Origin: a virus
Lineage: Duplodnaviria; Caudoviricetes
Reading direction: 5' to 3' (one strand)
Length of the DNA stretch: 64,000 bases
IMG/VR virus record: IMGVR_UViG_3300013121_000017
Coordinates: 96,001 to 160,000 of that record
The notes beneath the pieces were generated by a model. That model was given only the letters and a program-made list of their open reading frames with translations, had not been told where the DNA came from and ran no database searches. A program made the translations under genes and the position numbers. This document shows positions 1 to 64,000 of this stretch, piece after piece; the first letter of the stretch is position 1; each line of letters begins with the position of its first letter.

Positions 1-429
1 CAAGGCTTGCTGGACCAGGGACAAGTCGAAAGGTATCTGGCTCGGGTGAACCAGCCATCCTTCACTGCATCGCTGACACAGTTGATGGAAAAATATCCGA
101 CCTTGAAGTCACGCTACCAACGCCTGCTTCAACAGGTCGCCGACGTGAAACGTCAGCGGGCCACGCCCGTACCGGCGATACCGGCTGATGCTGGAGCGAA
201 GCAAGCTGCGGCGATGAGTAACCGAATGGGTCTGAAGCAGATGCTGTTGGACGACAGACTAGATCTAATTCCATTCAACGCCCAGTTCCGTCGTCTGTAT
301 GGCGAGGGAGCCGTCTCACGCAAAAAGTTGCAGGAGATGCTGGGACGGCTGAAGGAACGACAGGGCGGACTGTTCGCCATGCCGGGTGACAAACGAGCCA
401 TCGAGGCTTTTGAAGAACTGCTACGATAG
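1..429 (+). CDS. Hypothetical protein, probably 5'-truncated by the window edge
   Basis: Open frame from the window edge, ending just before the next SD/ATG. Confidence 0.55.
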   Translation, partial: QGLLDQGQVERYLARVNQPSFTASLTQLMEKYPTLKSRYQRLLQQVADVKRQRATPVPAIPADAGAKQAAAMSNRMGLKQMLLDDRLDLIPFNAQFRRLYGEGAVSRKKLQEMLGRLKERQGGLFAMPGDKRAIEAFEELLR

Positions 430-436
430 GAGACTA

Positions 437-928
437 ATGAAAGTTCAATCCTTCAAGGAATGGCTGATACGGCGTCAATACCCAGAGATGGTCGGCACAG
501 GTGCGATCTACGATGGAACCAAAGGCAAGGACTTCCAGTGGTGGGGTGCGCCTGAGTCGGAAATCAAGCCGAAGAAGCGGAAGAAGAAGCACAAGAAGAA
601 CGAGAGCTTCGGCGATTCTTTCAGTCGCGCCCAGTGGGCCTATGACAACCAGACACCATACGACGACGAAACCGACTGTCCAGAGTGCGGCGGCGAAGGC
701 ATTGTTGAGTGTGAGGACTGTGCCAAAGGCAAGGTGTCCTGTGATTGCATGGGCAAAGACCCGCAGTGCGAATACTGTGGAGGAACCGGCTCTATGGCCT
801 GCGAGGAGTGCGGCGGCAAAGGCGAGAAGGAATGCCGAGAGTGTGAGGGATCAGGCGTCGTGAGCCGTTCACATGCGAAGGGCTATCACGACGACCGCCG
901 CGATTGGGATGATGACGACCGTTACTAA
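437..928 (+). CDS. Protein with a DnaJ-type Cys-rich zinc finger
   Basis: Repeated CxxCxGxG motifs (CPECGGEG, CEYCGGTG, CEECGGKG, CRECEGSG); GGAG SD; N-terminus MKVQSFKEWL. Confidence 0.75.
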   Translation: MKVQSFKEWLIRRQYPEMVGTGAIYDGTKGKDFQWWGAPESEIKPKKRKKKHKKNESFGDSFSRAQWAYDNQTPYDDETDCPECGGEGIVECEDCAKGKVSCDCMGKDPQCEYCGGTGSMACEECGGKGEKECRECEGSGVVSRSHAKGYHDDRRDWDDDDRY

Positions 929-936
929 GGTATAGC

Positions 937-1221
937 ATGAGCAACTGGATGGACGCGATCTCCAACCCAAAGGGTACGGTGATCAGAAACTACATGCTAC
1001 AGATCTTGGGCCAAGAGAAATTCCTGAAGCATCAGGCATTCATCGACCGGCTCGGGGCAGTTTTGCCTACGTCGGCTGATGTCCAAGAGCTTGGACAGAT
1101 CGTCGTTGCGGTGTACGAACAAGGCTATTTCAAGGCTCTGAACGATTACCGTGAACAGTTCAAAAAACTGGGTTATGACGTGAGCGTCAAACACGAAACT
1201 GTGGCTGAAAATCAGAAATAG
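937..1221 (+). CDS. Hypothetical protein
   Basis: Compact ORF co-oriented with upstream genes. Confidence 0.65.
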   Translation: MSNWMDAISNPKGTVIRNYMLQILGQEKFLKHQAFIDRLGAVLPTSADVQELGQIVVAVYEQGYFKALNDYREQFKKLGYDVSVKHETVAENQK

Positions 1222-1807
1222 TGGTATTGACCATCCAGCCCTGCATGTTCGGCTCGATACCAACAACTCTCCACCACCGTTTGTCTCTGTTTTGAGGAAA
1301 GATAACTGAGTGCTTCGTAACCTTGTCTGTCGGACTCCAGATACTCAGTGACAAGTCGTCGCCATAGACGATGACGCCCTCAAAGACGAACGGATCATCA
1401 TAGACGACCTGTGGGCGTGACTCGCCGTACAGGTCGTCAATGTTTTTGGACATCCTGCCTGGAAGGCAGAGGACAGTGCATTTGTTTGGCGAGTTTTTGA
1501 GCATCGAAGCGATGCTCGGAGGAGTTTCCTTGACCGGAACTTCAGCGATGGGCGGCACAACCACTGGTTCTTCGATTTTGGACGGTTGAATTTTGCTTTC
1601 CGCTTCCTTGGTCAGGTCTGCTAACTCTTCTACAAAGCCGAGACGAACTGGGACGACGGCAGTCTCTGCCGGGCCGTTGTCGGCGACGGTTACACCCCTG
1701 AAAACGAAATTGTGAAGCACGAAGTCATTCCACATCTGCTGTCCACGCATAAAAGGGATAGGTCCACGAAGCCGGAAAGGCGTACCATCTCTGTTTTTCA
1801 GTGCCAT
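1187..1807 (-). CDS. Putative neck/head-completion paralog (gp14-like)
   Basis: N-terminus NRDGTPFR and the DDLYGES motif resemble ORF 3578; TATATA lies 4 nt upstream of the ATG. Confidence 0.5.
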   Translation of the reverse strand: MALKNRDGTPFRLRGPIPFMRGQQMWNDFVLHNFVFRGVTVADNGPAETAVVPVRLGFVEELADLTKEAESKIQPSKIEEPVVVPPIAEVPVKETPPSIASMLKNSPNKCTVLCLPGRMSKNIDDLYGESRPQVVYDDPFVFEGVIVYGDDLSLSIWSPTDKVTKHSVIFPQNRDKRWWRVVGIEPNMQGWMVNTTISDFQPQFRV

Positions 1808-1873
1808 GCCGTATATACCCAGAGCGTCCCGCATAGCTAATACAGTCGGTCCTCGAACGGACAAGGGAGATAA

Positions 1874-2275
1874 ATGTCACTAACCGTGCCGAATACCGCA
1901 GAAATCATCATGCTCCAGTACATCATGGGACTCACGTCCCCTGGAGATAAGATTCTGCACCTTTACAAGAACGATCCGTCTATCTCGGACGCCACGACAC
2001 TCGGCAGCTTGACCGAGTCCACCGAGGCAGGATACGCACCAATCACGCTGTACTCGATCAGTTGGACCATTTCGCAAGACATGGCCGGCGTGACAACCGC
2101 ACTTTACAGTGAAATGCCATTCAACTTCACGACGGGAGCCACGGTCTACGGCTACTACGTCACCAGTGCAGTCGGCGGCAACCTCTTGTGGGTTGAAAGA
2201 TTCAGCGGTGCGCCATACCAGTTGCCGGCAGGCGGCGGGCAGATCGCGGTCCAGGCCAAATCGACCCTCGACTAA
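1874..2275 (+). CDS. Putative virion structural protein
   Basis: Beta-rich T/G/S composition, LHLYKND...GYAPITL; structural module context; GGAG SD. Confidence 0.55.
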   Translation: MSLTVPNTAEIIMLQYIMGLTSPGDKILHLYKNDPSISDATTLGSLTESTEAGYAPITLYSISWTISQDMAGVTTALYSEMPFNFTTGATVYGYYVTSAVGGNLLWVERFSGAPYQLPAGGGQIAVQAKSTLD

Positions 2276-2333
2276 CCGAAATACACGGGCAGGCATTGTC
2301 GGCCCATTTCAACTGCGGGAAGGTATATAAAGC

Positions 2334-3569
2334 ATGATCACTTTCATGGAATGGGTTGTACTGACCGAAGCGTGGACGAGGGCATTTGCACCAGTCCTCA
2401 TGGAGGGCAAGAGAGGCAGCCCCGTTGACTACCACAACTACGCGAAGATGTTCACGACCTTCGTCATGGACGCCATCGAGAAAGGGAACTACCCTGGTCC
2501 CCTGAAGGATGCCGCCGCTCAGTTGAGGGACCAGCTTCGCGACAAGCATGCAGAAACCGAATTGTCTGCATCCGTTTTGGGCGGCAAGATGCGTGGTCGG
2601 CTGTCGAAAATCAGCCCGAACGACCAAGAAGAAGTCATCATGACAGCCGCCAAGAACTACTGGCAAGTTCTGCCGAAAGTCCTCGGCGACTGGAACAAGC
2701 TCAACGACGATGTTATCACCCCTGAAGACCTAGCTGGACGTATCTCGGGTTCCATCCAAGATTATGTCGGGTACGCAGTGAAGGATCACTTCAGGAGATT
2801 CTCCCGCAAGAGCTACAAACACCACGGCACGCCCCTGAGCGACGTTGGCGATGACGACGGTCGCAGGCCAGAAGCGTCCTACGAGGACGGCGAAGAAGCA
2901 TCACGTCCGGCCCTCGGCATGACAAGAGGAATCTGGAACAACGCCATCCACATCGTCATGACGGCGCAGGAAAATCTAACCTCGCAGATCAAAGAGATTC
3001 AAAAGGCAAGAGCAGAGAAGAGATCAAGGCAGGAAACAACCCAGCTTGAAAGCCGTGTTGAACACCTAGCAACTGCATTGGCCATCATGCGTAACATGCC
3101 ATCCCAAATGGGCAAGCAGTTGGGTATGCAGGGCGAAGAGGGCGACAACCTGATCTACGACAGACTTGCCTCAATGGTCAAAGATGCAGAATCAGACATG
3201 CACCCAAGTGACCGAGCCTTGTTGGGACACTGGGCCAACCAGAAGGGCGATGCCAACCACAAGTTCCGCAACCTCATCGCTACAGCAATCTGGATTGCCG
3301 CCGGCATGAAACCAGATTTGAAGCCGAAGAAGGCTCTGAAGGACGATCACTGGTTCTATGAACTGGCCCTCGATATTGAGGACAATGAAAACGATCCGGC
3401 GTCGGGCGTAACTTCGACCCCAGTCGATCCAACGCCAGCCAAAAGTCCGGTAAAGCCGGTGGTAGCCGCACCACAACAAGCCGAACCAGTAGTTGCAGCC
3501 CCAAGAAAGGCCGAACCGACCCCGGCACGCAAGTCGGTACAAAAGTCCCTGTTCGATGACATGGATTAA
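2334..3569 (+). CDS. Hypothetical late protein
   Basis: 411-aa ORF preceded by TATATA; N-terminus MITFMEWVVLTE. Confidence 0.75.
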   Translation: MITFMEWVVLTEAWTRAFAPVLMEGKRGSPVDYHNYAKMFTTFVMDAIEKGNYPGPLKDAAAQLRDQLRDKHAETELSASVLGGKMRGRLSKISPNDQEEVIMTAAKNYWQVLPKVLGDWNKLNDDVITPEDLAGRISGSIQDYVGYAVKDHFRRFSRKSYKHHGTPLSDVGDDDGRRPEASYEDGEEASRPALGMTRGIWNNAIHIVMTAQENLTSQIKEIQKARAEKRSRQETTQLESRVEHLATALAIMRNMPSQMGKQLGMQGEEGDNLIYDRLASMVKDAESDMHPSDRALLGHWANQKGDANHKFRNLIATAIWIAAGMKPDLKPKKALKDDHWFYELALDIEDNENDPASGVTSTPVDPTPAKSPVKPVVAAPQQAEPVVAAPRKAEPTPARKSVQKSLFDDMD

Positions 3570-3577
3570 GGAGCTAC

Positions 3578-4114
3578 ATGCCGCTGTACAACAAGGATGG
3601 CACACCCTACCGCGTAACGGGGACACGGCAGCAGTTCAACGACCTCAGTCCTGATCTGCAACTCTTCGACCTGTGGGACCAAGAAGCTATTAGGATCGGC
3701 GGGACGCCGATTTATTACTACGAGGTCTTCGTTCCAGAACAAACGACGGACCCGTTGTATATCGAGAACCGTGGTAAGGTTTGGAGTACGTCGCCGGTGG
3801 AATTATGGGCGGTGTACGAGCCGGTTGCGTCAACGAACACGCAGACGGCGTTCGGGTATGACGCACCGGACGAAATGAAGTTTGAGTTGAACTACCGCGC
3901 CATGCTGGACGCAATCGGACACATGCCTGCGATTGGCAGTCGGATCAGGTCGCCTTTCCTGAAGGAAGACTGGGAACTGGTTCAGCGGAACCTGAACGAG
4001 TTCAAGATGTACAAGGCATTGAGGATTGAGTTCCTCTGCAAGAGATTCCAAGACGACGCCGTGGGCGGTCCCAGCATCTCTTCACAGAAAGACATCCAGT
4101 ACAAGATCGTGTGA
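3578..4114 (+). CDS. Neck/head completion protein (T4 gp14-like)
   Basis: EAIRIGGTPIYYY...DPLYIE...FG motifs; upstream of gp15-like and sheath genes. Confidence 0.6.
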   Translation: MPLYNKDGTPYRVTGTRQQFNDLSPDLQLFDLWDQEAIRIGGTPIYYYEVFVPEQTTDPLYIENRGKVWSTSPVELWAVYEPVASTNTQTAFGYDAPDEMKFELNYRAMLDAIGHMPAIGSRIRSPFLKEDWELVQRNLNEFKMYKALRIEFLCKRFQDDAVGGPSISSQKDIQYKIV

Positions 4115-4122
4115 GGAAACCA

Positions 4123-4455
4123 ATGAAGACATTTTTCCAGTTCTCCGAAAAAGCCAAGCAGCACGCCAGAAGGAAGATGCTGAATGAGGCCGGTGTGCCA
4201 ACGCCTGGACAGGCACAGCCTGACTACACAAAGTTCCAGGCAGCATGGAGTGAATTCGTGAAAGATCCGAACAACGCAGCCGTTGTGCAGGCGATGGGCA
4301 AGACAATGTTGTCTCAGATTCCAACCGAAATTCAAAAACTGGCTCAGGCAAAACCAGCAACGACACAACCACAGCAGACACAGCAGACACAGCAGACACA
4401 GCAGACACAGCAGACGCAGCAGGTACAGCCGACTACAGGCGTTCAACAAAAGTGA
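4123..4455 (+). CDS. Hypothetical Gln/Thr-rich protein
   Basis: GAGG SD; starts MKTFFQFSE; QQT repeat. Confidence 0.7.
   Translation: MKTFFQFSEKAKQHARRKMLNEAGVPTPGQAQPDYTKFQAAWSEFVKDPNNAAVVQAMGKTMLSQIPTEIQKLAQAKPATTQPQQTQQTQQTQQTQQTQQVQPTTGVQQK
4372..4422 (+). repeat. 9-bp tandem repeat (CAGCAGACA) x about 5.5, encoding QQT
   Basis: Directly visible. Confidence 0.9.
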
Positions 4456-4460
4456 GGACC

Positions 4461-4955
4461 ATGAAGAGCTTCTTTCAGCTATCAGAACAGGTGAGGAAGC
4501 ACAAGCTTCGCAAACTTCGCGAAGCTGACGGTGACACCGCGCCTTCTGAGGCAGAACCGGCAAAGGCTGTTGCTACGCAGGCCAACCAGAACAACCAGAG
4601 CGATAACCAAGAACCCAAGCAAACAAACTTTGCCGAGATCCCCGACGTTGATTTGGTGATGGACTTCCAGAAAAAACTGGATTTGCTCGCCAAGGACAAG
4701 GCCAACGCAGCCGCATTAGTGAAGATGAAGGAGATCCCGTCTACCCAGGCATTTGCCACGGCATTCACGAATGCCCAGGCCGAGCTTCAAAAAGCGGTTG
4801 CGGCACTACAAGCAGAAGACAAAGAAGAAAAGAGTGGCAAGTCTGACAAGGATGCCGGCAGCAACACAGCAGGATCGGCAGCGTCTACGCCGCCGGCTCA
4901 ACCGCCGACATCACCGACGCCGACCCCAGGTCAGAGTCCGCCACCTCCAGGCTGA
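4461..4955 (+). CDS. Hypothetical protein with Pro-rich tail; N-terminal paralog of 4123
   Basis: GAGG SD; starts MKSFFQLSE. Confidence 0.7.
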   Translation: MKSFFQLSEQVRKHKLRKLREADGDTAPSEAEPAKAVATQANQNNQSDNQEPKQTNFAEIPDVDLVMDFQKKLDLLAKDKANAAALVKMKEIPSTQAFATAFTNAQAELQKAVAALQAEDKEEKSGKSDKDAGSNTAGSAASTPPAQPPTSPTPTPGQSPPPPG

Positions 4956-5051
4956 TAACAGCTTTGGTCGGAATCGGAACCGAATGAACTTTGGTTATTA
5001 GTTTCTTTGGTGGAACGCATTTGACTTTGGTCATCTGAACTTCAGCGACAT

Positions 5052-5079
5052 GGACCGGCTTTCGCCGGTCCTTTTTTTT
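5052..5079 (+). terminator. Rho-independent terminator
   Basis: GGACCGGC-TTTC-GCCGGTCC followed by T8. Confidence 0.9.
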
Positions 5080-5165
5080 GATCTTACAGCCCTTCATCTT
5101 CAAGCCTCATCTCTGGCGGACTCATTTACAGGGCAAAACGCATTCGAGAGGAGTAGATACCTGCC

Positions 5166-6149
5166 ATGAACTTCCCCGACCCGAACCACTCTCAGCAGAG
5201 TCTGAACCCTTGTAATGATAAGGGACTGACGCCCGACGAGAATCGTGATCCGCCGGACAAGTATTGCGATCCAAATCAGCCCTCTTTACGTCATGTTCCA
5301 GGGCCGGCGGAAAGTTGGCTTGATGACGCGATGACCAAGAAGACTGGTCTTGGGTTCAACAAGTTGTGTGACCCTATGCAAACGGGTCAGATCGTCAAGG
5401 AAGAAGGCAAGACAAATCCCAACACACTTTACCGCTACTCGAAGGCGATGCGTTCGTGCGATGAGGCGGTGTTGGACTTGTTCCGCAACATCGTGGTGAT
5501 TGACGAAGACGGCATCGCACATCCGGTTCCCATCATGTGGGCGACTCAGGAGCGTGCAGTTGCCCATGTCATCCAAAGCAATGTTCGCAAGGATGAGACT
5601 AACGTTGTGGATCGAATCAAGCTTCCGATGTTGGCGATCTCCTCTACCGACTTCAGCTTCAACCAAGAGCGTTACACCTACCACCGTGCGGTGGACTGGC
5701 TGCGTGATGCTGGCAAGCCTGGATTCACGAACAGGGAAAAGTTTGAGAAAGACACTGTACTTGGCGTAAGTCGCGGCATTCCCGTCGATGTGGGCTACAC
5801 GCTCATCGCTTGGACAATGTACCTCGAAGACATGAACCAAATCCTCGAACAGGTGATCACAAAATTCAGCCCGGTCGCATACATATCCGTGCGTGGTGTC
5901 CGGTGGGAAACCATTGTGAAACTCGACGGCATCGCGAACAACTTGGAGACGGAACCTGGGGACAATCAGTTGAGAGTGGTCAAGTTCCAATTCAATTTGA
6001 CCGCAGAGACGTATATACCTCAACCGATTAGGCGGGAGAAAACGGTCCTGAAGATCAAGACCGAGTTCGTTGACGGGGTGACAGATGACAGTGTAACCCA
6101 AGTCATCGGACGGCTGGAAGAAGCCGTGAAAGAGCTTGAATGCGACTGA
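5166..6149 (+). CDS. Tail terminator / sheath stabilizer (T4 gp15-like)
   Basis: PVPIMWATQER, KLPMLAI, DMNQILEQV motifs; directly upstream of the sheath. Confidence 0.7.
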   Translation: MNFPDPNHSQQSLNPCNDKGLTPDENRDPPDKYCDPNQPSLRHVPGPAESWLDDAMTKKTGLGFNKLCDPMQTGQIVKEEGKTNPNTLYRYSKAMRSCDEAVLDLFRNIVVIDEDGIAHPVPIMWATQERAVAHVIQSNVRKDETNVVDRIKLPMLAISSTDFSFNQERYTYHRAVDWLRDAGKPGFTNREKFEKDTVLGVSRGIPVDVGYTLIAWTMYLEDMNQILEQVITKFSPVAYISVRGVRWETIVKLDGIANNLETEPGDNQLRVVKFQFNLTAETYIPQPIRREKTVLKIKTEFVDGVTDDSVTQVIGRLEEAVKELECD

Positions 6150-6186
6150 CAAGGCTAACTAACCAGAGTCTTCTCACCAAGAGGAA

Positions 6187-6420
6187 ATGAACGCGATGAT
6201 CGAGATCACAAACAGAAACAAGTTTCCCGTCCAAGTGATGGTGAAATCTAGGCGGTCACCCAAGTCGTTCACGACTAAGGTCATCCCCGGCACAGGCGCT
6301 GGCAAAAACGTCTGGACCGTGGAAGACGAACGGGCCACCGAATACATCGAACGCCTTGAAGCAGCGGGTTTCATAACCACAAGGCACATTCCGAACAACA
6401 CGATGCGAAAGGGAGAATAA
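6187..6420 (+). CDS. Hypothetical protein
   Basis: GAGG SD; fills the gap before the sheath gene. Confidence 0.65.
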   Translation: MNAMIEITNRNKFPVQVMVKSRRSPKSFTTKVIPGTGAGKNVWTVEDERATEYIERLEAAGFITTRHIPNNTMRKGE

Positions 6421-6422
6421 CT

Positions 6423-8792
6423 ATGGCGATTCTAAGGGGTTTTCCGCCGTCGAACACAATCAGCCCGTCAGTGCGTATCGCCGAGAGCGATCTCAGCTTT
6501 ATCGCACCGGAGCAGTCATTCCACCGTGCTGGTTTGGTCGGGTTCGCGTCGAAGGGTCCAATCAACAGCCCGACGACGATTGCAACTCAGCGTCAACTGA
6601 ACACGGTCTTCGGCTACCCGCACCCTGAAGTTGGTGACCCGTACCTGATCTACGCCGCGTCCCAGTACCTGCTGATCGCGAACGAACTGTTCGTGGTCCG
6701 CGTTGCTGACGTTGACCCGGTGTCGGATGAGCAAGCCACGACCGCGTCTGTGGACGTGCTGGCTGCCGGTTCGATCATCGACATCTTCTCGAACACAAAC
6801 GGCCCGTACAGCTTCACGGCTGACAGCTTCTTCCGCTGGAGACTGAACGGTGCGTTGAACCACAAGACCCTGGTCGTGTTGGCCGACGCAAACCGTCCCG
6901 CACCTGACACTGGCAACCCGTGGACCACTGTTGACCTCGTCGCAGAACTGAACTCTCAGGTTGACGCCGAGAACGATGGCGTCGAGTTCTACGTCAAGGG
7001 TTCCGGTGCGTCCGCCAAGGTCGGCTTCCGCACAACCTGGGCATACGGCCCGCAGGCCCAACTCGAACTGGTTTCGGTTCAGAGTGACGCCTACACGGTC
7101 ATCGGCATCGGTACGAGCATGACAGTCGGCGAAGTCGTCGGCGACACTGACCGCTACCCGAACGATGGATACACGCTCCAGAACGTCTGGAATTTCACCG
7201 GCTTGACCGGAATGTTCCTGAATGTTGTGGTGGATGGTACTGACAACGTCTTGATTGACGATGTCGTCCAGACCATCGACCTGAGCAACCTTGAAGGGGC
7301 ATCGTGGAACGGTACGCAGGTCGTACAAGAAATCAATGACCAGATCGCAACCCTGCCGGGTGGCTTCGAGGCAGCCCTTGTTGGCTTCAACATCGTCCTC
7401 AGAACTCTGCACAAGGGTCGGGACGCACGCATCCTCGTCAAGAGCGATTCGTCCGCCGACGCTGTACTCGGCCTTCCGAACACGACCGGCGTGGGCGACA
7501 GCCCGCTGGGTGTGACTGGCGATCCGGCCATCTACACCTTCGGTCGGGTTGACGGTGCTGAGAACACCACTGGCCAAGTCACCTTCACGATCACGGCTGA
7601 GTCGCCGGGCATCGAAGGCAACAACACAAGCGTCCTCATCAAGAACGACACCCTCCAGGGTACGTTCCAGATCGAGGTCTACAACAACGGCGTCCAGATG
7701 GAAGCCTGGGGTAACCTGACGAAGGATCAGTCGTCTCGCTTCTACGTCGAGACGTTCCTGGCCCTGGTTTCGGACTTCATCCGGGTCACTGACAACACCG
7801 CTGTTGGCGCACCGCCGGCTCCAACCGCCCTCACGGGCTTGGCTCTGTCGGGCGGCTCGGACGGAATTCCGAGTGATCCTGACAAACAGGACGAACTTTT
7901 GATCGGCAACCTACTCGGTTATACAGGCATCTACACCTTCTCCGAGCCAGAGCAGATCGACATCGACCTGATCGCAGTGCCGGGCCACGCCAGCACGTCC
8001 ATCGTGATGGCCCTGCTCGACCTGTGCCAGAACGTCCGTCAGGACTGCCTCGCCATCATCGATCCGCCGTTCGGTCTGACCGTTTCGGAAATCATCGCAT
8101 GGCAGAACGGATCGCACCCGCTGAACCTGACAAGGTTCGATAGCGACTTCGGCGCTCTGTACTGGCCGTGGGTCAAGATGCGGGACAATTACAACCGGGT
8201 TGACGTGTGGGTTCCGCCGTCTGGCTCGGTCATGGCGACCTACGCACGCAGCGACTTCTTGTCGGCTCCGTGGTTCGCACCAGCCGGTTTGACCCGTGGT
8301 GTGGTCCCCGGCATCACCGACGTGTTCAACCGGCCAACGCTGGGCGAACGCGACCTGATGTACGGCTACCGCAACTGTATCAACCCGATTGTGCAGTTCG
8401 CCGACGTGGACGGCTTCGTCATCTGGGGTCAGAAGACGCTTCAGCGTACTCCGACCGCTCTTGACCGCGTCAACGTCAGGAGACTCCTCTTCGTCTGCGA
8501 GAAGAGAATCAGGGTCGCCTCTCGGTCGCTTCTGTTCGATCCGCATGACGACATCTTCCGCGCGAAGTTCGTGGCTCTGGCCTCGGAGATCCTGCGTGAG
8601 ATTCAGGTTGGACGTGGTATCCACGCCTTCATCGTCAAGGCTGACACCGAACTGAACACGCCAGACGTGATTGACCGCAACGAGTTCCGCGCTAGGATCG
8701 GTATCCAGCCGGTGAGGGCCGCAGAATTCATGTTCATCGAGTTCTCCGTCCACAGGACTGGAAGCTTCGCTGAAAACGCCAATACCTTCTAA
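6423..8792 (+). CDS. Tail sheath protein (gp18-like)
   Basis: SPSVRIAESDLS, GFASKGP, ALYWPW, PPSG, WFAPAG, WGQKTL, RVNVRRL motifs. Confidence 0.97.
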   Translation: MAILRGFPPSNTISPSVRIAESDLSFIAPEQSFHRAGLVGFASKGPINSPTTIATQRQLNTVFGYPHPEVGDPYLIYAASQYLLIANELFVVRVADVDPVSDEQATTASVDVLAAGSIIDIFSNTNGPYSFTADSFFRWRLNGALNHKTLVVLADANRPAPDTGNPWTTVDLVAELNSQVDAENDGVEFYVKGSGASAKVGFRTTWAYGPQAQLELVSVQSDAYTVIGIGTSMTVGEVVGDTDRYPNDGYTLQNVWNFTGLTGMFLNVVVDGTDNVLIDDVVQTIDLSNLEGASWNGTQVVQEINDQIATLPGGFEAALVGFNIVLRTLHKGRDARILVKSDSSADAVLGLPNTTGVGDSPLGVTGDPAIYTFGRVDGAENTTGQVTFTITAESPGIEGNNTSVLIKNDTLQGTFQIEVYNNGVQMEAWGNLTKDQSSRFYVETFLALVSDFIRVTDNTAVGAPPAPTALTGLALSGGSDGIPSDPDKQDELLIGNLLGYTGIYTFSEPEQIDIDLIAVPGHASTSIVMALLDLCQNVRQDCLAIIDPPFGLTVSEIIAWQNGSHPLNLTRFDSDFGALYWPWVKMRDNYNRVDVWVPPSGSVMATYARSDFLSAPWFAPAGLTRGVVPGITDVFNRPTLGERDLMYGYRNCINPIVQFADVDGFVIWGQKTLQRTPTALDRVNVRRLLFVCEKRIRVASRSLLFDPHDDIFRAKFVALASEILREIQVGRGIHAFIVKADTELNTPDVIDRNEFRARIGIQPVRAAEFMFIEFSVHRTGSFAENANTF

Positions 8793-8830
8793 GCGAAGGG
8801 GAACCAAGGATCTCAACTAAGAGGTGAACT

Positions 8831-9394
8831 ATGGCACAGAATATGGGTATGGGACAGCTTGCCTTGGGCGGCGTCGTCTTCAAGAGGAAGTTCCGTTGGA
8901 CTTTCAAGGTTGACAGCTTCTGCGGTGGCAAGAGCGTCCCCGAGCATTTCGTGAAGCTCGCTTCGCGTCCGAACCTGTCGATTGAGGAAACAGAAATCAA
9001 CTTCCTCAACGGCAAGATGTGGATTCCAGGCAAGGGTTCGTGGGAAACCATCACGGTTACTTACTACGACGTGGCCGGCTCTGCTGGCGGCGACATGGCC
9101 TTGATCTACTCTTGGATCGCGACCGTGTACAACTTCCTCGATTCGACCACGCTGACGCAGTCCTCGAAGAGGGCTGACTACGGTGGTCGTGGCACTCTGA
9201 CACTGTTCGATGGTTGCGGTACGCCAATGGAAGAGTGGACTCTGCGGCACATGTGGCCACAGGCCGTCAACTTCGGCGAACTCGACTACTCGTCCTCGGA
9301 AGAATGTACGGTCGAATTGACCCTGCGTTACTCTGAAGTCGATTACCAGAACATGTGCGGTGGAACGCCGACTGCATGCTGCGAAGGCTGCTAA
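8831..9394 (+). CDS. Tail tube protein 1 (gp19-like)
   Basis: Follows the sheath; WETITVTYYD and WPQAVNFGELDYSS motifs. Confidence 0.9.
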   Translation: MAQNMGMGQLALGGVVFKRKFRWTFKVDSFCGGKSVPEHFVKLASRPNLSIEETEINFLNGKMWIPGKGSWETITVTYYDVAGSAGGDMALIYSWIATVYNFLDSTTLTQSSKRADYGGRGTLTLFDGCGTPMEEWTLRHMWPQAVNFGELDYSSSEECTVELTLRYSEVDYQNMCGGTPTACCEGC

Positions 9395-9424
9395 CCCTCC
9401 TTCTCCTAACAGAACTGGAGGCTC

Positions 9425-10081
9425 ATGGCTCAAGCAAGTTCAACTAACAACTGTGGTAGCCCGATTCCTATGGGAATCGGGCAACTCGGGTTCAACAACG
9501 TCATCTTCAAGAGGAAGTTCCGTTGGACCTTTGAGATTCGCGGTTTCTGCAACGATCCGAACAGGGTTGTTCCCAAGACCTTCGTGAAGTTGGCCTCACG
9601 GCCCAACCTCTCTATCGAAGAGACTGAGATCAACTACCTGAACGCCAAGAAATGGATTCCTGGCAAGGGTTCGTGGGAAACCATTACGGTCACCTACTAC
9701 GACGTGGCGACGAATCTCAACCTCGAACTGTACAACTGGCTGGCAACGGTCTACGACTACACAGACCCCATCCATCTGAAACAGGCATCGCAGAGCCGAG
9801 ACTACTCTGGCACAGCGACCCTGGTTCTATACGACGGTTGCGGATCTCCTTTGGAGAAGTGGACTCTCGGCGACATCTGGCCGCAGGCCATCAACTTCGG
9901 CGAACTGGACTACTCGTCCTCCGAAGAATGCACCATCGAACTGACCCTTCGGTACTCCGAAGTTGCGTTTGAGTCGTGCTGTCCCGCGTTCAAGCCAAAA
10001 GCTTGCTGCTCGCCTTGCGACTCAAGCTCGTTCGCGTCAGCGGGAAGAGCCGCAGCGAACCTACAAACCGTCATCGGTTGA
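9425..10081 (+). CDS. Tail tube protein 2
   Basis: Close paralog of 8831 with a Cys-rich C-terminus. Confidence 0.9.
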   Translation: MAQASSTNNCGSPIPMGIGQLGFNNVIFKRKFRWTFEIRGFCNDPNRVVPKTFVKLASRPNLSIEETEINYLNAKKWIPGKGSWETITVTYYDVATNLNLELYNWLATVYDYTDPIHLKQASQSRDYSGTATLVLYDGCGSPLEKWTLGDIWPQAINFGELDYSSSEECTIELTLRYSEVAFESCCPAFKPKACCSPCDSSSFASAGRAAANLQTVIG

Positions 10082-10099
10082 TTCACCCTTGCAAGGCCG

Positions 10100-10131
10100 A
10101 AAAAGGCCCGGCCAACAGGCCGGGCCTTTTT
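10100..10131. terminator. Bidirectional Rho-independent terminator
   Basis: A5-GGCCCGGCC-AACA-GGCCGGGCC-T5. Confidence 0.85.
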
Positions 10132-10157
10132 CGTTTCAGGACTCTCTTAGAGGTACT

Positions 10158-10658
10158 ATGGCACAACAGATGGGGTTCGGCGTACTGGGAAGCGCCAACA
10201 CGACATTCAAGCGGAAGAACCGTTGGATCTTCAAGATCAACGACGTGTCCGACGACGGTACGTCCGCCCTACCGCCTCTCAAGAGTGCTAGACCATCCCT
10301 CACCTTCAAGGAGATGGAAGCCCAGCACCTGAACGAGACAATCTTCTTCCCGAGCAAGCCAGAGTGGAAGCCAGTTCAACTAACACTGTACGACATCGAC
10401 CAGAGAGGCAGCAAAGTCGTGGACTGGATCAAGAAGGTCTATAACGCACAAACCGGGGAATGGTCCCCGGCTTGTGATAGTGACTTCAAGAAAAACGTCA
10501 CGCTCGAACTGTACGACGGCTGCGGCAACACCTGTGAGTCTTGGACCTTCGAGAATGCTTGGCCCCAGGTCATTGAATGGGGTGATCTCGACATGGCCGA
10601 CGCTGGCATCGTGACAATCGACATTACACTTCGCTATGACCGAGCCTACAGGAATTAG
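10158..10658 (+). CDS. Tail tube protein 3
   Basis: FKRKNRW, LYDGCG, WPQVIEWGDLD, LRYDRA; GAGG SD. Confidence 0.85.
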   Translation: MAQQMGFGVLGSANTTFKRKNRWIFKINDVSDDGTSALPPLKSARPSLTFKEMEAQHLNETIFFPSKPEWKPVQLTLYDIDQRGSKVVDWIKKVYNAQTGEWSPACDSDFKKNVTLELYDGCGNTCESWTFENAWPQVIEWGDLDMADAGIVTIDITLRYDRAYRN

Positions 10659-10888
10659 TCGTAGAGATCAGGCCCGAGGATCTCTCGGAACCTTTCGATC
10701 ATCTGCTCCAGTTCTTTCGGCTTACAGTCCAGAACCCGACAGGCTCCAGATTTGTTCAGTCTGTCTTTCTTCGTTGTCCACTTGGTTTCGTTGGACAACA
10801 GGGCGTCGATCTTGTCACCATAACCGGCGTCGATCAACTTTTGGATCAATTCAGCGCGTTCGATCCCCTCAATGAAGTTACCAGCCAT
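10655..10888 (-). CDS. Hypothetical protein, possible HTH
   Basis: GGAGG SD; downstream of the sigma gene. Confidence 0.65.
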   Translation of the reverse strand: MAGNFIEGIERAELIQKLIDAGYGDKIDALLSNETKWTTKKDRLNKSGACRVLDCKPKELEQMIERFREILGPDLYD

Positions 10889-10895
10889 CTACCTC

Positions 10896-11429
10896 CTAAC
10901 CTTGCAACTTGGGTGATTGCCAGCGGGAAGCCACCTTCCCGTGAGTGCCGCCCATAGCAATGGCGTCCATTGTATCTCTGAGGAAGTCATGATACTTCCT
11001 CTTCAATTCATTGTAGTTGCGTGCGGTACGGTAAAGCTGGCGGAAGTGGTTCAGGATGCAAGTCGTCATGTAATTGAACGCCTTGCCCTTCGACGGGTCA
11101 AACCTGTCGATCTTCTCGAAGCAGATGAGGACGCCCTCCTGAATGGCGTCGTCCGCGTCGATGAGGTTGAACTTGGCATAGCGAACGATATTCTCTGAGA
11201 GAATGTAGAACGCCGTGGCTAGGTCAGCCTGGGCCAAGTGGAAACGATTCATGATCTCATGGAGGTGTTCTATCCGGGCTTCAAGACGAGGGTCTGTCCT
11301 GCCGCGCCGACGCTCCCGATCCTTGGTGTCCTCGATAATCATCTCAACTCTCTGACGCTCTCTCTTGGCGTCCTGAAACTTGGAGATGATTCCCTCAAAT
11401 GCCTTGTTGTTTAGATACTCGCTCGCCAT
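10896..11429 (-). CDS. Late-transcription sigma factor (T4 gp55-like)
   Basis: YLNNK N-terminus; DDAIQEGVLICFEKIDRFDPSKGKAFNYMT region-2 motif. Confidence 0.8.
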   Translation of the reverse strand: MASEYLNNKAFEGIISKFQDAKRERQRVEMIIEDTKDRERRRGRTDPRLEARIEHLHEIMNRFHLAQADLATAFYILSENIVRYAKFNLIDADDAIQEGVLICFEKIDRFDPSKGKAFNYMTTCILNHFRQLYRTARNYNELKRKYHDFLRDTMDAIAMGGTHGKVASRWQSPKLQG

Positions 11430-11597
11430 CAAGCTCCTTGTACAAGTCCCAAACACGACACAGAAGTGACCGCGCAAGATGATATTGCGGGGTATCTATA
11501 TACGGAGGGACCAGCAATTTTCAGCCGCTTTTACGCGGAGGTTGTCTAAGGCTTTCATTCTTGCGAGCATTCAGGGCTATGATGTTTGAGGGGACCA

Positions 11598-11852
11598 GTG
11601 AACGAGATCTACCAGTACCTTTTCGACATCCTGACAACACCGAACGTCCCAAAGCCCTATCGGGACTTGGCCCAGCTACTAAAGCAGCAGGGCCGAACCG
11701 TCGAGGCAGACGGCGTGTTACACCTATTACAGCAAGCTTTCGAGGAAAATGAAGAACCTCAGCCTTCACTGCCTGAACACGGGGTCGCCGGAAGCGACCA
11801 TCAAGACGTTGATGGGAGCAAAGCCCTACGCGAAGCACATCATAGCGGGTGA
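11598..11852 (+). CDS. Hypothetical protein
   Basis: GAGGGG SD plus GTG start; overlaps the next ORF. Confidence 0.5.
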   Translation: MNEIYQYLFDILTTPNVPKPYRDLAQLLKQQGRTVEADGVLHLLQQAFEENEEPQPSLPEHGVAGSDHQDVDGSKALREAHHSG

Positions 11853-12750
11853 CCTGTCAGGGTCCGACAGCTTGAAGTATTTCTGCAACAACAACCAGAT
11901 CCAGTACGTCAAGCTGTCTCTGAACAACGACCTCAGCCAATGCCACAACGACCTCGTCGCCCACTCCTCGGAGAGATGGCACATGCACCTGTATCCCGGT
12001 GAAACCATCAATAATGCGGGAAAAGTAACACAAATCATCCAGGGCAGCCCGGCAAACTACCGCCTACCTTGCGTCCAGGCGGGATGGCTCAACAAAGAAA
12101 TACGGCTCTACCACCGTGACTTGCATCCCAGGTTCGTCAACCCGGTATTCGAGTCCGTCATCGGCCCGTCAAAGTTCCTTGAGGTCTACGTCACGGGAGC
12201 AGACACCACCCCATTCGACCAGACGAACGCGCTGCTAAAGATTTGGATGATGAAGCAGCCTATTGCCGTAGAACCCAGGTATTACACGACCTTGAATCTC
12301 CTCATGGAAGGAAAACAGGCCGCGTTCATCAGTTCTGCCCGCAGTCACCTGTTCACAGACCAAACCGTGACAGTCCAGAATACCATGCTGAGGTATTACT
12401 TAGCCTGCGGCCTCGCCGCCAAGATCGACACACGCAAAGAGGCAGCCAAGCACGCCGTAACGTGTCTGGCAATCTTCGTATTGATGGCTGAGTTCTGGTG
12501 TCTGTTAGGTGACCTGTGTCTTGCCGAGGGCGACTACGACCGCGCCAGGGCCATGTATCGAAACGCCCTGGTTCTTGGCAGCAGGCGGCACAAAGACGAT
12601 CCGTGGCCCATGCACATCGTCAAATACAAAGACCACCCAACCAAGATGCTTGCCGCCTGCGATGAAGCCGTTCGGGAATCAAGAACGTTCAAAGTGGGAG
12701 GGGTTCGTGGCTCCGCAAAGACTGGCCCGCCAGCCATTGCCTCAGCATGA
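11749..12750 (+). CDS. Degenerate glycosyltransferase-like protein with TPR
   Basis: GT2-like N-terminus (RFVNPVFES); TPR-like C-terminus (AEFWCLLGD...YDRARAMYRNAL). Confidence 0.55.
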   Translation: MKNLSLHCLNTGSPEATIKTLMGAKPYAKHIIAGDLSGSDSLKYFCNNNQIQYVKLSLNNDLSQCHNDLVAHSSERWHMHLYPGETINNAGKVTQIIQGSPANYRLPCVQAGWLNKEIRLYHRDLHPRFVNPVFESVIGPSKFLEVYVTGADTTPFDQTNALLKIWMMKQPIAVEPRYYTTLNLLMEGKQAAFISSARSHLFTDQTVTVQNTMLRYYLACGLAAKIDTRKEAAKHAVTCLAIFVLMAEFWCLLGDLCLAEGDYDRARAMYRNALVLGSRRHKDDPWPMHIVKYKDHPTKMLAACDEAVRESRTFKVGGVRGSAKTGPPAIASA

Positions 12751-13621
12751 TCTTAGAGTCCACGAACGTATTGCTGTTCCTGATGGCTGGGATGGCCTTA
12801 TTCCGCCTCACCACCGCCTCCATGTCAAACAGCCAGTAGATCGTTGACAGCAGCGAAACAAAGGTCACATCAGTTGAGTTGGCAACCCTGGCGTCGATGT
12901 CGTCGTACATGTTGTCGCTGCCGAAGCGACCATTGGCTGCCGAGATGATCTTGGTCTGAATGTGGCTCTTGCGGTTGCCGCCAGCCCAGGCAGAGTCACA
13001 GTAGCTGGCATACTCCTTGAACTCCTGGCTGTCCTTGGTCAGCGAGAAAGAGCCATAGAAAGCGTCCGTAAGGGCTGCCATATTCTCCAGCACCCGGTAG
13101 TGGTTCAGGTTCTCTTCCGTCTCGGTTCCAAAACCAGCACAGCAGAGGATCTTACAACCATCGTCACCCTGACCGCAATGGCCGTGTGGAGTCAGTTTGA
13201 CTTCGTCCAATGCCGCCAATGCGATGAAATCTTCGAGGATCGTACCACTATCTTTTTCGTTCCCTTGCTGAAGCGAGTCCACGCCTCCATCAACCGCCAG
13301 GATGGTATCGACTTTGTGTTTGTTGATGATCTCTTGGTAGGCCCGCTTGACCAATCCTACACCCTGCCGGCCCACTGTGTAGTTCCCAACGAGGTTGTAC
13401 TTGTACCCAATGCTGTATTCTGGATAGTCCTCAATGTCGGCTTGCCGGTAGTGGAAGTTCATGTGCGGCGAACTGTTGACCAACACGAACCGCTTGGGGT
13501 AATGGGTCAGAAACGGCAGGCCGGTAAACACGTCGAACCCGCCGCCAACACCGACGACCATGATCACGTCGCCGTACTCAATCTTGGTTTCAGGGATGTT
13601 CAGTTTCTTGAGTGTCTTCAT
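12689..13621 (-). CDS. DUF1152-family protein
   Basis: GVGGGFDV and VDGGVDSLxxGxE...GTxxED motifs. Confidence 0.75.
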   Translation of the reverse strand: MKTLKKLNIPETKIEYGDVIMVVGVGGGFDVFTGLPFLTHYPKRFVLVNSSPHMNFHYRQADIEDYPEYSIGYKYNLVGNYTVGRQGVGLVKRAYQEIINKHKVDTILAVDGGVDSLQQGNEKDSGTILEDFIALAALDEVKLTPHGHCGQGDDGCKILCCAGFGTETEENLNHYRVLENMAALTDAFYGSFSLTKDSQEFKEYASYCDSAWAGGNRKSHIQTKIISAANGRFGSDNMYDDIDARVANSTDVTFVSLLSTIYWLFDMEAVVRRNKAIPAIRNSNTFVDSKIMLRQWLAGQSLRSHEPLPL

Positions 13622-14004
13622 GAAAGGTCCGGTTCATTGATGATGACGACCACCTTGTCCTCGTAGCGAGCGACTGCGATCTGCTTGAAGCGGCTGGGTG
13701 CGAGCTTGTTAAGCTTGGCCTGAAGTTCGCTGACGTGGCAATCGATGACAGTGAAGTTGTTCGCAGCCAGGGCGCGATCTTCGGCGTCGATGTCGCTGAC
13801 GACCCGACCGGGGAAGTACGTCTCCAACTGGGTCTTACCATGTTTTAGAACGTTACGGTAGATCGGCATGTTACAGGCACAGCCTGGATTCTGAAGATAC
13901 TTGTTGATGTCATCTTTCAGTTCCACGGGCAGCGAGTTTCTGAACCTGCTGTCCCTCATGGCTTGTTTCACATCGAGCAGCGTAATCGGCTTTTCACTCA
14001 TCAT
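13618..14004 (-). CDS. Hypothetical protein
   Basis: Operon-like overlaps with its neighbours. Confidence 0.7.
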   Translation of the reverse strand: MMSEKPITLLDVKQAMRDSRFRNSLPVELKDDINKYLQNPGCACNMPIYRNVLKHGKTQLETYFPGRVVSDIDAEDRALAANNFTVIDCHVSELQAKLNKLAPSRFKQIAVARYEDKVVVIINEPDLS

Positions 14005-14494
14005 AACTCCTGCCGGTGAGGTTATTCGGGTCAGCGACCTTCCGCACCGTTACTACACGCCCGCACTTGGGACATTTGAACTTCTTGGAGCTTGGCCTCC
14101 ACTCGGGAGTCACTATCTGGCCGGTCGCCGGATCGCGATAGGGACCAGCACCTGGGATGCGAGACTGCTTGTATGGGACCAACCCCGACACATCGCTGCC
14201 ATCCGTGAGCTTCTTGTAGCCGCACGGTTCACAGTAGATGCTGTAGAGCTTCAGCTTGTTCATCGGCACAAAATCGTCGTCGTCATCCACGACTCTCTTC
14301 ACCGGCTCCGTGCCGCGATTGATCATTTCGGGGGCGAGGAATGATCCATCGACACTTTTCTGAAGCTCTTCTGCATGACGTTTGACTTCGGCAATCTCTT
14401 GTTCACGGATAGTCATTCCTTGAACGACTAGCTCGGTATCTTTCTTGGGAGCCGTCTCTTCGGCCTTGATCGTTTCACCCTTGGTGACTTCCAT
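13994..14494 (-). CDS. Zinc-ribbon protein
   Basis: CEPCG ... CPKCG; GGAG SD. Confidence 0.65.
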   Translation of the reverse strand: MEVTKGETIKAEETAPKKDTELVVQGMTIREQEIAEVKRHAEELQKSVDGSFLAPEMINRGTEPVKRVVDDDDDFVPMNKLKLYSIYCEPCGYKKLTDGSDVSGLVPYKQSRIPGAGPYRDPATGQIVTPEWRPSSKKFKCPKCGRVVTVRKVADPNNLTGRSYDE

Positions 14495-14984
14495 TATTCT
14501 CCTTTGCTGGCTGTACCACTGATTGCGACTCAAAGTAGGTAAGCAGTACAGCAGCGGAGTATGCCAGGAAGCTGCCGGCCCCGCCGCCCAGGAGTACGAC
14601 AACAGGGTGATGACCGATAAGGAAGAAAGAGGCAAAGAAGCCAACCCAGGTTCCACAGCACTGGTAGCACTCGATGATCTTGTTGATGGGCCAGAATAGT
14701 GCGAGGGATACTCCCATGAAGAATGGCAACACGAACCAGGGCCAATCGACATTGCCTAGCCAGACGTGGAACACCGCCCAGCCGATCAGGGACAACAGAG
14801 CCAGCCAGATTGCTCCGAGCCGGTATCGTAAGTTGGTCTTGTCGTCCCGCTCAGTAGCAAGGAACTCACGGACTGGCGCGAATAGGTTGCTGTCCACGAT
14901 GATGTGGGTCGAACCGATGACAGCGAGGGCGAAGAATAGCAGTAGGGCAAAAGTCAACGTGGAAAGATCTGGGAAAAAGCTCAT
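14475..14984 (-). CDS. Membrane protein, DUF1360-like
   Basis: Several hydrophobic helices; CYQCCGTW motif. Confidence 0.65.
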   Translation of the reverse strand: MSFFPDLSTLTFALLLFFALAVIGSTHIIVDSNLFAPVREFLATERDDKTNLRYRLGAIWLALLSLIGWAVFHVWLGNVDWPWFVLPFFMGVSLALFWPINKIIECYQCCGTWVGFFASFFLIGHHPVVVLLGGGAGSFLAYSAAVLLTYFESQSVVQPAKENNGSHQG

Positions 14985-14985
14985 G

Positions 14986-15351
14986 TTACCTCCAGGCTGT
15001 AATTCGTATGTTGTCGCCGTCGCGGAAGACCGCAACCTCGGCGTAGTCTTGTAGACCGTCGAGACATTGTAAGGCGTCTGCGACGGTGCAGTTTCGATTC
15101 GCTACGATGTTAGAATCAAAAGTGCGAATTGAGACTTCATCGCCAAGATACTTGCTTATGACGGCAAGATGCTGTGGCTGGATCGCATGCAGGAGGTCTA
15201 CCTTGGTTCGTGACGCCAGGGACTTCAGGCCAGCAACATGCTGACCCAGGAGCCATGTATCGAAATAGCTCTGGAGATCAGGTAGTGAGGCTCTTAGCCT
15301 TGCGTCTTTGAGAACCAAGTCCTCGACTGTGTTGAGGTTTATTTCGAGCAT
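14986..15351 (-). CDS. Hypothetical protein
   Basis: GGAG SD; first gene of this minus-strand run. Confidence 0.65.
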   Translation of the reverse strand: MLEINLNTVEDLVLKDARLRASLPDLQSYFDTWLLGQHVAGLKSLASRTKVDLLHAIQPQHLAVISKYLGDEVSIRTFDSNIVANRNCTVADALQCLDGLQDYAEVAVFRDGDNIRITAWR

Positions 15352-15462
15352 GCTCTCCTAGATCCACACAAAAATCCGTGGTCGATACTCTTTTCAATAG
15401 ACGAGTGAGTGCGGCCAAAAGCATTATACGGTGACAACACCGTCACCCTGAAGGAGACACAG

Positions 15463-16626
15463 ATGCCTGATGACAAGACCTTCCGCCCTCGGAAAGTGAA
15501 CCCGAGCGAAGACCCCAACATGTCAGCCCAAGACTCCCCGTTTGCCGGGGTCGATGCCATGCGAGCAGCAGCCGCTGCCGATGACAAAGAAAACCAAGCC
15601 CCCACCCCTCTGTCCGCGAATCCTGGCATTCAAGTCAGCGGCAAGGTTCCGCCTGAATTTTTGAAGGCCATGAATCAGAGCCGCGCGGCTGTCGCCGAAG
15701 AACGCGGCGAAAGCGTGAGCGACCTCAAGACAGGGTTCGGCAAGATGAAGACGCATGAGCAACCGCGTCCCAAGCAGCAGCGGTTCAGTGAAGGTCCGGC
15801 TCCTGCTCGCCAGGGCGGTCAGTCTGCCGAACTGAAGGCTTTGATCGACGGCCTGAAGCCCAAGGCTCTGTATGAGCCGATCAAGTTGCCATCCGGCGGT
15901 CGCTTCTACGACGGCCAGAACGGTCCAACTGATGGCGTCATTCACGTCCGTCCGATGACCGGCGAAGAAGAGCAGATTTTGGCCACCCCCAGGTTCGTCC
16001 GCAAGGGTATGGCTATCAACATGATCTTCCAGCGGTGTCTCGAAGAAGATTTCCGCGCCGAGGACTTGCTGACCGTGGACCGCACCTACCTCCTGATCTG
16101 GCTCCGTGGCATCAGCTACTCGCCGGATTACGACGTTGAGGTAAAGTGTCCGTTCACCGAGAAGAAGTTCATGACGACGATCAACCTCAACACGCTCGAT
16201 GTCGAGGAATGCCCGGACGATTTCGGCCCAGATCTCAGCGACGTGCTGCCAACGACCGGCTACAAGTTCAACTACAGACTCTCCACCGGCAAGGACGAGC
16301 AGGAGATTCAGGAATACCGTGATCGCCGCATGAAGATGTTCGGCGACAACGCCAGCGACGACACGTTGCTCCATCGCACCGCGATGCTCCTCAACAACGT
16401 GGAAGGCGTCGAAGACAAGAAGGAACTGATGACACTCATCAAGCACCTTCCGATCAATGATGTGGCGTACATCCGCAACTGCGTCAACGAACCGCCCTTC
16501 GGTGTTGAAACCACCGTTACGGTCGTCTCGCCCTACGCGAACGAGGAGTTCGAGATTGAGTTGCCGCTTGAAGCAAATTTTTTCTTCCCCAAGCGTCGCC
16601 GGAAGGAGAAGACGGAATCCCTGTAA
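15463..16626 (+). CDS. Baseplate hub / tail assembly chaperone (gp26-like)
   Basis: LPSGGRFY, VRPMTGEEE, DRTYLLIWLRGISY, ...LPLEANFF motifs. Confidence 0.75.
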   Translation: MPDDKTFRPRKVNPSEDPNMSAQDSPFAGVDAMRAAAAADDKENQAPTPLSANPGIQVSGKVPPEFLKAMNQSRAAVAEERGESVSDLKTGFGKMKTHEQPRPKQQRFSEGPAPARQGGQSAELKALIDGLKPKALYEPIKLPSGGRFYDGQNGPTDGVIHVRPMTGEEEQILATPRFVRKGMAINMIFQRCLEEDFRAEDLLTVDRTYLLIWLRGISYSPDYDVEVKCPFTEKKFMTTINLNTLDVEECPDDFGPDLSDVLPTTGYKFNYRLSTGKDEQEIQEYRDRRMKMFGDNASDDTLLHRTAMLLNNVEGVEDKKELMTLIKHLPINDVAYIRNCVNEPPFGVETTVTVVSPYANEEFEIELPLEANFFFPKRRRKEKTESL

Positions 16627-16856
16627 ACCCGGACATCACGCCGGCAGAACGGTCGAGCGTGGTCCTCTGGAAGAACCTCATGGAGGAGATTTTCTTCTTC
16701 CAGTACCATCTGCACTTGGACAAGCCAACCTGCATGTCCTACGAAATCACCGAACGGAAGTGGCTGATCGAACGTTTCATCCAGCAGAAGAACAAGGAAA
16801 ACGAGCAGATGGAAGCCGAGCGACGAAAGGCTCGGGCGAACGCCAAGAGGAAGTAA
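16575..16856 (+). CDS. gp51-like small chaperone, probably reached by a -1 frameshift from the upstream gene
   Basis: EIFFFQYHLH...ERKWLIERF; the -1 frame is open from slippery A AAT TTT TTC at 16575. Confidence 0.7.
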   Translation, partial: KFFLPQASPEGEDGIPVNPDITPAERSSVVLWKNLMEEIFFFQYHLHLDKPTCMSYEITERKWLIERFIQQKNKENEQMEAERRKARANAKRK

Positions 16857-16905
16857 AGGTCGAGGGGCGTAAATACTGGGAGTATACCCTTGACCCTGGA
16901 GTCCG

Positions 16906-17640
16906 ATGGCTGTCAAAGAACGCAACACGAACGCAGTATGCAACGATACCGTCATTCTCAGATTGTTCCAGTACAACGAGAATGCACCGGCAGCCGTGGA
17001 AGCGGTTGAAAAGGTCGAGATCTATTTCCTTGATCCTTTCAACCGCACTCCCGAGAACCCAGATGGCAGGCGACTGATTCAGACCATCACCACGGTGACG
17101 GTTGACGCAGTCGGCCAGTACAGTGTGACGGTTCCCCTGACCTCACCGCTGTACGTCATCGGGGACTATGTCGATGTCTGGTCGATCAGCTATGAGGCTG
17201 ATCAATGCCCAGGAACCAGGGAGATGCAGTTCAGCATCGGGGCGGACAAATGGTACGCCAACTCTGAACCGTATCTTTGGAGCTTCGCCTTTGCTTTTAG
17301 GCCATTCAAGTTCCGCAAGAACGAACGCAAGTACATGATCGTTGAAGTGACACCCAACGTGCCACACATCAGTGATCTCGAACGATATTACGCCGACATC
17401 GCCACATACCCATCCCTCTTCATAACGATGGCTCTGAGGTGTGCAGACTGCGTCCCGGCGGAAGAAGACTTGCGAACTGTCATCGACAGACAGCCAGTCG
17501 AAGTTAGGAACAAGCGTCTGGGATACTACTTCCTCGACACCACCGACCTTGACTGCGGCATCTACGATGTCTGGTTCGAGTTGAACCTTGGCGGGAACAC
17601 CTACATCTCTCCCAAGAATCAACTCCAGATCTACAACTAA
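16906..17640 (+). CDS. Hypothetical protein, probably structural
   Basis: 244-aa beta-rich ORF; GGAG SD; TAAATA upstream. Confidence 0.7.
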   Translation: MAVKERNTNAVCNDTVILRLFQYNENAPAAVEAVEKVEIYFLDPFNRTPENPDGRRLIQTITTVTVDAVGQYSVTVPLTSPLYVIGDYVDVWSISYEADQCPGTREMQFSIGADKWYANSEPYLWSFAFAFRPFKFRKNERKYMIVEVTPNVPHISDLERYYADIATYPSLFITMALRCADCVPAEEDLRTVIDRQPVEVRNKRLGYYFLDTTDLDCGIYDVWFELNLGGNTYISPKNQLQIYN

Positions 17641-17661
17641 CCTCCACCGCTAAGGAGCAAG

Positions 17662-18375
17662 ATGGGTAACCCATGTAACGATGGGCCGGGGACTGCTGCG
17701 CCTAAAGACAGCATCAAGATCACCGGCAACATCCCGCCCGAGTTCAGAAAAGCACTCGAAGAATTCCGCAAGAAGCAACCAAGCGTCGAACGCACGACCG
17801 TTAATTTCCACGGCAACTGCAAGGGACTCGAAGACATCTACGCACTCAGCCCTGAAAAGGAAGCCGAACGCCGCGCGCAAAAGTGCGGCGAACGCCGCCA
17901 TCCAGAGTGTGTCAACTGGTCCGAGGCCGGCTTCCACAAATCCCCGCCAAAGGAAATCGACTGGGACGCAAAGATCCCGATGGGCATGGGCAAACATCCC
18001 TTTGCCAGTCCGACCGCCGTCATCCCCCGCGTCTTCCGGTTCACGGTCGAAACCGACCTCAACACCCAGTTCCAATACTATGTCCAAGACATGGAAATCG
18101 ACTGGATCGGCAAGCAAATCAAGCTGTCCCTCTACGAGACGACTGCATTCGACGTAGACGACGTGATGAGGGCTTACAGCAGTGAAAAATGCAACAAACC
18201 ACTCACCGTCATGCTCTACGACGGTTGCGGAAAGAAGATCATGGGCTATCGCTTCCACGGCGTAGCCTGCCACACCTACTCATCCAGGCTCGATTACTCC
18301 AAGAGCGATCCGTTGTCGCCCAAGGCGGTACTCCAATTCAAGTCAGTCGAGCAACTCAAACGACCCGCAAAGTGA
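17662..18375 (+). CDS. Divergent tail-tube-like protein 4
   Basis: PMGMG, LYDGCG and LDYS motifs shared with tubes 1-3. Confidence 0.65.
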   Translation: MGNPCNDGPGTAAPKDSIKITGNIPPEFRKALEEFRKKQPSVERTTVNFHGNCKGLEDIYALSPEKEAERRAQKCGERRHPECVNWSEAGFHKSPPKEIDWDAKIPMGMGKHPFASPTAVIPRVFRFTVETDLNTQFQYYVQDMEIDWIGKQIKLSLYETTAFDVDDVMRAYSSEKCNKPLTVMLYDGCGKKIMGYRFHGVACHTYSSRLDYSKSDPLSPKAVLQFKSVEQLKRPAK

Positions 18376-18430
18376 ATCCCCTCGCTCCGGGTGCGGGGCA
18401 TGATGCCCCAATTTCTTTCTAAGGAGACAC

Positions 18431-18547
18431 ATGCACAAGAAAAGTACACTTCCCATGTGGAAGTCGGCGACACTGCGAAAAGAACCGGAACCCCTCACCT
18501 TAAAACGAAAGTACGTCTGGGACTTCGCCAAAAAGGAGACGAAATGA
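18431..18547 (+). CDS. 38-aa mini-ORF, truncated tube-like N-terminus
   Basis: AAGGAG SD; MHKKSTLPMWKS...LKRKYVWDF; its stop overlaps the next ATG. Confidence 0.5.
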   Translation: MHKKSTLPMWKSATLRKEPEPLTLKRKYVWDFAKKETK

Positions 18548-19248
18548 ACAAGAGAAGCACACTTCAGTTCTGGAAATCGACAAGGAGAAAAATGCAAATG
18601 GGACTTGGAACCCTCGGTTCTAAAGTGAAATGTCCAGAGTGCGACGAAGAGTTCTCGCACTGTCAACACATCGTCTTCAAGCGGAAATTCCGCTGGGTTT
18701 TCGAGGGAGAGACGACCAAGGCCAAGTTCGAGCCTCTGTTCGTCAAGGTTGCAGCACGCCCACAACTGGAAATCGAAGAAACAGAAATCAACTTCCTCGC
18801 CAGCAAAACCTGGGTTCCTGGCAAACAATGGGAGAAGATGACCGTCACCGCCTGGGATGTCAAACAGGACTTCTGGGATACCATTATGCCACTGCTGGTC
18901 GAGGAAGGAAAGGAGCCAACACCCGAACAGCTTGGCACGTTCAAGCTCGGCCTATACGACGGATGCGGCTGCCTAATCGAATCTTGGATGCTCGAAGAAG
19001 CCACGATCTCAGGCATTCGGTTTGGCGAATTGGACTATTCGTCCAGCGAGACGTGCGACATCGAGTTCGATGTGAAGTACAAGAAAGTCACCTACAAGAA
19101 CGAGTGCGGCCAGAATCTGAAGTACCTCCCGTGTCATCTGGGCGGCGGCTACAAACCAAACAAGGCAACCTGTCCGAACTGCAAGCATGAATTCGTTGTC
19201 GGAAATAGCGGCATCGGAATGCTCGGCAACCCAAACATCATATTTTGA
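18544..19248 (+). CDS. Tail-tube-like protein 5 with CxxC insertions (alternative start 18592)
   Basis: FKRKFRW, EETEINFL, LYDGCG, FGELDYSS; CPEC and CPNC. Confidence 0.75.
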   Translation: MNKRSTLQFWKSTRRKMQMGLGTLGSKVKCPECDEEFSHCQHIVFKRKFRWVFEGETTKAKFEPLFVKVAARPQLEIEETEINFLASKTWVPGKQWEKMTVTAWDVKQDFWDTIMPLLVEEGKEPTPEQLGTFKLGLYDGCGCLIESWMLEEATISGIRFGELDYSSSETCDIEFDVKYKKVTYKNECGQNLKYLPCHLGGGYKPNKATCPNCKHEFVVGNSGIGMLGNPNIIF

Positions 19249-19300
19249 CCCCGCTAGAATGCAGTAGTGACAGCGACTGTATTCAAACTGGAGGCAAAAC

Positions 19301-20545
19301 ATGGTCAACTATGGCGTCTGTGCTGCTGGATACCCCGTCTACCACGTCGAAATGAAAGACGCCTCGATTTGCGAGGCATCCATCGTTGCCAACTGCGGCT
19401 CATCCCATGAAGAAAAAGATTCATGGGGGGTGGCCCACTTCTTGGAACACATGTGCTTCCAGGGAACACCCACCAAGAACAAGCATCAGGTCGGACGCGA
19501 ACAGGCTCTGGTCGGGCAGTACAACGCCTACACCAGCCAGTTCAACACCGTCTACCACTTCAACTCCCTGGCCGAAGACTTCGAGAAGGGCTTGGTGCTT
19601 CTGAAGGAAGCGGTCTTCGATTCGTCCTACCCCGAGCAGGAATTCGAGAAGGAAAAGAACGTCATCGTTGAAGAGTGGCGGATGTACGACAACTACCCCA
19701 CCGAACACTTCTTCGACTTCATCACAGAGAAGTGCTTCGGGCCGGCAGAAGGTCACGCCATCATCGGCACTGAGGCGTCGATCCGCAGCATGAATCCCGA
19801 GAAGCTGCACCGCTTCCGCAACAAGTGGTACGGCAAGGAAAACCTCTCCATCGTGGTCGTAGGCAACCTTGACTTTCACCGCGTCATGGATGCCCTGAAC
19901 CACTACCTGCCGCCGGGAACCGAAGTCGAAAAGAGTCCAGCACGGTTGACGAAATTCTGCGCGACCGACGAGAAGTACACCTTCGAGACTGACCGCTTCG
20001 AGCAAGCCGCATTTGGCCTGATGATGAAGTGGCCATCGTCGCGGGAGAGCTACGCCAACCGCTACATCAGCAGCTTCTTCTCATCGGCCCTGTCGAAGTA
20101 CATGTTCGAGTACATCCGCGACGACCTGGGCCTCTGCTACGGGGTCTGGACCAGCCGCTTCCACCACTTCGACCGGAACCATGTCATCCTGTCGATGCTG
20201 ACCAACAACAACTATCTGGAGAAGGCTGAAGCGGAACTGGAGAACCTCTTCGATAAGATCAAGAAGGAAGGGTTCCCCGACGAACTCTTCGAGATCTCGA
20301 AGAAGCAACTGACCTACAACCAAGTCAAGACGCTGGAGAGCGTCCACGGCGTCAGCCACTCGGTCGTCAACGGCATTGGAAGCTGCGAAGACCGACGCTG
20401 GTTCCTCGAAACCGGGTGCAAGAGCCTGGACCCGACGTGGCTCAAGAGCGTGGCCGCAGAACTGACTCAGCACGACCTGAAGAAGTTCGCCAACGACTGG
20501 CTGCACGGCTACACCAAGTTTGCGATGGTTTCAACCAAGAAATGA
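19301..20545 (+). CDS. M16 (pitrilysin/inverzincin) family zinc peptidase
   Basis: GVAHFLEHMCFQGT (HxxEH), NAYTS, EKNVIVEE. Confidence 0.92.
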   Translation: MVNYGVCAAGYPVYHVEMKDASICEASIVANCGSSHEEKDSWGVAHFLEHMCFQGTPTKNKHQVGREQALVGQYNAYTSQFNTVYHFNSLAEDFEKGLVLLKEAVFDSSYPEQEFEKEKNVIVEEWRMYDNYPTEHFFDFITEKCFGPAEGHAIIGTEASIRSMNPEKLHRFRNKWYGKENLSIVVVGNLDFHRVMDALNHYLPPGTEVEKSPARLTKFCATDEKYTFETDRFEQAAFGLMMKWPSSRESYANRYISSFFSSALSKYMFEYIRDDLGLCYGVWTSRFHHFDRNHVILSMLTNNNYLEKAEAELENLFDKIKKEGFPDELFEISKKQLTYNQVKTLESVHGVSHSVVNGIGSCEDRRWFLETGCKSLDPTWLKSVAAELTQHDLKKFANDWLHGYTKFAMVSTKK

Positions 20546-21315
20546 AAATCAAACTCTACATCGTCACATACAAGAACAGGTTGGACTTGGAGTCCAACCT
20601 GAACTCACTAGATGATAACGGACATGAATTGTCGGTTTTTATCATCAACAACCATTCCGATTTTTCCCTGATGACCGACAGGGATGTTACAGTTCTTCAC
20701 AACGTACTAAGGCCAGACTTCTCAACGGGCCATCTGTCACGAAACTGGAATCAGGCAATCATAAACGGATTCCGCGACCTGAATAACCCGGAATGCGATC
20801 TGGTAATCACTGCACAAGACGACACACTTTGGTCTAAGAATGCCATCGACAAGCTGGCTAAACTAAGTCAGAGATTCTCGTTCGTCACCTGTGGTATTGG
20901 CGACAACGTTTGCTCTTACCGGCCAGAGGCCGTGAAAAATATCGGACTATGGGATGAACGCTTCTGCAACATCGGTTACCAAGAGGCCGACTACTTTCTC
21001 CGCGCCTTAATCTACAACGGTCAGAACTCCAGCATCAACGATTACGGACACGGTCGAGTCATCAACCCACACAACGAAGACATCGCCAAACGCACCAGAC
21101 CAGTGTCGCCAGAGACGTTGACCGAGGCCCACCACAAATCGACACAGTTCCACCCAATCACCGAGAACTTGTTCCGCCGCAAGTGGGGAGTCAACCCTCA
21201 CCACTGGCAGTTTCTCAAACACCTGCCATCCCCGCTATTGCCAAGCTTTGTCTACTACCCGTACTTCGAGAAAGACGTGATAGACCTGAAGGGCAAAGGT
21301 TACATCCTACCTTAG
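20542..21315 (+). CDS. Putative glycosyltransferase (GT2-like)
   Basis: IVTY, QDD, IGLWDERF...EADY motifs. Confidence 0.7.
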   Translation: MKIKLYIVTYKNRLDLESNLNSLDDNGHELSVFIINNHSDFSLMTDRDVTVLHNVLRPDFSTGHLSRNWNQAIINGFRDLNNPECDLVITAQDDTLWSKNAIDKLAKLSQRFSFVTCGIGDNVCSYRPEAVKNIGLWDERFCNIGYQEADYFLRALIYNGQNSSINDYGHGRVINPHNEDIAKRTRPVSPETLTEAHHKSTQFHPITENLFRRKWGVNPHHWQFLKHLPSPLLPSFVYYPYFEKDVIDLKGKGYILP

Positions 21316-21422
21316 TCACATTTTTCAAACGATGGCAAACTACAATATGTTGTCCTCGGGGGCTGCTCACGCCCCCAAACACATGCCTGATTGAGGACTA
21401 AGGTTGTCTAGCAGAAAAGGAT

Positions 21423-22319
21423 GTGAGTATGATCTACAGCAATCACTTCGTCATGTGCGTTCTCGTCAACGGCAAGCCCTTGAAGGAACGAGCAGACGGC
21501 ATCGTGGCGATCCCGCTCGGTGCTGAGTACACCATCAGATTCAAAAACAAGAACAGCCGACGAGCAATGGTGAAGTTCACCATCGACGGCGAGGATGCGT
21601 CCGGCAACGGCTACGTCATCAGTGCGCACAGCGACATTGAGATTCGTCGCTTTGCCGACCGCGATCAAATGTTCAAGTTCGTGGATCTGGATAGTGGTGA
21701 GGCTCAACTCGAAGGCAAGAATGGTCCAAACTGGGACGGCAGCAAGGGTGTGATCGAGGCCAAGTTCTACCTCGAAAAACAGTACACACCGCCGCCCCCG
21801 CCGGTCTATGTCCCGCAGCCATACCCAGTCCCATACCCGGTCCCGGTCTACCCGCGTCCGCGTCCCTGGTACGACAAATACAACGGCCCTGTCTGGGTCG
21901 ATAACACCTATAAACCGACATACAACCCCTCCTACACCTGCGATTCCAAGGGCATGTCGGCTGGGGTTACAAGAGGAATGTCGGCAGGCAACGCTGGTCC
22001 GGCATCGTTCGCCATGAACGATTGTGGTCCAGTAGGCGCGGAGGCAATCGGCGGCTGCGTGCCTTGCAGCTATACGCCGCCGGCTGGTCCTGCTCCAATG
22101 ACTGAGGGCGTGACGGTCGGCGGCTCAGTCTCAGGCCAGAGGTTCACCACGGTGTACTTTGACGCCGAGACGGATTACGTCACTCTCCGACTGGTTCTTC
22201 GTGGTACGAACGAGGTCGTACAGCCGGTCGTGGAAGAAGTCGAATACTGCCCGAACTGCGGAACAAAGAGAGGTCGCAAGAGTGACAAGTTCTGCGGGAA
22301 ATGCGGAAGTAAACTGTAA
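21423..22319 (+). CDS. Hypothetical protein with Pro-rich linker and C-terminal zinc ribbon
   Basis: EYTIRFKN...IDG; CPNCG...FCGKCG. Confidence 0.75.
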   Translation: MSMIYSNHFVMCVLVNGKPLKERADGIVAIPLGAEYTIRFKNKNSRRAMVKFTIDGEDASGNGYVISAHSDIEIRRFADRDQMFKFVDLDSGEAQLEGKNGPNWDGSKGVIEAKFYLEKQYTPPPPPVYVPQPYPVPYPVPVYPRPRPWYDKYNGPVWVDNTYKPTYNPSYTCDSKGMSAGVTRGMSAGNAGPASFAMNDCGPVGAEAIGGCVPCSYTPPAGPAPMTEGVTVGGSVSGQRFTTVYFDAETDYVTLRLVLRGTNEVVQPVVEEVEYCPNCGTKRGRKSDKFCGKCGSKL

Positions 22320-22325
22320 CCAACG

Positions 22326-22350
22326 GAGGCCGGCGAAAGCCGGCCTCTTT
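22326..22350 (+). terminator. Terminator hairpin between convergent genes
   Basis: GAGGCCGGC-GAAA-GCCGGCCTC-TTT. Confidence 0.75.
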
Positions 22351-23150
22351 CATTTGATAGACGTATTGCTCATGTCGTAGTTGCCAGACTTCCAGTTGCG
22401 ATTGTCACTGAACATCTCGTCTGGGTCTTTGTAGTCGCGGACATTGTACCCAAGCCTACTCTTCACCAGATCAGAGCATTTGGCAAAGGTGTCGTCCGCC
22501 CACACATTGATCTGCTGTTTCATGAACGCCAATGTGACATTCATTTGCAACAGTGGACGCAGCTTGCCGGAACGGTTGATTCCGGCTTTGTGCCAAACGG
22601 CTCCATCCATCGCAAACACGGTTCCTGCCGGAACAAGCAATTTCTTGGAATGCTTCTCAAGGAACTCCTGACTCGGCATGTGTTGGAAAAGATGACTGGA
22701 AGGAACGTACTCGGTGGGGCCAACCTCTTCGACAAAGTCTACCAGGGGGATCATGAGCAAAACACAGGTGCGAGTATCCTTGAACCACGGAGCGTCTCGA
22801 TGAAAACGCAGGTGGACCGGACCACCGCCTGAACTGTCGCTCTCTTCGCTGGTAATGATGCCGTGGTATCCATGAAGGATCGCCCTCTCATTCAAGACGG
22901 CGTTGACAAAGTCGTTGAACCACGAAGACTCCAACAAACTCAAGTAGTTTTCATGGAAGCTGCCGCAATTTCGCAGTATTTCCAATGATCCATACTTGCT
23001 GAGTTTCTCCTTGCCATGTTTCTGTATGTGGTCGGCTTTGCGTTCCTTGAGATCTTCGCGAAAGAAAACAATCTGCTCATCGGTAAGCAACCGACCAAGG
23101 TTGGCACAACCGTGGATGTTCATTTCCTCTTTGATCAAATTCAAATTCAT
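22350..23150 (-). CDS. 2OG-Fe(II) dioxygenase, PhyH family
   Basis: HRD, GPTEYVPSSH, WHKAGIN...R motifs. Confidence 0.85.
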   Translation of the reverse strand: MNLNLIKEEMNIHGCANLGRLLTDEQIVFFREDLKERKADHIQKHGKEKLSKYGSLEILRNCGSFHENYLSLLESSWFNDFVNAVLNERAILHGYHGIITSEESDSSGGGPVHLRFHRDAPWFKDTRTCVLLMIPLVDFVEEVGPTEYVPSSHLFQHMPSQEFLEKHSKKLLVPAGTVFAMDGAVWHKAGINRSGKLRPLLQMNVTLAFMKQQINVWADDTFAKCSDLVKSRLGYNVRDYKDPDEMFSDNRNWKSGNYDMSNTSIK

Positions 23151-23211
23151 GGTCCCTTCCAGAAGCAACTGCATACGGGCATTATATTTACTTGCCGAGG
23201 AAAGGAATCCA

Positions 23212-23862
23212 TTATCGCGACCCGAGATAGGTGTCGGCGTTCATCAGGGTGTAATGTGCCTGATGTGCGTTGCCCAGCACATCGTAGCACTTCGGTTCCT
23301 TCCACTGCCGATACGCCTCGAACATCTGCACAGCACACACCTGGGGCGGCATCTGACCGATTGCTGTGCCGAGGCCGGGACACAGGATGGCCCGGAAACC
23401 ATGCCCGTCAGCCTCACGCAAGGCGGCGCGGAATGCCAGCATCGCGTTGACTGTGCTGCTCACATTCATCGGCACACGCATCGTAGGAGCAGAGATGAGG
23501 TAGGGAATACGGTTGCACCGCTCACGCAACCGTTCGCCGTCTGGACGTTTCACACGGGCTGCCTGGGGCCGCATGTCGATCACCGTGGCCTGTCCGACCA
23601 AAAGCTCGCCCTGGTACTGTCCCCAGATCTTCTCACGGAGGTCGTCGCCGATGCCCCAACCGAAGTAATCACTGTAGACAAAGTCAATGCCGCCGTCCAT
23701 GAATCCGAACGAGTTGGCCGGACTGACGATGGCGTCCACGTCAAGATGTTCACCTTCGGCAAAGATGTCGCCACAGGAAACATGGATGTTTGGGTTGTCA
23801 CTGAAGACATTTCGCCATGCTTCAACGAGAGCAGCACTGCGGTCGCGGAGGTAGATTTTCAT
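23212..23862 (-). CDS. Macrodomain protein (ADP-ribose binding/hydrolase)
   Basis: DAIVSPANSFGFMDGGID, APTMRVP, PGLGT. Confidence 0.92.
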   Translation of the reverse strand: MKIYLRDRSAALVEAWRNVFSDNPNIHVSCGDIFAEGEHLDVDAIVSPANSFGFMDGGIDFVYSDYFGWGIGDDLREKIWGQYQGELLVGQATVIDMRPQAARVKRPDGERLRERCNRIPYLISAPTMRVPMNVSSTVNAMLAFRAALREADGHGFRAILCPGLGTAIGQMPPQVCAVQMFEAYRQWKEPKCYDVLGNAHQAHYTLMNADTYLGSR

Positions 23863-23914
23863 GCTCTAAGAGAGTTGTCGCTGAAAAATATGGCCGGCTT
23901 AGTCGTGTATTAAC

Positions 23915-24220
23915 ATGAGCCAAATCTACTTGCTTGGGCGTGAAGACTCGGAAGGTCTTGCCCGATTGAATCGCAGGCCACTGCTGACCTTTGATGATGA
24001 GGTCGGTGGATGGGACACCTTGCACGCCAACGATGAGGCGGCGTACTTCCACATGCCGAGATTCGGCAATGGAGAAGTCGTCGCCATGATCGCCGGGGAA
24101 CCCGCCCTGAAGGTCTTCGACTCCCGCGTTGAAGACAGGAAGCAGGAGTCGAAGGTGATCCCTGAAGATGCACCGTGGCCAACCATCACCTATCAGGTGC
24201 GGTTTGGCAGCGACCAATGA
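23915..24220 (+). CDS. Hypothetical protein
   Basis: Fills the gap between minus-strand genes. Confidence 0.5.
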   Translation: MSQIYLLGREDSEGLARLNRRPLLTFDDEVGGWDTLHANDEAAYFHMPRFGNGEVVAMIAGEPALKVFDSRVEDRKQESKVIPEDAPWPTITYQVRFGSDQ

Positions 24221-24682
24221 TCAGATGCCGATCTGGTTCCGGTGGAAGATGATCTGCTTCATCGGAATCCAGTTCGCACACTCTTCTTTGTCCGCCCGCG
24301 CGGCGAGTTCATCGAACGTCACGAACTCCCATCCTTCACACTTATGGGGTTCCATGTTGACCGGCTCGCCCTCGATCCAGTCGGCCACCATGAAGATCGT
24401 GATGTAGTGCTTGCCGTACTGCGGCATGATGTCGTTGGTGATGAAGAAGGCCGGCTGCAACGCCGCGTATGGCCGCACCTTCACCTTCATCTGCTCGCCG
24501 CACTCTTCCTCCAACTCCCGCAAGACACAATTCGACCACGTCTCGCCAAAATCCAGATGCCCACCAGGGAAACTGTACAAACCAGCAGCATGTGATCCTT
24601 TCCGCTTGCCCAGCAACACCTTGCGGTCGCGGATCACCATCACCCCGGTCCCGACCCTGACGATGTTTTGTGAAGATTCCAT
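24221..24682 (-). CDS. Nudix hydrolase (MutT/NUDT15-like)
   Basis: GGHLDFGET...RELEEECG Nudix box; EPHKCEGWE. Confidence 0.92.
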   Translation of the reverse strand: MESSQNIVRVGTGVMVIRDRKVLLGKRKGSHAAGLYSFPGGHLDFGETWSNCVLRELEEECGEQMKVKVRPYAALQPAFFITNDIMPQYGKHYITIFMVADWIEGEPVNMEPHKCEGWEFVTFDELAARADKEECANWIPMKQIIFHRNQIGI

Positions 24683-24747
24683 GAAGACTCCAGATTCCTT
24701 GTTACTGAAGGCCGGTTTCGGTCCCTTATAAGTGTAGAGGGACGCGA

Positions 24748-25119
24748 TTAAAGGAACTTCTTCGGGATGCGTTTCTCGCTCACCGGCTTTCCATTCTGGT
24801 TCCGCAGAAACGTTCTGCCGCCGGGCATGGTGTACTCGTACAGGTAGTCGCCGGTGGGTTCGTCCACGGCGATGACATGGCAGAGTCGATCACCCTGGTT
24901 GATGTTGTCGTAAAACGTGTCGCCGACCCGGTAGGGGAAGCGACACTGGAACTTGGTGTTGGGGCCGATGTTCGTGAGTTCGTACACCGGCTCCCGCACC
25001 ACCGCACCCGGAGGGAACGGCATGTTCAGGACGTGTGCCAGTTCCGATTCATGGCACGCCAGCCGCTTGACTTCGCGGTTGTTCTCGTCGGTCCAGATTA
25101 CTTCACGCCAGCGGCTCAT
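24748..25119 (-). CDS. Hypothetical protein
   Basis: ATGA overlap with the upstream gene. Confidence 0.65.
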   Translation of the reverse strand: MSRWREVIWTDENNREVKRLACHESELAHVLNMPFPPGAVVREPVYELTNIGPNTKFQCRFPYRVGDTFYDNINQGDRLCHVIAVDEPTGDYLYEYTMPGGRTFLRNQNGKPVSEKRIPKKFL

Positions 25120-25487
25120 GGTTCCGCCTCGAATGATTTCACCTCGAACTGAACGTGATCGCCATCGGGCATGACGACGACGAGATGTGCCGTGCCGTTC
25201 TCGTTCCAGAACTGCACATCATCCACCTTGGAGGTATCCTTGATCGAGATCTCGTATGGTCCCGTGATGACAACGCGAATGGCGTTGTTGCCCTCTACCT
25301 TCCCGTTCCCGATCACTTGAACTTCACAGTGACATTCGTCACGGAAGCGAGGAGCGTTATCATACATCTTAGAAGCGGGGCAGAGTTCCACAGTGACAAG
25401 ACCACTGATCTTCCGAAGCAGCTTGCGGGCCAAAGTAACATCGCCCTCATCCGAGACGATGTACATGGGTTTGAAAATCGCACTCAT
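25116..25487 (-). CDS. Hypothetical protein
   Basis: ATGA overlaps on both sides. Confidence 0.65.
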   Translation of the reverse strand: MSAIFKPMYIVSDEGDVTLARKLLRKISGLVTVELCPASKMYDNAPRFRDECHCEVQVIGNGKVEGNNAIRVVITGPYEISIKDTSKVDDVQFWNENGTAHLVVVMPDGDHVQFEVKSFEAEP

Positions 25488-25930
25488 TCACGCACCTTGA
25501 CCTTTCCTTGCATCTCGTCCGCCTTCTGCTTCGCGCCGAAGCAGGAGACTTCGAGGTCCGACAGTTCCCGCTGGAACCGCTCCAGTTGGTTCTTGTCGGC
25601 GTTGTAGATGGCGGTCCCGCCGTCACCGAAGTGCGGCTTGTAGAACGTGCGCTGGACGCCGGGGACCGGAGACAGATAGCCCTCATCGAAGATGGCCTCC
25701 TGCTCGGGCGTCAGCTTGAACGTAAGCGGCGTGCCGTGCTGGTCACACGGAGGAACGCCAGGATCACCGTAATTGGCGATGTAGCCGGCGAGGCTGCCGC
25801 CACAGCGGTCGATCCACGCCTTCTGTTGAGTGATGCGGTCACGAAGCCACAGGATCTTTTTCCAAACGAGCATGGGTTTGTACCTCCTGAAGCACACGCA
25901 CGGTTTCAGATCGTCTCTGAAACCGTGCAT
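25484..25930 (-). CDS. Hypothetical protein
   Basis: Starts 5 nt after the DUF5131 stop. Confidence 0.6.
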   Translation of the reverse strand: MHGFRDDLKPCVCFRRYKPMLVWKKILWLRDRITQQKAWIDRCGGSLAGYIANYGDPGVPPCDQHGTPLTFKLTPEQEAIFDEGYLSPVPGVQRTFYKPHFGDGGTAIYNADKNQLERFQRELSDLEVSCFGAKQKADEMQGKVKVRE

Positions 25931-25935
25931 GAGAT

Positions 25936-26826
25936 TTATTCGGCCAGAGGCAGGGACACCCTGCCAGCGGCCAGATTGTCCAGAACTGCCAGGGCTTCCT
26001 GACGTTCCTGTTCCTCGTTCGCCGCCCTGGTTGCGACGGCTTTCTGAGCGGCTTCCTTGGGATTCTTTGCCTTCGCCGCGACGGGCGCGAAGACGTGACC
26101 ACAGGGAAACTCCTCGTAGATCTTCCCGTCCAGCGTGTTGTCCTCGCCGGACTTGAAGCTCGACCCCTGCTTGTAGAAGAACGCCTTGCCGTGCTGACGG
26201 CAGAGGGCGAGGGCGTCCCTGGCCCACTGCGGATCATGCTGGCGGAAGCCTGCACCGGACTCGCCGCCGAAGATGACCCAATCGACCTTGCTGTAGTCCA
26301 TCTTGTCCAGAGGGCCGGTAGCCGGCTCGTAGCTGACGAAGTGGCAGACTGCCGGCGCACTCGTCAGTTGCTTGACGCGGGGAGCGAACTTGTTTTCCTC
26401 GATGGTCGTGCCGAGCCAGACGTTCGGGTAGCCCTGGCCCCAATCAGCGGGCAAGAAGTCCTTGATCCTGGCGGGCCGCTTCGTCAAAAGCTGCCAGATC
26501 AGGTTCGGTGTGGCGCGGATGAGGGGCCACAGCTTCTTCAACTCCGCGATGACGGTCGGGTGATCCTCGAACACGTCGCACATGGACGAGCAGAAGACAA
26601 GACGCTTGACGCCATCCTTGACGGCGGTCTTCTCCCACTTCAACGGCTCGTTCCAGTGCTTGTCGGGGAACGTGCGGCGGGGCTTGTTCGGACCCCACAC
26701 GTCAAAGCCGAACCGCAGTGCGAGCGTCTCAGCGTAACAGTTGTCACATGCAGGGCTGACTTTTTCGCAGCCCCACACGATGTTGAACGTGTGATTCGTC
26801 CAACTGATACCAGTTTTCTCTGCCAT
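25936..26826 (-). CDS. DUF5131 (phage Gp37/Gp68-like) protein
   Basis: TGISWT, GCEKVSPACDNCYA, LLTKRP, WVIFGGESG, FFYKQ. Confidence 0.92.
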   Translation of the reverse strand: MAEKTGISWTNHTFNIVWGCEKVSPACDNCYAETLALRFGFDVWGPNKPRRTFPDKHWNEPLKWEKTAVKDGVKRLVFCSSMCDVFEDHPTVIAELKKLWPLIRATPNLIWQLLTKRPARIKDFLPADWGQGYPNVWLGTTIEENKFAPRVKQLTSAPAVCHFVSYEPATGPLDKMDYSKVDWVIFGGESGAGFRQHDPQWARDALALCRQHGKAFFYKQGSSFKSGEDNTLDGKIYEEFPCGHVFAPVAAKAKNPKEAAQKAVATRAANEEQERQEALAVLDNLAAGRVSLPLAE

Positions 26827-26871
26827 GATCGCTCCCTATTGCATGGTGTCGTCAAATTCGCTCATGGGGTC

Positions 26872-26974
26872 AGTATAGGCAAGGTTGGGCCAGTTGTAAA
26901 CCGGAGAAAGTTTGAGCCAACGTAGCGACTATTTGTAAAGTCGCACTTTACAATCAGCGCGATTTGCCTATACT
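26872..26974. promoter_or_regulatory. Divergent sigma70-like promoters with a central palindrome
   Basis: TTTACA-N17-TATACT on minus, TTTACA-N16-TATACT on plus; TTGTAAAGT-CGC-ACTTTACAA at 26933-26953. Confidence 0.7.
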
Positions 26975-27018
26975 GCATGTGTGGGTTCGCGACAGCCACC
27001 TCACCACGGAGCCAATCG

Positions 27019-28164
27019 ATGGCCAAGCAAACGACGGAAAGCACTACCAGAAGCGAGGTTAAGCCCACCGGCTCAGGCCGATCCGTGGCTCGCACCAGCA
27101 TCGGCGAGTTGTACCACAAGATCCAGCACATGGGTCGATTGCGTGAGGAGCAGGTGATCGAACTCCCCTCTCCAACCATTCCACCCGATCCTTCAATCCC
27201 GGCAGCCAGGATCGATGTCGATGACCCGGCAACGCGGGCCAAGCGAACCCGCGAACAGATCATCGCCGACGCCATCGCGAATGCGGCATACTACGAGGAT
27301 GCCGCTCTCAAGGATGAGATGCGGAAGCCCTGGTTCCACTACGTTCGCAAGCCGTACCAGTACGGTGAGTTCGTGATGCTCTCCCCGGAGATGGCCGAGG
27401 AGTTGCTTCGGTACAACCCCGACAACCGGAACATGAAGCCCTGGTTGACGGCGGCGTACAAGCGTGACATGGAGAAGGAAAACTGGGTTCCCTCTCACGA
27501 AGGGATCGGCATCAACCTGTCCGGCAACATGTTCGACGGTCAGCACCGCGCGGAAGGCGTTGTTGAGTCGAAGAAGTCAGTCCCGATGTGGATCGTCTTC
27601 AACGTGCTGGACGAGGCGAAGTTCGTCACCGACAGCGGTGCGAAGCGAAACGTCAACGAGAAGCTGGCGATGGTGTGCAAGGTTACACTCGCCAACCGCA
27701 CCGCCGGCATGGTCAAGGCTATGATGCGTGGCATCAAGCCCCGCTTCAAGTTCAGCGAGGCCGAGATCGCCGTCTTCGCCAACAACTACTCGAACGTCAT
27801 CGAGTGGATCAGCAAGTACCTGCCCTCGGCGCGGGCCGACGTTCAGGCGGCTCTGGGCAAGGCGTATCTGTGGTTCGGCCCGGAGAAGCTGGAAGGCTTC
27901 TGCGACCGTCTGCGGGAGGCCAACTGGACAGGCGACAACGACCCGGCGAAGACCCTGTTCTTCTATCTCCAGCGTCTGCGAGAGCAGAAGGTCAACAACC
28001 CGATCTCGACCTACAAGAAGACCGTCGCGGCCATCGGTCACGTCGTCAACGGAACGCCGTGTGCCAAGCTGTACGAGTCCCAGGATGACATCTTCGAGTG
28101 GGATGTAGACGGTGACGGCAACTATCACGTCCCGCCGAAGACGGCCCCGGAAGACGATTCGTGA
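27019..28164 (+). CDS. ParB/Srx-like (DGQHR) protein
   Basis: AEELLRYNPDNR...YKRDM...W...DGQHR. Confidence 0.75.
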   Translation: MAKQTTESTTRSEVKPTGSGRSVARTSIGELYHKIQHMGRLREEQVIELPSPTIPPDPSIPAARIDVDDPATRAKRTREQIIADAIANAAYYEDAALKDEMRKPWFHYVRKPYQYGEFVMLSPEMAEELLRYNPDNRNMKPWLTAAYKRDMEKENWVPSHEGIGINLSGNMFDGQHRAEGVVESKKSVPMWIVFNVLDEAKFVTDSGAKRNVNEKLAMVCKVTLANRTAGMVKAMMRGIKPRFKFSEAEIAVFANNYSNVIEWISKYLPSARADVQAALGKAYLWFGPEKLEGFCDRLREANWTGDNDPAKTLFFYLQRLREQKVNNPISTYKKTVAAIGHVVNGTPCAKLYESQDDIFEWDVDGDGNYHVPPKTAPEDDS

Positions 28165-28298
28165 AACAAGAACAGGATGGCGGGCTGGTGAGGTCCGCCA
28201 TCCTTCGGGTAGAATGGTTGCAAGGTTTCAGAGACAGAGAAAAGACGGGCGTGTGACGGTGGGAGACAGTCCCACAACCACTTTCAAGGGAAACTGCG

Positions 28299-29909
28299 AT
28301 GCGTGACGAGAAACTCGACTTCTGGCTCAAGCATGGATTCAACGTCTGCTTCGTCGGCCAGCATGGTGTCGGCAAGACAGCGATGGTCAAGGCATGCTTT
28401 GAGCGTGCCGGCCTGAAGCAAGGCGACACCTACCTGTACTTCTCCGGTTCGACCCTCGACCCTTGGGTCGATTTCGTGGGTGTGCCGAAGGAAAAGACCG
28501 TCAACAAGATCCCCGAGTGGATCGAGGTCATCCGCGAACTCGTCAACGTCGGCGAAGACGTGGCCTTGGAGTACGTCAAGGGTCACATGCACCTGCCTGT
28601 CGAGATGGCAAAGCGTGTCATGACGCATGCCCTCGGTCGCCAGGAAGGCATGACGTTCCTCGAACTGGTACGACCCGAAGCGTTTGCCCGCGATCAGGTT
28701 CGCGCCATCTTCGTGGACGAGTACAACCGTTCCCCGAAGAAGGTGCGGAACGCGGTCATGGAATTGCTCCAGTTCAAGAGCATCAACGGGAAGAAGTTCC
28801 CGAACCTGTCCACGGTCTGGACGGCGATCAACCCCGCCGACGACGAGCAGAACAACTACGACGTGGAAGAGATCGATCCCGCACAGATGGATCGTTTCGT
28901 GGTCAGTGTTCGCGTCCCGTACAAGCCCAACGAGGGATGGTTCATCCAGCGGTACGGCGAGCGTGTCGGTCGCACGGCGATCCAGTGGTGGACCGACCTG
29001 TCCACCGACGAGCAGAAGTTGGTCAGTCCGCGCCGGCTGGAATACGCCCTGAACATGTGGGAGGTCAAGGGCGACATGCGGGACGTTCTCCCGTTCTCCT
29101 CCTGCGTGGTCAAGCTGATGCAGAACTTGAACACCGGCCCGATCTCCGAGCGGATCGAGGCAATGTTCAAGGACAAGGACACCGCTGCTGCGAAGCTGTT
29201 CCTCAGCAACGAGAACAACTACGCACCCGCCATGAAGGTGGTGACCGAGAGCGAGGCGATGATGGAGTTCTTCATCCCTCTGCTCAACAAGGAAAAGATC
29301 AGTCTCTTGCTGTCCGAGAACGAGCGGGCGCGACGGTACATCACCAGTTCGTTCAACCAGCATCCCATCTTCCAAGAGGCGATGCGGGACATTCTGCTCG
29401 CCAACCAGAACAAGCCTCTGGTCAAGGTCATCCGTCGCGCCCTGACGGACACGACCGTACTGGCGACGGGGTTCGGCCCAGGCAAGAACGAACAACCTGC
29501 TCCCCCGCACTTCGTCAAGGGTGCTGACAAGGTTCGCAACTGGAGCAACAAGATCGCGGAGTTGAAGCCGCTGCCGGTTGACAAGACCGACCAACGGACG
29601 AAGCTGTACAACGAACTGGTTGCCCACATTCCCGAGAAGATGACGGGGGATGAGGCAGTCGCAACCCTGGAACTGCTCAACGGACTGATGCAGCGGGCGT
29701 GGCAGACGACTCTTACGTCTGACACCGGGGAAAACAAGATGCCGTTGGTCATCAACATGACCAACCACACCATCGCCCAACTGGCTATCGGCAAGAACAT
29801 GTCGTGGACCGAGATCGCGGCTACCTACGGTAGCAAGATCAAGAACCTCCTCGACAAGTTGAAGGGTGCAAACTTGGCCACCAAGCTGTTCACCCCGGCC
29901 AAGGCGTAA
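28299..29909 (+). CDS. MoxR-type AAA+ ATPase
   Basis: Walker A GQHGVGKT, Walker B IFVDEYNR, AINP, DPAQMDRF. Confidence 0.9.
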   Translation: MRDEKLDFWLKHGFNVCFVGQHGVGKTAMVKACFERAGLKQGDTYLYFSGSTLDPWVDFVGVPKEKTVNKIPEWIEVIRELVNVGEDVALEYVKGHMHLPVEMAKRVMTHALGRQEGMTFLELVRPEAFARDQVRAIFVDEYNRSPKKVRNAVMELLQFKSINGKKFPNLSTVWTAINPADDEQNNYDVEEIDPAQMDRFVVSVRVPYKPNEGWFIQRYGERVGRTAIQWWTDLSTDEQKLVSPRRLEYALNMWEVKGDMRDVLPFSSCVVKLMQNLNTGPISERIEAMFKDKDTAAAKLFLSNENNYAPAMKVVTESEAMMEFFIPLLNKEKISLLLSENERARRYITSSFNQHPIFQEAMRDILLANQNKPLVKVIRRALTDTTVLATGFGPGKNEQPAPPHFVKGADKVRNWSNKIAELKPLPVDKTDQRTKLYNELVAHIPEKMTGDEAVATLELLNGLMQRAWQTTLTSDTGENKMPLVINMTNHTIAQLAIGKNMSWTEIAATYGSKIKNLLDKLKGANLATKLFTPAKA

Positions 29910-29977
29910 GCAAGGTTTCAGAGACGTACATGCCGCCCAGCGTGTACGTCTCGGAACGCCCTTCCCAGGAGACTCAC

Positions 29978-31492
29978 ATGGCAGACACGCTCTTCCCGAA
30001 ACTCCCGAACATCGCTGACGTGCCGGTCGTTCCGTCCGCCAAGACGGAACCCGCAGTCCCAGTTCCACCCGACGTGATCCCGGTTCCGCCGCCACAGTTC
30101 AAGCTGACCAACGACGAGTGGTACGACATTCTCCGCGAACTGGAAATGCACCACGGCGTCTTCTACAAGCTGTGGGAGATGGGCAAGCCCGTCTTCACGC
30201 CGCAGATCGACACCGCTGCCGTCGCCTTCAACAAAGGCGGCGACTTCGTGCAGTTCGTTTTCAACCCGCACTTCTGGAAGAAGTGTACGCCCTACGAACG
30301 TCTATTCGTGATCTGTCACGAAGCACTGCACGTCATCCTGAATCACGGTGTCCGCATGAAAGACACCAAGGATCGGAATGCGTGCAACATCGCCCTGGAT
30401 GTTGTCGTGAACCACATGCTGGTTCGTTGCTTCGGCTTCGACCGCACTCGCATCAGCAACTGGCAAAAGCTGTGCTGGGTGGACACCGTCTTCGCGCGGC
30501 CTGACGGCAAGATCAAGACTGAGAAGGGCAAGCCCATCGCCGATGACGACTGCTTCGAGTATTACCTGAACATGCTGGATAAGCACGGCATGCCCAAATG
30601 CGGCAAGGGCAAGCAAGGCGAGGGGCAACCGTGCCAGGGCATGAAGGGCGAAGGACAAGGGCAGGGCGACGAAGAAGGCGACGGCGAGGGTTTGCAAACC
30701 CTGGACGACCACGATGTCACCGGCGACGACAAGAACGCCTGGGACGAGGTCATCGACCGTCTGGACGAAGGTCTGGCCGATGCCGAGAAGGAAACGATCA
30801 AGCCAGAGATCGACAAGCACTTCCAGACCACACCGACCCAGCGTGCCGGCACGGAAACCGGCGGCATGTGGCACGTCGCACAAGTGACGAAGGTCAAACG
30901 GAAGCAGAAGTGGGAAACCGTCATCAAGCGGTGGGTTCGCAAGAAGATGCGAGAAACCGATGCCGACATTGAGCAGTGGGCGTTGCTCAACCGCCGTCTG
31001 GTGTTCTTGCCGAAAGACATGTTCATCCCCTCCAACATGGAGAAGGAAGAAGAGGTCAAGGACAAGCACAAGATCAACGTGCGGTTCTACCTCGACACAT
31101 CCGGGTCGTGCTGGCACTTGAAGGATCGGTTCTTCACCGCTGCCATGTCGATCCCGGCGGATCGGTTCAACGTCGAACTGTTCTGCTTCGATACGACCGT
31201 GGTTCCGACCGACATCGTAGGCAAGAAGATGTACGGTGGCGGGGGAACGTCGTTCTCGATCATCGAGGCCGACATCCAGCGTGCCATCCAGCGTGCCATC
31301 CACGGCAAGGATGGCGACGGCAAGTACCCTGACGCAGTCTTCGTCATGACTGACGGGTACGGCAACCGGGTCACGCCGCAGATGCCCGAGCGGTGGTACT
31401 GGTTCCTTGACGGTGGTATGACGGTCAAGGGACTCTGCCCGTCCTACTGTCCAGAGGAATGCAACGTCTTCAAACTCACGGATTTCGAGTAA
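29978..31492 (+). CDS. Metallopeptidase-vWA protein (DUF2201-like)
   Basis: HEALH; MIDAS DTSGS; GGGGTSF; MTDGY. Confidence 0.88.
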   Translation: MADTLFPKLPNIADVPVVPSAKTEPAVPVPPDVIPVPPPQFKLTNDEWYDILRELEMHHGVFYKLWEMGKPVFTPQIDTAAVAFNKGGDFVQFVFNPHFWKKCTPYERLFVICHEALHVILNHGVRMKDTKDRNACNIALDVVVNHMLVRCFGFDRTRISNWQKLCWVDTVFARPDGKIKTEKGKPIADDDCFEYYLNMLDKHGMPKCGKGKQGEGQPCQGMKGEGQGQGDEEGDGEGLQTLDDHDVTGDDKNAWDEVIDRLDEGLADAEKETIKPEIDKHFQTTPTQRAGTETGGMWHVAQVTKVKRKQKWETVIKRWVRKKMRETDADIEQWALLNRRLVFLPKDMFIPSNMEKEEEVKDKHKINVRFYLDTSGSCWHLKDRFFTAAMSIPADRFNVELFCFDTTVVPTDIVGKKMYGGGGTSFSIIEADIQRAIQRAIHGKDGDGKYPDAVFVMTDGYGNRVTPQMPERWYWFLDGGMTVKGLCPSYCPEECNVFKLTDFE

Positions 31493-31548
31493 TTGCCTAT
31501 ACTGACCGTGCCTGACAACAACGTCAGGCACGGTCAGGAGGCTTCACC

Positions 31549-31734
31549 ATGAAACTGTTTGAATTCCACTACAGCGAGAACACAGACTTCGAGGGATTCT
31601 TGAAGATGATGCGGGAGAAACACCCGACCATCATCGGACGCAAACGGTTTTGCGTTCACCCCGAAGAGATCACCGAGCAACTGAAGGCCGACATTGCCGC
31701 CTTCGGTGTCTCTCTGGAGGAGACAGACAAATGA
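31549..31734 (+). CDS. Hypothetical protein
   Basis: GGAGG SD. Confidence 0.6.
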   Translation: MKLFEFHYSENTDFEGFLKMMREKHPTIIGRKRFCVHPEEITEQLKADIAAFGVSLEETDK

Positions 31735-31925
31735 GCTTTGAGGAACTCTGGTTGAAGATGGTAGAGAAGAAGCCGCTTCTGGCAGATCCCAAGGCCACTG
31801 TCACCATCAACACTGAGGTCTTCAAGACCCTTCTGCGCCAAGCCCACGAAAAGGGACTGGCACAAGGCCGAAGCGAGCCGTCGCTGTTCGACAGCATCTT
31901 CGGCAACTTTGGGAGGAAGCCGTGA
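31731..31925 (+). CDS. Hypothetical protein
   Basis: ATGA overlap; GGAG SD. Confidence 0.6.
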   Translation: MSFEELWLKMVEKKPLLADPKATVTINTEVFKTLLRQAHEKGLAQGRSEPSLFDSIFGNFGRKP

Positions 31926-32248
31926 AGATTCAGTTTAACGAACACCAATGCAAAGTCTGCCTGCTCGCCGTTAAGATGCTCAACGCGGCGGTCGCAGTCA
32001 TCCTCAGCAAAGAGGAATCGGTGGGCAAACCACTGCTTGACCACAGCAGCGGCCTGATGTTCCGCATGGGGCCGAACGGCAGCAACCTCGCTGACTTCGA
32101 CCTAACGCCCACTGACGTGGACACACTGGCGCGGGCGTTGGACGCCACGCACTTCGTCTACGTCCTTTCGCCGACCCTGGAAATGGCCGAGGATGAGAAG
32201 CAGAGGACTCTGCAATACATCCGGCAGTGCAAAGCCATGATCAAGTAA
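31922..32248 (+). CDS. Hypothetical protein
   Basis: GTGA overlap; GGAGG SD. Confidence 0.6.
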   Translation: MKIQFNEHQCKVCLLAVKMLNAAVAVILSKEESVGKPLLDHSSGLMFRMGPNGSNLADFDLTPTDVDTLARALDATHFVYVLSPTLEMAEDEKQRTLQYIRQCKAMIK

Positions 32249-32267
32249 CCCGCAGTGGAGTTCCAAG

Positions 32268-33479
32268 ATGGACTTCAGTCGATTCATTCCGCAGAAGATG
32301 ATCCCGTCTCTCCACTGGCTGGGGCGACGTAATTGGATCGAGTACGGCGACATCCCCGACCGCCGACAGGTCTGGGGTCGGCCCAAGGAACTTGTCTTCC
32401 TGAAGCCGGGTGAGACGCAGGCGACCGTGGGCCTCAGAACCCTCGGCGAGAAGATCAGCGTCCTCGGCGACTTGCAGGCCACGCAGCCCGCCCAGGAGTG
32501 GATGCGTCGGCCCGAGAAGATGTACGTCACGCACGACGAATTCAAACGTTATCCGAAGGACTTCTGGGAGGAGACACAACGGATTCTCCAGTGGCTCAGT
32601 CACAACGTCGTCAGCACCTTCCTCATGTACAGCATGAGTAAGGCTCTGGCGGACGGCCCCAAGCTCTTCCGCGCCACGACGCAGCAGTGCCTGGATCTCG
32701 CCAGCGACGAGAGCGAGATGTCCTGCGACTACCCGTTCAGCGACTACCTGCAACCCTACCCGGTGTACATCCTCGAACTGCCCATCGAGTACCAGAACCG
32801 GCTGAAGACGATGTTCAAGACCAACGTCGTGCCGACGCACGTCTTCTGCCAGCACGAACCGAACAAGATCATCACGGTATCCGCATTCTTCAGCGTGGAC
32901 AACGTCGTCACCCACTTGACCCCCAACCGGGCCGAGTACGAAACGCTGGAAGACGCCATCATCAGCAACCGCCGCCGACGCCCGGTGTCGGCAGACACCG
33001 TGGACCCAACAGCTTACGTTGACGCCGACTTCGACGTGGCTGAAACGGTGCAGCGGCTTGCCATCAACTTCGGCATGTGGATGACCTTCATCGGCACGCA
33101 CATCAAGGGGCCGCTGGAGCCGGAAGAAGCAGCGCGGCTGAAGGAGATCGCCAAGCTGAAGAGCGCGAAGCCGGCCAAGCAGCGGCGGGCCGCAAATGCC
33201 CGGCAACAACTGATGAGCAGCCTGCAACTGGTCTGCTTCAATCAGGTGGTGGAGTTCCACGACGAGATCGTGGAAATCGACACACGTCCCGAACACCAGG
33301 GCGGCACGCACCGCTCGCCGAAGCCGCACCGCCGCAAGGCCCACTGGCGCAATCAGGCGTGTGGCCCCAAACAATCCGAGCGGAAGTGGATTCCGATCAA
33401 GGCCGTGATGGTGCGGAAGCACGCCTTCGTGGGCGACGTTTCCCACCTGACCAGCACCTACATCACCACCAAGAAGTAA
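32268..33479 (+). CDS. Hypothetical phage protein with basic SPxPHxRxxHWR C-terminal motif
   Basis: 403-aa ORF with a GGAG SD. Confidence 0.75.
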   Translation: MDFSRFIPQKMIPSLHWLGRRNWIEYGDIPDRRQVWGRPKELVFLKPGETQATVGLRTLGEKISVLGDLQATQPAQEWMRRPEKMYVTHDEFKRYPKDFWEETQRILQWLSHNVVSTFLMYSMSKALADGPKLFRATTQQCLDLASDESEMSCDYPFSDYLQPYPVYILELPIEYQNRLKTMFKTNVVPTHVFCQHEPNKIITVSAFFSVDNVVTHLTPNRAEYETLEDAIISNRRRRPVSADTVDPTAYVDADFDVAETVQRLAINFGMWMTFIGTHIKGPLEPEEAARLKEIAKLKSAKPAKQRRAANARQQLMSSLQLVCFNQVVEFHDEIVEIDTRPEHQGGTHRSPKPHRRKAHWRNQACGPKQSERKWIPIKAVMVRKHAFVGDVSHLTSTYITTKK

Positions 33480-33488
33480 AGGGACGCC

Positions 33489-34028
33489 ATGAACGACGCA
33501 GAATTCAAAAAACGGTTGCGAGAAACACGGTTCGTCGTGGACGCCACGCATGACGAAATGTTCATGTTGTGGGAGAAGTTCTCTGACGAGGCCATGTACA
33601 AGAACCCGCACTTCAACAAGTTCAGGTTCGAGCAGATGAACCCCGGCGTGTCGCAACAGATCGGCACGCTCGACAATCGGCCCGTCTGCATCAGCCTGTT
33701 CTGGTGGAAGATCAACGGCGTGCAGATCATGGTCGTGGAAGGCACGTCACAGGTGGTCGATCACCTGATGATCGAGAAGTGGTTGGAGAAGCACTGCGCC
33801 CCGCGATGGGACAAGGGGACGCGGTTGGCACACTGCAACGCCGCCAACTTCCACCACGTTCTCGACTTCGTCCAGAACGAAGGCCGGCTCCCGGTGGACA
33901 ACGAAGAACAAGAGCGTCTTGACGCCCTGCGGGTTCTCGATAAGCTGGCAGCAGACCGGCAGGAAAGCCGCAACGCAGCCCTGGTCACGCTGGTGCGTTT
34001 AGCGGCGGCAGATCGAAAGCTTCCCTGA
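33489..34028 (+). CDS. Hypothetical protein
   Basis: Follows the previous gene in the same operon. Confidence 0.7.
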   Translation: MNDAEFKKRLRETRFVVDATHDEMFMLWEKFSDEAMYKNPHFNKFRFEQMNPGVSQQIGTLDNRPVCISLFWWKINGVQIMVVEGTSQVVDHLMIEKWLEKHCAPRWDKGTRLAHCNAANFHHVLDFVQNEGRLPVDNEEQERLDALRVLDKLAADRQESRNAALVTLVRLAAADRKLP

Positions 34029-34353
34029 CTGCGGCCCAGCCAGGGAAGCCTCCGAAATTACGGTCATCAATGTAGACGGCGGCATAGACCTTCCTACCGG
34101 GTTTGTCGCGGAACTCGTCCTCTGGTCTGTTTTCATTCACCGAGGCAAACTCGACGCCGTGCTTCCTCATGAAGTCTACAGCTTCAGTGAGGTAAGCACG
34201 GCGACTTTCATCCTCCCGGCAGGTGTTCAGGATCAGGATGTGACCGGCGGCTCCCAGATCACGCAGCGTCTCCGCTGCGCCGTCCAGAAGCTCGCCGATC
34301 TCTGGGAACTTGTGCTTGCAGATCGTGCCGTCAAAATCAACGCTTATCAGCAT
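33985..34353 (-). CDS. HAD-superfamily hydrolase
   Basis: VDFDGT, TCR, KVYA..YIDDRN. Confidence 0.85.
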   Translation of the reverse strand: MLISVDFDGTICKHKFPEIGELLDGAAETLRDLGAAGHILILNTCREDESRRAYLTEAVDFMRKHGVEFASVNENRPEDEFRDKPGRKVYAAVYIDDRNFGGFPGWAAVREAFDLPPLNAPA

Positions 34354-34561
34354 CGCTATCTTTCTTGGGCGACTTGGGGTTCATGGCCCTGATCAACGAC
34401 CATCCAATGTAAACACACAAAAGGATGCCGACGCAGAAAAGGATGCCGTAGAACCAAACTGCTTCATGGAGGACATCGCCGAGACTTTGTCCACCAACGG
34501 ACACGCACAAGACGACAACGACCGCGAAGATAACAAGGTCGAGAAGAAGTCTCTTCACCAT
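34337..34561 (-). CDS. Small membrane protein
   Basis: Two hydrophobic helices; GGAGG SD. Confidence 0.6.
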   Translation of the reverse strand: MVKRLLLDLVIFAVVVVLCVSVGGQSLGDVLHEAVWFYGILFCVGILLCVYIGWSLIRAMNPKSPKKDSDADKR

Positions 34562-35451
34562 TACCTCCTGTCGATTTTGACGTTGTAGGTTCCCTCGGAC
34601 TTCCCATTCCAGGGATTCTCGACAATCTTGAGATACAACTGACCGGGCTGGTCAATCGTCTTCTCTTCGCCGATGAGAAAAGGCGGGCCGTTTTGGTCGA
34701 TCTTGCCGATCAATGCGCCGGCCATGAAGCTGCTGCCCCTGCCAGCCTGTGGCGACCCCTTCGGCGTGGCTTTGTACTGGCCCGGTGTCTGCGGCCACAA
34801 ATCGACCGTGCCGCTGGCCGTCACACGCAGTTTCGACCCCGATGGAAGGGTCACGACCAGCTTCCATTCTTCGTCGGTCACGACGGTCGTGTGCGTCGTG
34901 ATCAGGTTGGCAATCGTCTTGATGTTGGCGACCTCGATGTCGAGTTCGCCGAGAATGCCCTGCTTGACCTTGATGGTCTTGTTGATGATCCGGCCCTTGA
35001 CGCGGCCATCCTCGCTCTCAAAATAGTCGAAGAGCTTGTCCTTGCTGGGCTGTGCTTCCTTCCACCACGTCTCGATCCGCCGCTTCACTTCCAGCTTCCC
35101 ACTGACTTCAGCCTCTGTCGGCATTAGAAGGAAAGCACGGTCGCCGATCTGCCCGAGGTAGTATTGCGCACTTTCACGGTCCTTGTACTTGGGGGAATCG
35201 AGGCCGTTGAACGCCTCCTTGACCCGTTTGGCCTCGTCTTCCGTGAGGTTGTATCCCAGGTTGGCGATTGCCAACTCCGAGCCAGGAATTTTGAGGACAC
35301 CGTACTTCGTTTTCACGTCGAAGACGACACCGGAGATGTCGGCGTTCAGGACGGAGCCGTCGATCAGGACGATCTGGGTTTTGGTTCGGGCTTCCTGGCC
35401 CATGAGGACGCCAGGAACGAGCAGCAGAGCGATGCACAGGAAACGGGTCAT
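34561..35451 (-). CDS. Secreted protein with HEAT-like segment and lectin-like (PA-IL-type) C-terminus
   Basis: Signal peptide MTRFLCIALLL; LDSPKYKDRESA; ASGTV...GALIGKI...PFLIG. Confidence 0.55.
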   Translation of the reverse strand: MTRFLCIALLLVPGVLMGQEARTKTQIVLIDGSVLNADISGVVFDVKTKYGVLKIPGSELAIANLGYNLTEDEAKRVKEAFNGLDSPKYKDRESAQYYLGQIGDRAFLLMPTEAEVSGKLEVKRRIETWWKEAQPSKDKLFDYFESEDGRVKGRIINKTIKVKQGILGELDIEVANIKTIANLITTHTTVVTDEEWKLVVTLPSGSKLRVTASGTVDLWPQTPGQYKATPKGSPQAGRGSSFMAGALIGKIDQNGPPFLIGEEKTIDQPGQLYLKIVENPWNGKSEGTYNVKIDRR

Positions 35452-35509
35452 GGTATGACCTCCGGTGGGCGAAAGCGGGAGAAATTGACGATGGAAAACA
35501 CTCTCCTTT

Positions 35510-36112
35510 TTACCCGTCAATCTTCCCTTCATCCTTTGCTACAGCGGACAGTGCATCATCGTCAAAAAAGAAGGTGTCGTCAAGCTCAAGTAGACGCTCC
35601 AGGGCGACAGCAGTCCATTTGCCGTAGACGAACTTGTACTTGAACGCATGCCCTTCAAGTTCCTCGCTGTGAACGAAGGCGAGCCAGGGCCGGCGAGTCT
35701 TCTTCCAGAGCAACATCGGCTTGCGGTTGACCCCCGGTCGTCTGCCGTCCTTACTGGCCTGCTCAAGGAAGCCGTTAAGCTGCCCTGAGTCCTTCAGCAT
35801 GCACAGATTCAGGTCGATGTCGTCGTAGCCGTTCTTGCTCTCCAGAACCCATTTGAAACCCTTCGGACAGCATAGATCGCCAGTGAGTGTGTCTTTGGCG
35901 TGCTTGGGCAGGTTCTTGACTTGGCCCCAGCGATTGCCCGAGCCTAGCGAACGGCTGAAGCCCTCGCCGAATCGCGCGACAAACAGCTTGACGAGTTCCC
36001 GCTCGGCCCGCTTGCCCTTCTTGCCGCCGTCAACCTTCTTCTTTTTCTTCTTGGACTCGTCAAAGATGTCATCGACATCCAGGCCGTCGTCATTGATGTC
36101 GTCAGGGTTCAT
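35510..36112 (-). CDS. Holliday junction resolvase (PD-(D/E)xK)
   Basis: KGKRAERE, GD, ESKNGY, PMLLWKK motifs. Confidence 0.75.
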   Translation of the reverse strand: MNPDDINDDGLDVDDIFDESKKKKKKVDGGKKGKRAERELVKLFVARFGEGFSRSLGSGNRWGQVKNLPKHAKDTLTGDLCCPKGFKWVLESKNGYDDIDLNLCMLKDSGQLNGFLEQASKDGRRPGVNRKPMLLWKKTRRPWLAFVHSEELEGHAFKYKFVYGKWTAVALERLLELDDTFFFDDDALSAVAKDEGKIDG

Positions 36113-37182
36113 TATCGCTCCAAATCTCTCCGCACTCCTTGCAAATCTTGATTGATGTTGTGAAGTAGTGTAACCACTTCATTGTAACCTTGCGGCGTCA
36201 GCGAGTTTTCGCTCTCAATCTGAGCGTACTCCTTGTCGATCTCATCCAGCGTTTCCCGCAGCATGGTCATGACGTTGGCCATCTCCGAGTTCTTGCCCAG
36301 CGGCTTCACGTCCGGGCCACGCAGAATCTTGACCCGCTGGCCGTCATGCTGCCACGGCACGGGCTGCTGCTGATTGACAGAAAACCGCCGGTAACGAATG
36401 TCCTCGCCCTTCAAACCGAACATCCACACTTCCTTGGGCGTCAGATCGTAAAGCTTGTGCCGGGCGAAGCCCGGCATACGCCGCAGTTCGTGGAGCGAGT
36501 TGACCCCCGCCGTCCAGATTTCCGGCGTCGAGCAGAACCAGATCTGGCCCAGGCTTTCCCGTGTGTCGGCAACCCAGATGGGCCGATGTTCATTGCGAAA
36601 GAGCCACAGCCGCTTCTCCTCGGGGATGTTCTCGGCGACGGCGGCAGCCATGTGGCCGACGTTGATGAATGAGAAAATGTCCTTCAGACCCATCAGTCGC
36701 GCGGCCACGTCCGCCGGCTCGCCGGGGAACTTCGCGGCAGCTTTGGCGGCGTCGGCCCCCACGATGATCCGCATCAGGATTTCCGAATCACAGCCCGACT
36801 CGACCTCATACTTCCTTCGCAGGGCCGCGTACTCGGCGTCCGTCACCCTGCCGTTGTGGATCAGGGCGAGGGTTTGTTCTTGATTCAAGAAAGGGTGGTT
36901 GTTCTTGTTGTCCTCGGGCGGTCCCATGCCCTGGCTTGCGCCACGGGCGTGCATGATGAGCATCTGACAGTTCTTCTCGCCAAGCGATTTCCACGGCTCC
37001 TGGCGGACGTACAAGGCCGACCGAACAGGCTGTTTGTGGTAATGGATCGTGTCCCCTTCAGAGCCATAAAACCCTGATGCGTCAATGCCACGGGACTCAA
37101 GTCGCTCGAAAAGTCTTCCTGCAAGTTTGAATGTCAAGGCGGGGTTCTTTGAAACCCCGATGTATCCGGCAATCCCGCACAA
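36112..37182 (-). CDS. Class II (Ntn) glutamine amidotransferase domain protein
   Basis: MCGIAG, RGIDASG, HAR, NNHPF, HNG, CDSE. Confidence 0.9.
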   Translation of the reverse strand: MCGIAGYIGVSKNPALTFKLAGRLFERLESRGIDASGFYGSEGDTIHYHKQPVRSALYVRQEPWKSLGEKNCQMLIMHARGASQGMGPPEDNKNNHPFLNQEQTLALIHNGRVTDAEYAALRRKYEVESGCDSEILMRIIVGADAAKAAAKFPGEPADVAARLMGLKDIFSFINVGHMAAAVAENIPEEKRLWLFRNEHRPIWVADTRESLGQIWFCSTPEIWTAGVNSLHELRRMPGFARHKLYDLTPKEVWMFGLKGEDIRYRRFSVNQQQPVPWQHDGQRVKILRGPDVKPLGKNSEMANVMTMLRETLDEIDKEYAQIESENSLTPQGYNEVVTLLHNINQDLQGVRRDLER

Positions 37183-37190
37183 GTTTCACC

Positions 37191-37769
37191 TCACATGCCC
37201 ATAGGAGTTGGCGGCGGCGGCTGGCCAGTGCCGGCCCCTGGCGTCGGTGGCGCTCCCGCGTTTGGATCGAGGGGGTTCGGATCGGCTGCTGGTGCAGCCC
37301 CACCCGGCGCAGGCGGGGTTTCCGGCGGCTTGTCTTCTGGAGGATTCTTTTCCTTGTCGCTGGTTGCCTTGTCAGAAGTGTCTGGATCGTCCGACGTGTT
37401 GGCCCCAATCTTGTTGATCGGCACACCCATCTTGCCAAGCACCTTCTCTAGCTCGCTGGAGGCTCCCGAGATGACTTCTTCCAAGCCTTCGCGTTCCTCG
37501 ATTGCCTTCATCATAGCCACGCCAATCTTCTGGAGCGGCTTGAGGAACTTGAGTTCGTCTTTCGGCCAGTGTGTGTGCAGGACTCGGCGGATTTGATTGA
37601 CGATCTTTTCGGCGTAGCGGACGAGACTGCGGCTGCCCATGCTCTTGGCATCGTCGCGCAGTTCTTGCAGAGCGGTTAGAATGTCGCCCATCTTGCCGCC
37701 CAGGTAGACCCGGTTTTCCAGCAAGATGAAGTCTTTGAACCCGAACTCATCCCAATTTGGTACAGCCAC
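37191..37769 (-). CDS. Hypothetical protein with Pro-rich tail
   Basis: GGAGG SD plus GTG start. Confidence 0.7.
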   Translation of the reverse strand: MAVPNWDEFGFKDFILLENRVYLGGKMGDILTALQELRDDAKSMGSRSLVRYAEKIVNQIRRVLHTHWPKDELKFLKPLQKIGVAMMKAIEEREGLEEVISGASSELEKVLGKMGVPINKIGANTSDDPDTSDKATSDKEKNPPEDKPPETPPAPGGAAPAADPNPLDPNAGAPPTPGAGTGQPPPPTPMGM

Positions 37770-37787
37770 GTTCCTCCATTCGGTACT

Positions 37788-39452
37788 TCATTGTAATTCA
37801 TCTTTCACGACCACGTCCCCGGATGTCACAGCCTGAAGTCGCTTCAGGCCAGCCTCCATAAGGCCCAGGAACAGCGGGGCCGGCGACATCAGACGGCTGC
37901 GGAACTCCGGGTGGGCCTGCGTACCGATGTAGTAGGGGTGGACCGTCCGATCCAGTTCCATCACTTCTACCAGCCCCGACTGCGGATTCTTGCCGCTGAC
38001 CTTGAAGCCCTTCGCAGCCATCCCTTCTAGGTAGGCCGGATTCACTTCATAACGGTGTCGATGTCGCTCGCTAATCAGCTTTTTCCGGTACAGATCGTAA
38101 GCCAACGAGTCCTTCACAAGCTCGCAGTCGTAGGCTCCCAGCCTCATGTTGGCCGACTTGTCGGTCAGTTCCTCCTGGCCGGCGACGAAGTGGACGACCG
38201 GGTTAGGCGTCTTGGCGTCAAACTCAATAGAGTTTGCGTCCAGCGTTAAGACGCTGCGGGCGAACTCGATTACGGCACATTGCAGACCCAGGCAGATGCC
38301 GAGGAACGGCAACTTGTGTTCCCTCGCCCACTTGGCCCCGCGAATCTTACCCTCAACCCCACGGCAGTCAAAGCCGCCCGGAACGATTAACGCATGGAGA
38401 TCCTCGAAAAACTTCCCCAGGCCACGTTTGCAGTTCTCTACGTCCTCCGCAGAGATCCAATGGATGTTGACGCGGGCGTTGATTGCGGCAGCCGAGTGAA
38501 CGAGAGCTTCCTTCAATGACAGGTATGCCTCATCACAATTCTCGATGTACTTGGCCAACACTCCGACATGCACTTCCGGCAGATCAGGCGCGACCATCTT
38601 CTCGCAGACTTCCTTGTGTTTCTTGATGTTGATGCCGTTCCGCCCAAAACGGAAACGATCAATGATCAAATCATCCACGTCGCGGCTGTAGAACTCCATC
38701 GCGACGTGGTACAGAGTCTTCACGTCGGGCGCGGCGAAGATCGCCTTCCGGCGTACCCCCGTGAGGTGACCGATCTTGTCCAGAATCTTCGGCGGCAGAT
38801 CGCGGTCGCCGGGGCAGCGGCAAAGCAAGATGTCAGGCGTCAGGCCGAAGCTCTGGAGCATCTCGATGGACTGCTGGAGCGGCTTGGTTTTGAACTCCCG
38901 AATCGTGGGAACCCACAGGATCGGCGCGACGTGAACGATCATCACGTCATCGAAGTTGTCGTGCTTGAACTGCCGCACGGCCTTCAAGAACGGGCCGCTC
39001 TCGATGTCGCCCACCGTGCCGCCGATCTCGACAATGACGCAATCCTGGCCCTCGCCGAGCATCCTGAGCCGGTCCTGAATCTTGTCGGTGACATGTGGGA
39101 TGAGTTGAACGGTCTGGCCCAGGTACTTCCCTTCCTTTTGCTCGGCAAGAAGCTCCTCATAGACTTGGCCGCTGGTGAGGATGTTCTTGCTGGAGACTTC
39201 GACGCCCATGATGCGTTCGTAGGTTCCCAGGTCGAGATCCGTTTCGCTGCCGTCGTCGCAAAGGAACACTTCCCCGTGTTCACGGGGCGAGAGAATGCCG
39301 GCATTGACGTTGAGGTAGGGGTCGAACTTGACCGGCAATACCTTCAAGTCCCTCATCTTCAAAAGGAGGCCCAAACTGGCGGTGCTAACACCCTTGCCAG
39401 AACCAGAATAAACGCCACCCACGACGATGATGTACTTGCTTGACATTGCCAC
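37788..39452 (-). CDS. pyrG: CTP synthase
   Basis: KFDPYLNV, HGEVF, ETDLDLG, GGTVGDIE, GICLG, ERHRHRYE, QAHPEF. Confidence 0.97.
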   Translation of the reverse strand: MAMSSKYIIVVGGVYSGSGKGVSTASLGLLLKMRDLKVLPVKFDPYLNVNAGILSPREHGEVFLCDDGSETDLDLGTYERIMGVEVSSKNILTSGQVYEELLAEQKEGKYLGQTVQLIPHVTDKIQDRLRMLGEGQDCVIVEIGGTVGDIESGPFLKAVRQFKHDNFDDVMIVHVAPILWVPTIREFKTKPLQQSIEMLQSFGLTPDILLCRCPGDRDLPPKILDKIGHLTGVRRKAIFAAPDVKTLYHVAMEFYSRDVDDLIIDRFRFGRNGINIKKHKEVCEKMVAPDLPEVHVGVLAKYIENCDEAYLSLKEALVHSAAAINARVNIHWISAEDVENCKRGLGKFFEDLHALIVPGGFDCRGVEGKIRGAKWAREHKLPFLGICLGLQCAVIEFARSVLTLDANSIEFDAKTPNPVVHFVAGQEELTDKSANMRLGAYDCELVKDSLAYDLYRKKLISERHRHRYEVNPAYLEGMAAKGFKVSGKNPQSGLVEVMELDRTVHPYYIGTQAHPEFRSRLMSPAPLFLGLMEAGLKRLQAVTSGDVVVKDELQ

Positions 39453-39486
39453 ACCCTTATATACGAAAGTTGCTTGTCAACCCATG

Positions 39487-39514
39487 AAAAACCCGACCCT
39501 TTCAGGTCGGGTTT
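39487..39514 (-). terminator. Rho-independent terminator
   Basis: Minus strand ACCCGACC-TGAAAG-GGTCGGGT followed by T-run. Confidence 0.8.
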
Positions 39515-39549
39515 ACCCTCTTCATCATACGAAGTTTCAGTAAAGACCG

Positions 39550-41025
39550 CTACTTCAGATGAGTTGACAAGCCGCGAAACTGCTTGGTGAGTTTGTATTG
39601 CATACAAGGGAGGACAAACGACTTGATCAAATCGAAAAAGTCATCTCGGGCGTCTTTGTTTAGCCCCAACCACCAATACTCTGCCTCTCTTCCAGTGTTC
39701 TTGTTGAGTTTGGTTCCGTGCCGAACTTTGACATCCTTGATCCCCCATTCGTATGCAAGCCACTCAACCAGCAACTCGTTCTCCTGTTTAGAGAACGAAT
39801 GAGTCGCGATGTTGCAAGAATAGGTGTCAGAAGCACAAGACCCATCATCCATGTACCAGACCGCCAACCCCACAGGATGGTCGATTTCATCGAGCCAATT
39901 CATGCCAACTGTCTTCCGACCTTCTGCGCCGCAGTAAATGGTGTCATACGCAGAACGCATGCTTTCAAACCCAGTCGTATTGAACCTCCACTGCGGCCCG
40001 CCGTACCCGTCACGATTAGAGTGCCAGCAAGGAGGAGTGTCAACAAACCGTTTGAGTTGCTCGTAGAGCCAAAACACATAATCCTTCTGAGCTTCGCAAT
40101 GGTTGATTCTAAGACTGGCGTAATTTGGGGATCGCCTCAAGCCGCCATCGCCCAACAAAGTGCCATAAAAGATGTTCCTCTCCCATTCTGTAAGAGCCGA
40201 GGAAAAATTGGCCTTCTCACATCCGCAGTCTTGGACCCCCTGGAACCTGAGTTTATGAGCCGCGACAACACATTTGTTGCCACAGTCACACAAACACGAC
40301 CAGCCATAACTTTGGCCCTTCATCCAATGAGATGTTTTTTCCAACACCACCAGTTTGCCGAACCTCTGTCCTGTGAGATCGACAACCAAACCACCAGGGT
40401 TATCAGAAGTACCTCTTACTCCATGCCGACGCAAATATGCTGCTTGACAGCGAATCGTTCCATCGTCCGTAAAAGGCTTTCCGCAATTTGGCCGCAACAT
40501 CCTCCTGATACTGCGAGAGGCAAATGTACAATTCAAGCCGCATTCACAAACACAGTCCCAGGTCGCCTCCCCCCATTTGCTTGTCGCACTTCTACCGACG
40601 ATCTTGAGGCTGCCAAGTTGCTTGCCTGTCAGATCAATCAACACGGCAGCAGGCTTGTAGCACTTTCCACATGTCTTGGTATGACCCTGACGCAGAGAGT
40701 TGCCACAAGTAGAAAATTCATTGCCGCAGTCACACCTCATCAGGTATTTTCGTTGTCCATGTTTGTTGTAACCGTCTTGAGCCAAGACTACAAGTTTGCC
40801 ATATCTTTCCCCTGGATGCACGGTTGGACTCGGGCCGGGGTGCTGACCGCAGCCACAACTTTTTGTAACGCCGTTTCGTAAAGATTGACCCCAAGTGATT
40901 GTTATGTTGCCACAATCACATTGACACTCCCATCGGGGACGTGCTTGCCCGCCAGAGATCAGATTTTCGGCCCTCTTCAGGACAACCAATTTGCCGAATC
41001 TCATGCCGGTCAGGTCAATCAGCAT
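39550..41025 (-). mobile_element. Free-standing LAGLIDADG homing endonuclease with four N-terminal Cys-rich repeats
   Basis: FYGTLLGDG and LAVWYMDDG motifs; repeated DLTG.RFGKLVVL...CxCDCG; more AT-rich than its neighbours. Confidence 0.85.
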
Positions 41026-41575
41026 TAAATCTCTCCGCGACCAGCCGGCACATCTCGATGAAGTACCCCTGATCATAGATCCGCTTCATCATGTTGACAT
41101 CCTTGTGAATCCACTGAATGTTCCCGCGAACATACCCCTTTGACGAGTCGATTCTGTCAAGCGAGGCGGTGTGCGGATCTCCAGTCAGGCGACTGTAGTT
41201 GATCGTGAGTGGCAGGCCAGTAAGGGCGCACTTCCTGTCTTGTTGAAGGAACCGCTTCCATGCGTATTTCATCGTGATGTCAAACTCAACCGGAATTCGC
41301 CGTCCCTTGCCACCAGCAGCCCCGCGTTTGATCGCATCCCAATAGTTGCCGCTGATGTCGCCGTAACCACGCCACTGTTTGTGGCGTCGTCCCTTCCGAC
41401 GATGGCAACCACAACTCTTTGAGTTGCCCTGGACCAGATGGGTTGAAAGGACGGCTTTCTTGTTACCGCAGCGACACTCACACTCCCAGTAAGTGTCACG
41501 ACGACCCTCTACCCGCACACGTCGGAGAACCTTCCAGAACCCGACCGTCTTACCTGTGAAGTCTTGACGAAGCAT
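41015..41575 (-). mobile_element. Putative HNH-like homing endonuclease
   Basis: Same N-terminal repeat; CALTG...ASLDRIDSSKGY..GNIQW...VNMMK. Confidence 0.8.
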
Positions 41576-41624
41576 ATACCTCCTCTGGTTGTTGACATTA
41601 TAGCGCGACCACCAGAGGAGGTAT
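41576..41624 (-). promoter_or_regulatory. RBS-sequestering hairpin with TATAAT in the loop
   Basis: Perfect 14-bp inverted repeat ATACCTCCTCTGGT / ACCAGAGGAGGTAT abutting the ATG. Confidence 0.8.
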
Positions 41625-41630
41625 TTGTCA

Positions 41631-43904
41631 TCAAATCAAGGTGCAGCTTCCTCCTGAACACGCCCATTCTTGCATGGGCTTCGTCGTGTCTTCCTCCTCG
41701 ACCATCGCGGTGTAGTCCACGTCCTTGTAGGTGCGGGAAAGCTCGCACCACGTCCGCCAGTTCTCGACTTCCTTCATGGCGTAGGTCAACTGCTTGACAT
41801 CGCCATCGAAGTAATCGTTGGCCAGCGTCTTGGCGTTCTCAATCCAGTCGATCTGGTGTCTGTAGCTCTTCAGCAGCGACTCGTACACATCCATAGCGAT
41901 GTGTCGATCCTCGATGTAAAGGTGGTCGTCGCTCGCTGGCGGGACCGGCTCCGTCAACGGCTTGCCAAAGCCCAGAAGCGAAGAGCAGGCGTCATGCAGC
42001 GTGTTGAACGACAGTTTGGCCTTCTCGATCATGCCGTCGAGGAACAGGCTGCCGGGGCCGTACATCTTCGCGATCTCGGTGTGCGTGTGGACGATGCACA
42101 TGGGAGCCTGCGGGAAGTCCAGATCGCCGGTGTGCGACAACAGACTGATGCCTGCGAAATACTGGCGGTTGTCGTAGATGTACCGCGCAACGGTATCCCA
42201 CTCGTCGTCTTCGACCGTGATCGTGTTGCTGACGTTGTGCATGAGCCACGGCTTCGTGCAGCGGTCCTTGACCCTGCCCGCCGCAACCCAATTCTGCTGC
42301 GTCAACTTGACGTAGTCCAGCAGTTCGCACGCCTTCATGTTGTTCTTGGTCTTTGCCCCGTCTTCGACCTCGACACAGAAGGTCACGATCTCGTCGGTAG
42401 CCTTCCAGACGCTCTGCTCGACGGCCTGTGGGTTGACGGTCTTGAAGAACTGAAGCACTGGCTCCAGCTTGTTGCCCTGTGCGCGACGAAGGTAACGCTT
42501 GGCGTGGTGGGGGTGGACGCCACTGGCGGTCCCCAGGACGCAAGAAGCCGTTCCAGACGGCTTCACGCAGGTCGCACGGGCGGTGGGGTTCACACCGATG
42601 CGTGGTGCGATGTCGGCATTGACCTTGATGATCAGACGAGCCATCTCACGCTGAAGCTCGGGATCGAAAGCAATCTCGGGATGGTCCATCATGCCGGTGA
42701 TAGACACACCGAGAAGGGCTTCCTTGTCCACGATTCGCTTGCTGACGGGGCCGAGGTACTCGAAGTCCGTGTAGCCTGCTTGGCATGTGCCAATGATGGC
42801 TGCGGCACGGGCGGCGATCTCGAAGTCGGCCTTCGTCTTCAGCTTCTTGCCGTTAATCTCACACAGGTTGCAGAAGTGCCAGCCGCTGTTGCCGAACTCG
42901 TCGTAGCCGTACAGGCCGATTTCGACACACGGGTTGTACAGAGCTTCTTCGTCTTCCACCCAGATGAAACCGGGTTCACCGAACTGGCGGACGGACGAGA
43001 TCAGCGCATGGAAATCTTCCCACTTGACCTTGTTACGCACCAGCACAGCCGAGTTATTGCTGCGACCACGCTGCGGGTTCTCGGCCATCCAGTTGCCGGT
43101 CTTGGACTTGATCATCTCCATGTCATCGAACGAAAACATGCAGAGAGTCGCTGACCGACGCACGCCGCCGGAAAGAACTGCATCACTGGCGTGCATGACG
43201 ATGTCATAGGCGTCGATGGGACGAAGACGCTTGCGGCCCTCGCCAACGAGCTTGTTCAGCAGGCCGCGAATCAGTTGCAGCGATTCGCGTAGGGGGTCTG
43301 GGCCAGGAGCCTTACCGACACCGGATGCCAGGACGCTGCCCTTCTTGCGGATCAGACTGAAGTCGAAAACGACTTCGGCCCCGGCCCACTCGGGGAAGTC
43401 CGGGTGCGGCATGTACGTCGCCAGCAGGATGCCTAGAGCGTCGGGCCAGCCTTCGATGGTGTCGGGGATCTGGAATACCAGCTTGCCCTTCGGGAAGCTC
43501 AGGTCGGCGTGGAAATCAGGTATCTTGGCGACGTGGTGCTTCTGCACAGAGAAGCCACAGCCGCAGCCGCACAAAAGCAGCCAGAACGCTTCTTGGAAGA
43601 AGCGAACGCGGTCGCAGTAGGATGCAGTGCAGTTATAGAGGCGAGCGTTCTTCTTCTCAATCGGCTCGCCGCCGAACTGCAACGCGCGTTGTGAACCGAG
43701 AACTCGCTTGGGGCGAACTTGGTCGAACGCCCACTTGATTTCCTTGGCGATTTGGGGGTAGCGTCTGAGGTGCATTTCCTCGACGCGGGATACCGCTTCA
43801 AACCATGTTTCGCGGCGTTTCGCGGCCTTGTTATGCCGTGCGTATTTGCTCCAGTAGGTGTAGTCTTGCAGTGCCTTCAACGACATGATACCAGTCTCCT
43901 TCAT
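41631..43904 (-). CDS. nrdJ: Class II (adenosylcobalamin) ribonucleotide reductase, monomeric RTPR type
   Basis: YNC, GGVRRSA, GEPG, NPCVEI, TCVKPSGT, C-terminal CSGGSC. Confidence 0.9.
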   Translation of the reverse strand: MKETGIMSLKALQDYTYWSKYARHNKAAKRRETWFEAVSRVEEMHLRRYPQIAKEIKWAFDQVRPKRVLGSQRALQFGGEPIEKKNARLYNCTASYCDRVRFFQEAFWLLLCGCGCGFSVQKHHVAKIPDFHADLSFPKGKLVFQIPDTIEGWPDALGILLATYMPHPDFPEWAGAEVVFDFSLIRKKGSVLASGVGKAPGPDPLRESLQLIRGLLNKLVGEGRKRLRPIDAYDIVMHASDAVLSGGVRRSATLCMFSFDDMEMIKSKTGNWMAENPQRGRSNNSAVLVRNKVKWEDFHALISSVRQFGEPGFIWVEDEEALYNPCVEIGLYGYDEFGNSGWHFCNLCEINGKKLKTKADFEIAARAAAIIGTCQAGYTDFEYLGPVSKRIVDKEALLGVSITGMMDHPEIAFDPELQREMARLIIKVNADIAPRIGVNPTARATCVKPSGTASCVLGTASGVHPHHAKRYLRRAQGNKLEPVLQFFKTVNPQAVEQSVWKATDEIVTFCVEVEDGAKTKNNMKACELLDYVKLTQQNWVAAGRVKDRCTKPWLMHNVSNTITVEDDEWDTVARYIYDNRQYFAGISLLSHTGDLDFPQAPMCIVHTHTEIAKMYGPGSLFLDGMIEKAKLSFNTLHDACSSLLGFGKPLTEPVPPASDDHLYIEDRHIAMDVYESLLKSYRHQIDWIENAKTLANDYFDGDVKQLTYAMKEVENWRTWCELSRTYKDVDYTAMVEEEDTTKPMQEWACSGGSCTLI

Positions 43905-43999
43905 GCTCTTAGATTTCGAGGGACGGTATCTAAGAGGGGGCGGTCAATTTTTGGGGTTATTATGTCACTCAGCCGAGGCAGCTTGAGCGAACACTTGTG

Positions 44000-46021
44000 T
44001 TAAGCCTCAGCGAGGCTAGACGTTCCGTCTTTCATTTCCAGCCAGATCGTGTCACAACCACTGAGAAGGGACAGTAGATCATGATCGTGGGTCGTGACGA
44101 AAACTTGTTTGTCCTTCGACATCTCACAGATCATGTTGTAGATCCCCTGCACACCGATGGGGTCGATGTTGGTCGTGACCTCGTCAAGGAACACCACTGA
44201 CGGGCTGGACCCTGTATTTAGGGTCTGGATGTGGGCAAATGCCTGAGAGACAGACAAATTGAGCCGACGCCGCTGTCCGTTCGACAGGACGTGATAGAGG
44301 AACGCAGTCCCGTCTGGCGGGTTGCGTTCAATGCGATCTTCCAACTGGTCGTTGAAAGTCAGTGTCAACTTGTTGTCAATCAGATACTGCAACCAGTACG
44401 CGACCCTGGAGTTGAGCGCGGGTACGATGCCCGAGACAACGTAGCGACGGATGCCGTTGTCGCCGAAAGCCTTGATCCAGTAGTCGAGGTATGGCTGATC
44501 GTCCTCACACTGCTTGATTTCCTTTTCCTTGGTTTCACAGGCTTCCTTCTTGTCGGTCAGATCCTGTGTGGCGTCAGCGAGAATCTGTTCGTAAGGACTG
44601 ACGCCTTCCAGTTCTTCCTTGCGTTGAAGGATCTGTTGCTGGGCCTGCTCGATCTTCTGTTGGAGCAATGCGATCTTCTTGTCGATGTCGGGCTTGGGAA
44701 CCGCCGCAAGACGGCGGACTTCCCGCTTCAACTCGTTGACTTCCTCCTGTGCCGTGTCGAGTTTGTTCTTGGCTTCACTGAGCTTTGCCCGCATCAGATG
44801 CACTTGCTTCGTCTTGGCCTCATGCTTGCTCTTGAAGTCCTCTGCCTTGGTTTTGGCTTCCAGGGCGGCAGCCTCAAGCTCGGCGATGGACTTCTCAAGC
44901 TCGTCGGTGACGTGTGTGCAATTCGCCTCGTCAACAGTTCCGTAGCAAGTCGGGCATTTCGAGCCGGCGCGTTCGCGAAGATCCTTCAACTCCATCCGCT
45001 GATGGCCGGCATCATTCTGGTTCGACTGCATCACCTGAACGGCTTGCTTGAAGGCCAGAGCCAGCGTCCCTTCGTCCTGAAGAATCTGGTGGTACTGTTC
45101 CGTACCAGCGTCGATGATGGCGGCGATCTTGGTGACCCTGGCTTCCTTCTCTTGCAGCTTCTCTTCCGCTGCGGGAAGGGCTTCCTGGGCTTCCTGATAC
45201 GCCAGGGCCGCTTTGCCGGCGTCGGAGGAAGCTATGTCTTCCTTGGTCTTGCCGATGAAGTCTGAGAGAGTTTTGATTTCACTCAGCTTCTTCACCCGCC
45301 AATCCTTGGTCTGGCGTTGGATTTCGGCGACCCGGACGGTCATGGTGTCGCGGTCGTGGATGAGCAACTCGTATTCGCGCGACAGCAGTTTGAGCTTGTC
45401 CTTGTTGGCCTTGGACATTGCCTTCGCGTTCTCGGAGTATTCCCGATACTTGTCGAGCGACAGCAGGTTCTCAACGATACACCGCTTGGCTGGTGTGTCG
45501 CATTCGAGGAAGGCATTGCTGTTGTCGTCGGTGAAGACGACGACGTTGACGAACGTCTCGTAAGACATGCCAACGATGTCTTCGATGGCTTTCTGCGTGG
45601 CCGGCATGCCGCCGAGGGTGAGTTCGGTAGCGTCGTTCCAGTTGCCCTCTGCACTACGCCAGAGTCGCAACGAGTCTGGCTTGCGTGTGCGAACAACGCG
45701 ATAGTCGTCCCATCGAACCTCGACGTAGAGTTTCTTGCCGGTCTTGTTGTGGATCACGTCGCCGTGACCGATCTTCTTCGGACGCTTGATCGTCTTGCCG
45801 AACAGACCGTAGACGATGAGTTCTGGAACAGAACTCTTGCCAGCCCCGTTGCTTGATTCCTTCGCAGCGGCTGCCTCTTCGTCCCCGGACGCGGACACGT
45901 CAAGGTTTCGGCCCCGGATCAACACAATGTTGCCGAGGTTCTCGAAGTTGATCTCAAGCCCTTCATCGCCAAAGCAAAGAAAGTTCTTCGCCTTGACGTA
46001 TTTGAAAACATGTTTCTTCAT
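44000..46021 (-). CDS. Recombination nuclease ATPase subunit (gp46/SbcC/Rad50-like)
   Basis: NGAGKS, coiled coil, CPTC zinc hook, LSNGQ, FLDE. Confidence 0.93.
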   Translation of the reverse strand: MKKHVFKYVKAKNFLCFGDEGLEINFENLGNIVLIRGRNLDVSASGDEEAAAAKESSNGAGKSSVPELIVYGLFGKTIKRPKKIGHGDVIHNKTGKKLYVEVRWDDYRVVRTRKPDSLRLWRSAEGNWNDATELTLGGMPATQKAIEDIVGMSYETFVNVVVFTDDNSNAFLECDTPAKRCIVENLLSLDKYREYSENAKAMSKANKDKLKLLSREYELLIHDRDTMTVRVAEIQRQTKDWRVKKLSEIKTLSDFIGKTKEDIASSDAGKAALAYQEAQEALPAAEEKLQEKEARVTKIAAIIDAGTEQYHQILQDEGTLALAFKQAVQVMQSNQNDAGHQRMELKDLRERAGSKCPTCYGTVDEANCTHVTDELEKSIAELEAAALEAKTKAEDFKSKHEAKTKQVHLMRAKLSEAKNKLDTAQEEVNELKREVRRLAAVPKPDIDKKIALLQQKIEQAQQQILQRKEELEGVSPYEQILADATQDLTDKKEACETKEKEIKQCEDDQPYLDYWIKAFGDNGIRRYVVSGIVPALNSRVAYWLQYLIDNKLTLTFNDQLEDRIERNPPDGTAFLYHVLSNGQRRRLNLSVSQAFAHIQTLNTGSSPSVVFLDEVTTNIDPIGVQGIYNMICEMSKDKQVFVTTHDHDLLSLLSGCDTIWLEMKDGTSSLAEA

Positions 46022-46029
46022 GCCAAGCC

Positions 46030-46743
46030 CTAGCCTTTAATCGCCGATGAAGGTTCGGTAGACATAGTCTTCTTTTCAGGCTTCGTTGTCAACAAGGGTT
46101 TTCCCGGTTTGACGATAGAGCCTAAAACCCCCACCTTCTTCGATTCTGGTTTATCAAGACCAACGGCAGTCAACCGCTTCAAGCTCCTGGGGTCTGCATA
46201 GTAGTCATCCGTCTGATGGGCGTCGTAAACGGGCATGAATTCGACGGATGACAGAGCGGAACGAAACCAGGGGAAGAACTCGGTGAAGTAGCTGACGAGG
46301 TTCAACTCAAAGTACGGCGGCTTCAGGCCAAGTCCGAATGACATTTCCGCGACACGATGAAGCATGTCGATCAAGTCAGCCGGCGCAGCCCAGAAATCCT
46401 CGTACACTGGCGATTTGCCTGAAAACGGCTGTTGGCCCCGAGCCATGCCGCCACGCTCAATCACCGCGAACTTTTCCGCTGCCGCCTCGAATACGGCGGC
46501 GGGGTCCGACTGAAAACGAACATGCGGGGCCGCGTACAGGAAAACCCCGTCCAATTTCGCCAGTTGTGCCAACACATTGCCTTCGTACAGGATGAATTTT
46601 ACCCCCTCGCCATCGAGAGGGACTGTAGACAGGACGAGAATGTCCGCCTTGCCTTTGTGTTGGCTGACTGATTCTAGCCAGCGTTTTCCATGAGCGATCC
46701 AAGTGTCCTTGGTGAAGGCTCCGACGATGTAATTTTTGTTCAA
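46030..46743 (-). CDS. Hypothetical protein
   Basis: Lies between gp47 and gp46; TTG start overlaps the gp47 stop. Confidence 0.6.
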   Translation of the reverse strand: MNKNYIVGAFTKDTWIAHGKRWLESVSQHKGKADILVLSTVPLDGEGVKFILYEGNVLAQLAKLDGVFLYAAPHVRFQSDPAAVFEAAAEKFAVIERGGMARGQQPFSGKSPVYEDFWAAPADLIDMLHRVAEMSFGLGLKPPYFELNLVSYFTEFFPWFRSALSSVEFMPVYDAHQTDDYYADPRSLKRLTAVGLDKPESKKVGVLGSIVKPGKPLLTTKPEKKTMSTEPSSAIKG

Positions 46744-47807
46744 GCTGCCTCTTCGTGTTCGATGATCTTCTTGCCGAAATCAAGCAATCGCGGCTCGGCC
46801 AGACCCTCGCAACCGGCCTCTTTGATGTACCGTTCTAGCATCTTGTCTTCCGACTGAAGGATGGCGAGGGCGTCCTGTATTACATGAGTGTCCTCTTCAA
46901 CCTTCCTGTGCAGTTGACGGACATTGACCGTGGCAGCACCCTTGGCAGACAAAAGCTCTCTTCGGAGCTTTGCCACATCCACCGCCGACATGTCGTCACA
47001 AATTAACGTGACGAACGCCCCCTTCAAGTCGTACTTGTCAAGCTGGTCGGCTCGCAAGTAGTAGTGTTTGGGGCTGAAGTCGTTTTCGACGTACTCCTTG
47101 TCGCCAGTCTCGCAATCGAGGATGATGACGTGCTTGTCCTGAAACGCCTCGCCGAAGCTCAACTGAAGCGGGCTGCCGATGTACTCGACCTTGCCGTTCA
47201 GGATCTGCGACGAGTGGTAGTGGCCCAGGAAGGTGTATTCGTAGCGGTCAAACAACTTCGCCGACACAGGGACCATCTCGCCGTCGTGTTCGATCACCAC
47301 GTCAGAAATGGTTCCAGCAGAGTTCAGCTTCGCACCATCGATGGACAGGTGGCCCAGGCAGTATTTCGCCGGCTCGTCGTATTCGCCGAGGGTTTCCAGG
47401 GCGGTGATGGGGTCGTGCGTGAATGGAATGAAATCCCACTTCACGCCGCCGACAGTGCGGCGTTCGATGCCGTCGATGATGAAGACGCCGGGGAGAGACT
47501 GGAAGGGGGTGACGCTGCTGACCGATGTGCAGTCGTTGTACCACAGGTCGTGGTTGCCGAGCAAAAGATAGAACTTCACCTTGCCGGTGCAGTTCTTACG
47601 CAGCACCTCGTAGACCTTCGTGTACGTCAACACGTCGATCTTGCTGCGGTCGTGAAGGAGATCGCCACCAAAGAGGATCTCGTCAATGTTGTTCTTCCGC
47701 GCAACCTGAAACACCCAGTCCAGGCATTCAAGACAATCCTTGAGGCGGTCGGCTTTCTTCTTGTGCGGGTGAACGTGAACATCTGAGAACAGCAGAATCT
47801 TCGACAT
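46740..47807 (-). CDS. Recombination nuclease subunit (gp47/SbcD/Mre11-like)
   Basis: SDVH, GGDLLH, GNHD, GHYH metallophosphoesterase motifs. Confidence 0.93.
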   Translation of the reverse strand: MSKILLFSDVHVHPHKKKADRLKDCLECLDWVFQVARKNNIDEILFGGDLLHDRSKIDVLTYTKVYEVLRKNCTGKVKFYLLLGNHDLWYNDCTSVSSVTPFQSLPGVFIIDGIERRTVGGVKWDFIPFTHDPITALETLGEYDEPAKYCLGHLSIDGAKLNSAGTISDVVIEHDGEMVPVSAKLFDRYEYTFLGHYHSSQILNGKVEYIGSPLQLSFGEAFQDKHVIILDCETGDKEYVENDFSPKHYYLRADQLDKYDLKGAFVTLICDDMSAVDVAKLRRELLSAKGAATVNVRQLHRKVEEDTHVIQDALAILQSEDKMLERYIKEAGCEGLAEPRLLDFGKKIIEHEEAA

Positions 47808-48318
47808 CTTCCTTCTCCCAAGTGACTTTGTACGGCAGAGGCCCGAACTTGAGTTCCGCATAGTGCCAGATGTTGCACACCTTGCAGAGGATTTCCAAGT
47901 CCTCGATGCTACGCTCGCCGGTCAAAATCTTCTGGTAGAAGACTTGACTCTTTCGACCGACTTCTTTCAATCCGCCGCCGTTTTTGTGGTTGATCTCCAG
48001 CAACTCGATTCGATCACAGCCGCATCGCACACATCGAAGAGCGGCATCAACAGCCTGCAAAACGCGAAGACGCCGACGCCTGTTGTGCGCACGCCAACTC
48101 TCTTCGTACTTTTCTGGATTCTTGGCTTTCCACCGTCGCATGCTCTCTTGGTCGCGATCTCGGTGCTTCTTCCGCCAAGCCAATCGGTAGGCTAATCGGC
48201 ACTGACGACAGGAAGAATCCTTGCCGTCTTTGGCCTTCTTGTTTTTGTTGAACTGGTCCAGCAGCAAAATCTGCTGGCAGGTGTGACACGTCTTTTCCAT
48301 GACGTATTGTAGCGACAT
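47728..48318 (-). mobile_element. HNH-like endonuclease inserted at the gp47 5' end
   Basis: KTCHTC...CRQC; CVRCG...LEINHKNGGG...LCKVCN. Confidence 0.75.
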
Positions 48319-48328
48319 CCGCGACAGA

Positions 48329-48364
48329 AACGTGAATGTCGCTGACGAGCAGGACTTTTGACAT
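48329..48364 (-). pseudogene. Orphan duplicate of the first 12 codons of gp47
   Basis: GGAGGT SD then MSKVLLVSDIHV, versus MSKILLFSDVHV at 47807. Confidence 0.75.
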
Positions 48365-48469
48365 TGGGACTACCTCCGACAAATAGATGAAAGATGGACT
48401 TGAAGATCCCCCTTCATCATACCGTCTTAAAGAAAGAAGGGTTCGATGTCAAGTCGAACCCTTCTGAGG

Positions 48470-48763
48470 CTATCCCTGTTTGTTCTGTCCGCCCGCTCCG
48501 CTGAGGTACTTTTCGAGTACGTCCCAGACGTTGGTGGACTTGAGTTTCTGCGGTCCTTGACCGCCTGCCCCTCCTGGCGCACCAGGGGGACCGCCCATGC
48601 CGCCACCGGGCGGCGGGCCACCCATAGGAGGACCACCCATAGGTGGACCACCGGGCGGCGGGCCACCAGCAGGTGGACCACCGGGAGGTGGTGCTGCTCC
48701 ACCGGGCGGCGCGGCGTCTTCCATCAGCTTCATCAGGTTCAGGTATTGGCCAAAGGACTTCAT
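48470..48763 (-). CDS. Small Gly/Pro-repeat protein
   Basis: GGPP repeats; MKSFGQYL N-terminus; TACATA 5 nt upstream of the ATG. Confidence 0.7.
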   Translation of the reverse strand: MKSFGQYLNLMKLMEDAAPPGGAAPPPGGPPAGGPPPGGPPMGGPPMGGPPPGGGMGGPPGAPGGAGGQGPQKLKSTNVWDVLEKYLSGAGGQNKQG

Positions 48764-48881
48764 GCCCTTATGTAGCGAAGAAAAATCGGAATCCGCGCGA
48801 ACATTCCTGACCCGGCCAGCGTCATAGAAGAGGACGCCGACGAGGCCCGCCGACTTTTTTTCGGAAAAACGGTGAGGCCAC

Positions 48882-48912
48882 TTGACGAGAAAAGAAATCG
48901 GCGTACTATATA
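48882..48912 (+). promoter_or_regulatory. Promoter of the tRNA locus
   Basis: TTGACG-N16-TACTAT, with an overlapping TATATA. Confidence 0.7.
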
Positions 48913-48969
48913 AGGTAACGCGGCAGAGGCTGCGGAATTTTCACCAACACAGAATTAGACAACACGACC

Positions 48970-49059
48970 ATGCACGTTTTCTCACTCAGTCTGTTTAGCT
49001 TGTCGTTGTCGTCCCTTTATCTGGGACGAGACGCTGGTTCTACGGACATGAGTGGGTGA
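48970..49059 (+). CDS. Putative attenuator leader peptide MHVFSLSLFSLSLSSLYLGRDAGSTDMSG
   Basis: 15 consecutive F/S/L/Y codons with varied synonymous choices; sits between a promoter and a terminator. Confidence 0.75.
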   Translation: MHVFSLSLFSLSLSSLYLGRDAGSTDMSG

Positions 49060-49086
49060 ACAAAAACACCACACGACTGAAACCCG

Positions 49087-49129
49087 AAGACCCGCGTCAT
49101 CAGACTGAAGACGCGGGTCTTTTTGTTTT
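49087..49129 (+). terminator. Attenuator terminator hairpin
   Basis: AAGACCCGCGTC / GACGCGGGTCTT 12-bp stem followed by TTTGTTTT. Confidence 0.9.
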
Positions 49130-49144
49130 CATGGGGGTGCTTCG

Positions 49145-49480
49145 ATGTGGTTCAAGAGGTCGATCAGGATCTTGGTGAACGAGGGCAAGCGGGACGAGGC
49201 CAACTACAAGTTGTGCTTGAAGTTCCACATCAGCATGGCACATGCTGACGACATCATCAGGGAACTGGACCAGTACCAGTGGCATGTACGCCGAATCCCA
49301 GGAATGGACGACTTCATCAAGAAGACGCTGGCGGGTGATCCGAAGGCGTTGGTGACGGTTGTAAAGCGAATCAGGGAAGTGACTGCTTGGGGCTTGCTGG
49401 AATGCAAGCTGTACATGGAGGACGTAACGAAGGGCTTGAAGCCGTGGCCGGTCCCGCTCAATGAAGAGGGGGAAAATTGA
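49145..49480 (+). CDS. Protein with ribosomal L7/L12 C-terminal-like domain
   Basis: VVKRIREVTAWGLLECKLYME resembles the VIK.VRE.TGLGLKEAK..VE motif. Confidence 0.6.
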   Translation: MWFKRSIRILVNEGKRDEANYKLCLKFHISMAHADDIIRELDQYQWHVRRIPGMDDFIKKTLAGDPKALVTVVKRIREVTAWGLLECKLYMEDVTKGLKPWPVPLNEEGEN

Positions 49481-49647
49481 AGAAGGTCACGGACGAAGAG
49501 ACGAAGTCATGGATGACGAACCGCGACAAGAAGATGCAGCCGAAGCCCGGCATGTTCTGGTGTGACTGCGATTGCAATCACGTCTGGGCATGGAAGAAGT
49601 GTGAACTGTGTCGGCGGCGAGTTGGCCGGCGGCGGTTCAAGAAGTGA
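49477..49647 (+). CDS. Small Cys-rich basic protein
   Basis: GAGGGG SD; TTGA overlap; CDCDC...CELC. Confidence 0.5.
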   Translation: MKKVTDEETKSWMTNRDKKMQPKPGMFWCDCDCNHVWAWKKCELCRRRVGRRRFKK

Positions 49648-49649
49648 TT

Positions 49650-49733
49650 GCGGGAGTGGCGGAACTGGTAGACGCGCAAGCCTCAGAAGCTTGTGGCCGC
49701 AAGGCCGTGTGGGTTCGAGTCCCACCTCCCGCA
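49650..49733 (+). tRNA. tRNA-Leu(CAG)
   Basis: Class II cloverleaf; caagc-ctCAGaa-gcttg. Confidence 0.95.
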
Positions 49734-49741
49734 CTGACAAG

Positions 49742-49771
49742 CTCGACTCTGTCGAGTCTGTTCTTTGACAA
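49742..49771 (+). promoter_or_regulatory. boxB-like hairpin plus boxA-like antitermination signal
   Basis: CTCGAC-TCT-GTCGAG followed by TGTTCTTTGACAA. Confidence 0.6.
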
Positions 49772-49789
49772 CTGGGTGAGACAACAAAA

Positions 49790-49875
49790 CGGTCCAGGGT
49801 CGTCAAGGTCCGGGCTAGATAGACGGGGGTGCTACCCCCGCACTACAACCCTGATCTTGACGATCCAAAGGACTG
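49790..49875 (+). ncRNA. Unassigned long-hairpin RNA
   Basis: GGGTCGTCAAGGTC / GATCTTGACGATCC stem, outer CGGTCC/GGACTG, inner GGGGG/CCCCC hairpin. Confidence 0.45.
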
Positions 49876-49877
49876 GC

Positions 49878-50132
49878 ATGAACATGAACGTTTGGTACGA
49901 GTACAAGAGGATGAAGGACGCTTTCCCTATGGGAACAGAAGTCATCCTGCGGCTGAAACCAATCGAAGAATACTTCGAGTTGATTTGGGCTGCCGATGCG
50001 GTTGGAAGAGTGATCGGGTACAATATCCACAAGTCACTCGTCATCGTGGAATTCGACAACGGAGCAGTGATGCACGTTGGAATGAAACTTCTCGAAAAGA
50101 CCGCGAACCTGATGCTTGATATGGAGATCTAG
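49878..50132 (+). CDS. Small hypothetical protein, paralog of 53716
   Basis: W..Y.RMK..FP.G..V...VIGY pattern shared with 53716. Confidence 0.6.
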   Translation: MNMNVWYEYKRMKDAFPMGTEVILRLKPIEEYFELIWAADAVGRVIGYNIHKSLVIVEFDNGAVMHVGMKLLEKTANLMLDMEI

Positions 50133-50245
50133 TCATGTACCAACAAGAGTTCTCCAACGGCGACACCCATACGCCGTGGTTAATGTTCCTCATCGTCCTG
50201 ATCGCACTGTCGTGTGGTTTCGGACTGATGTTACTTGGGTGATAT

Positions 50246-50329
50246 GCCGAGATGGCGGAACTGGTAGACGCAGCAGACTCAAAATCTGCCGCTCGAAAGA
50301 GCGTGAGGGTTCGACTCCCTCTCTCGGCA
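50246..50329 (+). tRNA. tRNA-Leu(CAA)
   Basis: gcaga-ctCAAaa-tctgc; long variable arm. Confidence 0.95.
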
Positions 50330-50331
50330 CT

Positions 50332-50481
50332 GGTCGGATGACAGTAGGACTACATTGCAAAACTGCTGGCCGAAAGGCCGTTCGGGTGCAAGTCCCGACG
50401 CTGCTCGCAAGGGTGGTGTGGTGAAACAGCAGACACGGCAGTCAGGGGAAACCCATGAAGTCTTGCGACTTTTTGCCGACC
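50332..50481 (+). ncRNA. Circularly permuted tRNA-mimic RNA E1 (YrlA/Y-RNA-like)
   Basis: Order: variable arm, T arm, acceptor closed by GCAA, D arm; enclosed by GGTCGG/CCGACC and GTAGGACT/AGTCTTGC. Confidence 0.65.
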
Positions 50482-50486
50482 TAAAT

Positions 50487-50570
50487 GCGGATGTGATGGA
50501 ACTGGTAGACTTCCAAGGTTGAGAGCCTTGGGCCTTTAGTGGCGTGTGGGTTCGAGTCCCACCATCCGCA
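50487..50570 (+). tRNA. tRNA-Leu(GAG)
   Basis: caagg-ttGAGag-ccttg. Confidence 0.92.
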
Positions 50571-50576
50571 CTGCTT

Positions 50577-50658
50577 GTATCGGTTGGGCATTGGCAAGCC
50601 CCCCTGGCTGTAACCCAGGTGCTTTCGAGCTTTAGAGGTTCGACTCCTCTCCGATACA
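50577..50658 (+). tRNA. tRNA-Tyr(GTA)
   Basis: cctgg-ctGTAac-ccagg. Confidence 0.88.
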
Positions 50659-50660
50659 CT

Positions 50661-50718
50661 CGACCGGGCCTGGATGCCCAACGGATTGGTGCGGGTTCGA
50701 TTCCCAAGCCGGTCGCCA
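50661..50718 (+). ncRNA. Miniature tRNA-like element ending in CCA
   Basis: CGACCGG/CCGGTCG-CCA; TTCGATT loop; no 7-nt anticodon loop. Confidence 0.5.
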
Positions 50719-50720
50719 AC

Positions 50721-50802
50721 GGGTGAGATGTTCCAATGGTGGGACACCAGACTGTAAATCTGGCGCGTTTACGCACGGTGGGTTCGATCCCCACCTCACC
50801 CA
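50721..50802 (+). tRNA. tRNA-Tyr(GTA)
   Basis: ccaga-ctGTAaa-tctgg. Confidence 0.92.
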
Positions 50803-50805
50803 CTT

Positions 50806-50887
50806 GGGTCTGCTAGTGCTGTGGGAAGCCAGTCTGGCTGTAAACCAGACGCTTTCGAGATAGGGGGTTCGATTCCTCACAGACCCA
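50806..50887 (+). tRNA. tRNA-Tyr(GTA), atypical D arm
   Basis: tctgg-ctGTAaa-ccaga. Confidence 0.8.
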
Positions 50888-50893
50888 CTGAAT

Positions 50894-50966
50894 GCCTACC
50901 AAGCTAATCTAGTGAAAGCGGATGCCTGAAGAGCATCATAGCCCGGAGCGTAACCGGGGGTAGGCA
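50894..50966 (+). tRNA. tRNA-Phe(GAA), atypical T loop
   Basis: gatgc-ctGAAga-gcatc; T loop AGCGTAA. Confidence 0.8.
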
Positions 50967-50968
50967 CT

Positions 50969-51095
50969 GGCCGGTATGCAGTAGGGGATTACATGAGCAA
51001 CAGCGACTCGGGGGGTTTCAAAGCTCCCTTGTGCCGGTGCGATTCCGGTGTCCTGGGGTAAAACCTGGGGTTATCTCCTGCAATTTTGATCGGCC
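50969..51095 (+). ncRNA. tRNA-mimic RNA E2 (same family as E1)
   Basis: GGCCGGT/ATCGGCC and GTAGGGGAT/ATCTCCTGC stems; T-like arm GCCGG-TGCGATT-CCGGT. Confidence 0.55.
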
Positions 51096-51099
51096 TTAT

Positions 51100-51172
51100 G
51101 GACAGCAAGCTAATCTGGTGAAAGCGGAGGTCTGAAAAGCCTCATAGCCCGGATCGAAACCGGGGCTGTCCA
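51100..51172 (+). tRNA. tRNA-Phe(GAA)
   Basis: gaggt-ctGAAaa-gcctc; T loop ATCGAAA. Confidence 0.85.
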
Positions 51173-51400
51173 CTACTTCTTCTGAACGAGCTTGCGAAGG
51201 TCGGAAGAAGACTTGGAAGGATTCCTGATGATCTCCTTGACGAGATCGTCGCCCTTGCCGTTGCTGACTTTTGACCAGACAGATAGCAACGTGGTACGGT
51301 TGTACTTCTCGGCGAGGCCGCGAATGCAGTTGACGAAAGACTCAACGCACTCAACGTCGCTGCTTGAAGTTTCGGTGAGGAACTGGTCGAATGTGTCCAT
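51173..51400 (-). CDS. Small protein antisense within the tRNA array
   Basis: MDTFDQFLTE start; TACATA 6 nt upstream; fills the gap between tRNAs. Confidence 0.65.
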   Translation of the reverse strand: MDTFDQFLTETSSSDVECVESFVNCIRGLAEKYNRTTLLSVWSKVSNGKGDDLVKEIIRNPSKSSSDLRKLVQKK

Positions 51401-51420
51401 GAAGGATATGTAGTTTGCAC

Positions 51421-51509
51421 GGATAGGTTTGCACATTGGCAAGTCAGACTCTTTGCTAAAGAGTTCCACCCTGAAAGGGGTGGTGCAGGTTCGACTCCTG
51501 TCCTATCCG
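51421..51509 (+). tRNA. tRNA-Ser(GCT)
   Basis: actct-ttGCTaa-agagt; long variable arm; G73. Confidence 0.9.
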
Positions 51510-51512
51510 CTT

Positions 51513-51599
51513 GGAAGAGTTGGTACATTGGCAAGTCCGCTCGTCTCGAAAACGAGTCTGCCTGAAAGGGCAGTGCAGGTTCGACTCCTGTCTCTTCCG
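51513..51599 (+). tRNA. tRNA-Ser(CGA)
   Basis: ctcgt-ctCGAaa-acgag; G73. Confidence 0.9.
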
Positions 51600-51602
51600 C
51601 TT

Positions 51603-51791
51603 ATGGTCGAGTACGAGATCAAGAAAGGCAGCAAGCACCAGAACAGGTCTTGCCGCTTCTGTGGTGGTAGAATGACACCGGGAAGGAAGTTCGTCCTCGA
51701 CCCGGAAGTCTTCGATGGGCATCTGCCCGCGATCTTCCATCCGCAGTGTAGAACAGCCTGGGTTAAGCGTGGCAAGAAGCCGCTGAAGTGA
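51603..51791 (+). CDS. Small Cys/His protein
   Basis: CRFCG...HPQC. Confidence 0.5.
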   Translation: MVEYEIKKGSKHQNRSCRFCGGRMTPGRKFVLDPEVFDGHLPAIFHPQCRTAWVKRGKKPLK

Positions 51792-51793
51792 AT

Positions 51794-51880
51794 GGAGCAG
51801 TTTGCACATTGGCAAGTCAGTTCGCTTGGAAAGCGAATACACCCGAAAGGGTGTTGCAGGTTCGACTCCTGTCTGCTCCG
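51794..51880 (+). tRNA. tRNA-Ser(GGA)
   Basis: ttcgc-ttGGAaa-gcgaa; G73. Confidence 0.9.
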
Positions 51881-51883
51881 CTT

Positions 51884-51953
51884 GATGGCCCCCGGATGGT
51901 GATTCGGTGGCAGATGCCAAAGCCGTAAGTCGGGTTCGACTCCCTGGTCATCA
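51884..51953 (+). ncRNA. Degenerate tRNA-like element
   Basis: GATGGCC/GGTCATC-A acceptor; GGG-TTCGACT-CCC T arm; no canonical anticodon arm. Confidence 0.45.
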
Positions 51954-51976
51954 CCTAGCACGAAAGCGAGAATGAA

Positions 51977-52306
51977 ATGGATCTGATCAAGTACGACGAC
52001 TTCGCCAAGCTGGACCTTCGGGTCTGCACCATCAAGGAGGCGTCAGCCGTCGAAGGGGCCGACAAGCTCGTCCTGCTCAAGCTGGACGATGGGACCGAGG
52101 CAGGCCGGCAGATCGTGGCCGGCATCAAGAAGCACTACTCGCCCGAGACGCTCATCGGCACACAAGTGATCGTCGTGGCGAACTTGGAACCGCGCAAGCT
52201 GCGTGGGATCGAGAGCCAGGGCATGTTGCTGGCAGCCAGCAACGGCGAGGAACTGGCCCTGTTGCAGCCGCAGAAGCTGATCGCGGCAGGCAGCAAGGTC
52301 GGATAA
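51977..52306 (+). CDS. tRNA-binding OB-fold protein (Trbp111/CsaA/MetRS C-terminal type)
   Basis: DDFAKLDLRV...GADKL...RQIVAGI...NLEPRKLRGIESQGMLLAA. Confidence 0.92.
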   Translation: MDLIKYDDFAKLDLRVCTIKEASAVEGADKLVLLKLDDGTEAGRQIVAGIKKHYSPETLIGTQVIVVANLEPRKLRGIESQGMLLAASNGEELALLQPQKLIAAGSKVG

Positions 52307-52312
52307 CGACCC

Positions 52313-52399
52313 GGAAGGTTTGGTACATTGGCAAGTCCGATGGTCTTGAAAACCATTACACGGGAAACCGTGTTGTCGGTTCGACTCCGACACCTTCCG
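52313..52399 (+). tRNA. tRNA-Ser(TGA)
   Basis: atggt-ctTGAaa-accat; G73. Confidence 0.9.
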
Positions 52400-52401
52400 C
52401 T

Positions 52402-52554
52402 ATGACAGACGAGGACTTCGAGATCGGTGGCTGCGGCTGCCTCGCAATACTCCTGCTGGTCGCGTTGACCATCGGGATCTGCGTCTGGAAGTACCACAAT
52501 CCGACGCCTCCAAAGCGTCATGTTCAGGTTGAAGTGTGCAGGATGACATGTTAA
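52402..52554 (+). CDS. Small single-pass membrane protein
   Basis: Hydrophobic LAILLLVALTIGICVW. Confidence 0.5.
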   Translation: MTDEDFEIGGCGCLAILLLVALTIGICVWKYHNPTPPKRHVQVEVCRMTC

Positions 52555-52787
52555 GGGTCATCGAGTGTGTCGAATCAAGGTACGACGTGAAGCCATTTGA
52601 AGGTTACACGTTCGACCAGATTCTTCAACTCCTTCAAAAGAACGAGGCACAAACGCTGAACGACCCGACAACGGGCGAGAAGGGAGTTTACATTCCCACG
52701 CCACGTCAACAACCGGGTGTCAAGCAGATCGCGGCAATGGTTCCACACAGGGACCGAAACAGAACTGTTACTTACGGGTGTGACTAA
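52548..52787 (+). CDS. Hypothetical protein
   Basis: Overlaps the previous stop. Confidence 0.5.
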   Translation: MLRVIECVESRYDVKPFEGYTFDQILQLLQKNEAQTLNDPTTGEKGVYIPTPRQQPGVKQIAAMVPHRDRNRTVTYGCD

Positions 52788-52874
52788 CGGAGATGGCTGG
52801 TATGCCGGGCGGCTTTATAGTATCCGATTGCGGCCTATGCCAGACTGTGTCAGGTTCGATTCCTACCACGCCCA
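52776..52874 (+). ncRNA. tRNA-like RNA with extended anticodon arm (copy 1)
   Basis: GGGTGTG/CACGCCC-A acceptor; TTCGATT loop; CCGGGCGGCTTT...CCGATTGCGG. Confidence 0.6.
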
Positions 52875-52877
52875 CTT

Positions 52878-52976
52878 GAGTGCGACTCTGGAGATGCTGG
52901 ACACACCGGGCGGCTTTTCATGGTTGCCGATTGCGGTTCCTGTTCGGCTGAGTTGGTTCGACTCCAACAGCACTCA
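52878..52976 (+). ncRNA. tRNA-like RNA with extended anticodon arm (copy 2)
   Basis: GAGTGC/GCACTC-A acceptor; GTTGG-TTCGACT-CCAAC; same internal motif as copy 1. Confidence 0.6.
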
Positions 52977-52980
52977 CTAT

Positions 52981-53139
52981 GTTCCGTTGGTGTAAAAAGG
53001 CGACGGATAGCGTCTGTCGCAGTCACTTGTAAACTGCCAGCACAGGAGGGTCGCGAACCTCCCCCGCAGTGTACCTTGGGACTCAGCACGGCTCCTCTGG
53101 AGGGAGACAGGGCAGGTGCGAACCCTGCACGGGACACCA
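52981..53139 (+). ncRNA. tRNA-like RNA with a large structured insertion and encoded CCA
   Basis: GTTCCGT/ACGGGAC-ACCA; GCAGG-TGCGAAC-CCTGC; about 80 extra nt in the D region. Confidence 0.55.
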
Positions 53140-53153
53140 TACAAAGGCAAGTT

Positions 53154-53324
53154 ATGAGCGTGATTCAACGCTGTGAGATCAAGCGGCACGAACCCTTCAA
53201 AGGTGATGCGTGTCCTGAATGCGGGAAGATCCAGGCGAACAGCCAGTTCGCCGGATGGCTTGTCATGGGATTCATCTTCCTGGCAGGCGCGTTGGCGTGG
53301 ATGTTCCTGGCCAAGAAGTTCTGA
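53154..53324 (+). CDS. Small membrane protein with CxxC
   Basis: CPECG followed by a hydrophobic helix. Confidence 0.5.
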   Translation: MSVIQRCEIKRHEPFKGDACPECGKIQANSQFAGWLVMGFIFLAGALAWMFLAKKF

Positions 53325-53328
53325 TTGA

Positions 53329-53400
53329 CCCACTCTGGTGTAGTGGTCTGCACATGATGCTGAAAACATCGGGGTCTGAGTTCGATTCTCAGGGGTGGGA
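53329..53400 (+). tRNA. tRNA-Phe(GAA)
   Basis: tgatg-ctGAAaa-catcg. Confidence 0.85.
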
Positions 53401-53402
53401 CT

Positions 53403-53530
53403 GACCGGATGACGACAGGGATTACACTCTCGAAAAGTGTTCTACGCAAGTAGATGTAGGTTCGATTCCTACCGTCGCAAGACGAGGTGGATATTGGCTT
53501 GCCACTACGTCTCTGACATTTTTGCCGGTC
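53403..53530 (+). ncRNA. Circularly permuted tRNA-mimic RNA E3 retaining a Ser(CGA) anticodon arm
   Basis: GACCGG/CCGGTC; ACACT-CTCGAAA-AGTGT; variable arm; T arm; CGTC-GCAA-GACG; D-like arm. Confidence 0.65.
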
Positions 53531-53536
53531 TAATTT

Positions 53537-53662
53537 GACGGGGTAGCTTAACGGTAGAGCGCTAAAAGCGATCTCAGCAACTTGTTGCCCGAAAGGGATG
53601 ATCCGTTGGGATTACATTCCTCTGAAAAAGGAGAGGTACTGGTTCGACTCCAGTCCCCGTCA
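53537..53662 (+). ncRNA. tRNA-Phe(GAA) carrying the E1-E3 module as an insertion (E4)
   Basis: Normal acceptor, D and T arms; about 50-nt insert between the D and anticodon arms. Confidence 0.7.
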
Positions 53663-53715
53663 CTCAAAACAGATGCCCGCAACCTCCACTACATAACATG
53701 TAATTAGGAGGAACT

Positions 53716-53949
53716 ATGATCAACCCGTGGGCAGACCTAGCAAAGATGAAACGTGACTTCCCCATCGGCGTTCTCGTCGTTGTTGACGAGGATGTCACAG
53801 ATGGCGCGGACGACATCGGAGGAATGATCCTCAAAGTCATTGGCTACGAGATCGAGCAAGGATGGCTAGAACTGGTCAGTGAGAACGGCAGAGAATTCGT
53901 TCTCTACCCAGACGAGATCACAAGACACTATGAAAGCCAAGTGTGCTAG
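53716..53949 (+). CDS. Small hypothetical protein, paralog of 49878
   Basis: AGGAGG SD. Confidence 0.7.
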   Translation: MINPWADLAKMKRDFPIGVLVVVDEDVTDGADDIGGMILKVIGYEIEQGWLELVSENGREFVLYPDEITRHYESQVC

Positions 53950-53956
53950 ATAGTGC

Positions 53957-54400
53957 ATGGACTTCCGACACTGGCTAGAAGCAACTGAACAGCCCGAACC
54001 GAATCCGCTCCCGCCCGAAGCAAAGATCGAGCGGTCGCAGGGCGACGGCTGGAAGATCACGACCCCTTACGGCTACATCGACTACCGCCACAACCCAGAA
54101 GACGGCAACAACGAGATCTGGTGGGTGGAATCGAAAGTACGCGGCAAGGGCTATGGCAAGAAGCTCGTTGACCTAATGCAAATGGCCCACCCCGCAGCCA
54201 GCATCGGTTGGGGAGTGACGACGCCGGAAGGTAAAGACCTCCGCGACAGTTGGCACAAGAAGAACCCAGGAGTTGAAGCATACAACGGCGCGTTTGAGGG
54301 ACAGTTCGACCCCTCGGGCAACAACTACGGAGAAGACGAATCGGACGAAGACTTCGAGGATGAAGACGAGGACTGGGAGGACGAAGATGATGACTTTTGA
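53957..54400 (+). CDS. GNAT-like acetyltransferase with acidic tail
   Basis: VRGKGYGKKL acetyl-CoA motif; TAGATA 4 nt upstream. Confidence 0.55.
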   Translation: MDFRHWLEATEQPEPNPLPPEAKIERSQGDGWKITTPYGYIDYRHNPEDGNNEIWWVESKVRGKGYGKKLVDLMQMAHPAASIGWGVTTPEGKDLRDSWHKKNPGVEAYNGAFEGQFDPSGNNYGEDESDEDFEDEDEDWEDEDDDF

Positions 54401-54629
54401 CCAGTTCTTGGATGAGAAGACCGCCGACCTGAGATGGCCAGGAGACTGTAACGCCAAAACACTCGACCGCAAGGCTGAAACCGACCGCTGCTACATCGAG
54501 CCGGGCCACAGCCACGACAAGGTCAAAGATCGCCAGTTCGGCACTACAGTAACAGTGATCCCCAGACACAAGGCCGTAAACCCGTACACTTGCAAAGCGA
54601 TCATAAGGGACTTGCAGAGGAGTTGTTGA
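54387..54629 (+). CDS. HicA-like RNase-fold protein
   Basis: GHSHDKV...TVIPRH..VNPYTCKAIIRDL. Confidence 0.55.
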   Translation: MMTFDQFLDEKTADLRWPGDCNAKTLDRKAETDRCYIEPGHSHDKVKDRQFGTTVTVIPRHKAVNPYTCKAIIRDLQRSC

Positions 54630-54823
54630 TGATTCCCCCTGGAACCATAGTCGAAGCAATTCACGGCTGGTGGAAGGGGACTTACGGCGAAGTGGAAGAG
54701 CCGGACAAAGACAACCCCGAAGAGAGTTCGATAGTCCTCTTCCCGTGTAGAATCATCAGGGACGGCAAACTGTACACGGAAGCCAGAGTCAACATGCCGA
54801 ACGCTTGGCTGAGGTTTCAGTGA
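54629..54823 (+). CDS. Small hypothetical protein
   Basis: GAGGAG SD; TGATG overlap. Confidence 0.55.
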   Translation: MIPPGTIVEAIHGWWKGTYGEVEEPDKDNPEESSIVLFPCRIIRDGKLYTEARVNMPNAWLRFQ

Positions 54824-55161
54824 ACATCCTTTTTGTCTGTTCGCGAAACAAGAAACGAAGCCCGACAGCCGAGACAATTTTCTCGGGAGTCAAAGGCATA
54901 GAAGTCGCGTCGGCAGGGACGGCCAAGGACGCCGAAGAACAAGTGACCCCAGAACACCTCGAATGGGCGAACCTGATCTTCGTGATGGAGTCTTACCATA
55001 AGGTGAGACTCACCGAGATGTACGGAAGACATCTCAACGGCAAACGGATCGTGTGCCTGAACATCAAGGATCGATTCGAGTACATGGATAACGAACTGGT
55101 CGCTTTACTGCGAGCCAGAGTGACTGCGGTTGTGGCGGAACTGGTAGACGCGCAAGCTTGA
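54820..55161 (+). CDS. Low-molecular-weight protein tyrosine phosphatase-like protein
   Basis: LFVCSRNKKRSPTAE P-loop; ASAGT; WANLIFVME. Confidence 0.85.
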   Translation: MNILFVCSRNKKRSPTAETIFSGVKGIEVASAGTAKDAEEQVTPEHLEWANLIFVMESYHKVRLTEMYGRHLNGKRIVCLNIKDRFEYMDNELVALLRARVTAVVAELVDAQA

Positions 55162-55209
55162 GGGGCTTGTGGCCGCAAGGCCGTGTGGGTTCGACTCCCA
55201 CCAACCGCA
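55126..55209 (+). tRNA. tRNA-Leu(GAG)
   Basis: caagc-ttGAGgg-gcttg. Confidence 0.93.
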
Positions 55210-55211
55210 CT

Positions 55212-55466
55212 ATGAAGAATGCGAAGACTGAAAAACAGAAGAAGAAGGAAGAGAGACGCAGGAACAAAGGCACAATCGCCGTGTACGCACTGTGCGACTG
55301 CGGCTGTTGTACCGCGAAGATGCGGTTCAGGTCTGAAAAATCAGCCCTGGAAGCGTTCAAGGCTGCCGGCTTGAAGAACTCGGCCACAATCACGGATGAT
55401 CAGGGTACGGTTCATGAAGGCATCGACACGTTCTACGGGTTGAGCCTGACAGATACGCGGATGTGA
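55212..55466 (+). CDS. Hypothetical protein
   Basis: ORF between two tRNAs; CDCGCC. Confidence 0.55.
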   Translation: MKNAKTEKQKKKEERRRNKGTIAVYALCDCGCCTAKMRFRSEKSALEAFKAAGLKNSATITDDQGTVHEGIDTFYGLSLTDTRM

Positions 55467-55540
55467 TGGAATTGGTAGACTTCCGGTCCTCAGAAGGCCG
55501 GGCCTTTAGTGGCGTGTGGGTTCGAGTCCCACCATCCGCA
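55457..55540 (+). tRNA. tRNA-Leu(CAG)
   Basis: cggtc-ctCAGaa-ggccg. Confidence 0.9.
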
Positions 55541-55555
55541 CTACTAGATAGGGTC

Positions 55556-56338
55556 ATGAACTTCAAGCAATGGATCGAGTCCCTGGAACTCATGGCCCTG
55601 CGGTCGCACCTCAAAAACCCGTCGATGGACATTGCGGGCCACGGCTGGGATCTACTGAGTTGGCGCGGCGGCAAAGCAATCATGAAGCGTCTGGGTATCG
55701 ACCCAGGCAAGTTCAGGACTGCGATGGAAGAAGGCGAGGAAGAGTTCTACACGATGGCCGACCGAATCGGCAAGGGCATGTCCCGTGATGAACAAGAAGA
55801 CTTCCTGGCCTACATGAACCAACACAACCCAGGCGACGTGCCAACACACTCGCTGATGGACCTGCAATCACAAAGAGGACGCAAGGGCTATCTGCCGCCG
55901 ACAACTTGGCTAATCCACTTCAGCGATGACGCCGAGAGCGTGGCTGACGAAGGGTTGACACAGGGCCAAGGTGACATCGACAAATTAGCCCTCACAGTTC
56001 ACCAAAGCAAATACGAGAAGCAGTACGGCGGGTACAACTTCGCCTTCACTGCCGATGGGCGACACGCCCGACAGGCAGCACGAAGCGGTAAGTATGGACA
56101 GAACGCTGTGATGTTTCAAGCATCCGGCATCCCGGTTTACCACTACAGTGACGAGGAAGATCAAGTGGTAGTCTGGGGCAAGGATGTGCCGGCGAGCAGA
56201 ATGGTCTTGCTCACCAATGACGGCGGGGACTGGACTGTCCGTAGCCGCAAAGGAGGGAGAGATCCCTTCACAGGAGATTTCGACAAAACGGTTGCCTGGG
56301 TCATGAAGAACTACAACCAGTACAGAAGGGTTCTATGA
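55556..56338 (+). CDS. Hypothetical late protein
   Basis: TAGATA 5 nt upstream; starts MNFKQWIESLE. Confidence 0.75.
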   Translation: MNFKQWIESLELMALRSHLKNPSMDIAGHGWDLLSWRGGKAIMKRLGIDPGKFRTAMEEGEEEFYTMADRIGKGMSRDEQEDFLAYMNQHNPGDVPTHSLMDLQSQRGRKGYLPPTTWLIHFSDDAESVADEGLTQGQGDIDKLALTVHQSKYEKQYGGYNFAFTADGRHARQAARSGKYGQNAVMFQASGIPVYHYSDEEDQVVVWGKDVPASRMVLLTNDGGDWTVRSRKGGRDPFTGDFDKTVAWVMKNYNQYRRVL

Positions 56339-56826
56339 CCTCGCAAGAGAAATACCGGAAAGCAATCGCCGACCGACCGACCAACGAAGAACTCAAATAC
56401 TGGGCGACCCTGGAACACAGAGCCGACGAGATTCAGAAGAAGGTGTTCGACGCTGACCTCGAAGAACGCAACGACCGATTCAAGATCTGGTTCGAGGAGT
56501 ACAAGCGTCAGCGGGTTTGTATGAGCAACGGCGTCGAGTTCATGGACTGGAAGAAACAGTTCGATGAAAGCGTCAGAATTATGTCCAGCCTGGACCCCGA
56601 CAAGATCCAGATCAATGTACTGCTGGCATGCTTCGAGGCCGACGAACAAGCCGGCGTAGCCGCCCTAAAATACGTTCAGGAGAACGAGCCTGAGATCCCC
56701 GACCCCGAGATGGTCGAACAACAGGCCCAGGCACGAAAGTGGATGGATGACATGGAAAAGGCTGACCAATTACACCGTGCAAGGATTGAGGCTGTGAGAT
56801 GCGGTTTGATGTACGACGGAGATTGA
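56335..56826 (+). CDS. Hypothetical protein
   Basis: ATGA overlap. Confidence 0.65.
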   Translation: MTSQEKYRKAIADRPTNEELKYWATLEHRADEIQKKVFDADLEERNDRFKIWFEEYKRQRVCMSNGVEFMDWKKQFDESVRIMSSLDPDKIQINVLLACFEADEQAGVAALKYVQENEPEIPDPEMVEQQAQARKWMDDMEKADQLHRARIEAVRCGLMYDGD

Positions 56827-56830
56827 TTAC

Positions 56831-56912
56831 GGCCCTGTGGTGGAACAGGTAGACACACTCCTCTTAAAAGGGAACGCCAATAGGCATGCGGGTTCGACTC
56901 CCGCCGGGGCTA
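56831..56912 (+). tRNA. tRNA-Leu(TAA)
   Basis: ctcct-ctTAAaa-gggaa. Confidence 0.9.
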
Positions 56913-56966
56913 CTAAAAATCCTGGGTTAAGGCGTGTATCAGTACACCCTTTTCACAGGAGAGACG

Positions 56967-57170
56967 ATGAGATTTCAAGATTGGGTTGGAAAGAGAAGTG
57001 AGTTTGGAAGAGAACTGCGGGATGAAAGAATCCAGCAGTTGACCGATCAGTGGTGGCAGGCTAAAGTCGATCAAGACTACCGGCGTGCCAAGTCCATCGA
57101 GGACGAACTGAACCTGAAGTATGACACCGTCGTTGATATGGGCGGGTCTTCAATCTTCGGGGATTTGTGA
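56967..57170 (+). CDS. Small hypothetical protein
   Basis: AGGAG SD; starts MRFQDWV. Confidence 0.6.
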   Translation: MRFQDWVGKRSEFGRELRDERIQQLTDQWWQAKVDQDYRRAKSIEDELNLKYDTVVDMGGSSIFGDL

Positions 57171-57171
57171 T

Positions 57172-57252
57172 GGCCATGTGGCGAAACGGTATACGCGCTG
57201 GTCTTAGAAGCCAGTCCCGAAAGGGTTGAGGGTTCGACTCCCTCCTTGGTCA
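57172..57252 (+). tRNA. tRNA-Leu(TAG)
   Basis: ctggt-ctTAGaa-gccag. Confidence 0.9.
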
Positions 57253-57265
57253 CTTAGAATGCAAT

Positions 57266-57529
57266 ATGGAAATCACAAGCACACTGATCAAGGACATGAA
57301 ACAATGGCTCGGCGAAGCCGGGCTGAAGTTCTTCCGTGATCTTCGCGACAAACACGGCGACTCTTTCGGAACCGCCGTGTGGATGGAAGGTAACATCCCT
57401 CACCCAGTTCACTTTCGTGAAGGCATGCAGGTGCGTAACAAACTCAGAGACTTGACCAGCGGTAGCTGGACAACTCATGAGTATGACGACAACTGGGCCG
57501 CAGTCATCGCGGCATGCCTTGACGACTAA
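57266..57529 (+). CDS. Hypothetical protein
   Basis: PHPVHFREGMQVRN; compact ORF. Confidence 0.65.
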   Translation: MEITSTLIKDMKQWLGEAGLKFFRDLRDKHGDSFGTAVWMEGNIPHPVHFREGMQVRNKLRDLTSGSWTTHEYDDNWAAVIAACLDD

Positions 57530-57599
57530 GGAGGAGCAGTATGACCTACTTGCAAACGCCCTTTTAGGTTAGCCATTTCGGCTGCCGAAAGGAGCAAGT

Positions 57600-57806
57600 A
57601 TGTGTCTTCGCAACATCCGCACCACTCAGGAGCGGCGTGCCAATCAGGACGGCCAGTGGGTCGTCAACGACTTCGGCATGAAGATCAAGATCCGGGGTCG
57701 CCGTCTCAAGCTTCCCAACGCCTGGGATGACATCCCTCGCCGCGACTGGAACCACCGCAGTTGGAAGCGTCACCGTCTCACCCAGTACCACATCATCGAA
57801 GCCTAA
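57600..57806 (+). CDS. Small basic phage protein
   Basis: AAGGAG SD; RTTQERR...LPNAWDD...SWKRHR. Confidence 0.6.
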   Translation: MCLRNIRTTQERRANQDGQWVVNDFGMKIKIRGRRLKLPNAWDDIPRRDWNHRSWKRHRLTQYHIIEA

Positions 57807-57810
57807 CGTA

Positions 57811-57842
57811 GGGGCGTCCAATTAGGACGCCCTTTTTCTTTT
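57811..57842 (+). terminator. Rho-independent terminator ending the tRNA locus
   Basis: GGGCGTCC-AATTA-GGACGCCC-TTTTTCTTTT. Confidence 0.85.
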
Positions 57843-57858
57843 GACCGCACTATAATGA

Positions 57859-58290
57859 ATGCGGCACAGCCAAGAGGAACACATGAAAGCAGTCGAGTGG
57901 GCAGACAAGTTCAACGCGGGCGTCTCTTCGGATGAGTGGGTTTCCATTCTCGAAGAGTACGGCAAGGAAACTGCGGACTTGATCGCCCTCCGGTCCAAAA
58001 ACTCTGACTTCAAGACCAAGCTCTCGGCCATGCACGGAGCCGTCAACGAACAGCGGAACAAGTTCCGCGCCGTGGTCGGCAAGGTTCCCAACCTTGCACC
58101 TGAGCGGTTTGAAGAACTGCTCCCGGTCCACGCCAAGGAGTACGTCGATCTGAAGGCCAAGGCCGACAAGAAGCCCGAAGAAGGCAAGGCCGAAGAAAAG
58201 GCCGGCGACGACGGCAGGAAGATCGCCAACCAATCCAAAAAGCCATATCACAACAGAAACCGTTTCGGCGGTAAACCCAAAGCCGCCTGA
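57859..58290 (+). CDS. Hypothetical protein (start may be the later ATG after GAGG)
   Basis: TATAAT upstream; charged helical ORF. Confidence 0.65.
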   Translation: MRHSQEEHMKAVEWADKFNAGVSSDEWVSILEEYGKETADLIALRSKNSDFKTKLSAMHGAVNEQRNKFRAVVGKVPNLAPERFEELLPVHAKEYVDLKAKADKKPEEGKAEEKAGDDGRKIANQSKKPYHNRNRFGGKPKAA

Positions 58291-58309
58291 TTCATGCCTA
58301 TATAACGGC

Positions 58310-59002
58310 ATGAACAACGGGCTTGCATTCAGATCCTGGCTACTGACCGAAGAAGAGTCATGGCATAAGAGCAAAGGACTTCATGTCTTCTTCGACATGA
58401 ACGAGACGCTCGTCGCCACGATTGAAGTCGGCTGGCTCAAAGACTGCCCCGGCAATGCCAACTACGCACCTTTGCTTCGCCCCGGCATCGATCCACACCC
58501 TGGCGTGACTTCCATCCAATGGAAGGGGCAGAAGGTTCACGTTTTCCCGCGTCCCGGCCTACGCGAATTCCTCGAAGAGTGCAAGAAGTTCGCTTCCATT
58601 CACATCCTCAGTCATGGAGAGATTGGTGAAGTCCGCAGAGTAGTCAAAGCCCTGAAGCTCACCGATCTTTTGCCCGAGAGTGAACTGCACTCAACCCGCC
58701 TTCTGGCTCCGGGTGATCTCGAACGTAAGTACGAACTCGACAACACCAACTGGGTGTTGGTCGATAACCTGTGGCCGACAACCGCCGAGATGATCAACAA
58801 GATGCGTATCCTGGGATTGAACTTCCCAGGCAAGACGCCGAGCGAGGAAGGCGAACTCGTATCCACGGTCGGCAAAAATCGCTTCGTCAACGTGAAGGAA
58901 TACCGGACTGAGATTGCCGAGAATCAGGACTACGAACTGTATCGCGCCTTGGGCGAGATCAAGAAAAAGCTTGGCTTACCGCTGGGAAACAAGAAGGGCT
59001 GA
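58310..59002 (+). CDS. HAD/FCP1(NIF)-like phosphatase
   Basis: FFDMNETLV, RPGLREFL, LVDN. Confidence 0.7.
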   Translation: MNNGLAFRSWLLTEEESWHKSKGLHVFFDMNETLVATIEVGWLKDCPGNANYAPLLRPGIDPHPGVTSIQWKGQKVHVFPRPGLREFLEECKKFASIHILSHGEIGEVRRVVKALKLTDLLPESELHSTRLLAPGDLERKYELDNTNWVLVDNLWPTTAEMINKMRILGLNFPGKTPSEEGELVSTVGKNRFVNVKEYRTEIAENQDYELYRALGEIKKKLGLPLGNKKG

Positions 59003-60034
59003 TGCGACCTTGCTCTTGATGTCGCTGAAGACCCTCTCAATAGATCGGGTTGAATCGATCTTCACAAACGACGGAACCTTACGCAACTCACGGTCGTAAA
59101 CCTTCTTCTGCATGCCCATGTAAATCGGACAGCTTTCTTCCTTGGATTCCGCGCCAGTTACGTCCATGCCGGACGAGTAGTGCTTCAGACCCTTGGAATC
59201 GCCGGCTCGCTGACATGCCAACTCCGTACCAACCGAAATGTAGAACAGGATGTCCGGTTCGCGGAGGTCGCTGTACATCTCTCGGACGAATAGTGGCTTG
59301 ATGCCGTGAGCAGCGTCACGGGCCATGCTGGTGTACCAGTAACGGTCACAAACGACAACCTTGCCGGACTCCAGGGCTGGTTTGATTTCCGTTTCGTAAC
59401 GGTGGATCATGTCGGCGGCATGCAAAAGATTGAACAACTTGGGAGTCAATTCCCTGGCATCCTTCGCCTTGTCAATCGGCTTTTCGAGCAGCGGCGAACT
59501 ACGCCACTTTGAGTGAACATAGTCGATGCCGAGTTCTGCAAGCCACTTGCACAACATGTCGATCTGTGACGTTTTTCCGGCCCCGTCCAATCCCTCGAAG
59601 ACGATCAGAAGGCCGCTGTCCTTTTTCTTGAGGAAGTCGCTGAAAGTTCCAGACAGGTGATTACCAAACAGTTTGCGAACACCCTCGGAAACAATGACGT
59701 TATGGCCGCGTTCGAGAGCCGGAACCTGGGTGATCTTGTACCAGCGTAGTTTGGCAATGTCGTCGTCCGGCTTTAGCTTCACGTCGGCATCCACCTTGAC
59801 GCAGAACGAATGGATTGTCTTCTTGCCGTCTTCGGTCGTGTGGAGTTTGGTCAATTTCTGGACATGGATGCCAGTTTCCTCTCGCACTTCGCGCACGGCT
59901 GCCGCATGAGGGGATTCACCCTTGTCGAGTCTGCCACCGGGCAGTACCAAAGAGTCGTCATGGCGAGTCCCGATGAGGACTTCTATAGCCCCCTTATTCT
60001 GCCGGAAGATCGCCACGGTTGAGATGTCAGCCAT
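58976..60034 (-). CDS. tmk: Nudix hydrolase-thymidylate kinase fusion
   Basis: GGRLDKGE...AAVREVREETG, then FEGLDGAGKT and VVCDRY. Confidence 0.88.
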   Translation of the reverse strand: MADISTVAIFRQNKGAIEVLIGTRHDDSLVLPGGRLDKGESPHAAAVREVREETGIHVQKLTKLHTTEDGKKTIHSFCVKVDADVKLKPDDDIAKLRWYKITQVPALERGHNVIVSEGVRKLFGNHLSGTFSDFLKKKDSGLLIVFEGLDGAGKTSQIDMLCKWLAELGIDYVHSKWRSSPLLEKPIDKAKDARELTPKLFNLLHAADMIHRYETEIKPALESGKVVVCDRYWYTSMARDAAHGIKPLFVREMYSDLREPDILFYISVGTELACQRAGDSKGLKHYSSGMDVTGAESKEESCPIYMGMQKKVYDRELRKVPSFVKIDSTRSIERVFSDIKSKVASALLVSQR

Positions 60035-60099
60035 GCCCGTATATAATGGTCACGTCGCACTATCTTAGAGGCGACTTCAACCAAGAAAGGAAACCCCAG

Positions 60100-60623
60100 A
60101 TGAGAGACTGATTCAAGAGAAGATCGAGAAGTGTCTCGACTTCTTTCACTCGCAACTCCGGTGCATCCACGGACACACCGTCAACTCAGGGCTGATCGAC
60201 ACGCTTCGCGTCCCGTACCACGGGCAGAAAGTCCCCATCCGGCAACTCGGCTGGGCCTGCGAACGCGGCAATGTCATCGCCATCTCACTCTACGACCCGA
60301 CCATCGTCGGGGCGACACTCCAGGCCGTCAAAGAGGCCGGGCTTTCGGGCTACACCGCAAAGCATGAAGTGATCGTCAGCATCCCCAGGCCGACAACCGA
60401 AGACATTCAACGCAACCAAAAGCGAGTCCGTGAACTTGGCGAGGACGCCAAAGTCGCGGTGCGGAAGGTTCGTCAAGAATTTCGGAAATCGAGTGAAAAA
60501 CTTCCCGAGGATGAGCGTAAGAGAATAGAGAAGGAAATTCAGGCCGAGATCGACAAGGCCATTTCCCGCATCGACTTTGACGCAGCCGCTAAAATTGAAG
60601 CACTTGACATCAAGGGCTTCTAA
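60100..60623 (+). CDS. frr: Ribosome recycling factor whose SD-linked ATG is out of frame (frameshifted or recoded)
   Basis: Frame from 60105: LIDTLRVPYHG..VPIRQL...YDP...IPRPTTE...EDAKVAVRKVR...EDE.KRIEKEIQ; ATG AGA GAC TGA at 60100 is in another frame. Confidence 0.8.
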
Positions 60624-60635
60624 CAGAGTTGCGTC

Positions 60636-60848
60636 ATGATTCCTGGGAACTGCTTAATCTGTGCCGTCCTGATTTGGATCTGGACCGGCGGAACAATCAT
60701 CCGAACATACCGTCCCGGCACAAGGATTCCCCACTGGGTTGTCCTTGGCCGGGATGGTCATGTACGTCACTTCACCGTCGTGAAAGACTTATTGCCGTAC
60801 CCGCTTCACTCGATCATTTTCCTGGGTCGGTTTGAGAGGATCGGTTGA
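60636..60848 (+). CDS. Small hypothetical protein
   Basis: Fills the gap; hydrophobic N-terminus. Confidence 0.45.
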   Translation: MIPGNCLICAVLIWIWTGGTIIRTYRPGTRIPHWVVLGRDGHVRHFTVVKDLLPYPLHSIIFLGRFERIG

Positions 60849-61517
60849 TCAGCGACGGAATAAGTTTCGGAGTGCGGGCAAGGGGTTCAGACCGAACCCT
60901 AAGCATGGCCCCCACGGATCGTATTCCGGCAGCCCCTGCATCTCACGAAACTTCTTGTAACCAGGGTTGCCCATCTCGTTACCGTTGCCTTCCTCGGTGA
61001 TTTTGTCCAAGACTTCTTGGACCTCTTCCTTGGTGAAGCCCTTGTTGCGGAGCGTCTTGATCAGCAATCCCGTAGCGTCACGGGTCTTGAAATTGTTCGC
61101 GTCCATGTTCTCGTCCATTTTGGTCGAGTCACCGCCCGCCGCCGTGTAGTAGTCGTTGGCGTCCGATTCCTTGATCTCCATCGTCTTGCCGCTTTTGAGC
61201 TTGAACGACTTCATTTCGTACAAGCCCTGGATTCCAGGGATCTCTTTCTTGCTGTTCAACACCGAGTAGTAACTGCCGAGAATGCGTCCGCCACGGGCAG
61301 CGATCTCAGGATCGCCGCTATTTGCCGCTTTACGCATTGCCTTGAGGCCGGCGTAGTCCATCTTGGCGAGGGCTGCTGTAGCTTTTTCTCGGGTACGAAA
61401 ATCATCGTCGCCCATCAACTTGATGAGCTTCTCCTGTTCTGCCGTGATTTCAGGAGCATCCTTGATTGGATCGGCATCCTGTGCCAGGGCCAAGGACAGA
61501 AAAAGTGCTAAAAACAT
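60849..61517 (-). CDS. Secreted protein with HEAT-like repeat
   Basis: Signal peptide; LIKLMGDDDFRTREKATAAL...DPEIAAR. Confidence 0.65.
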   Translation of the reverse strand: MFLALFLSLALAQDADPIKDAPEITAEQEKLIKLMGDDDFRTREKATAALAKMDYAGLKAMRKAANSGDPEIAARGGRILGSYYSVLNSKKEIPGIQGLYEMKSFKLKSGKTMEIKESDANDYYTAAGGDSTKMDENMDANNFKTRDATGLLIKTLRNKGFTKEEVQEVLDKITEEGNGNEMGNPGYKKFREMQGLPEYDPWGPCLGFGLNPLPALRNLFRR

Positions 61518-61550
61518 GGTCGCCTCCAGTAAGGCGCGAACCATCTTGGA

Positions 61551-62630
61551 TCAAGAATAGAAGGCGTGAATGAGGTCTACCACCTTTTTCGCGTCTTCTA
61601 GCGTCATGCCGGGGTGAAGCGGGATGTTGAGTCCCTCTTCTGCCAGTCGCTCCGTGTTTGGCAACACCACGTCTTGCTGTCCGTAGATCGGCAGGTGGTG
61701 AAGCGGCGCATACCGAAGCGTTGAATACACGCCATTGTTCTTCAAATGGTGGGCGAGCTTGTCACGATGCTTACACCTAATGAAATAGGTGAAGCGTGAA
61801 TGTGATGCCAGTAAATCAGGCAGTGAAACGAAAAACAGATGTTGCTGGTAGTAGTTCCAGATCTGATTGCGTCTCGCCTGAAGTTCTGGGAGCCGTCTCA
61901 ACTGCTCCAGGGCGATGCCGGCGCACACGTCGTTGCAAAGAACCTTCGGGAAAATGCCGTGTACGGGTGGTTCCCACCAGCGTGCTTCTCCTGTCGAGGC
62001 GAAGCCACTTTTGCCGACGCCACAGTACCGAAGATCTCTTGCCCGCTGACAGATCTCTTTCGACCCGGTCAATCCGCCGCCTTCTGGACATGCAAGGTTC
62101 TTGACGGCGTCGTAGCTGAAAATGCCAACCGCACCCTTCGAGCCGCACGCTTTCCCATCAGGGAAGTCGGACACGACGGCATGGGCCGCATCCTCGATGA
62201 CAGGCTCGCCAAGGGCCATGATTGGATCAATGTCCACCGGCCTACCTGCATAATGGACTACCATAACAGCCTTGGTCTTCTTTGTAAAGACAGCTTTGAC
62301 TGTTTCACAGGTGACGTTCTGCGTGCCGTAGTCAACGTCACAGAAGACGGGGCGATGACCACACAAGGCGACGGCCTGCGAACACGCAACCCAGGTGAAT
62401 GAAGGTATAATGACATCGGACCCAGGCGGAAGGTCAAGCAGGTGGACTGCAAGGTGCAAAGCAGAGCTTCCGCTCGACACCATGACGAGATCGTTGAGCC
62501 TTCTGGCTGCCGCGAATTCCTTCTCAAATTGCTGGACGACCGGCCCGGCCCCCATCCAGTTTTTCTGGAGGCTCTCGCCGACCCGCAGATATTCGCCGAT
62601 GCCGGTCGAAGAACCGAAAACGTTGATCAT
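61551..62630 (-). CDS. DegT/DnrJ/EryC1/StrS PLP-dependent sugar aminotransferase
   Basis: SSGSSALHLA, PSFTW, VHYAG, IEDAAH, FSYDAVKN..EGG. Confidence 0.93.
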   Translation of the reverse strand: MINVFGSSTGIGEYLRVGESLQKNWMGAGPVVQQFEKEFAAARRLNDLVMVSSGSSALHLAVHLLDLPPGSDVIIPSFTWVACSQAVALCGHRPVFCDVDYGTQNVTCETVKAVFTKKTKAVMVVHYAGRPVDIDPIMALGEPVIEDAAHAVVSDFPDGKACGSKGAVGIFSYDAVKNLACPEGGGLTGSKEICQRARDLRYCGVGKSGFASTGEARWWEPPVHGIFPKVLCNDVCAGIALEQLRRLPELQARRNQIWNYYQQHLFFVSLPDLLASHSRFTYFIRCKHRDKLAHHLKNNGVYSTLRYAPLHHLPIYGQQDVVLPNTERLAEEGLNIPLHPGMTLEDAKKVVDLIHAFYS

Positions 62631-62656
62631 TGAACCTCCCCTGGAGGATTATAGTC

Positions 62657-63319
62657 ATGAATCTTGTCTTGTTCGGAAACAACCAAACTGCTGCTGTGGC
62701 GTGGGCCTACTTCTCGGAGTTTTCGGTCTACAGGGTCGTGGGCTTCACGGTTGACAGCGGCTACATGACGGGGCCGCGACACCCTCAGATTGACCTTCCA
62801 GTGGTCCCCTTCGAGGAAGTCGAAAAACACTTCTCGCCGAAAAACCACATGATCTACGTCTCGGTTGCTTTCCAGAGCCTTAATCGAGTGCGAGAAGCGA
62901 AGCTTCAGCAAGCCAAGGCCAAAGGATACAAACCAGCATCCTTCATCAGCCCTCACGCCAAAATCTCGAAGTACGCCAAGATCGGCGAACACAACTTCAT
63001 CATGGAAGACAACAACATCCAGCCCTTCGTTGAGATTGGAGACAACAACATCATCTGGTCTGGCAACCATATCGGGCATCACACCAAGATTGGCAACAAC
63101 AACTTCATCGCGTCCCATGTCGTCATTTCTGGCAGCGTCACGATTGGCGACCACTGTTTCTTCGGTGTGAACTCAACTATCAGAGACAACATCTCCATCG
63201 CCGACGAGAACATCATCGGTGCTGGTGCATTGATGACCAAGAACACAGCATCGGGCGAGGTCTACTTCGGCCAGCGTGCAACACTGGCTGACAAACCCAG
63301 CAGCAAGGTGGTACTTTGA
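62657..63319 (+). CDS. Hexapeptide-repeat sugar acetyltransferase (NeuD/PglD-like)
   Basis: Left-handed beta-helix repeats IG.NN.I; HIGHH. Confidence 0.9.
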   Translation: MNLVLFGNNQTAAVAWAYFSEFSVYRVVGFTVDSGYMTGPRHPQIDLPVVPFEEVEKHFSPKNHMIYVSVAFQSLNRVREAKLQQAKAKGYKPASFISPHAKISKYAKIGEHNFIMEDNNIQPFVEIGDNNIIWSGNHIGHHTKIGNNNFIASHVVISGSVTIGDHCFFGVNSTIRDNISIADENIIGAGALMTKNTASGEVYFGQRATLADKPSSKVVL

Positions 63320-64000
63320 AATTCAAGCGAATCAAAAACATCTACGTCAACGACGGCAGCTTTGAGTGGCGGAAAACACACGCCCAGGCTCCCTTCCCTT
63401 ATCGTTTGGACAACGGCCTGTGCCGCTTGTTTTTTACCACAAGGGACAGCCACAACTGCGCCCACCCAACTTACCTCGATTTCGACATGGACAGAATGGA
63501 GGTTGTTCAAGAGCCGCCCGGCCCGCTTTTGGTCCCAGGCAACCCCGGCTGCCACGATGACGCTGGCGTGATGTCGGGCTGTGTGGTCAAGGACAACGAC
63601 AGATATTTGTTGTACTACCTCGGCTGGTCGTTGCAAGTTGCCGTGCCACATCAAACATCAATCGGCGTGGCAGTTAGCAAGAACATGATGGACTGGACCA
63701 GATACTCCGAAGGACCGATCTTGTCCCGGTCGATCTATGATCCGCTCTCGGTTTACATGCCCTTTGTCACAAAAGTTGCCAATGATTGGTGGCGTATGTG
63801 GTATGTCAGTGGCGACCCGTGGCGAAATGTCAACGGGGCTGTTGAATGTGCCTACACCAAACTGAAATACGCCGAGTCAAACGACGGCATTCACTGGAAT
63901 TGTCGTCCAGAGCCGATCTTGGTATTCCAAGACCTGATCGCCAGACCAAGCGTCAGGTACGTCAACGGCGATTTTGAGTTGATGTTGTCCGTCCGTGGGA
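63316..64000 (+). CDS. Beta-propeller glycosidase-like protein, 3'-truncated
   Basis: TTGA overlap; HAQAP, DDAGV, LYYLGW, YAESNDGIHW motifs. Confidence 0.7.
   Translation, partial: MKFKRIKNIYVNDGSFEWRKTHAQAPFPYRLDNGLCRLFFTTRDSHNCAHPTYLDFDMDRMEVVQEPPGPLLVPGNPGCHDDAGVMSGCVVKDNDRYLLYYLGWSLQVAVPHQTSIGVAVSKNMMDWTRYSEGPILSRSIYDPLSVYMPFVTKVANDWWRMWYVSGDPWRNVNGAVECAYTKLKYAESNDGIHWNCRPEPILVFQDLIARPSVRYVNGDFELMLSVRG

What the first reader, a model, noticed from the sequence alone, without database searches (positions are those of the whole stretch)
48882..49129. Leader-peptide attenuator that senses exactly the tRNAs the downstream array supplies
Seen: promoter at 48882-48909, then a 29-codon ORF (48970-49059). 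Codons 4-18 are TTC TCA CTC AGT CTG TTT AGC TTG TCG TTG TCG TCC CTT TAT CTG: only Phe/Ser/Leu/Tyr, with 12 different codons covering all four Ser isoacceptors, three Leu isoacceptors, Phe and Tyr. The 17 tRNAs downstream are only Leu, Ser, Tyr and Phe. Mutually exclusive helices are present: 1:2 CGTT-G-TCGTCCC/GGGACGAGACG (49004-49033); 2:3 antiterminator GAGACGCTGGTT (49028-49039) with the terminator 5' arm (49089-49101); 3:4 terminator with U-tract (49087-49129). The terminator loop CAGACTGA is also complementary to leader TCAGTCTG. Known: trp/his/leu/ilv attenuators use this geometry for biosynthetic operons, and phage tRNAs can offset host tRNA-cleaving defences. Inference: stalling when host tRNAs are cleaved or uncharged switches on replacement tRNAs, an on-demand anti-defence circuit that I do not know to be described. 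Caveat: the leader ATG has no clear SD.
Basis: partly seen in the sequence, partly recalled or inferred. Interest (0 to 1): 0.95.

Follow-up and report, generated by a model that had tools for sequence, protein, structure and literature searches.

The report
Codon-sensing switch for phage tRNA genes
A giant phage puts its block of leucine, serine, tyrosine and phenylalanine tRNA genes behind a tiny test gene written in those same codons and wired to a transcription stop signal, so it probably makes these tRNAs only when ribosomes read those codons slowly, a control known for amino-acid genes that I found in no paper on tRNA genes.

Summary
A promoter, a 29-codon ORF (codons 4-18 all Phe/Ser/Leu/Tyr), an antiterminator and a terminator precede an 8-kb Leu/Ser/Tyr/Phe tRNA operon in a T4-like huge phage. 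The cassette occurs in 23 of 26 related loci with such tRNAs and 2 of 135 without. Frame, promoter and antiterminator are conserved, with compensatory changes. In three phages with several tRNA blocks, 13 blocks each have a leader matching their own tRNAs (mean 0.57-0.84 against 0.08-0.12 for other blocks). This works like a multivalent trp/ilv-type attenuator whose output is tRNA; translation and switching are untested. Two corrections. 'Exactly' is too strong: the block's Leu(TAA) and Leu(TAG) tRNAs are not sampled. The anti-defence reading is unproven: this record is about 52% complete, and complete relatives (533-595 kb) carry about 50 tRNAs, with this block as one module. A general tRNA-shortage feedback loop is therefore likelier than a reply to one nuclease. 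I found no published case, but this scan has noted the same design in many other phage genomes.

The parts
48882..48909 (+). sigma70-like promoter (-35, 16-nt spacer, -10); predicted start near 48916
   Evidence: both hexamers conserved in four close relatives; 23 of 31 leaders have a 9/12 or better site within 130 nt against 1.9 expected
48970..49059 (+). 29-codon leader ORF
   Evidence: ATG and frame conserved, length differences in multiples of 3; no SD here
48979..49023 (+). control tract, codons 4-18: 2 Phe, 6 Ser, 6 Leu, 1 Tyr; 12 distinct codons
49004..49033 (+). 1:2 (protector) hairpin; in naked RNA part of a long hairpin spanning about 48977-49061
   Evidence: not the default fold in all relatives
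49028..49045 (+). antiterminator 5' strand (codons 20-25), pairs with about 49084-49101 including the terminator 5' arm
   Evidence: same register in L007, L337, L338, with a compensatory change in L337
49086..49129 (+). intrinsic terminator (attenuator): stem 49086-49122, U-tract to 49129
   Evidence: compensatory pair in L337
49145..49647 (+). two small ORFs (111 and 56 aa) at the head of the read-through transcript; the first has a weak, below-cutoff ribosomal L7/L12 C-terminal match
   Evidence: homologues at the same place in relatives
49650..57253 (+). tRNA array: 7 Leu (CAG x2, GAG x2, CAA, TAA, TAG), 4 Ser, 3 Tyr, 2-3 Phe, with tRNA-like elements and small ORFs between
49760..49771 (+). 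rRNA-type boxA-like antitermination site, the only copy in the 262-kb record
   Evidence: 12 of 31 cassettes have one within 3 kb downstream on the sense strand, 0 antisense, 0 upstream
51977..52306 (+). stand-alone tRNA-binding domain protein (PF01588, Trbp111/CsaA/MetRS-beta type) inside the operon
   Evidence: E 2.6e-29; same place in relatives
57810..57842 (+). intrinsic terminator, likely end of the operon
   Evidence: the first hairpin better than -17 kcal/mol with a U-tract after the attenuator

Best explanation
This is a ribosome-mediated transcription attenuator that gates one block of phage tRNA genes and works as a feedback loop on tRNA supply. Host RNA polymerase starts near 48916. 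A ribosome translates the leader. If Leu, Ser, Tyr and Phe codons are decoded fast, the ribosome runs over codons 20-25 to the stop, the antiterminator strand is covered, the terminator forms and transcription ends near 49125. If any sampled aminoacyl-tRNA is scarce, the ribosome lags in codons 4-18, strand 49028-49045 captures the terminator 5' arm, and polymerase reads on, picks up Nus factors at boxA and transcribes the 8.7-kb operon. The new tRNAs restore decoding and shut the operon again. Shown: anatomy, conservation, block-by-block codon matching, predicted alternative folds. Inferred: translation of the leader, switching, boxA function. Unknown: the natural cause of shortage (host tRNA breakdown in infection, defence nucleases, or late-infection demand). 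The block is probably one of several that share out the amino acids.
For: Leader plus terminator in 23 of 26 SbcD-linked loci with these tRNAs, 2 of 135 without (loci are partly redundant). Own-block match against other blocks of the same genome: G002 0.57 vs 0.08 (best of 24 permutations), G006 0.63 vs 0.12 (best of 720), G008 0.84 vs 0.10 (best of 6). L203 gains two Cys tRNAs and two Cys codons; G001 begins with Arg, Cys, Gly tRNAs and its leader has those codons. All four Ser isoacceptor classes in 16 of 20 leaders; 76 classes against 61-63 +/- 3 simulated, 0 of 5000 (leaders are homologous, so not independent). This fits sensing of tRNA species more than of amino acids. The best antiterminator strand starts just after the control tract (codons 14-21 in most), beats shuffles at p<=0.05 in 15 of 30, and the terminator arm is paired upstream 0.64 (stalled) vs 0.14 (ribosome at stop) on average. 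Compensatory changes in close relatives. Promoters 23 of 31 vs 1.9 expected and SD-like sites in most relatives. boxA. Same cassette in GenBank LR756511.1.
Against: No translation or transcript-end data. This leader has no SD although 69% of the phage's confident starts do (18% have none). In this copy the antiterminator duplex is not significant alone (p = 0.10) and the finished RNA favours the terminator even with a stalled ribosome (0.93), so the switch must be kinetic. The stalled-versus-stop contrast is partly built in by masking. Synonymous and non-synonymous changes between related leaders are about equally common. Some leaders hold codons whose tRNAs are not in their block. Some arrays have no leader that I could find (G004, amber-suppressor clusters). 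Matching leaders in multi-block genomes were picked by eye among 1-3 candidate ORFs before each terminator.
Confidence: 0.85

Rival explanations
1. A dedicated anti-defence circuit: the block and its leader are tuned to host nucleases that cut long-variable-arm (class II) tRNAs (Leu, Ser, Tyr) and tRNA-Phe, and the switch supplies replacements only when that defence fires. This shares the mechanism above and differs in trigger and purpose.
For: The Leu/Ser/Tyr/Phe set is kept as a separate block across the clade. [quoted passage not shown] The record also holds an RNA ligase and a CCA/poly(A) polymerase-family gene. tRNA-like possible decoys sit in the array.
Against: The record is 52% complete. 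Complete or near-complete relatives have 48-56 tRNA matches, with other blocks for other amino acids, and in G008, G002 and G006 those blocks have their own leaders. Short-arm tRNA-Leu is no commoner here (34 of 91) than in general phage arrays (27 of 50). The bacterial Schlafens described prefer tRNA-Lys or cut broadly. Host and its defences unknown.
Confidence: 0.3
2. A translation-coupling or timing device: the terminator is read through whenever translation is slow or absent for any reason (starved or dormant host, antibiotics, shut-off), and codon identity is secondary.
For: In L007 and L337 the naked nascent RNA already folds into the antiterminator; mean arm capture is 0.50 naked and 0.64 stalled. 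The Anabaena trn operon is induced by general translational stress (PMC10272220).
Against: It does not explain block-specific codon content or the sampling of all isoacceptors. In this copy the naked RNA prefers 1:2 (0.36).
Confidence: 0.08
3. Amino-acid-starvation sensor as in biosynthetic operons: uncharged tRNA is the signal and the useful products are the small proteins of the operon.
For: Same geometry as trp/leu/ilv attenuators (own knowledge); the operon holds several small ORFs, including a tRNA-binding protein.
Against: Leu, Ser, Tyr and Phe share no pathway; no biosynthetic gene was identified among the operon proteins scanned; no class II core or Tyr/Trp-type synthetase in the held half; many relatives have tRNAs directly behind the terminator.
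Confidence: 0.05
4. The ORF is a by-product of a pyrimidine-rich structured RNA or encodes a small hydrophobic peptide, and the terminator is constitutive.
For: The tract is T/C-rich and takes part in long hairpins; no SD.
Against: Only this frame is enriched, frame +2 usually has stops; leaders of other blocks are Thr/Gln/Ile-, Ala/Val/Gly- or Lys/His/Arg-rich and follow their blocks.
Confidence: 0.02

Closest known systems
Multivalent leader-peptide transcription attenuators of enterobacterial amino-acid operons (ilvGMEDA, thr, ilvBN; also trpL, hisL, leuL, pheL) - own knowledge
   Same: Promoter, short ORF with a tract of control codons, antiterminator strand just after the tract, terminator with U-tract some 60 nt after the stop; several amino acids sensed at once.
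   Different: Controls tRNA genes, not enzymes; lies in a phage; samples many isoacceptors rather than repeating a few codons; no Rfam family reaches its threshold (Leu_leader 23 bits against 50, terminator only).
pheM attenuator of E. coli pheST (phenylalanyl-tRNA synthetase) - own knowledge
   Same: A leader peptide senses supply of an aminoacyl-tRNA and controls a part of the translation machinery that restores it.
   Different: One amino acid; the output is the synthetase, not the tRNA.
Anabaena PCC 7120 trn operon and TrcR (PMC10272220)
   Same: A long tRNA operon that is silent until translation is stressed.
   Different: Control is by a ribbon-helix-helix repressor at the promoter, is not codon-specific, and lies on a megaplasmid.
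Phage tRNAs that offset tRNA-cutting defences: T5 tRNA-Tyr against retron-Eco7 (PMC11555353), T6 tRNA-Tyr amplification against Septu (PMC13096335), anticodon-loop variants (PMC10264068)
   Same: tRNA dose from the phage matters; tRNA-Tyr and the variable loop are known targets.
   Different: Dose is raised by a strong promoter or by gene amplification, not by a sensor; no nuclease is linked to this phage.
T-box riboswitches - own knowledge
   Same: Terminator/antiterminator choice set by tRNA state.
   Different: They bind uncharged tRNA directly, need no translation, and no T-box match was found.

Membership tests
Ribosome-mediated transcription attenuator (trpL/ilvL/pheM type) | Promoter upstream of a short leader ORF | tested here: met
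Ribosome-mediated transcription attenuator (trpL/ilvL/pheM type) | Control codons that match what the downstream genes supply | tested here: met
   15 of 15 here; block-specific matching in G002, G006, G008
Ribosome-mediated transcription attenuator (trpL/ilvL/pheM type) | Intrinsic terminator between leader and genes | tested here: met
   30 of 31 cassettes
Ribosome-mediated transcription attenuator (trpL/ilvL/pheM type) | Antiterminator that excludes the terminator, its 5' strand just after the control codons | tested here: met
   predicted folds only; compensatory change; p = 0.10 for this copy alone
Ribosome-mediated transcription attenuator (trpL/ilvL/pheM type) | 1:2 protector hairpin giving termination without translation | tested here: inconclusive
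   present here and in L338; naked RNA of L007 and L337 prefers the antiterminator
Ribosome-mediated transcription attenuator (trpL/ilvL/pheM type) | The leader is translated | not testable with these tools
   indirect only: conserved start and frame, SD in most relatives, none here
Ribosome-mediated transcription attenuator (trpL/ilvL/pheM type) | Read-through rises when the cognate aminoacyl-tRNA is scarce | not testable with these tools
   needs reporters or Term-seq
Amino-acid operon attenuators in the narrow sense (Rfam Leu/Trp/His/Thr/Phe leaders) | Regulated genes are biosynthetic enzymes or synthetases; sequence fits the family model | tested here: not met
   downstream genes are tRNAs and small ORFs; best Rfam score 23 against 50 bits
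T-box riboswitch | Stem I with specifier loop and T-box bulge | tested here: not met
   no match at gathering score or at E<=5
Phage anti-defence tRNAs | Phage tRNAs match the targets of a host nuclease and rescue infection | not testable with these tools
   host not identified
Phage anti-defence tRNAs | Sequence changes at the cut site relative to host tRNA | tested here: inconclusive
   only variable-arm length compared, no enrichment over other phage arrays; no host tRNAs to compare

The most novel reading that the evidence does not exclude
The phage watches host tRNA-cutting immunity through its own ribosome traffic: a codon checklist reports loss of any class II tRNA or tRNA-Phe and switches on nuclease-tolerant replacements and decoy tRNA mimics from one operon. 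It would be an inducible anti-defence system with no protein sensor, and leaders would be a readable record of which tRNA groups hosts attack together.
Probability: 0.3. Interest if true: 0.92.

Novelty: new variant of a known kind. Interest (0 to 1): 0.82.

Why it matters
Why phages carry tRNAs has been open for 50 years (PMC10264068). A codon-matched attenuator says the phage treats them as a reserve to be made when decoding slows, which favours replacement of lost tRNA over steady codon-bias compensation. It also makes the question testable: a leader-reporter fusion reads out which tRNAs run short during infection. It extends classical attenuation to stable RNA genes and to phages, and gives a compact multi-isoacceptor sensor for finding tRNA-cutting defences.

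Tried and rejected
RNA evidence: three wastewater metatranscriptomes hold the stretch, but only as low-depth contigs with cover as even as a DNA run, so they show neither expression nor termination. Host: not settled. Genome-collection hits were scattered MAG contigs; no cultured phage is close (best 29%); CTP synthase hits carry no organism names; the nearest named homologues of the tRNA-binding protein include Phycisphaerales/Planctomycetota among mixed taxa, a weak hint only. My recollection that retron Ec83 targets tRNA-Ser was wrong according to PMC11555353. Loss of the variable arm as an escape sign: no enrichment. No RtcB, Ro60/TROVE or PF00587/PF00579 synthetase in the held half; the T4 RNA ligase 1 search had no working control. 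'The phage has only four kinds of tRNA' was dropped once completeness and relatives were checked. The terminator-loop-to-leader pairing is absent in L007 and L337, but in L338 both partners changed together (one synonymous leader change), so it is kept as suggestive only. Five literature searches found no attenuator on tRNA genes; the library lacks most subscription papers. The 586-kb close relative could not be searched whole.

Full report
Setting. The window is bases 96001-160000 of a 261.7-kb viral record, linear and about 52% complete. It has tail sheath, T4 gp19-like tube, class II ribonucleotide reductase, SbcCD-like nuclease, CTP synthase and sigma-factor genes. Close relatives sit on contigs of 476 and 587 kb, so this is about half of a T4-like huge phage. 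Near-identical sequence occurs in wastewater and activated sludge runs. The host is unknown.

Observation. Codons 4-18 are 15 of 15 Phe/Ser/Leu/Tyr against a background of 0.21. ARAGORN finds 16 tRNAs at default (7 Leu, 4 Ser, 3 Tyr, 2 Phe) and three more Phe/Ser calls at a relaxed score. The held half of the genome has no other tRNA array. The leader lacks TTA and CTA, although the block encodes their tRNAs. No hairpin with a U-tract better than -17 kcal/mol lies between the attenuator and 57810, and the record's only boxA-like site lies just after the first tRNA. The block therefore reads as one stable-RNA operon of about 8.7 kb (inference).

Conservation. Using the neighbouring SbcD gene as anchor, 26 loci carry Leu/Ser/Tyr/Phe/Cys tRNAs and 23 have a matching ORF with a strong terminator; 2 of 135 loci without such tRNAs do. 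L139 was missed by that scan but has the cassette. The loci are partly redundant. Distant leaders share little sequence but keep the layout: short head, about 15 control codons, tail, stop, U-tract 45-75 nt later. Most have an SD-like site; this lineage does not, while 69% of the phage's confident starts do and 18% have none. A sigma70-like promoter precedes 23 of 31 leaders against 1.9 expected. Four close lineages keep the ATG and frame with length changes of 3 and 9 nt. In L337 a terminator pair changes on both sides and the antiterminator strand changes with it, closing a mismatch. GenBank record LR756511.1 (595 kb) has the same cassette before a Ser/Leu/Tyr block.

Covariation, the decisive test. 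L203 has two Cys tRNAs and two Cys codons in its leader; G001 starts with Arg, Cys and Gly tRNAs and its leader has these codons. G002 (332 kb) has four blocks with leaders (Tyr/Leu; Pro/Met/Phe; Val/Ala/Cys/Asp/Gly/Glu; Ile/Thr/Gln), G006 (463 kb) six and G008 (436 kb) three. Scoring codons 4-18 against each block's amino acids, the true pairing is the best of all permutations in each genome: 0.57 vs 0.08, 0.63 vs 0.12, 0.84 vs 0.10. I chose these leaders among one to three candidate ORFs in front of each terminator, and G002 and G006 leaders are homologous, so the independent cases number about nine types. The match is not exact: Tyr/Leu-block leaders keep Ser codons. Among Ser-rich leaders 16 of 20 sample all four Ser isoacceptor classes, more than random synonymous choice gives (76 vs 61-63 +/- 3). 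Biosynthetic attenuators mostly repeat a few codons (own knowledge), so this looks like a roll-call of tRNA species.

Switch. With a ribosome masking codons up to 14, the nascent RNA folds 49028-49045 onto the terminator 5' arm (-26.4 kcal/mol); with the ribosome at the stop the arm is free and the terminator forms. The same register appears in L007, L337 and L338. Over 30 cassettes the partner strand usually starts at codons 14-21 and beats shuffles in 15. Limits: here p = 0.10, the finished RNA favours the terminator, so the choice must be made during transcription, and in some relatives naked RNA also antiterminates, so the firm rule is 'ribosome at stop means terminate'.

What it is for. 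[quoted passage not shown] But the narrow set is at least partly an effect of incompleteness. G012 (533 kb, complete), G008 and LR756511.1 have 48-56 tRNA matches, with this block beside SbcD or apart and other amino acids elsewhere. I therefore put a general feedback loop on tRNA supply first, with defence nucleases as one likely trigger, and give the dedicated anti-defence version 0.3. Why these four amino acids stay together across the clade is unexplained.

Comparison and novelty. It works like a multivalent trp/ilv/pheM attenuator but is not a member of those Rfam families and not a T-box. The nearest regulated tRNA operon, Anabaena trn, uses a protein repressor. Five searches of open literature found no leader-peptide control of tRNA genes. 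This scan has reported the same design in other phages; I read those notes after my own covariation result and treat them as leads, not support. I rate it a new variant of a known mechanism, well supported by comparison, untested at the bench.

Noticed in passing
window 50332-50481, 50969-51095, 53403-53530, 53537-53662: Four tRNA-like elements share an 8-nt motif, have T arms and anticodon-like loops but abnormal 5' halves; homologues at the same places in G010. Earlier notes call them Y-RNA/YrlA-like permuted mimics; no Rfam match and no Ro60 gene in the held half.
   Followed up: partly
window 49760-49771: boxA-like site, unique in the record; in 12 of 31 cassettes, always downstream and on the sense strand.
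   Followed up: yes
genome 162859-162948 (2.9 kb beyond the window end); L338 3453-3541: tRNA with a TAT anticodon on a long-variable-arm body; in the close relative L338 it lies inside the Leu/Ser/Tyr/Phe block.
   Followed up: no
window 52776-52976 and 52981-53139: Further tRNA-shaped elements with T arms that ARAGORN does not call at default.
   Followed up: no
window 48986-48993 with 49101-49108; L338: Leader-to-terminator-loop complementarity kept through a double change in L338, absent in L007 and L337.
   Followed up: partly
window 49145-49480: First read-through ORF has a weak ribosomal L7/L12 C-terminal match (E 0.006, below cut-off).
   Followed up: no
window 54390-54629, 53957-54400, 54820-55128: HicA-like (E 1e-4), GNAT-like and low-molecular-weight phosphatase-like ORFs inside the tRNA operon.
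   Followed up: no
L007 11676-12240: A tRNA-Leu 5' half followed by a long insert with an HNH-like ORF, probably an intron-split tRNA (by eye).
   Followed up: no
G009, G007, L208, L209, G008 arrays: Many phage tRNA-Leu genes are 75-77 nt and lack the long variable arm (34 of 91 here, 27 of 50 in general arrays).
   Followed up: yes
G002 191.5-192.4 kb, G006 238.8-239.7 kb, G012 121.4 kb: Clusters of CTA-anticodon (amber suppressor-like) tRNAs with no leader found in front.
   Followed up: partly
L015 about 8540-9230; L335 17003-17446 and 18708-19205: Class II synthetase-like ORF near the array in relatives, and a ribosome recycling factor gene in L335.
   Followed up: no
genome 86.2 kb, 201.8 kb, 233.6 kb: RNA ligase (PF09414), CCA/poly(A) polymerase family gene and a tmRNA.
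   Followed up: no
L017 8900-9050: A 38-nt unit repeated about four times just upstream of the leader promoter, single in L015 and L016 (by eye).
   Followed up: no

What the first reader, a model, noticed from the sequence alone, without database searches (positions are those of the whole stretch)
53537..53662. tRNA-Phe with the mimic module inserted: the un-permuted form of E1-E3
Normal tRNA ends, D arm, TTCCT-ctGAAaa-AGGAG arm and T arm, but between the D and anticodon arms lies ATCTCAGC-AACTTGTTG-CCC-GAAA-GGG-ATGATCC-GTTGGGATTAC. This is the E1-E3 module with its halves swapped and its outer helix closed by GAAA. The two forms are circular permutations of one fold, suggesting an evolutionary intermediate, a chargeable tRNA/Y-RNA hybrid, or an excisable insert.
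Basis: partly seen in the sequence, partly recalled or inferred. Interest (0 to 1): 0.75.

Follow-up and report, generated by a model that had tools for sequence, protein, structure and literature searches.

The report
tRNA-shaped Y RNA with open ends
A giant phage carries a tRNA-shaped RNA gene with normal tRNA ends and an internal hairpin that, in related phages, marks the small RNAs encoded beside the RNA-binding protein Ro60, which makes it a previously undescribed, rearranged form of a bacterial-type Y RNA.

Summary
Window 53537-53662 has a 7-bp acceptor stem, D arm, T arm and a Phe-like GAA hairpin, interrupted by a 55-nt segment (53562-53616).

- **tRNA shape:** ARAGORN calls a 71-nt tRNA-Phe only once that segment is removed.
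- **Same module as E1-E3:** the segment carries the stem/internal-loop/stem module of the neighbouring permuted elements, with the strand order swapped.
- **Conservation:** ten homologues in huge-phage tRNA arrays show 95% pairing, and 24 of 32 pairs have compensatory changes.
- **True permutation:** a related phage holds the same Phe-like body in the permuted topology. Rotated at its acceptor loop, it aligns colinearly with H.
- **Link to Ro60:** the module occurs 42 times on the Ro60 strand and once on the other strand, in 15 of 39 phage Ro60 loci. Open-ended H-type copies abut Ro60 genes.

H is therefore most likely an open-acceptor circular permutation of a YrlA-like Y RNA, probably matured like a tRNA.

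Points against or unresolved:
- The "anticodon" hairpin is not conserved across the family.
- No Ro60 gene lies in this 261-kb record, which is about 52% complete.
- Charging is untested, and excision is unlikely.

The scan had noted this stretch only on this same genome.

The parts
53537..53543 (+). Acceptor stem, 5' strand (GACGGGG)
   Evidence: Pairs with 53655-53661. In ten homologues, 5 of 7 acceptor pairs show compensatory changes.
53546..53560 (+). D arm GCTT-AACGGTA-GAGC, with A14, A15, G18, G19, U20 and A21
   Evidence: 2 of 4 stem pairs covary. Nucleotide 15 covaries with the nucleotide before the T stem, as a Levitt pair, in 9 of 10 homologues.
53561..53570 (+). G26 plus an A-rich linker (CTAAAAGCG)
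   Evidence: An A-rich linker of about 9-10 nt is present in most H-type copies that keep the small hairpin. The copy without that hairpin has only about 4 nt.
53571..53578 (+). Module inner helix, strand equivalent to the 3' strand of E1-E3 (ATCTCAGC)
   Evidence: Pairs with 53605-53612. 6 of 8 pairs covary in ten homologues, and a U-A pair and a U.G pair are invariant.
53579..53587 (+). Module internal loop, 3'-type side (AACTTGTTG), ending in TTG
   Evidence: Ends in TTG in 8 of 10 H-type copies (the other two end CTG and TGT) and in E1-E3.
53588..53597 (+). Outer helix reduced to 3 bp and closed by a GNRA tetraloop (CCC-GAAA-GGG)
   Evidence: All 3 pairs covary (CCC/GGG, GGC/GCC, TCC/GGA, TCG/CGA). 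Loops are GAAA, GCAA, TTCG, TACG or longer.
53598..53604 (+). Module internal loop, 5'-type side (ATGATCC). Its ATG corresponds to the A-N-G of the Rsr motif GNCGAAN0-1G.
   Evidence: Starts with ATG in 7 of 10 H-type copies (ATA or AAT in the three L095 copies), in E1-E3, and in about 40 modules beside phage Ro60 genes, where it reads CGA|ATG (motif from PMC4201824).
53605..53612 (+). Module inner helix, strand equivalent to the 5' strand of E1-E3 (GTTGGGAT)
   Evidence: See 53571-53578. The GGGA/TCTC core with a G.U pair is shared with E2, E3 and the Ro60-adjacent modules.
53613..53616 (+). TACA junction. With the preceding T, it matches the YUAY motif of YrlA.
   Evidence: Invariant in 10 of 10 H-type copies and present in E1-E3. 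YUAY is described in PMC4201824.
53617..53633 (+). Anticodon-arm-like hairpin TTCCT-CTGAAAA-AGGAG (GAA). It sits where YrlA has its V stem-loop.
   Evidence: ARAGORN reads it as the anticodon arm after the insert is removed. The UGAAAA loop is kept in G001 and in the permuted G002 element. The hairpin is degenerate or absent elsewhere.
53634..53654 (+). Variable loop AGGT and T arm ACTGG-TTCGACT-CCAGT
   Evidence: 4 of 5 T-stem pairs covary and G53-C61 is invariant.
53655..53662 (+). Acceptor stem 3' strand (CCCCGTC) and discriminator A. No CCA is encoded.
   Evidence: The phage encodes a CCA-adding-type nucleotidyltransferase elsewhere in its genome.
53403..53530 (+). E3: a permuted (closed-acceptor) Y-RNA-like element with the same module. 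Its 3' end lies 6 nt before H.
   Evidence: Its orthologue lies next to the H orthologue in G001.
50332..50481 (+). E1: a permuted element with the same module on a Leu(CAA)-like body
   Evidence: Its orthologue in G001 is shown.
50969..51095 (+). E2: a permuted element with the same module
   Evidence: Its orthologue in G001 has a compensatory G-C to C-G change in the inner helix.
53329..53401 (+). Canonical tRNA-Phe(GAA) immediately upstream of E3
   Evidence: ARAGORN and Rfam. The same tRNA-Phe / E3 / H order is found in G001.

Best explanation
H is a real, conserved non-coding RNA: a Y-RNA-like molecule built on a tRNA scaffold. It is the open-acceptor circular permutation of the YrlA-like elements E1-E3.

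What the sequence shows:
- The acceptor, D and T arms fold as in tRNA.
- The 46-nt hairpin at 53571-53616 is a stem / internal-loop / stem module, followed by TACA.
- In related huge phages this module is the hallmark of the small RNAs encoded beside Ro60 (Rsr) genes.
- At its outer-stem/loop junction it carries the remnant (GGG|AUG) of the Ro60-recognition motif CGA|AUG.

Inferred mechanism:
1. H is transcribed as part of the tRNA array.
2. Its ends are cut by RNase P and the tRNA 3'-end enzymes. This cut also releases the 3' end of E3.
3. It receives CCA.
4. It then binds a Ro60-type protein through the internal hairpin, while the tRNA-like body engages tRNA-binding factors. It would thus act as a tether or gate, as proposed for YrlA.

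The GAA hairpin sits where YrlA has its V stem-loop. It is probably not used for decoding.
For: Shown here:
1. tRNA core. ARAGORN calls tRNA-Phe after the 55 nt are removed.
2. Structure. In ten homologues 95.1% of cells are paired, 24 of 32 pairs have double changes, and 0 of 500 shuffles reach this. The module inner helix has 6 of 8 covarying pairs and the outer helix 3 of 3. The Levitt 15:48 pair covaries in 9 of 10.
3. Same module as E1-E3. The descriptor hits only E1-E3 in 261 kb, against 0.05 per shuffle.
4. True permutation. The G002 permuted Phe-bodied element aligns colinearly with H after rotation (z about 8.8), and the best cut points fall in its acceptor loop.
5. Link to Ro60.
   - The complete 533-kb phage G006 carries several H-type copies and encodes a Ro60 homologue inside its tRNA array. 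Scores: vWA_Ro60 1.4e-13; D. radiodurans Rsr structure 2nvo 3.8e-18.
   - A module-bearing tRNA-shaped RNA lies 0.8 kb downstream of that gene, on the same strand.
   - A second phage Ro60 gene has a module-only hairpin 40 nt upstream that contains the exact motif GTCGAATG.
   - In 39 phage Ro60 loci the strict module descriptor hits 42 times on the Ro60 strand and once on the other strand.
   - H-type copies lie 0.6-1.2 kb from Ro60 genes in L095, L096 and L127.
6. Processing context. H starts 6 nt after E3. There are no promoter or terminator signals above chance. The phage encodes a CCA-adding-type enzyme.

From the literature:
- M. smegmatis YrlA is cut by RNase P and receives CCA while bound to Rsr (PMC4201824).
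- Phage phiLo Ro60 binds stem-bulge-stem RNAs through CGAA (PMC12135203).
Against: - No Ro60 or TROVE gene was found in the 261-kb record or in the closest relatives G001-G003. All of these are about 50-70% complete fragments.
- In H the outer stem is only 3 bp. The GNC part of the Rsr motif is replaced by the tetraloop, so Ro60 binding by H itself is an inference.
- The Rfam YrlA model does not score H or E1-E3 (best 17.6 bits, against a gathering score of 69). It also gives only 32.5 bits on the Bxz1 RNA next to its Ro gene.
- The proposed fold is not the computed minimum-energy structure.
- There are no expression data.
Confidence: 0.6

Rival explanations
1. H is a working tRNA-Phe. The module is an extra arm tolerated by PheRS, EF-Tu and the ribosome, in the way a class II long variable arm is tolerated. 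It might mark the tRNA, shield it from host anticodon nucleases, or recruit Ro60 to it.
For: - H has a perfect 5-bp stem and a 7-nt CUGAAAA loop with U33, G34 A35 A36 and A37.
- It also has A73, U20, U8, G18 G19, G53-C61 and an A15:U48 pair.
- The UGAAAA loop is conserved in G001 and G002 although the stems around it changed.
- The match to the Phe identity set rests on my own knowledge of E. coli and T. thermophilus PheRS.
Against: - Two canonical tRNA-Phe(GAA) genes already lie in the array.
- In the G001 orthologue the hairpin stem is 4 bp and the T stem has a bulge.
- Other family members have loops GUU, UAC or UCU with discriminators that do not fit. Some have 2-3 bp stems, no hairpin at all, or the hairpin on the other side of the module.
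- Two members have C55 in the T loop.
Confidence: 0.15
2. The module binds some partner other than Ro60, or the RNA works without a partner. For example, it could be a decoy or sponge for host tRNA-targeting defence nucleases, or a processing and stability element for the array.
For: - No Ro60 gene in G000-G003.
- H lacks the full GNCGAA motif.
- 24 of the 39 Ro60 loci gave no strict module hit.
- The hairpin loops differ between copies (GAA, GUU, UAC, UCU), as decoys for different nucleases might.
Against: - The 42:1 strand bias and the direct adjacency to Ro60 genes.
- The exact Rsr motif in Ro60-adjacent copies of the same module.
- The records that lack Ro60 are fragments.
Confidence: 0.15
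3. The 55-nt segment is an excisable insert, a non-canonical tRNA intron. Its removal would yield a 71-nt tRNA-Phe plus a free or circular module RNA.
For: Removing 53562-53616 leaves a sequence that ARAGORN accepts as tRNA-Phe.
Against: - There is no bulge-helix-bulge or group I features, and no Rfam intron match.
- No enzyme is known in bacteria or phages for a cut at the 26/27 junction (own knowledge).
- One family member has no anticodon hairpin to restore.
- Another has the module in the variable-arm position.
- The module helices are under purifying selection together with the body.
Confidence: 0.05
4. H is a decaying by-product of recombination between a tRNA gene and an E-type element, with no function.
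For: - It lies directly after E3.
- It is not the minimum-energy fold.
- It is not detected by tRNA finders.
Against: - It is conserved with compensatory changes across phages whose sheath proteins are 77% identical or less, and in unrelated huge phages.
- H-type copies also occur in two other Ro60-encoding phages (three in tandem in one; L096 duplicates L095), 0.6-1.2 kb from the gene.
Confidence: 0.05

Closest known systems
YrlA (Y RNA-like A) of bacteria and mycobacteriophages (Chen et al. 2014, PMC4201824; structure 6CU1, bioRxiv 10.1101/312249; Rfam RF02553)
   Same: - Two modules: a stem / internal-loop / stem that carries the Rsr motif, and a tRNA-like domain with T arm, D arm (GTAGCTYA..GGTAGAGC), a 7-bp acceptor stem and tRNA tertiary pairs.
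- A YUAY (here UUAC-A) element after the stem, followed by an optional V stem-loop.
- Read around the circle, the order of elements is identical.
- Relatives of H lie within about 1 kb of Ro60 genes on the same strand.
   Different: - The topology is reversed. In H the acceptor stem is open, with ordinary tRNA ends, and the Ro60-type stem is closed by a tetraloop and shortened to 3 bp.
- A 10-nt A-rich linker separates the D arm from the stem.
- The V-position hairpin looks like a complete Phe anticodon arm.
- The Rfam model does not detect it.
- No Ro60 gene lies in this record.
RNase P-cleaved, CCA-tailed M. smegmatis YrlA (two halves held together while bound to Rsr; PMC4201824)
   Same: The end product would be the same shape: a tRNA-like body with a free 5' end and a CCA 3' end, plus a Ro60-binding stem.
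   Different: - There the shape arises by cutting a permuted precursor into two pieces.
- H encodes it as a single chain, so no cut in an acceptor loop is needed.
D. radiodurans Yrn1
   Same: A Y RNA whose tRNA-like parts run in the un-permuted D-to-T order, with a stem-loop in the anticodon-arm position (PMC4201824).
   Different: In Yrn1 the RNA ends form the Ro60-binding stem, at the acceptor position. In H the ends form a plain tRNA acceptor stem and the Ro60-type stem is internal.
Thermus phage phiLo Yrl1/Yrl2 with phage Ro60 (PMC12135203)
   Same: - Phage-encoded stem-bulge-stem RNAs next to a phage Ro60 gene, recognised through CGAA.
- The G006 Ro60 homologue matches this protein's structures (9kop, 9l5y).
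   Different: The phiLo RNAs have no tRNA body. H has a full tRNA-like body and a shortened outer stem.
Circularly permuted tRNA genes of red algae and an archaeon (Soma et al. 2007, cited in bioRxiv 10.1101/312249)
   Same: They show that tRNA-shaped RNAs exist in both circular permutations.
   Different: Those are processed through a bulge-helix-bulge motif into ordinary tRNAs. No such motif is present here, and both topologies appear to be end products.

Membership tests
YrlA-type Y RNA | Scores at or above the Rfam RF02553 gathering score (69 bits) | tested here: not met
   The best score in the genome is 17.6 bits, spanning the E3 T arm to the H D arm. The model is permuted relative to H. 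It also gives only 32.5 bits on the Bxz1 RNA beside its Ro gene, and no hit in 11 phage Ro60 loci.
YrlA-type Y RNA | tRNA-like domain with T arm, D arm, acceptor stem and tRNA tertiary pairs | tested here: met
   All three helices covary. The 15:48 pair covaries in 9 of 10, and G53-C61, G18, G19 and U8 are kept.
YrlA-type Y RNA | Rsr/Ro60 motif GNCGAAN0-1G in a stem-bulge-stem | tested here: inconclusive
   - H has only GGG|ATG.
- E1 has GTCGGATG (one mismatch).
- The same module beside Ro60 genes reads CGA|ATG, including an exact GTCGAATG.
YrlA-type Y RNA | Conserved YUAY after the stem, beginning the V region | tested here: met
   TTAC-A in H. TACA is invariant in 10 of 10 H-type copies and present in E1-E3.
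YrlA-type Y RNA | Encoded within about 4 kb of a Ro60 orthologue on the same strand | tested here: inconclusive
   Not met in this 261-kb fragment or in G001-G003. Met for homologues in G006, L095, L096 and L127.
YrlA-type Y RNA | RNA ends in the Ro60-binding stem, with the acceptor stem closed by a loop | tested here: not met
   H has the opposite connectivity. E1-E3 do meet this feature.
YrlA-type Y RNA | Physically bound by Ro60/Rsr | not testable with these tools
   Needs EMSA or co-immunoprecipitation.
Elongator tRNA-Phe | Recognised as a tRNA by standard detectors | tested here: not met
   ARAGORN finds no gene. Rfam tRNA gives 23.9 bits, below the 29-bit threshold. It is recognised only after 55 nt are deleted.
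Elongator tRNA-Phe | 5-bp anticodon stem and 7-nt loop conserved among orthologues | tested here: not met
   H itself has them. The G001 orthologue has 4 bp, the G002 element has 3 bp, and other members are degenerate, absent or displaced.
Elongator tRNA-Phe | Phe identity nucleotides (G34 A35 A36, A73, U20) | tested here: met
   Present in H and in the G001 orthologue. The identity set is from my own knowledge, not a tool.
Elongator tRNA-Phe | Aminoacylation and use in decoding | not testable with these tools
   Needs a charging assay.
Intron-containing or permuted pre-tRNA | Bulge-helix-bulge motif or group I intron at the insert borders | tested here: not met
   No such motif by inspection and no Rfam intron match at E up to 5.

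The most novel reading that the evidence does not exclude
Open-ended Y RNAs such as H are matured, CCA-tailed and perhaps aminoacylated like tRNAs while carrying a Ro60-binding hairpin. They would then physically couple a Ro60 (and PNPase) surveillance particle to tRNA-handling machinery such as synthetases, EF-Tu, the ribosome or tRNA-targeting defence nucleases. The coexistence of both topologies on the same body would also record how Y RNAs and tRNAs interconvert, by tandem duplication and trimming.
Probability: 0.15. Interest if true: 0.85.

Novelty: new variant of a known kind. Interest (0 to 1): 0.7.

Why it matters
- **Function of the tRNA-like domain.** Bacterial Y RNAs are known as tRNA mimics whose acceptor end is closed, and the role of the tRNA-like domain is an open question. 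A natural single-chain form with ordinary tRNA ends makes two ideas directly testable: that Y RNAs can enter tRNA pathways (RNase P, CCA addition, perhaps charging), and that the tRNA fold is the effector-binding part.
- **Origin of Y RNAs.** Finding the same body in both connectivities in related phages gives a concrete example of the proposed tRNA origin of Y RNAs.
- **Annotation gap.** A whole class of Ro60-associated RNAs is embedded in huge-phage tRNA arrays. The Rfam YrlA model did not detect it in the loci tested here, and ARAGORN did not call H.

Tried and rejected
- Rfam scan of the array at E up to 5: only a sub-threshold tRNA hit on H.
- GenBank phage collection, blastn of 52900-54100: no match.
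- Neighbouring 260-aa protein as a probe for relatives: none.
- First strict H pattern in viral contigs: none.
- nhmmer with 17-19-nt strand profiles: too weak to rank E1-E3. E2 came 6th and E3 11th, at E above 20. It was replaced by the structural descriptor.
- TROVE, vWA_Ro60 and tblastn searches for Ro60 in G000-G005: nothing.
- Array proteins of the window, including the tRNA_bind protein, are shared only with G001 and not with the distant phages that carry H-type RNAs. No conserved neighbouring protein partner emerged.
- K-turn, box C/D, RNase III-site and bulge-helix-bulge readings of the module were considered from the sequence and dropped for lack of the defining nucleotides.
- ARAGORN's intron mode offers a tRNA-Pro(TGG) with a 37-nt intron, using the GAA hairpin as a long variable arm. 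I rejected it because its anticodon stem has hardly any pairs.

Full report
**Context.** The window is bases 96001-160000 of a 261,680-bp IMG/VR virus record, estimated by CheckV at 52% complete. It is a contractile-tailed jumbo phage: a tail sheath gene lies at 6423-8789. Between 49.6 and 57.3 kb lies a tRNA array of 16 ARAGORN genes, all Leu, Tyr, Phe or Ser. The whole record holds 17 tRNAs and a tmRNA.

**The observation.** The parts, in order:
- a 7-bp acceptor stem with A73
- U8 A9
- a canonical D arm, then G26
- 55 nt (53562-53616)
- a 5-bp/7-nt hairpin with CUGAAAA
- AGGU
- a canonical T arm

ARAGORN calls nothing in the 126 nt. It calls a 71-nt tRNA-Phe(GAA) when the 55 nt are deleted. 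Rfam tRNA reaches only 23.9 bits on the 3' part.

The inserted segment contains, in this order:
- an 8-bp helix (ATCTCAGC / GTTGGGAT)
- an asymmetric internal loop (AACTTGTTG / ATGATCC)
- a 3-bp helix closed by GAAA
- TACA after the helix

**Relation to E1-E3.** E1 (50332-50481), E2 (50969-51095) and E3 (53403-53530) fold with these features:
- a terminal helix
- an internal loop whose 5' side starts ATG and whose 3' side ends TTG
- an inner helix with a GGGA/TCTC-type core
- (T)ACA
- an interior that is a permuted tRNA with its acceptor closed by GCAA

I wrote a descriptor using only features that are near-invariant in H-type RNAs and ran it in the E topology. It finds exactly these three elements in the whole genome. 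It gave one hit in 20 dinucleotide shuffles.

**Homologues.** Relatives were found through the sheath protein.
- **G001** (77% sheath identity) has the same tRNA-Phe / E3 / H order. Its H copy keeps every element. It has two compensatory acceptor pairs and a GCAA tetraloop. Its hairpin is shortened to 4 bp but still reads UGAAAA.
- **G001 also tests the fold.** The local hairpin that makes the computed minimum-energy fold of H differ from the proposed fold is broken there by two uncompensated changes.
- **Further copies.** A covariance model and one pattern scan found more full-length copies, all inside dense tRNA arrays: two in the 533-kb phage G006, one in a 463-kb contig and one in a 4.6-kb contig.
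- **Copies next to Ro60 genes.** Four more lie beside Ro60 genes.

On the ten-sequence alignment:
- 95.1% of cells pair.
- 24 of 32 pairs have changes on both sides.
- No shuffle or slid register comes close.
- Acceptor, D, T, outer and inner helices all covary.
- One U-A pair and one U.G pair of the inner helix never change.

The Levitt 15:48 pair covaries in 9 of 10 copies, so the tRNA L-shape is under selection.

**Circular permutation.** G002 carries an element with the same body and junction: the D arm, an A-rich linker, inner helix CTCTCAGC / GTTGAGGG, TTAC, a hairpin with AUGAAAA, AGGUC and a T arm. Its ends, however, lie at the outer helix, and its acceptor stem is closed by an 11-nt loop.

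Cut in that loop and rotated, it aligns end to end with H:
- 89 of 141 positions are identical.
- The score is 106.5, against 58.0 unrotated and 49.7 +/- 6.5 for shuffles.
- The best rotation points all fall in the acceptor loop.

The two topologies are therefore real permutations of one RNA. A tandem duplication followed by trimming would convert either into the other. The direction cannot be told.

**The small hairpin is not a conserved anticodon arm.** Its loops read GAA, GAA, GUU, UAC and UCU, and its stems are 2-5 bp. Other variants:
- One G006 copy has no hairpin at all, so the module directly takes the anticodon-arm place.
- Another has the GAA hairpin before the module, which puts the module in the variable-arm position.
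- In E1 the module joins a Leu-like body in the anticodon loop.

Read around the circle, H has the same order of elements as YrlA. On that reading the hairpin is the counterpart of the YrlA V stem-loop and TTAC-A is the YUAY motif (PMC4201824). Most copies that keep the hairpin also have the A-rich linker. So the alternative, that the hairpin stacks under the D stem as an anticodon arm, remains possible for H.

**Link to Ro60.** No TROVE or Ro60 vWA gene is present in this record or in G001-G005. The evidence for a link comes from other phages:
- **G006.** This phage is complete and encodes a 621-aa Ro60 homologue in its tRNA array. Scores: vWA_Ro60 51.5 bits; D. radiodurans Rsr 2nvo 3.8e-18; Ro60 9nen 1.2e-9. 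A module-bearing tRNA-shaped RNA lies 0.8 kb downstream on the same strand.
- **A homologous Ro60 gene in another phage.** A module-only hairpin lies 40 nt upstream of it. Its outer-stem/loop junction reads GTCGAATG, the exact Rsr motif GNCGAAN0-1G.
- **The 39 loci.** A two-protein alignment retrieved 39 phage Ro60 loci. A strict module descriptor hits 42 times on the Ro60 strand and once on the opposite strand, in 15 loci. The hits often abut the gene and mostly read CGA|ATGC.
- **The motif.** The ATG that begins the 5' loop in H and E1-E3 is thus the A-N-G of the Rsr motif. E1-E3 read CGG|ATG, a variant also seen beside Ro60 genes. H keeps only GGG|ATG.
- **Rfam.** The YrlA model detects none of these RNAs.

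**Literature.** In the papers I could search:
- YrlA is described only with a closed acceptor stem.
- M. smegmatis YrlA is cut by RNase P and CCA-tailed into two Rsr-bound halves (PMC4201824).
- A phage Ro60 binds stem-bulge-stem RNAs through CGAA and engages host PNPase (PMC12135203).

I found no description of a single-chain, open-acceptor Y RNA.

**Conclusion.** H is best read as an open-acceptor Y RNA of a phage-specific YrlA-like family.
- **Inferred, not shown:** maturation by tRNA enzymes. The context is consistent: H starts 6 nt after E3, there are no promoter or terminator signals above chance, and the phage has a CCA-adding-type enzyme.
- **Also inferred:** binding to Ro60.
- **Open:** charging with phenylalanine.
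- **Unlikely:** excision of the insert.

Noticed in passing
window 50332-50481, 50969-51095, 53403-53530 with their flanks: Each permuted element is bracketed by tRNA-shaped genes at 1-6 nt. The upstream tRNA ends at 50330, about 50966 and 53401. The downstream tRNA or H starts at 50487, 51100 and 53537. RNase P and tRNA 3'-end processing could therefore define the Y-RNA ends.
   Followed up: partly
window 50893-50968: A tRNA-Phe-like sequence with a CUGAAGA loop and a non-canonical T loop. It resembles the tRNA-Phe at 51100-51173 but is not called by ARAGORN. It sits immediately before E2.
   Followed up: no
window 50660-50720, 51882-51960, 52790-52970, 52981-53139: Further tRNA-like pieces with T-arm motifs that no detector calls.
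   Followed up: no
window 51977-52306 (+): A 109-aa protein with a tRNA_bind domain (Trbp111/CsaA type, PF01588, 2.6e-29) is encoded inside the tRNA array. It is conserved in G001 but not seen in the distant arrays examined.
   Followed up: partly
L086 14757-14889 (G006): A tRNA-shaped RNA with a CUGAAAA hairpin before the module, so the module lies in the variable-arm position. It is 0.8 kb downstream of the phage Ro60 gene.
   Followed up: partly
L081 3609-3707 (G006): An H-type RNA without any anticodon-like hairpin. The module replaces the anticodon arm, and its inner helix covaries (TCTCTTC / GAAGGGA).
   Followed up: partly
L070 about 12975-13135 (G001): A module-like 5' strand (GACGG ATGAC ... 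GGACTACA) lies just upstream of, and may pair into, the region that ARAGORN calls tRNA-Leu(TAA). This may be another hybrid.
   Followed up: no
L089-L127 (39 phage Ro60 loci): In the 11 loci scanned with Rfam and in G006, the phage Ro60 gene is embedded in a large tRNA array on the same strand, and one locus also has a tmRNA. Rfam YrlA annotates none of the adjacent Y-like RNAs.
   Followed up: partly
G000:C1:201810-202253 (-), outside the window: A 479-aa open frame with a PolyA_pol / CCA-adding nucleotidyltransferase head domain (9e-27).
   Followed up: no
window 39553-41076 (-): A 508-aa open frame with a LAGLIDADG_2 endonuclease domain lies next to a B12-type ribonucleotide reductase gene.
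   Followed up: no
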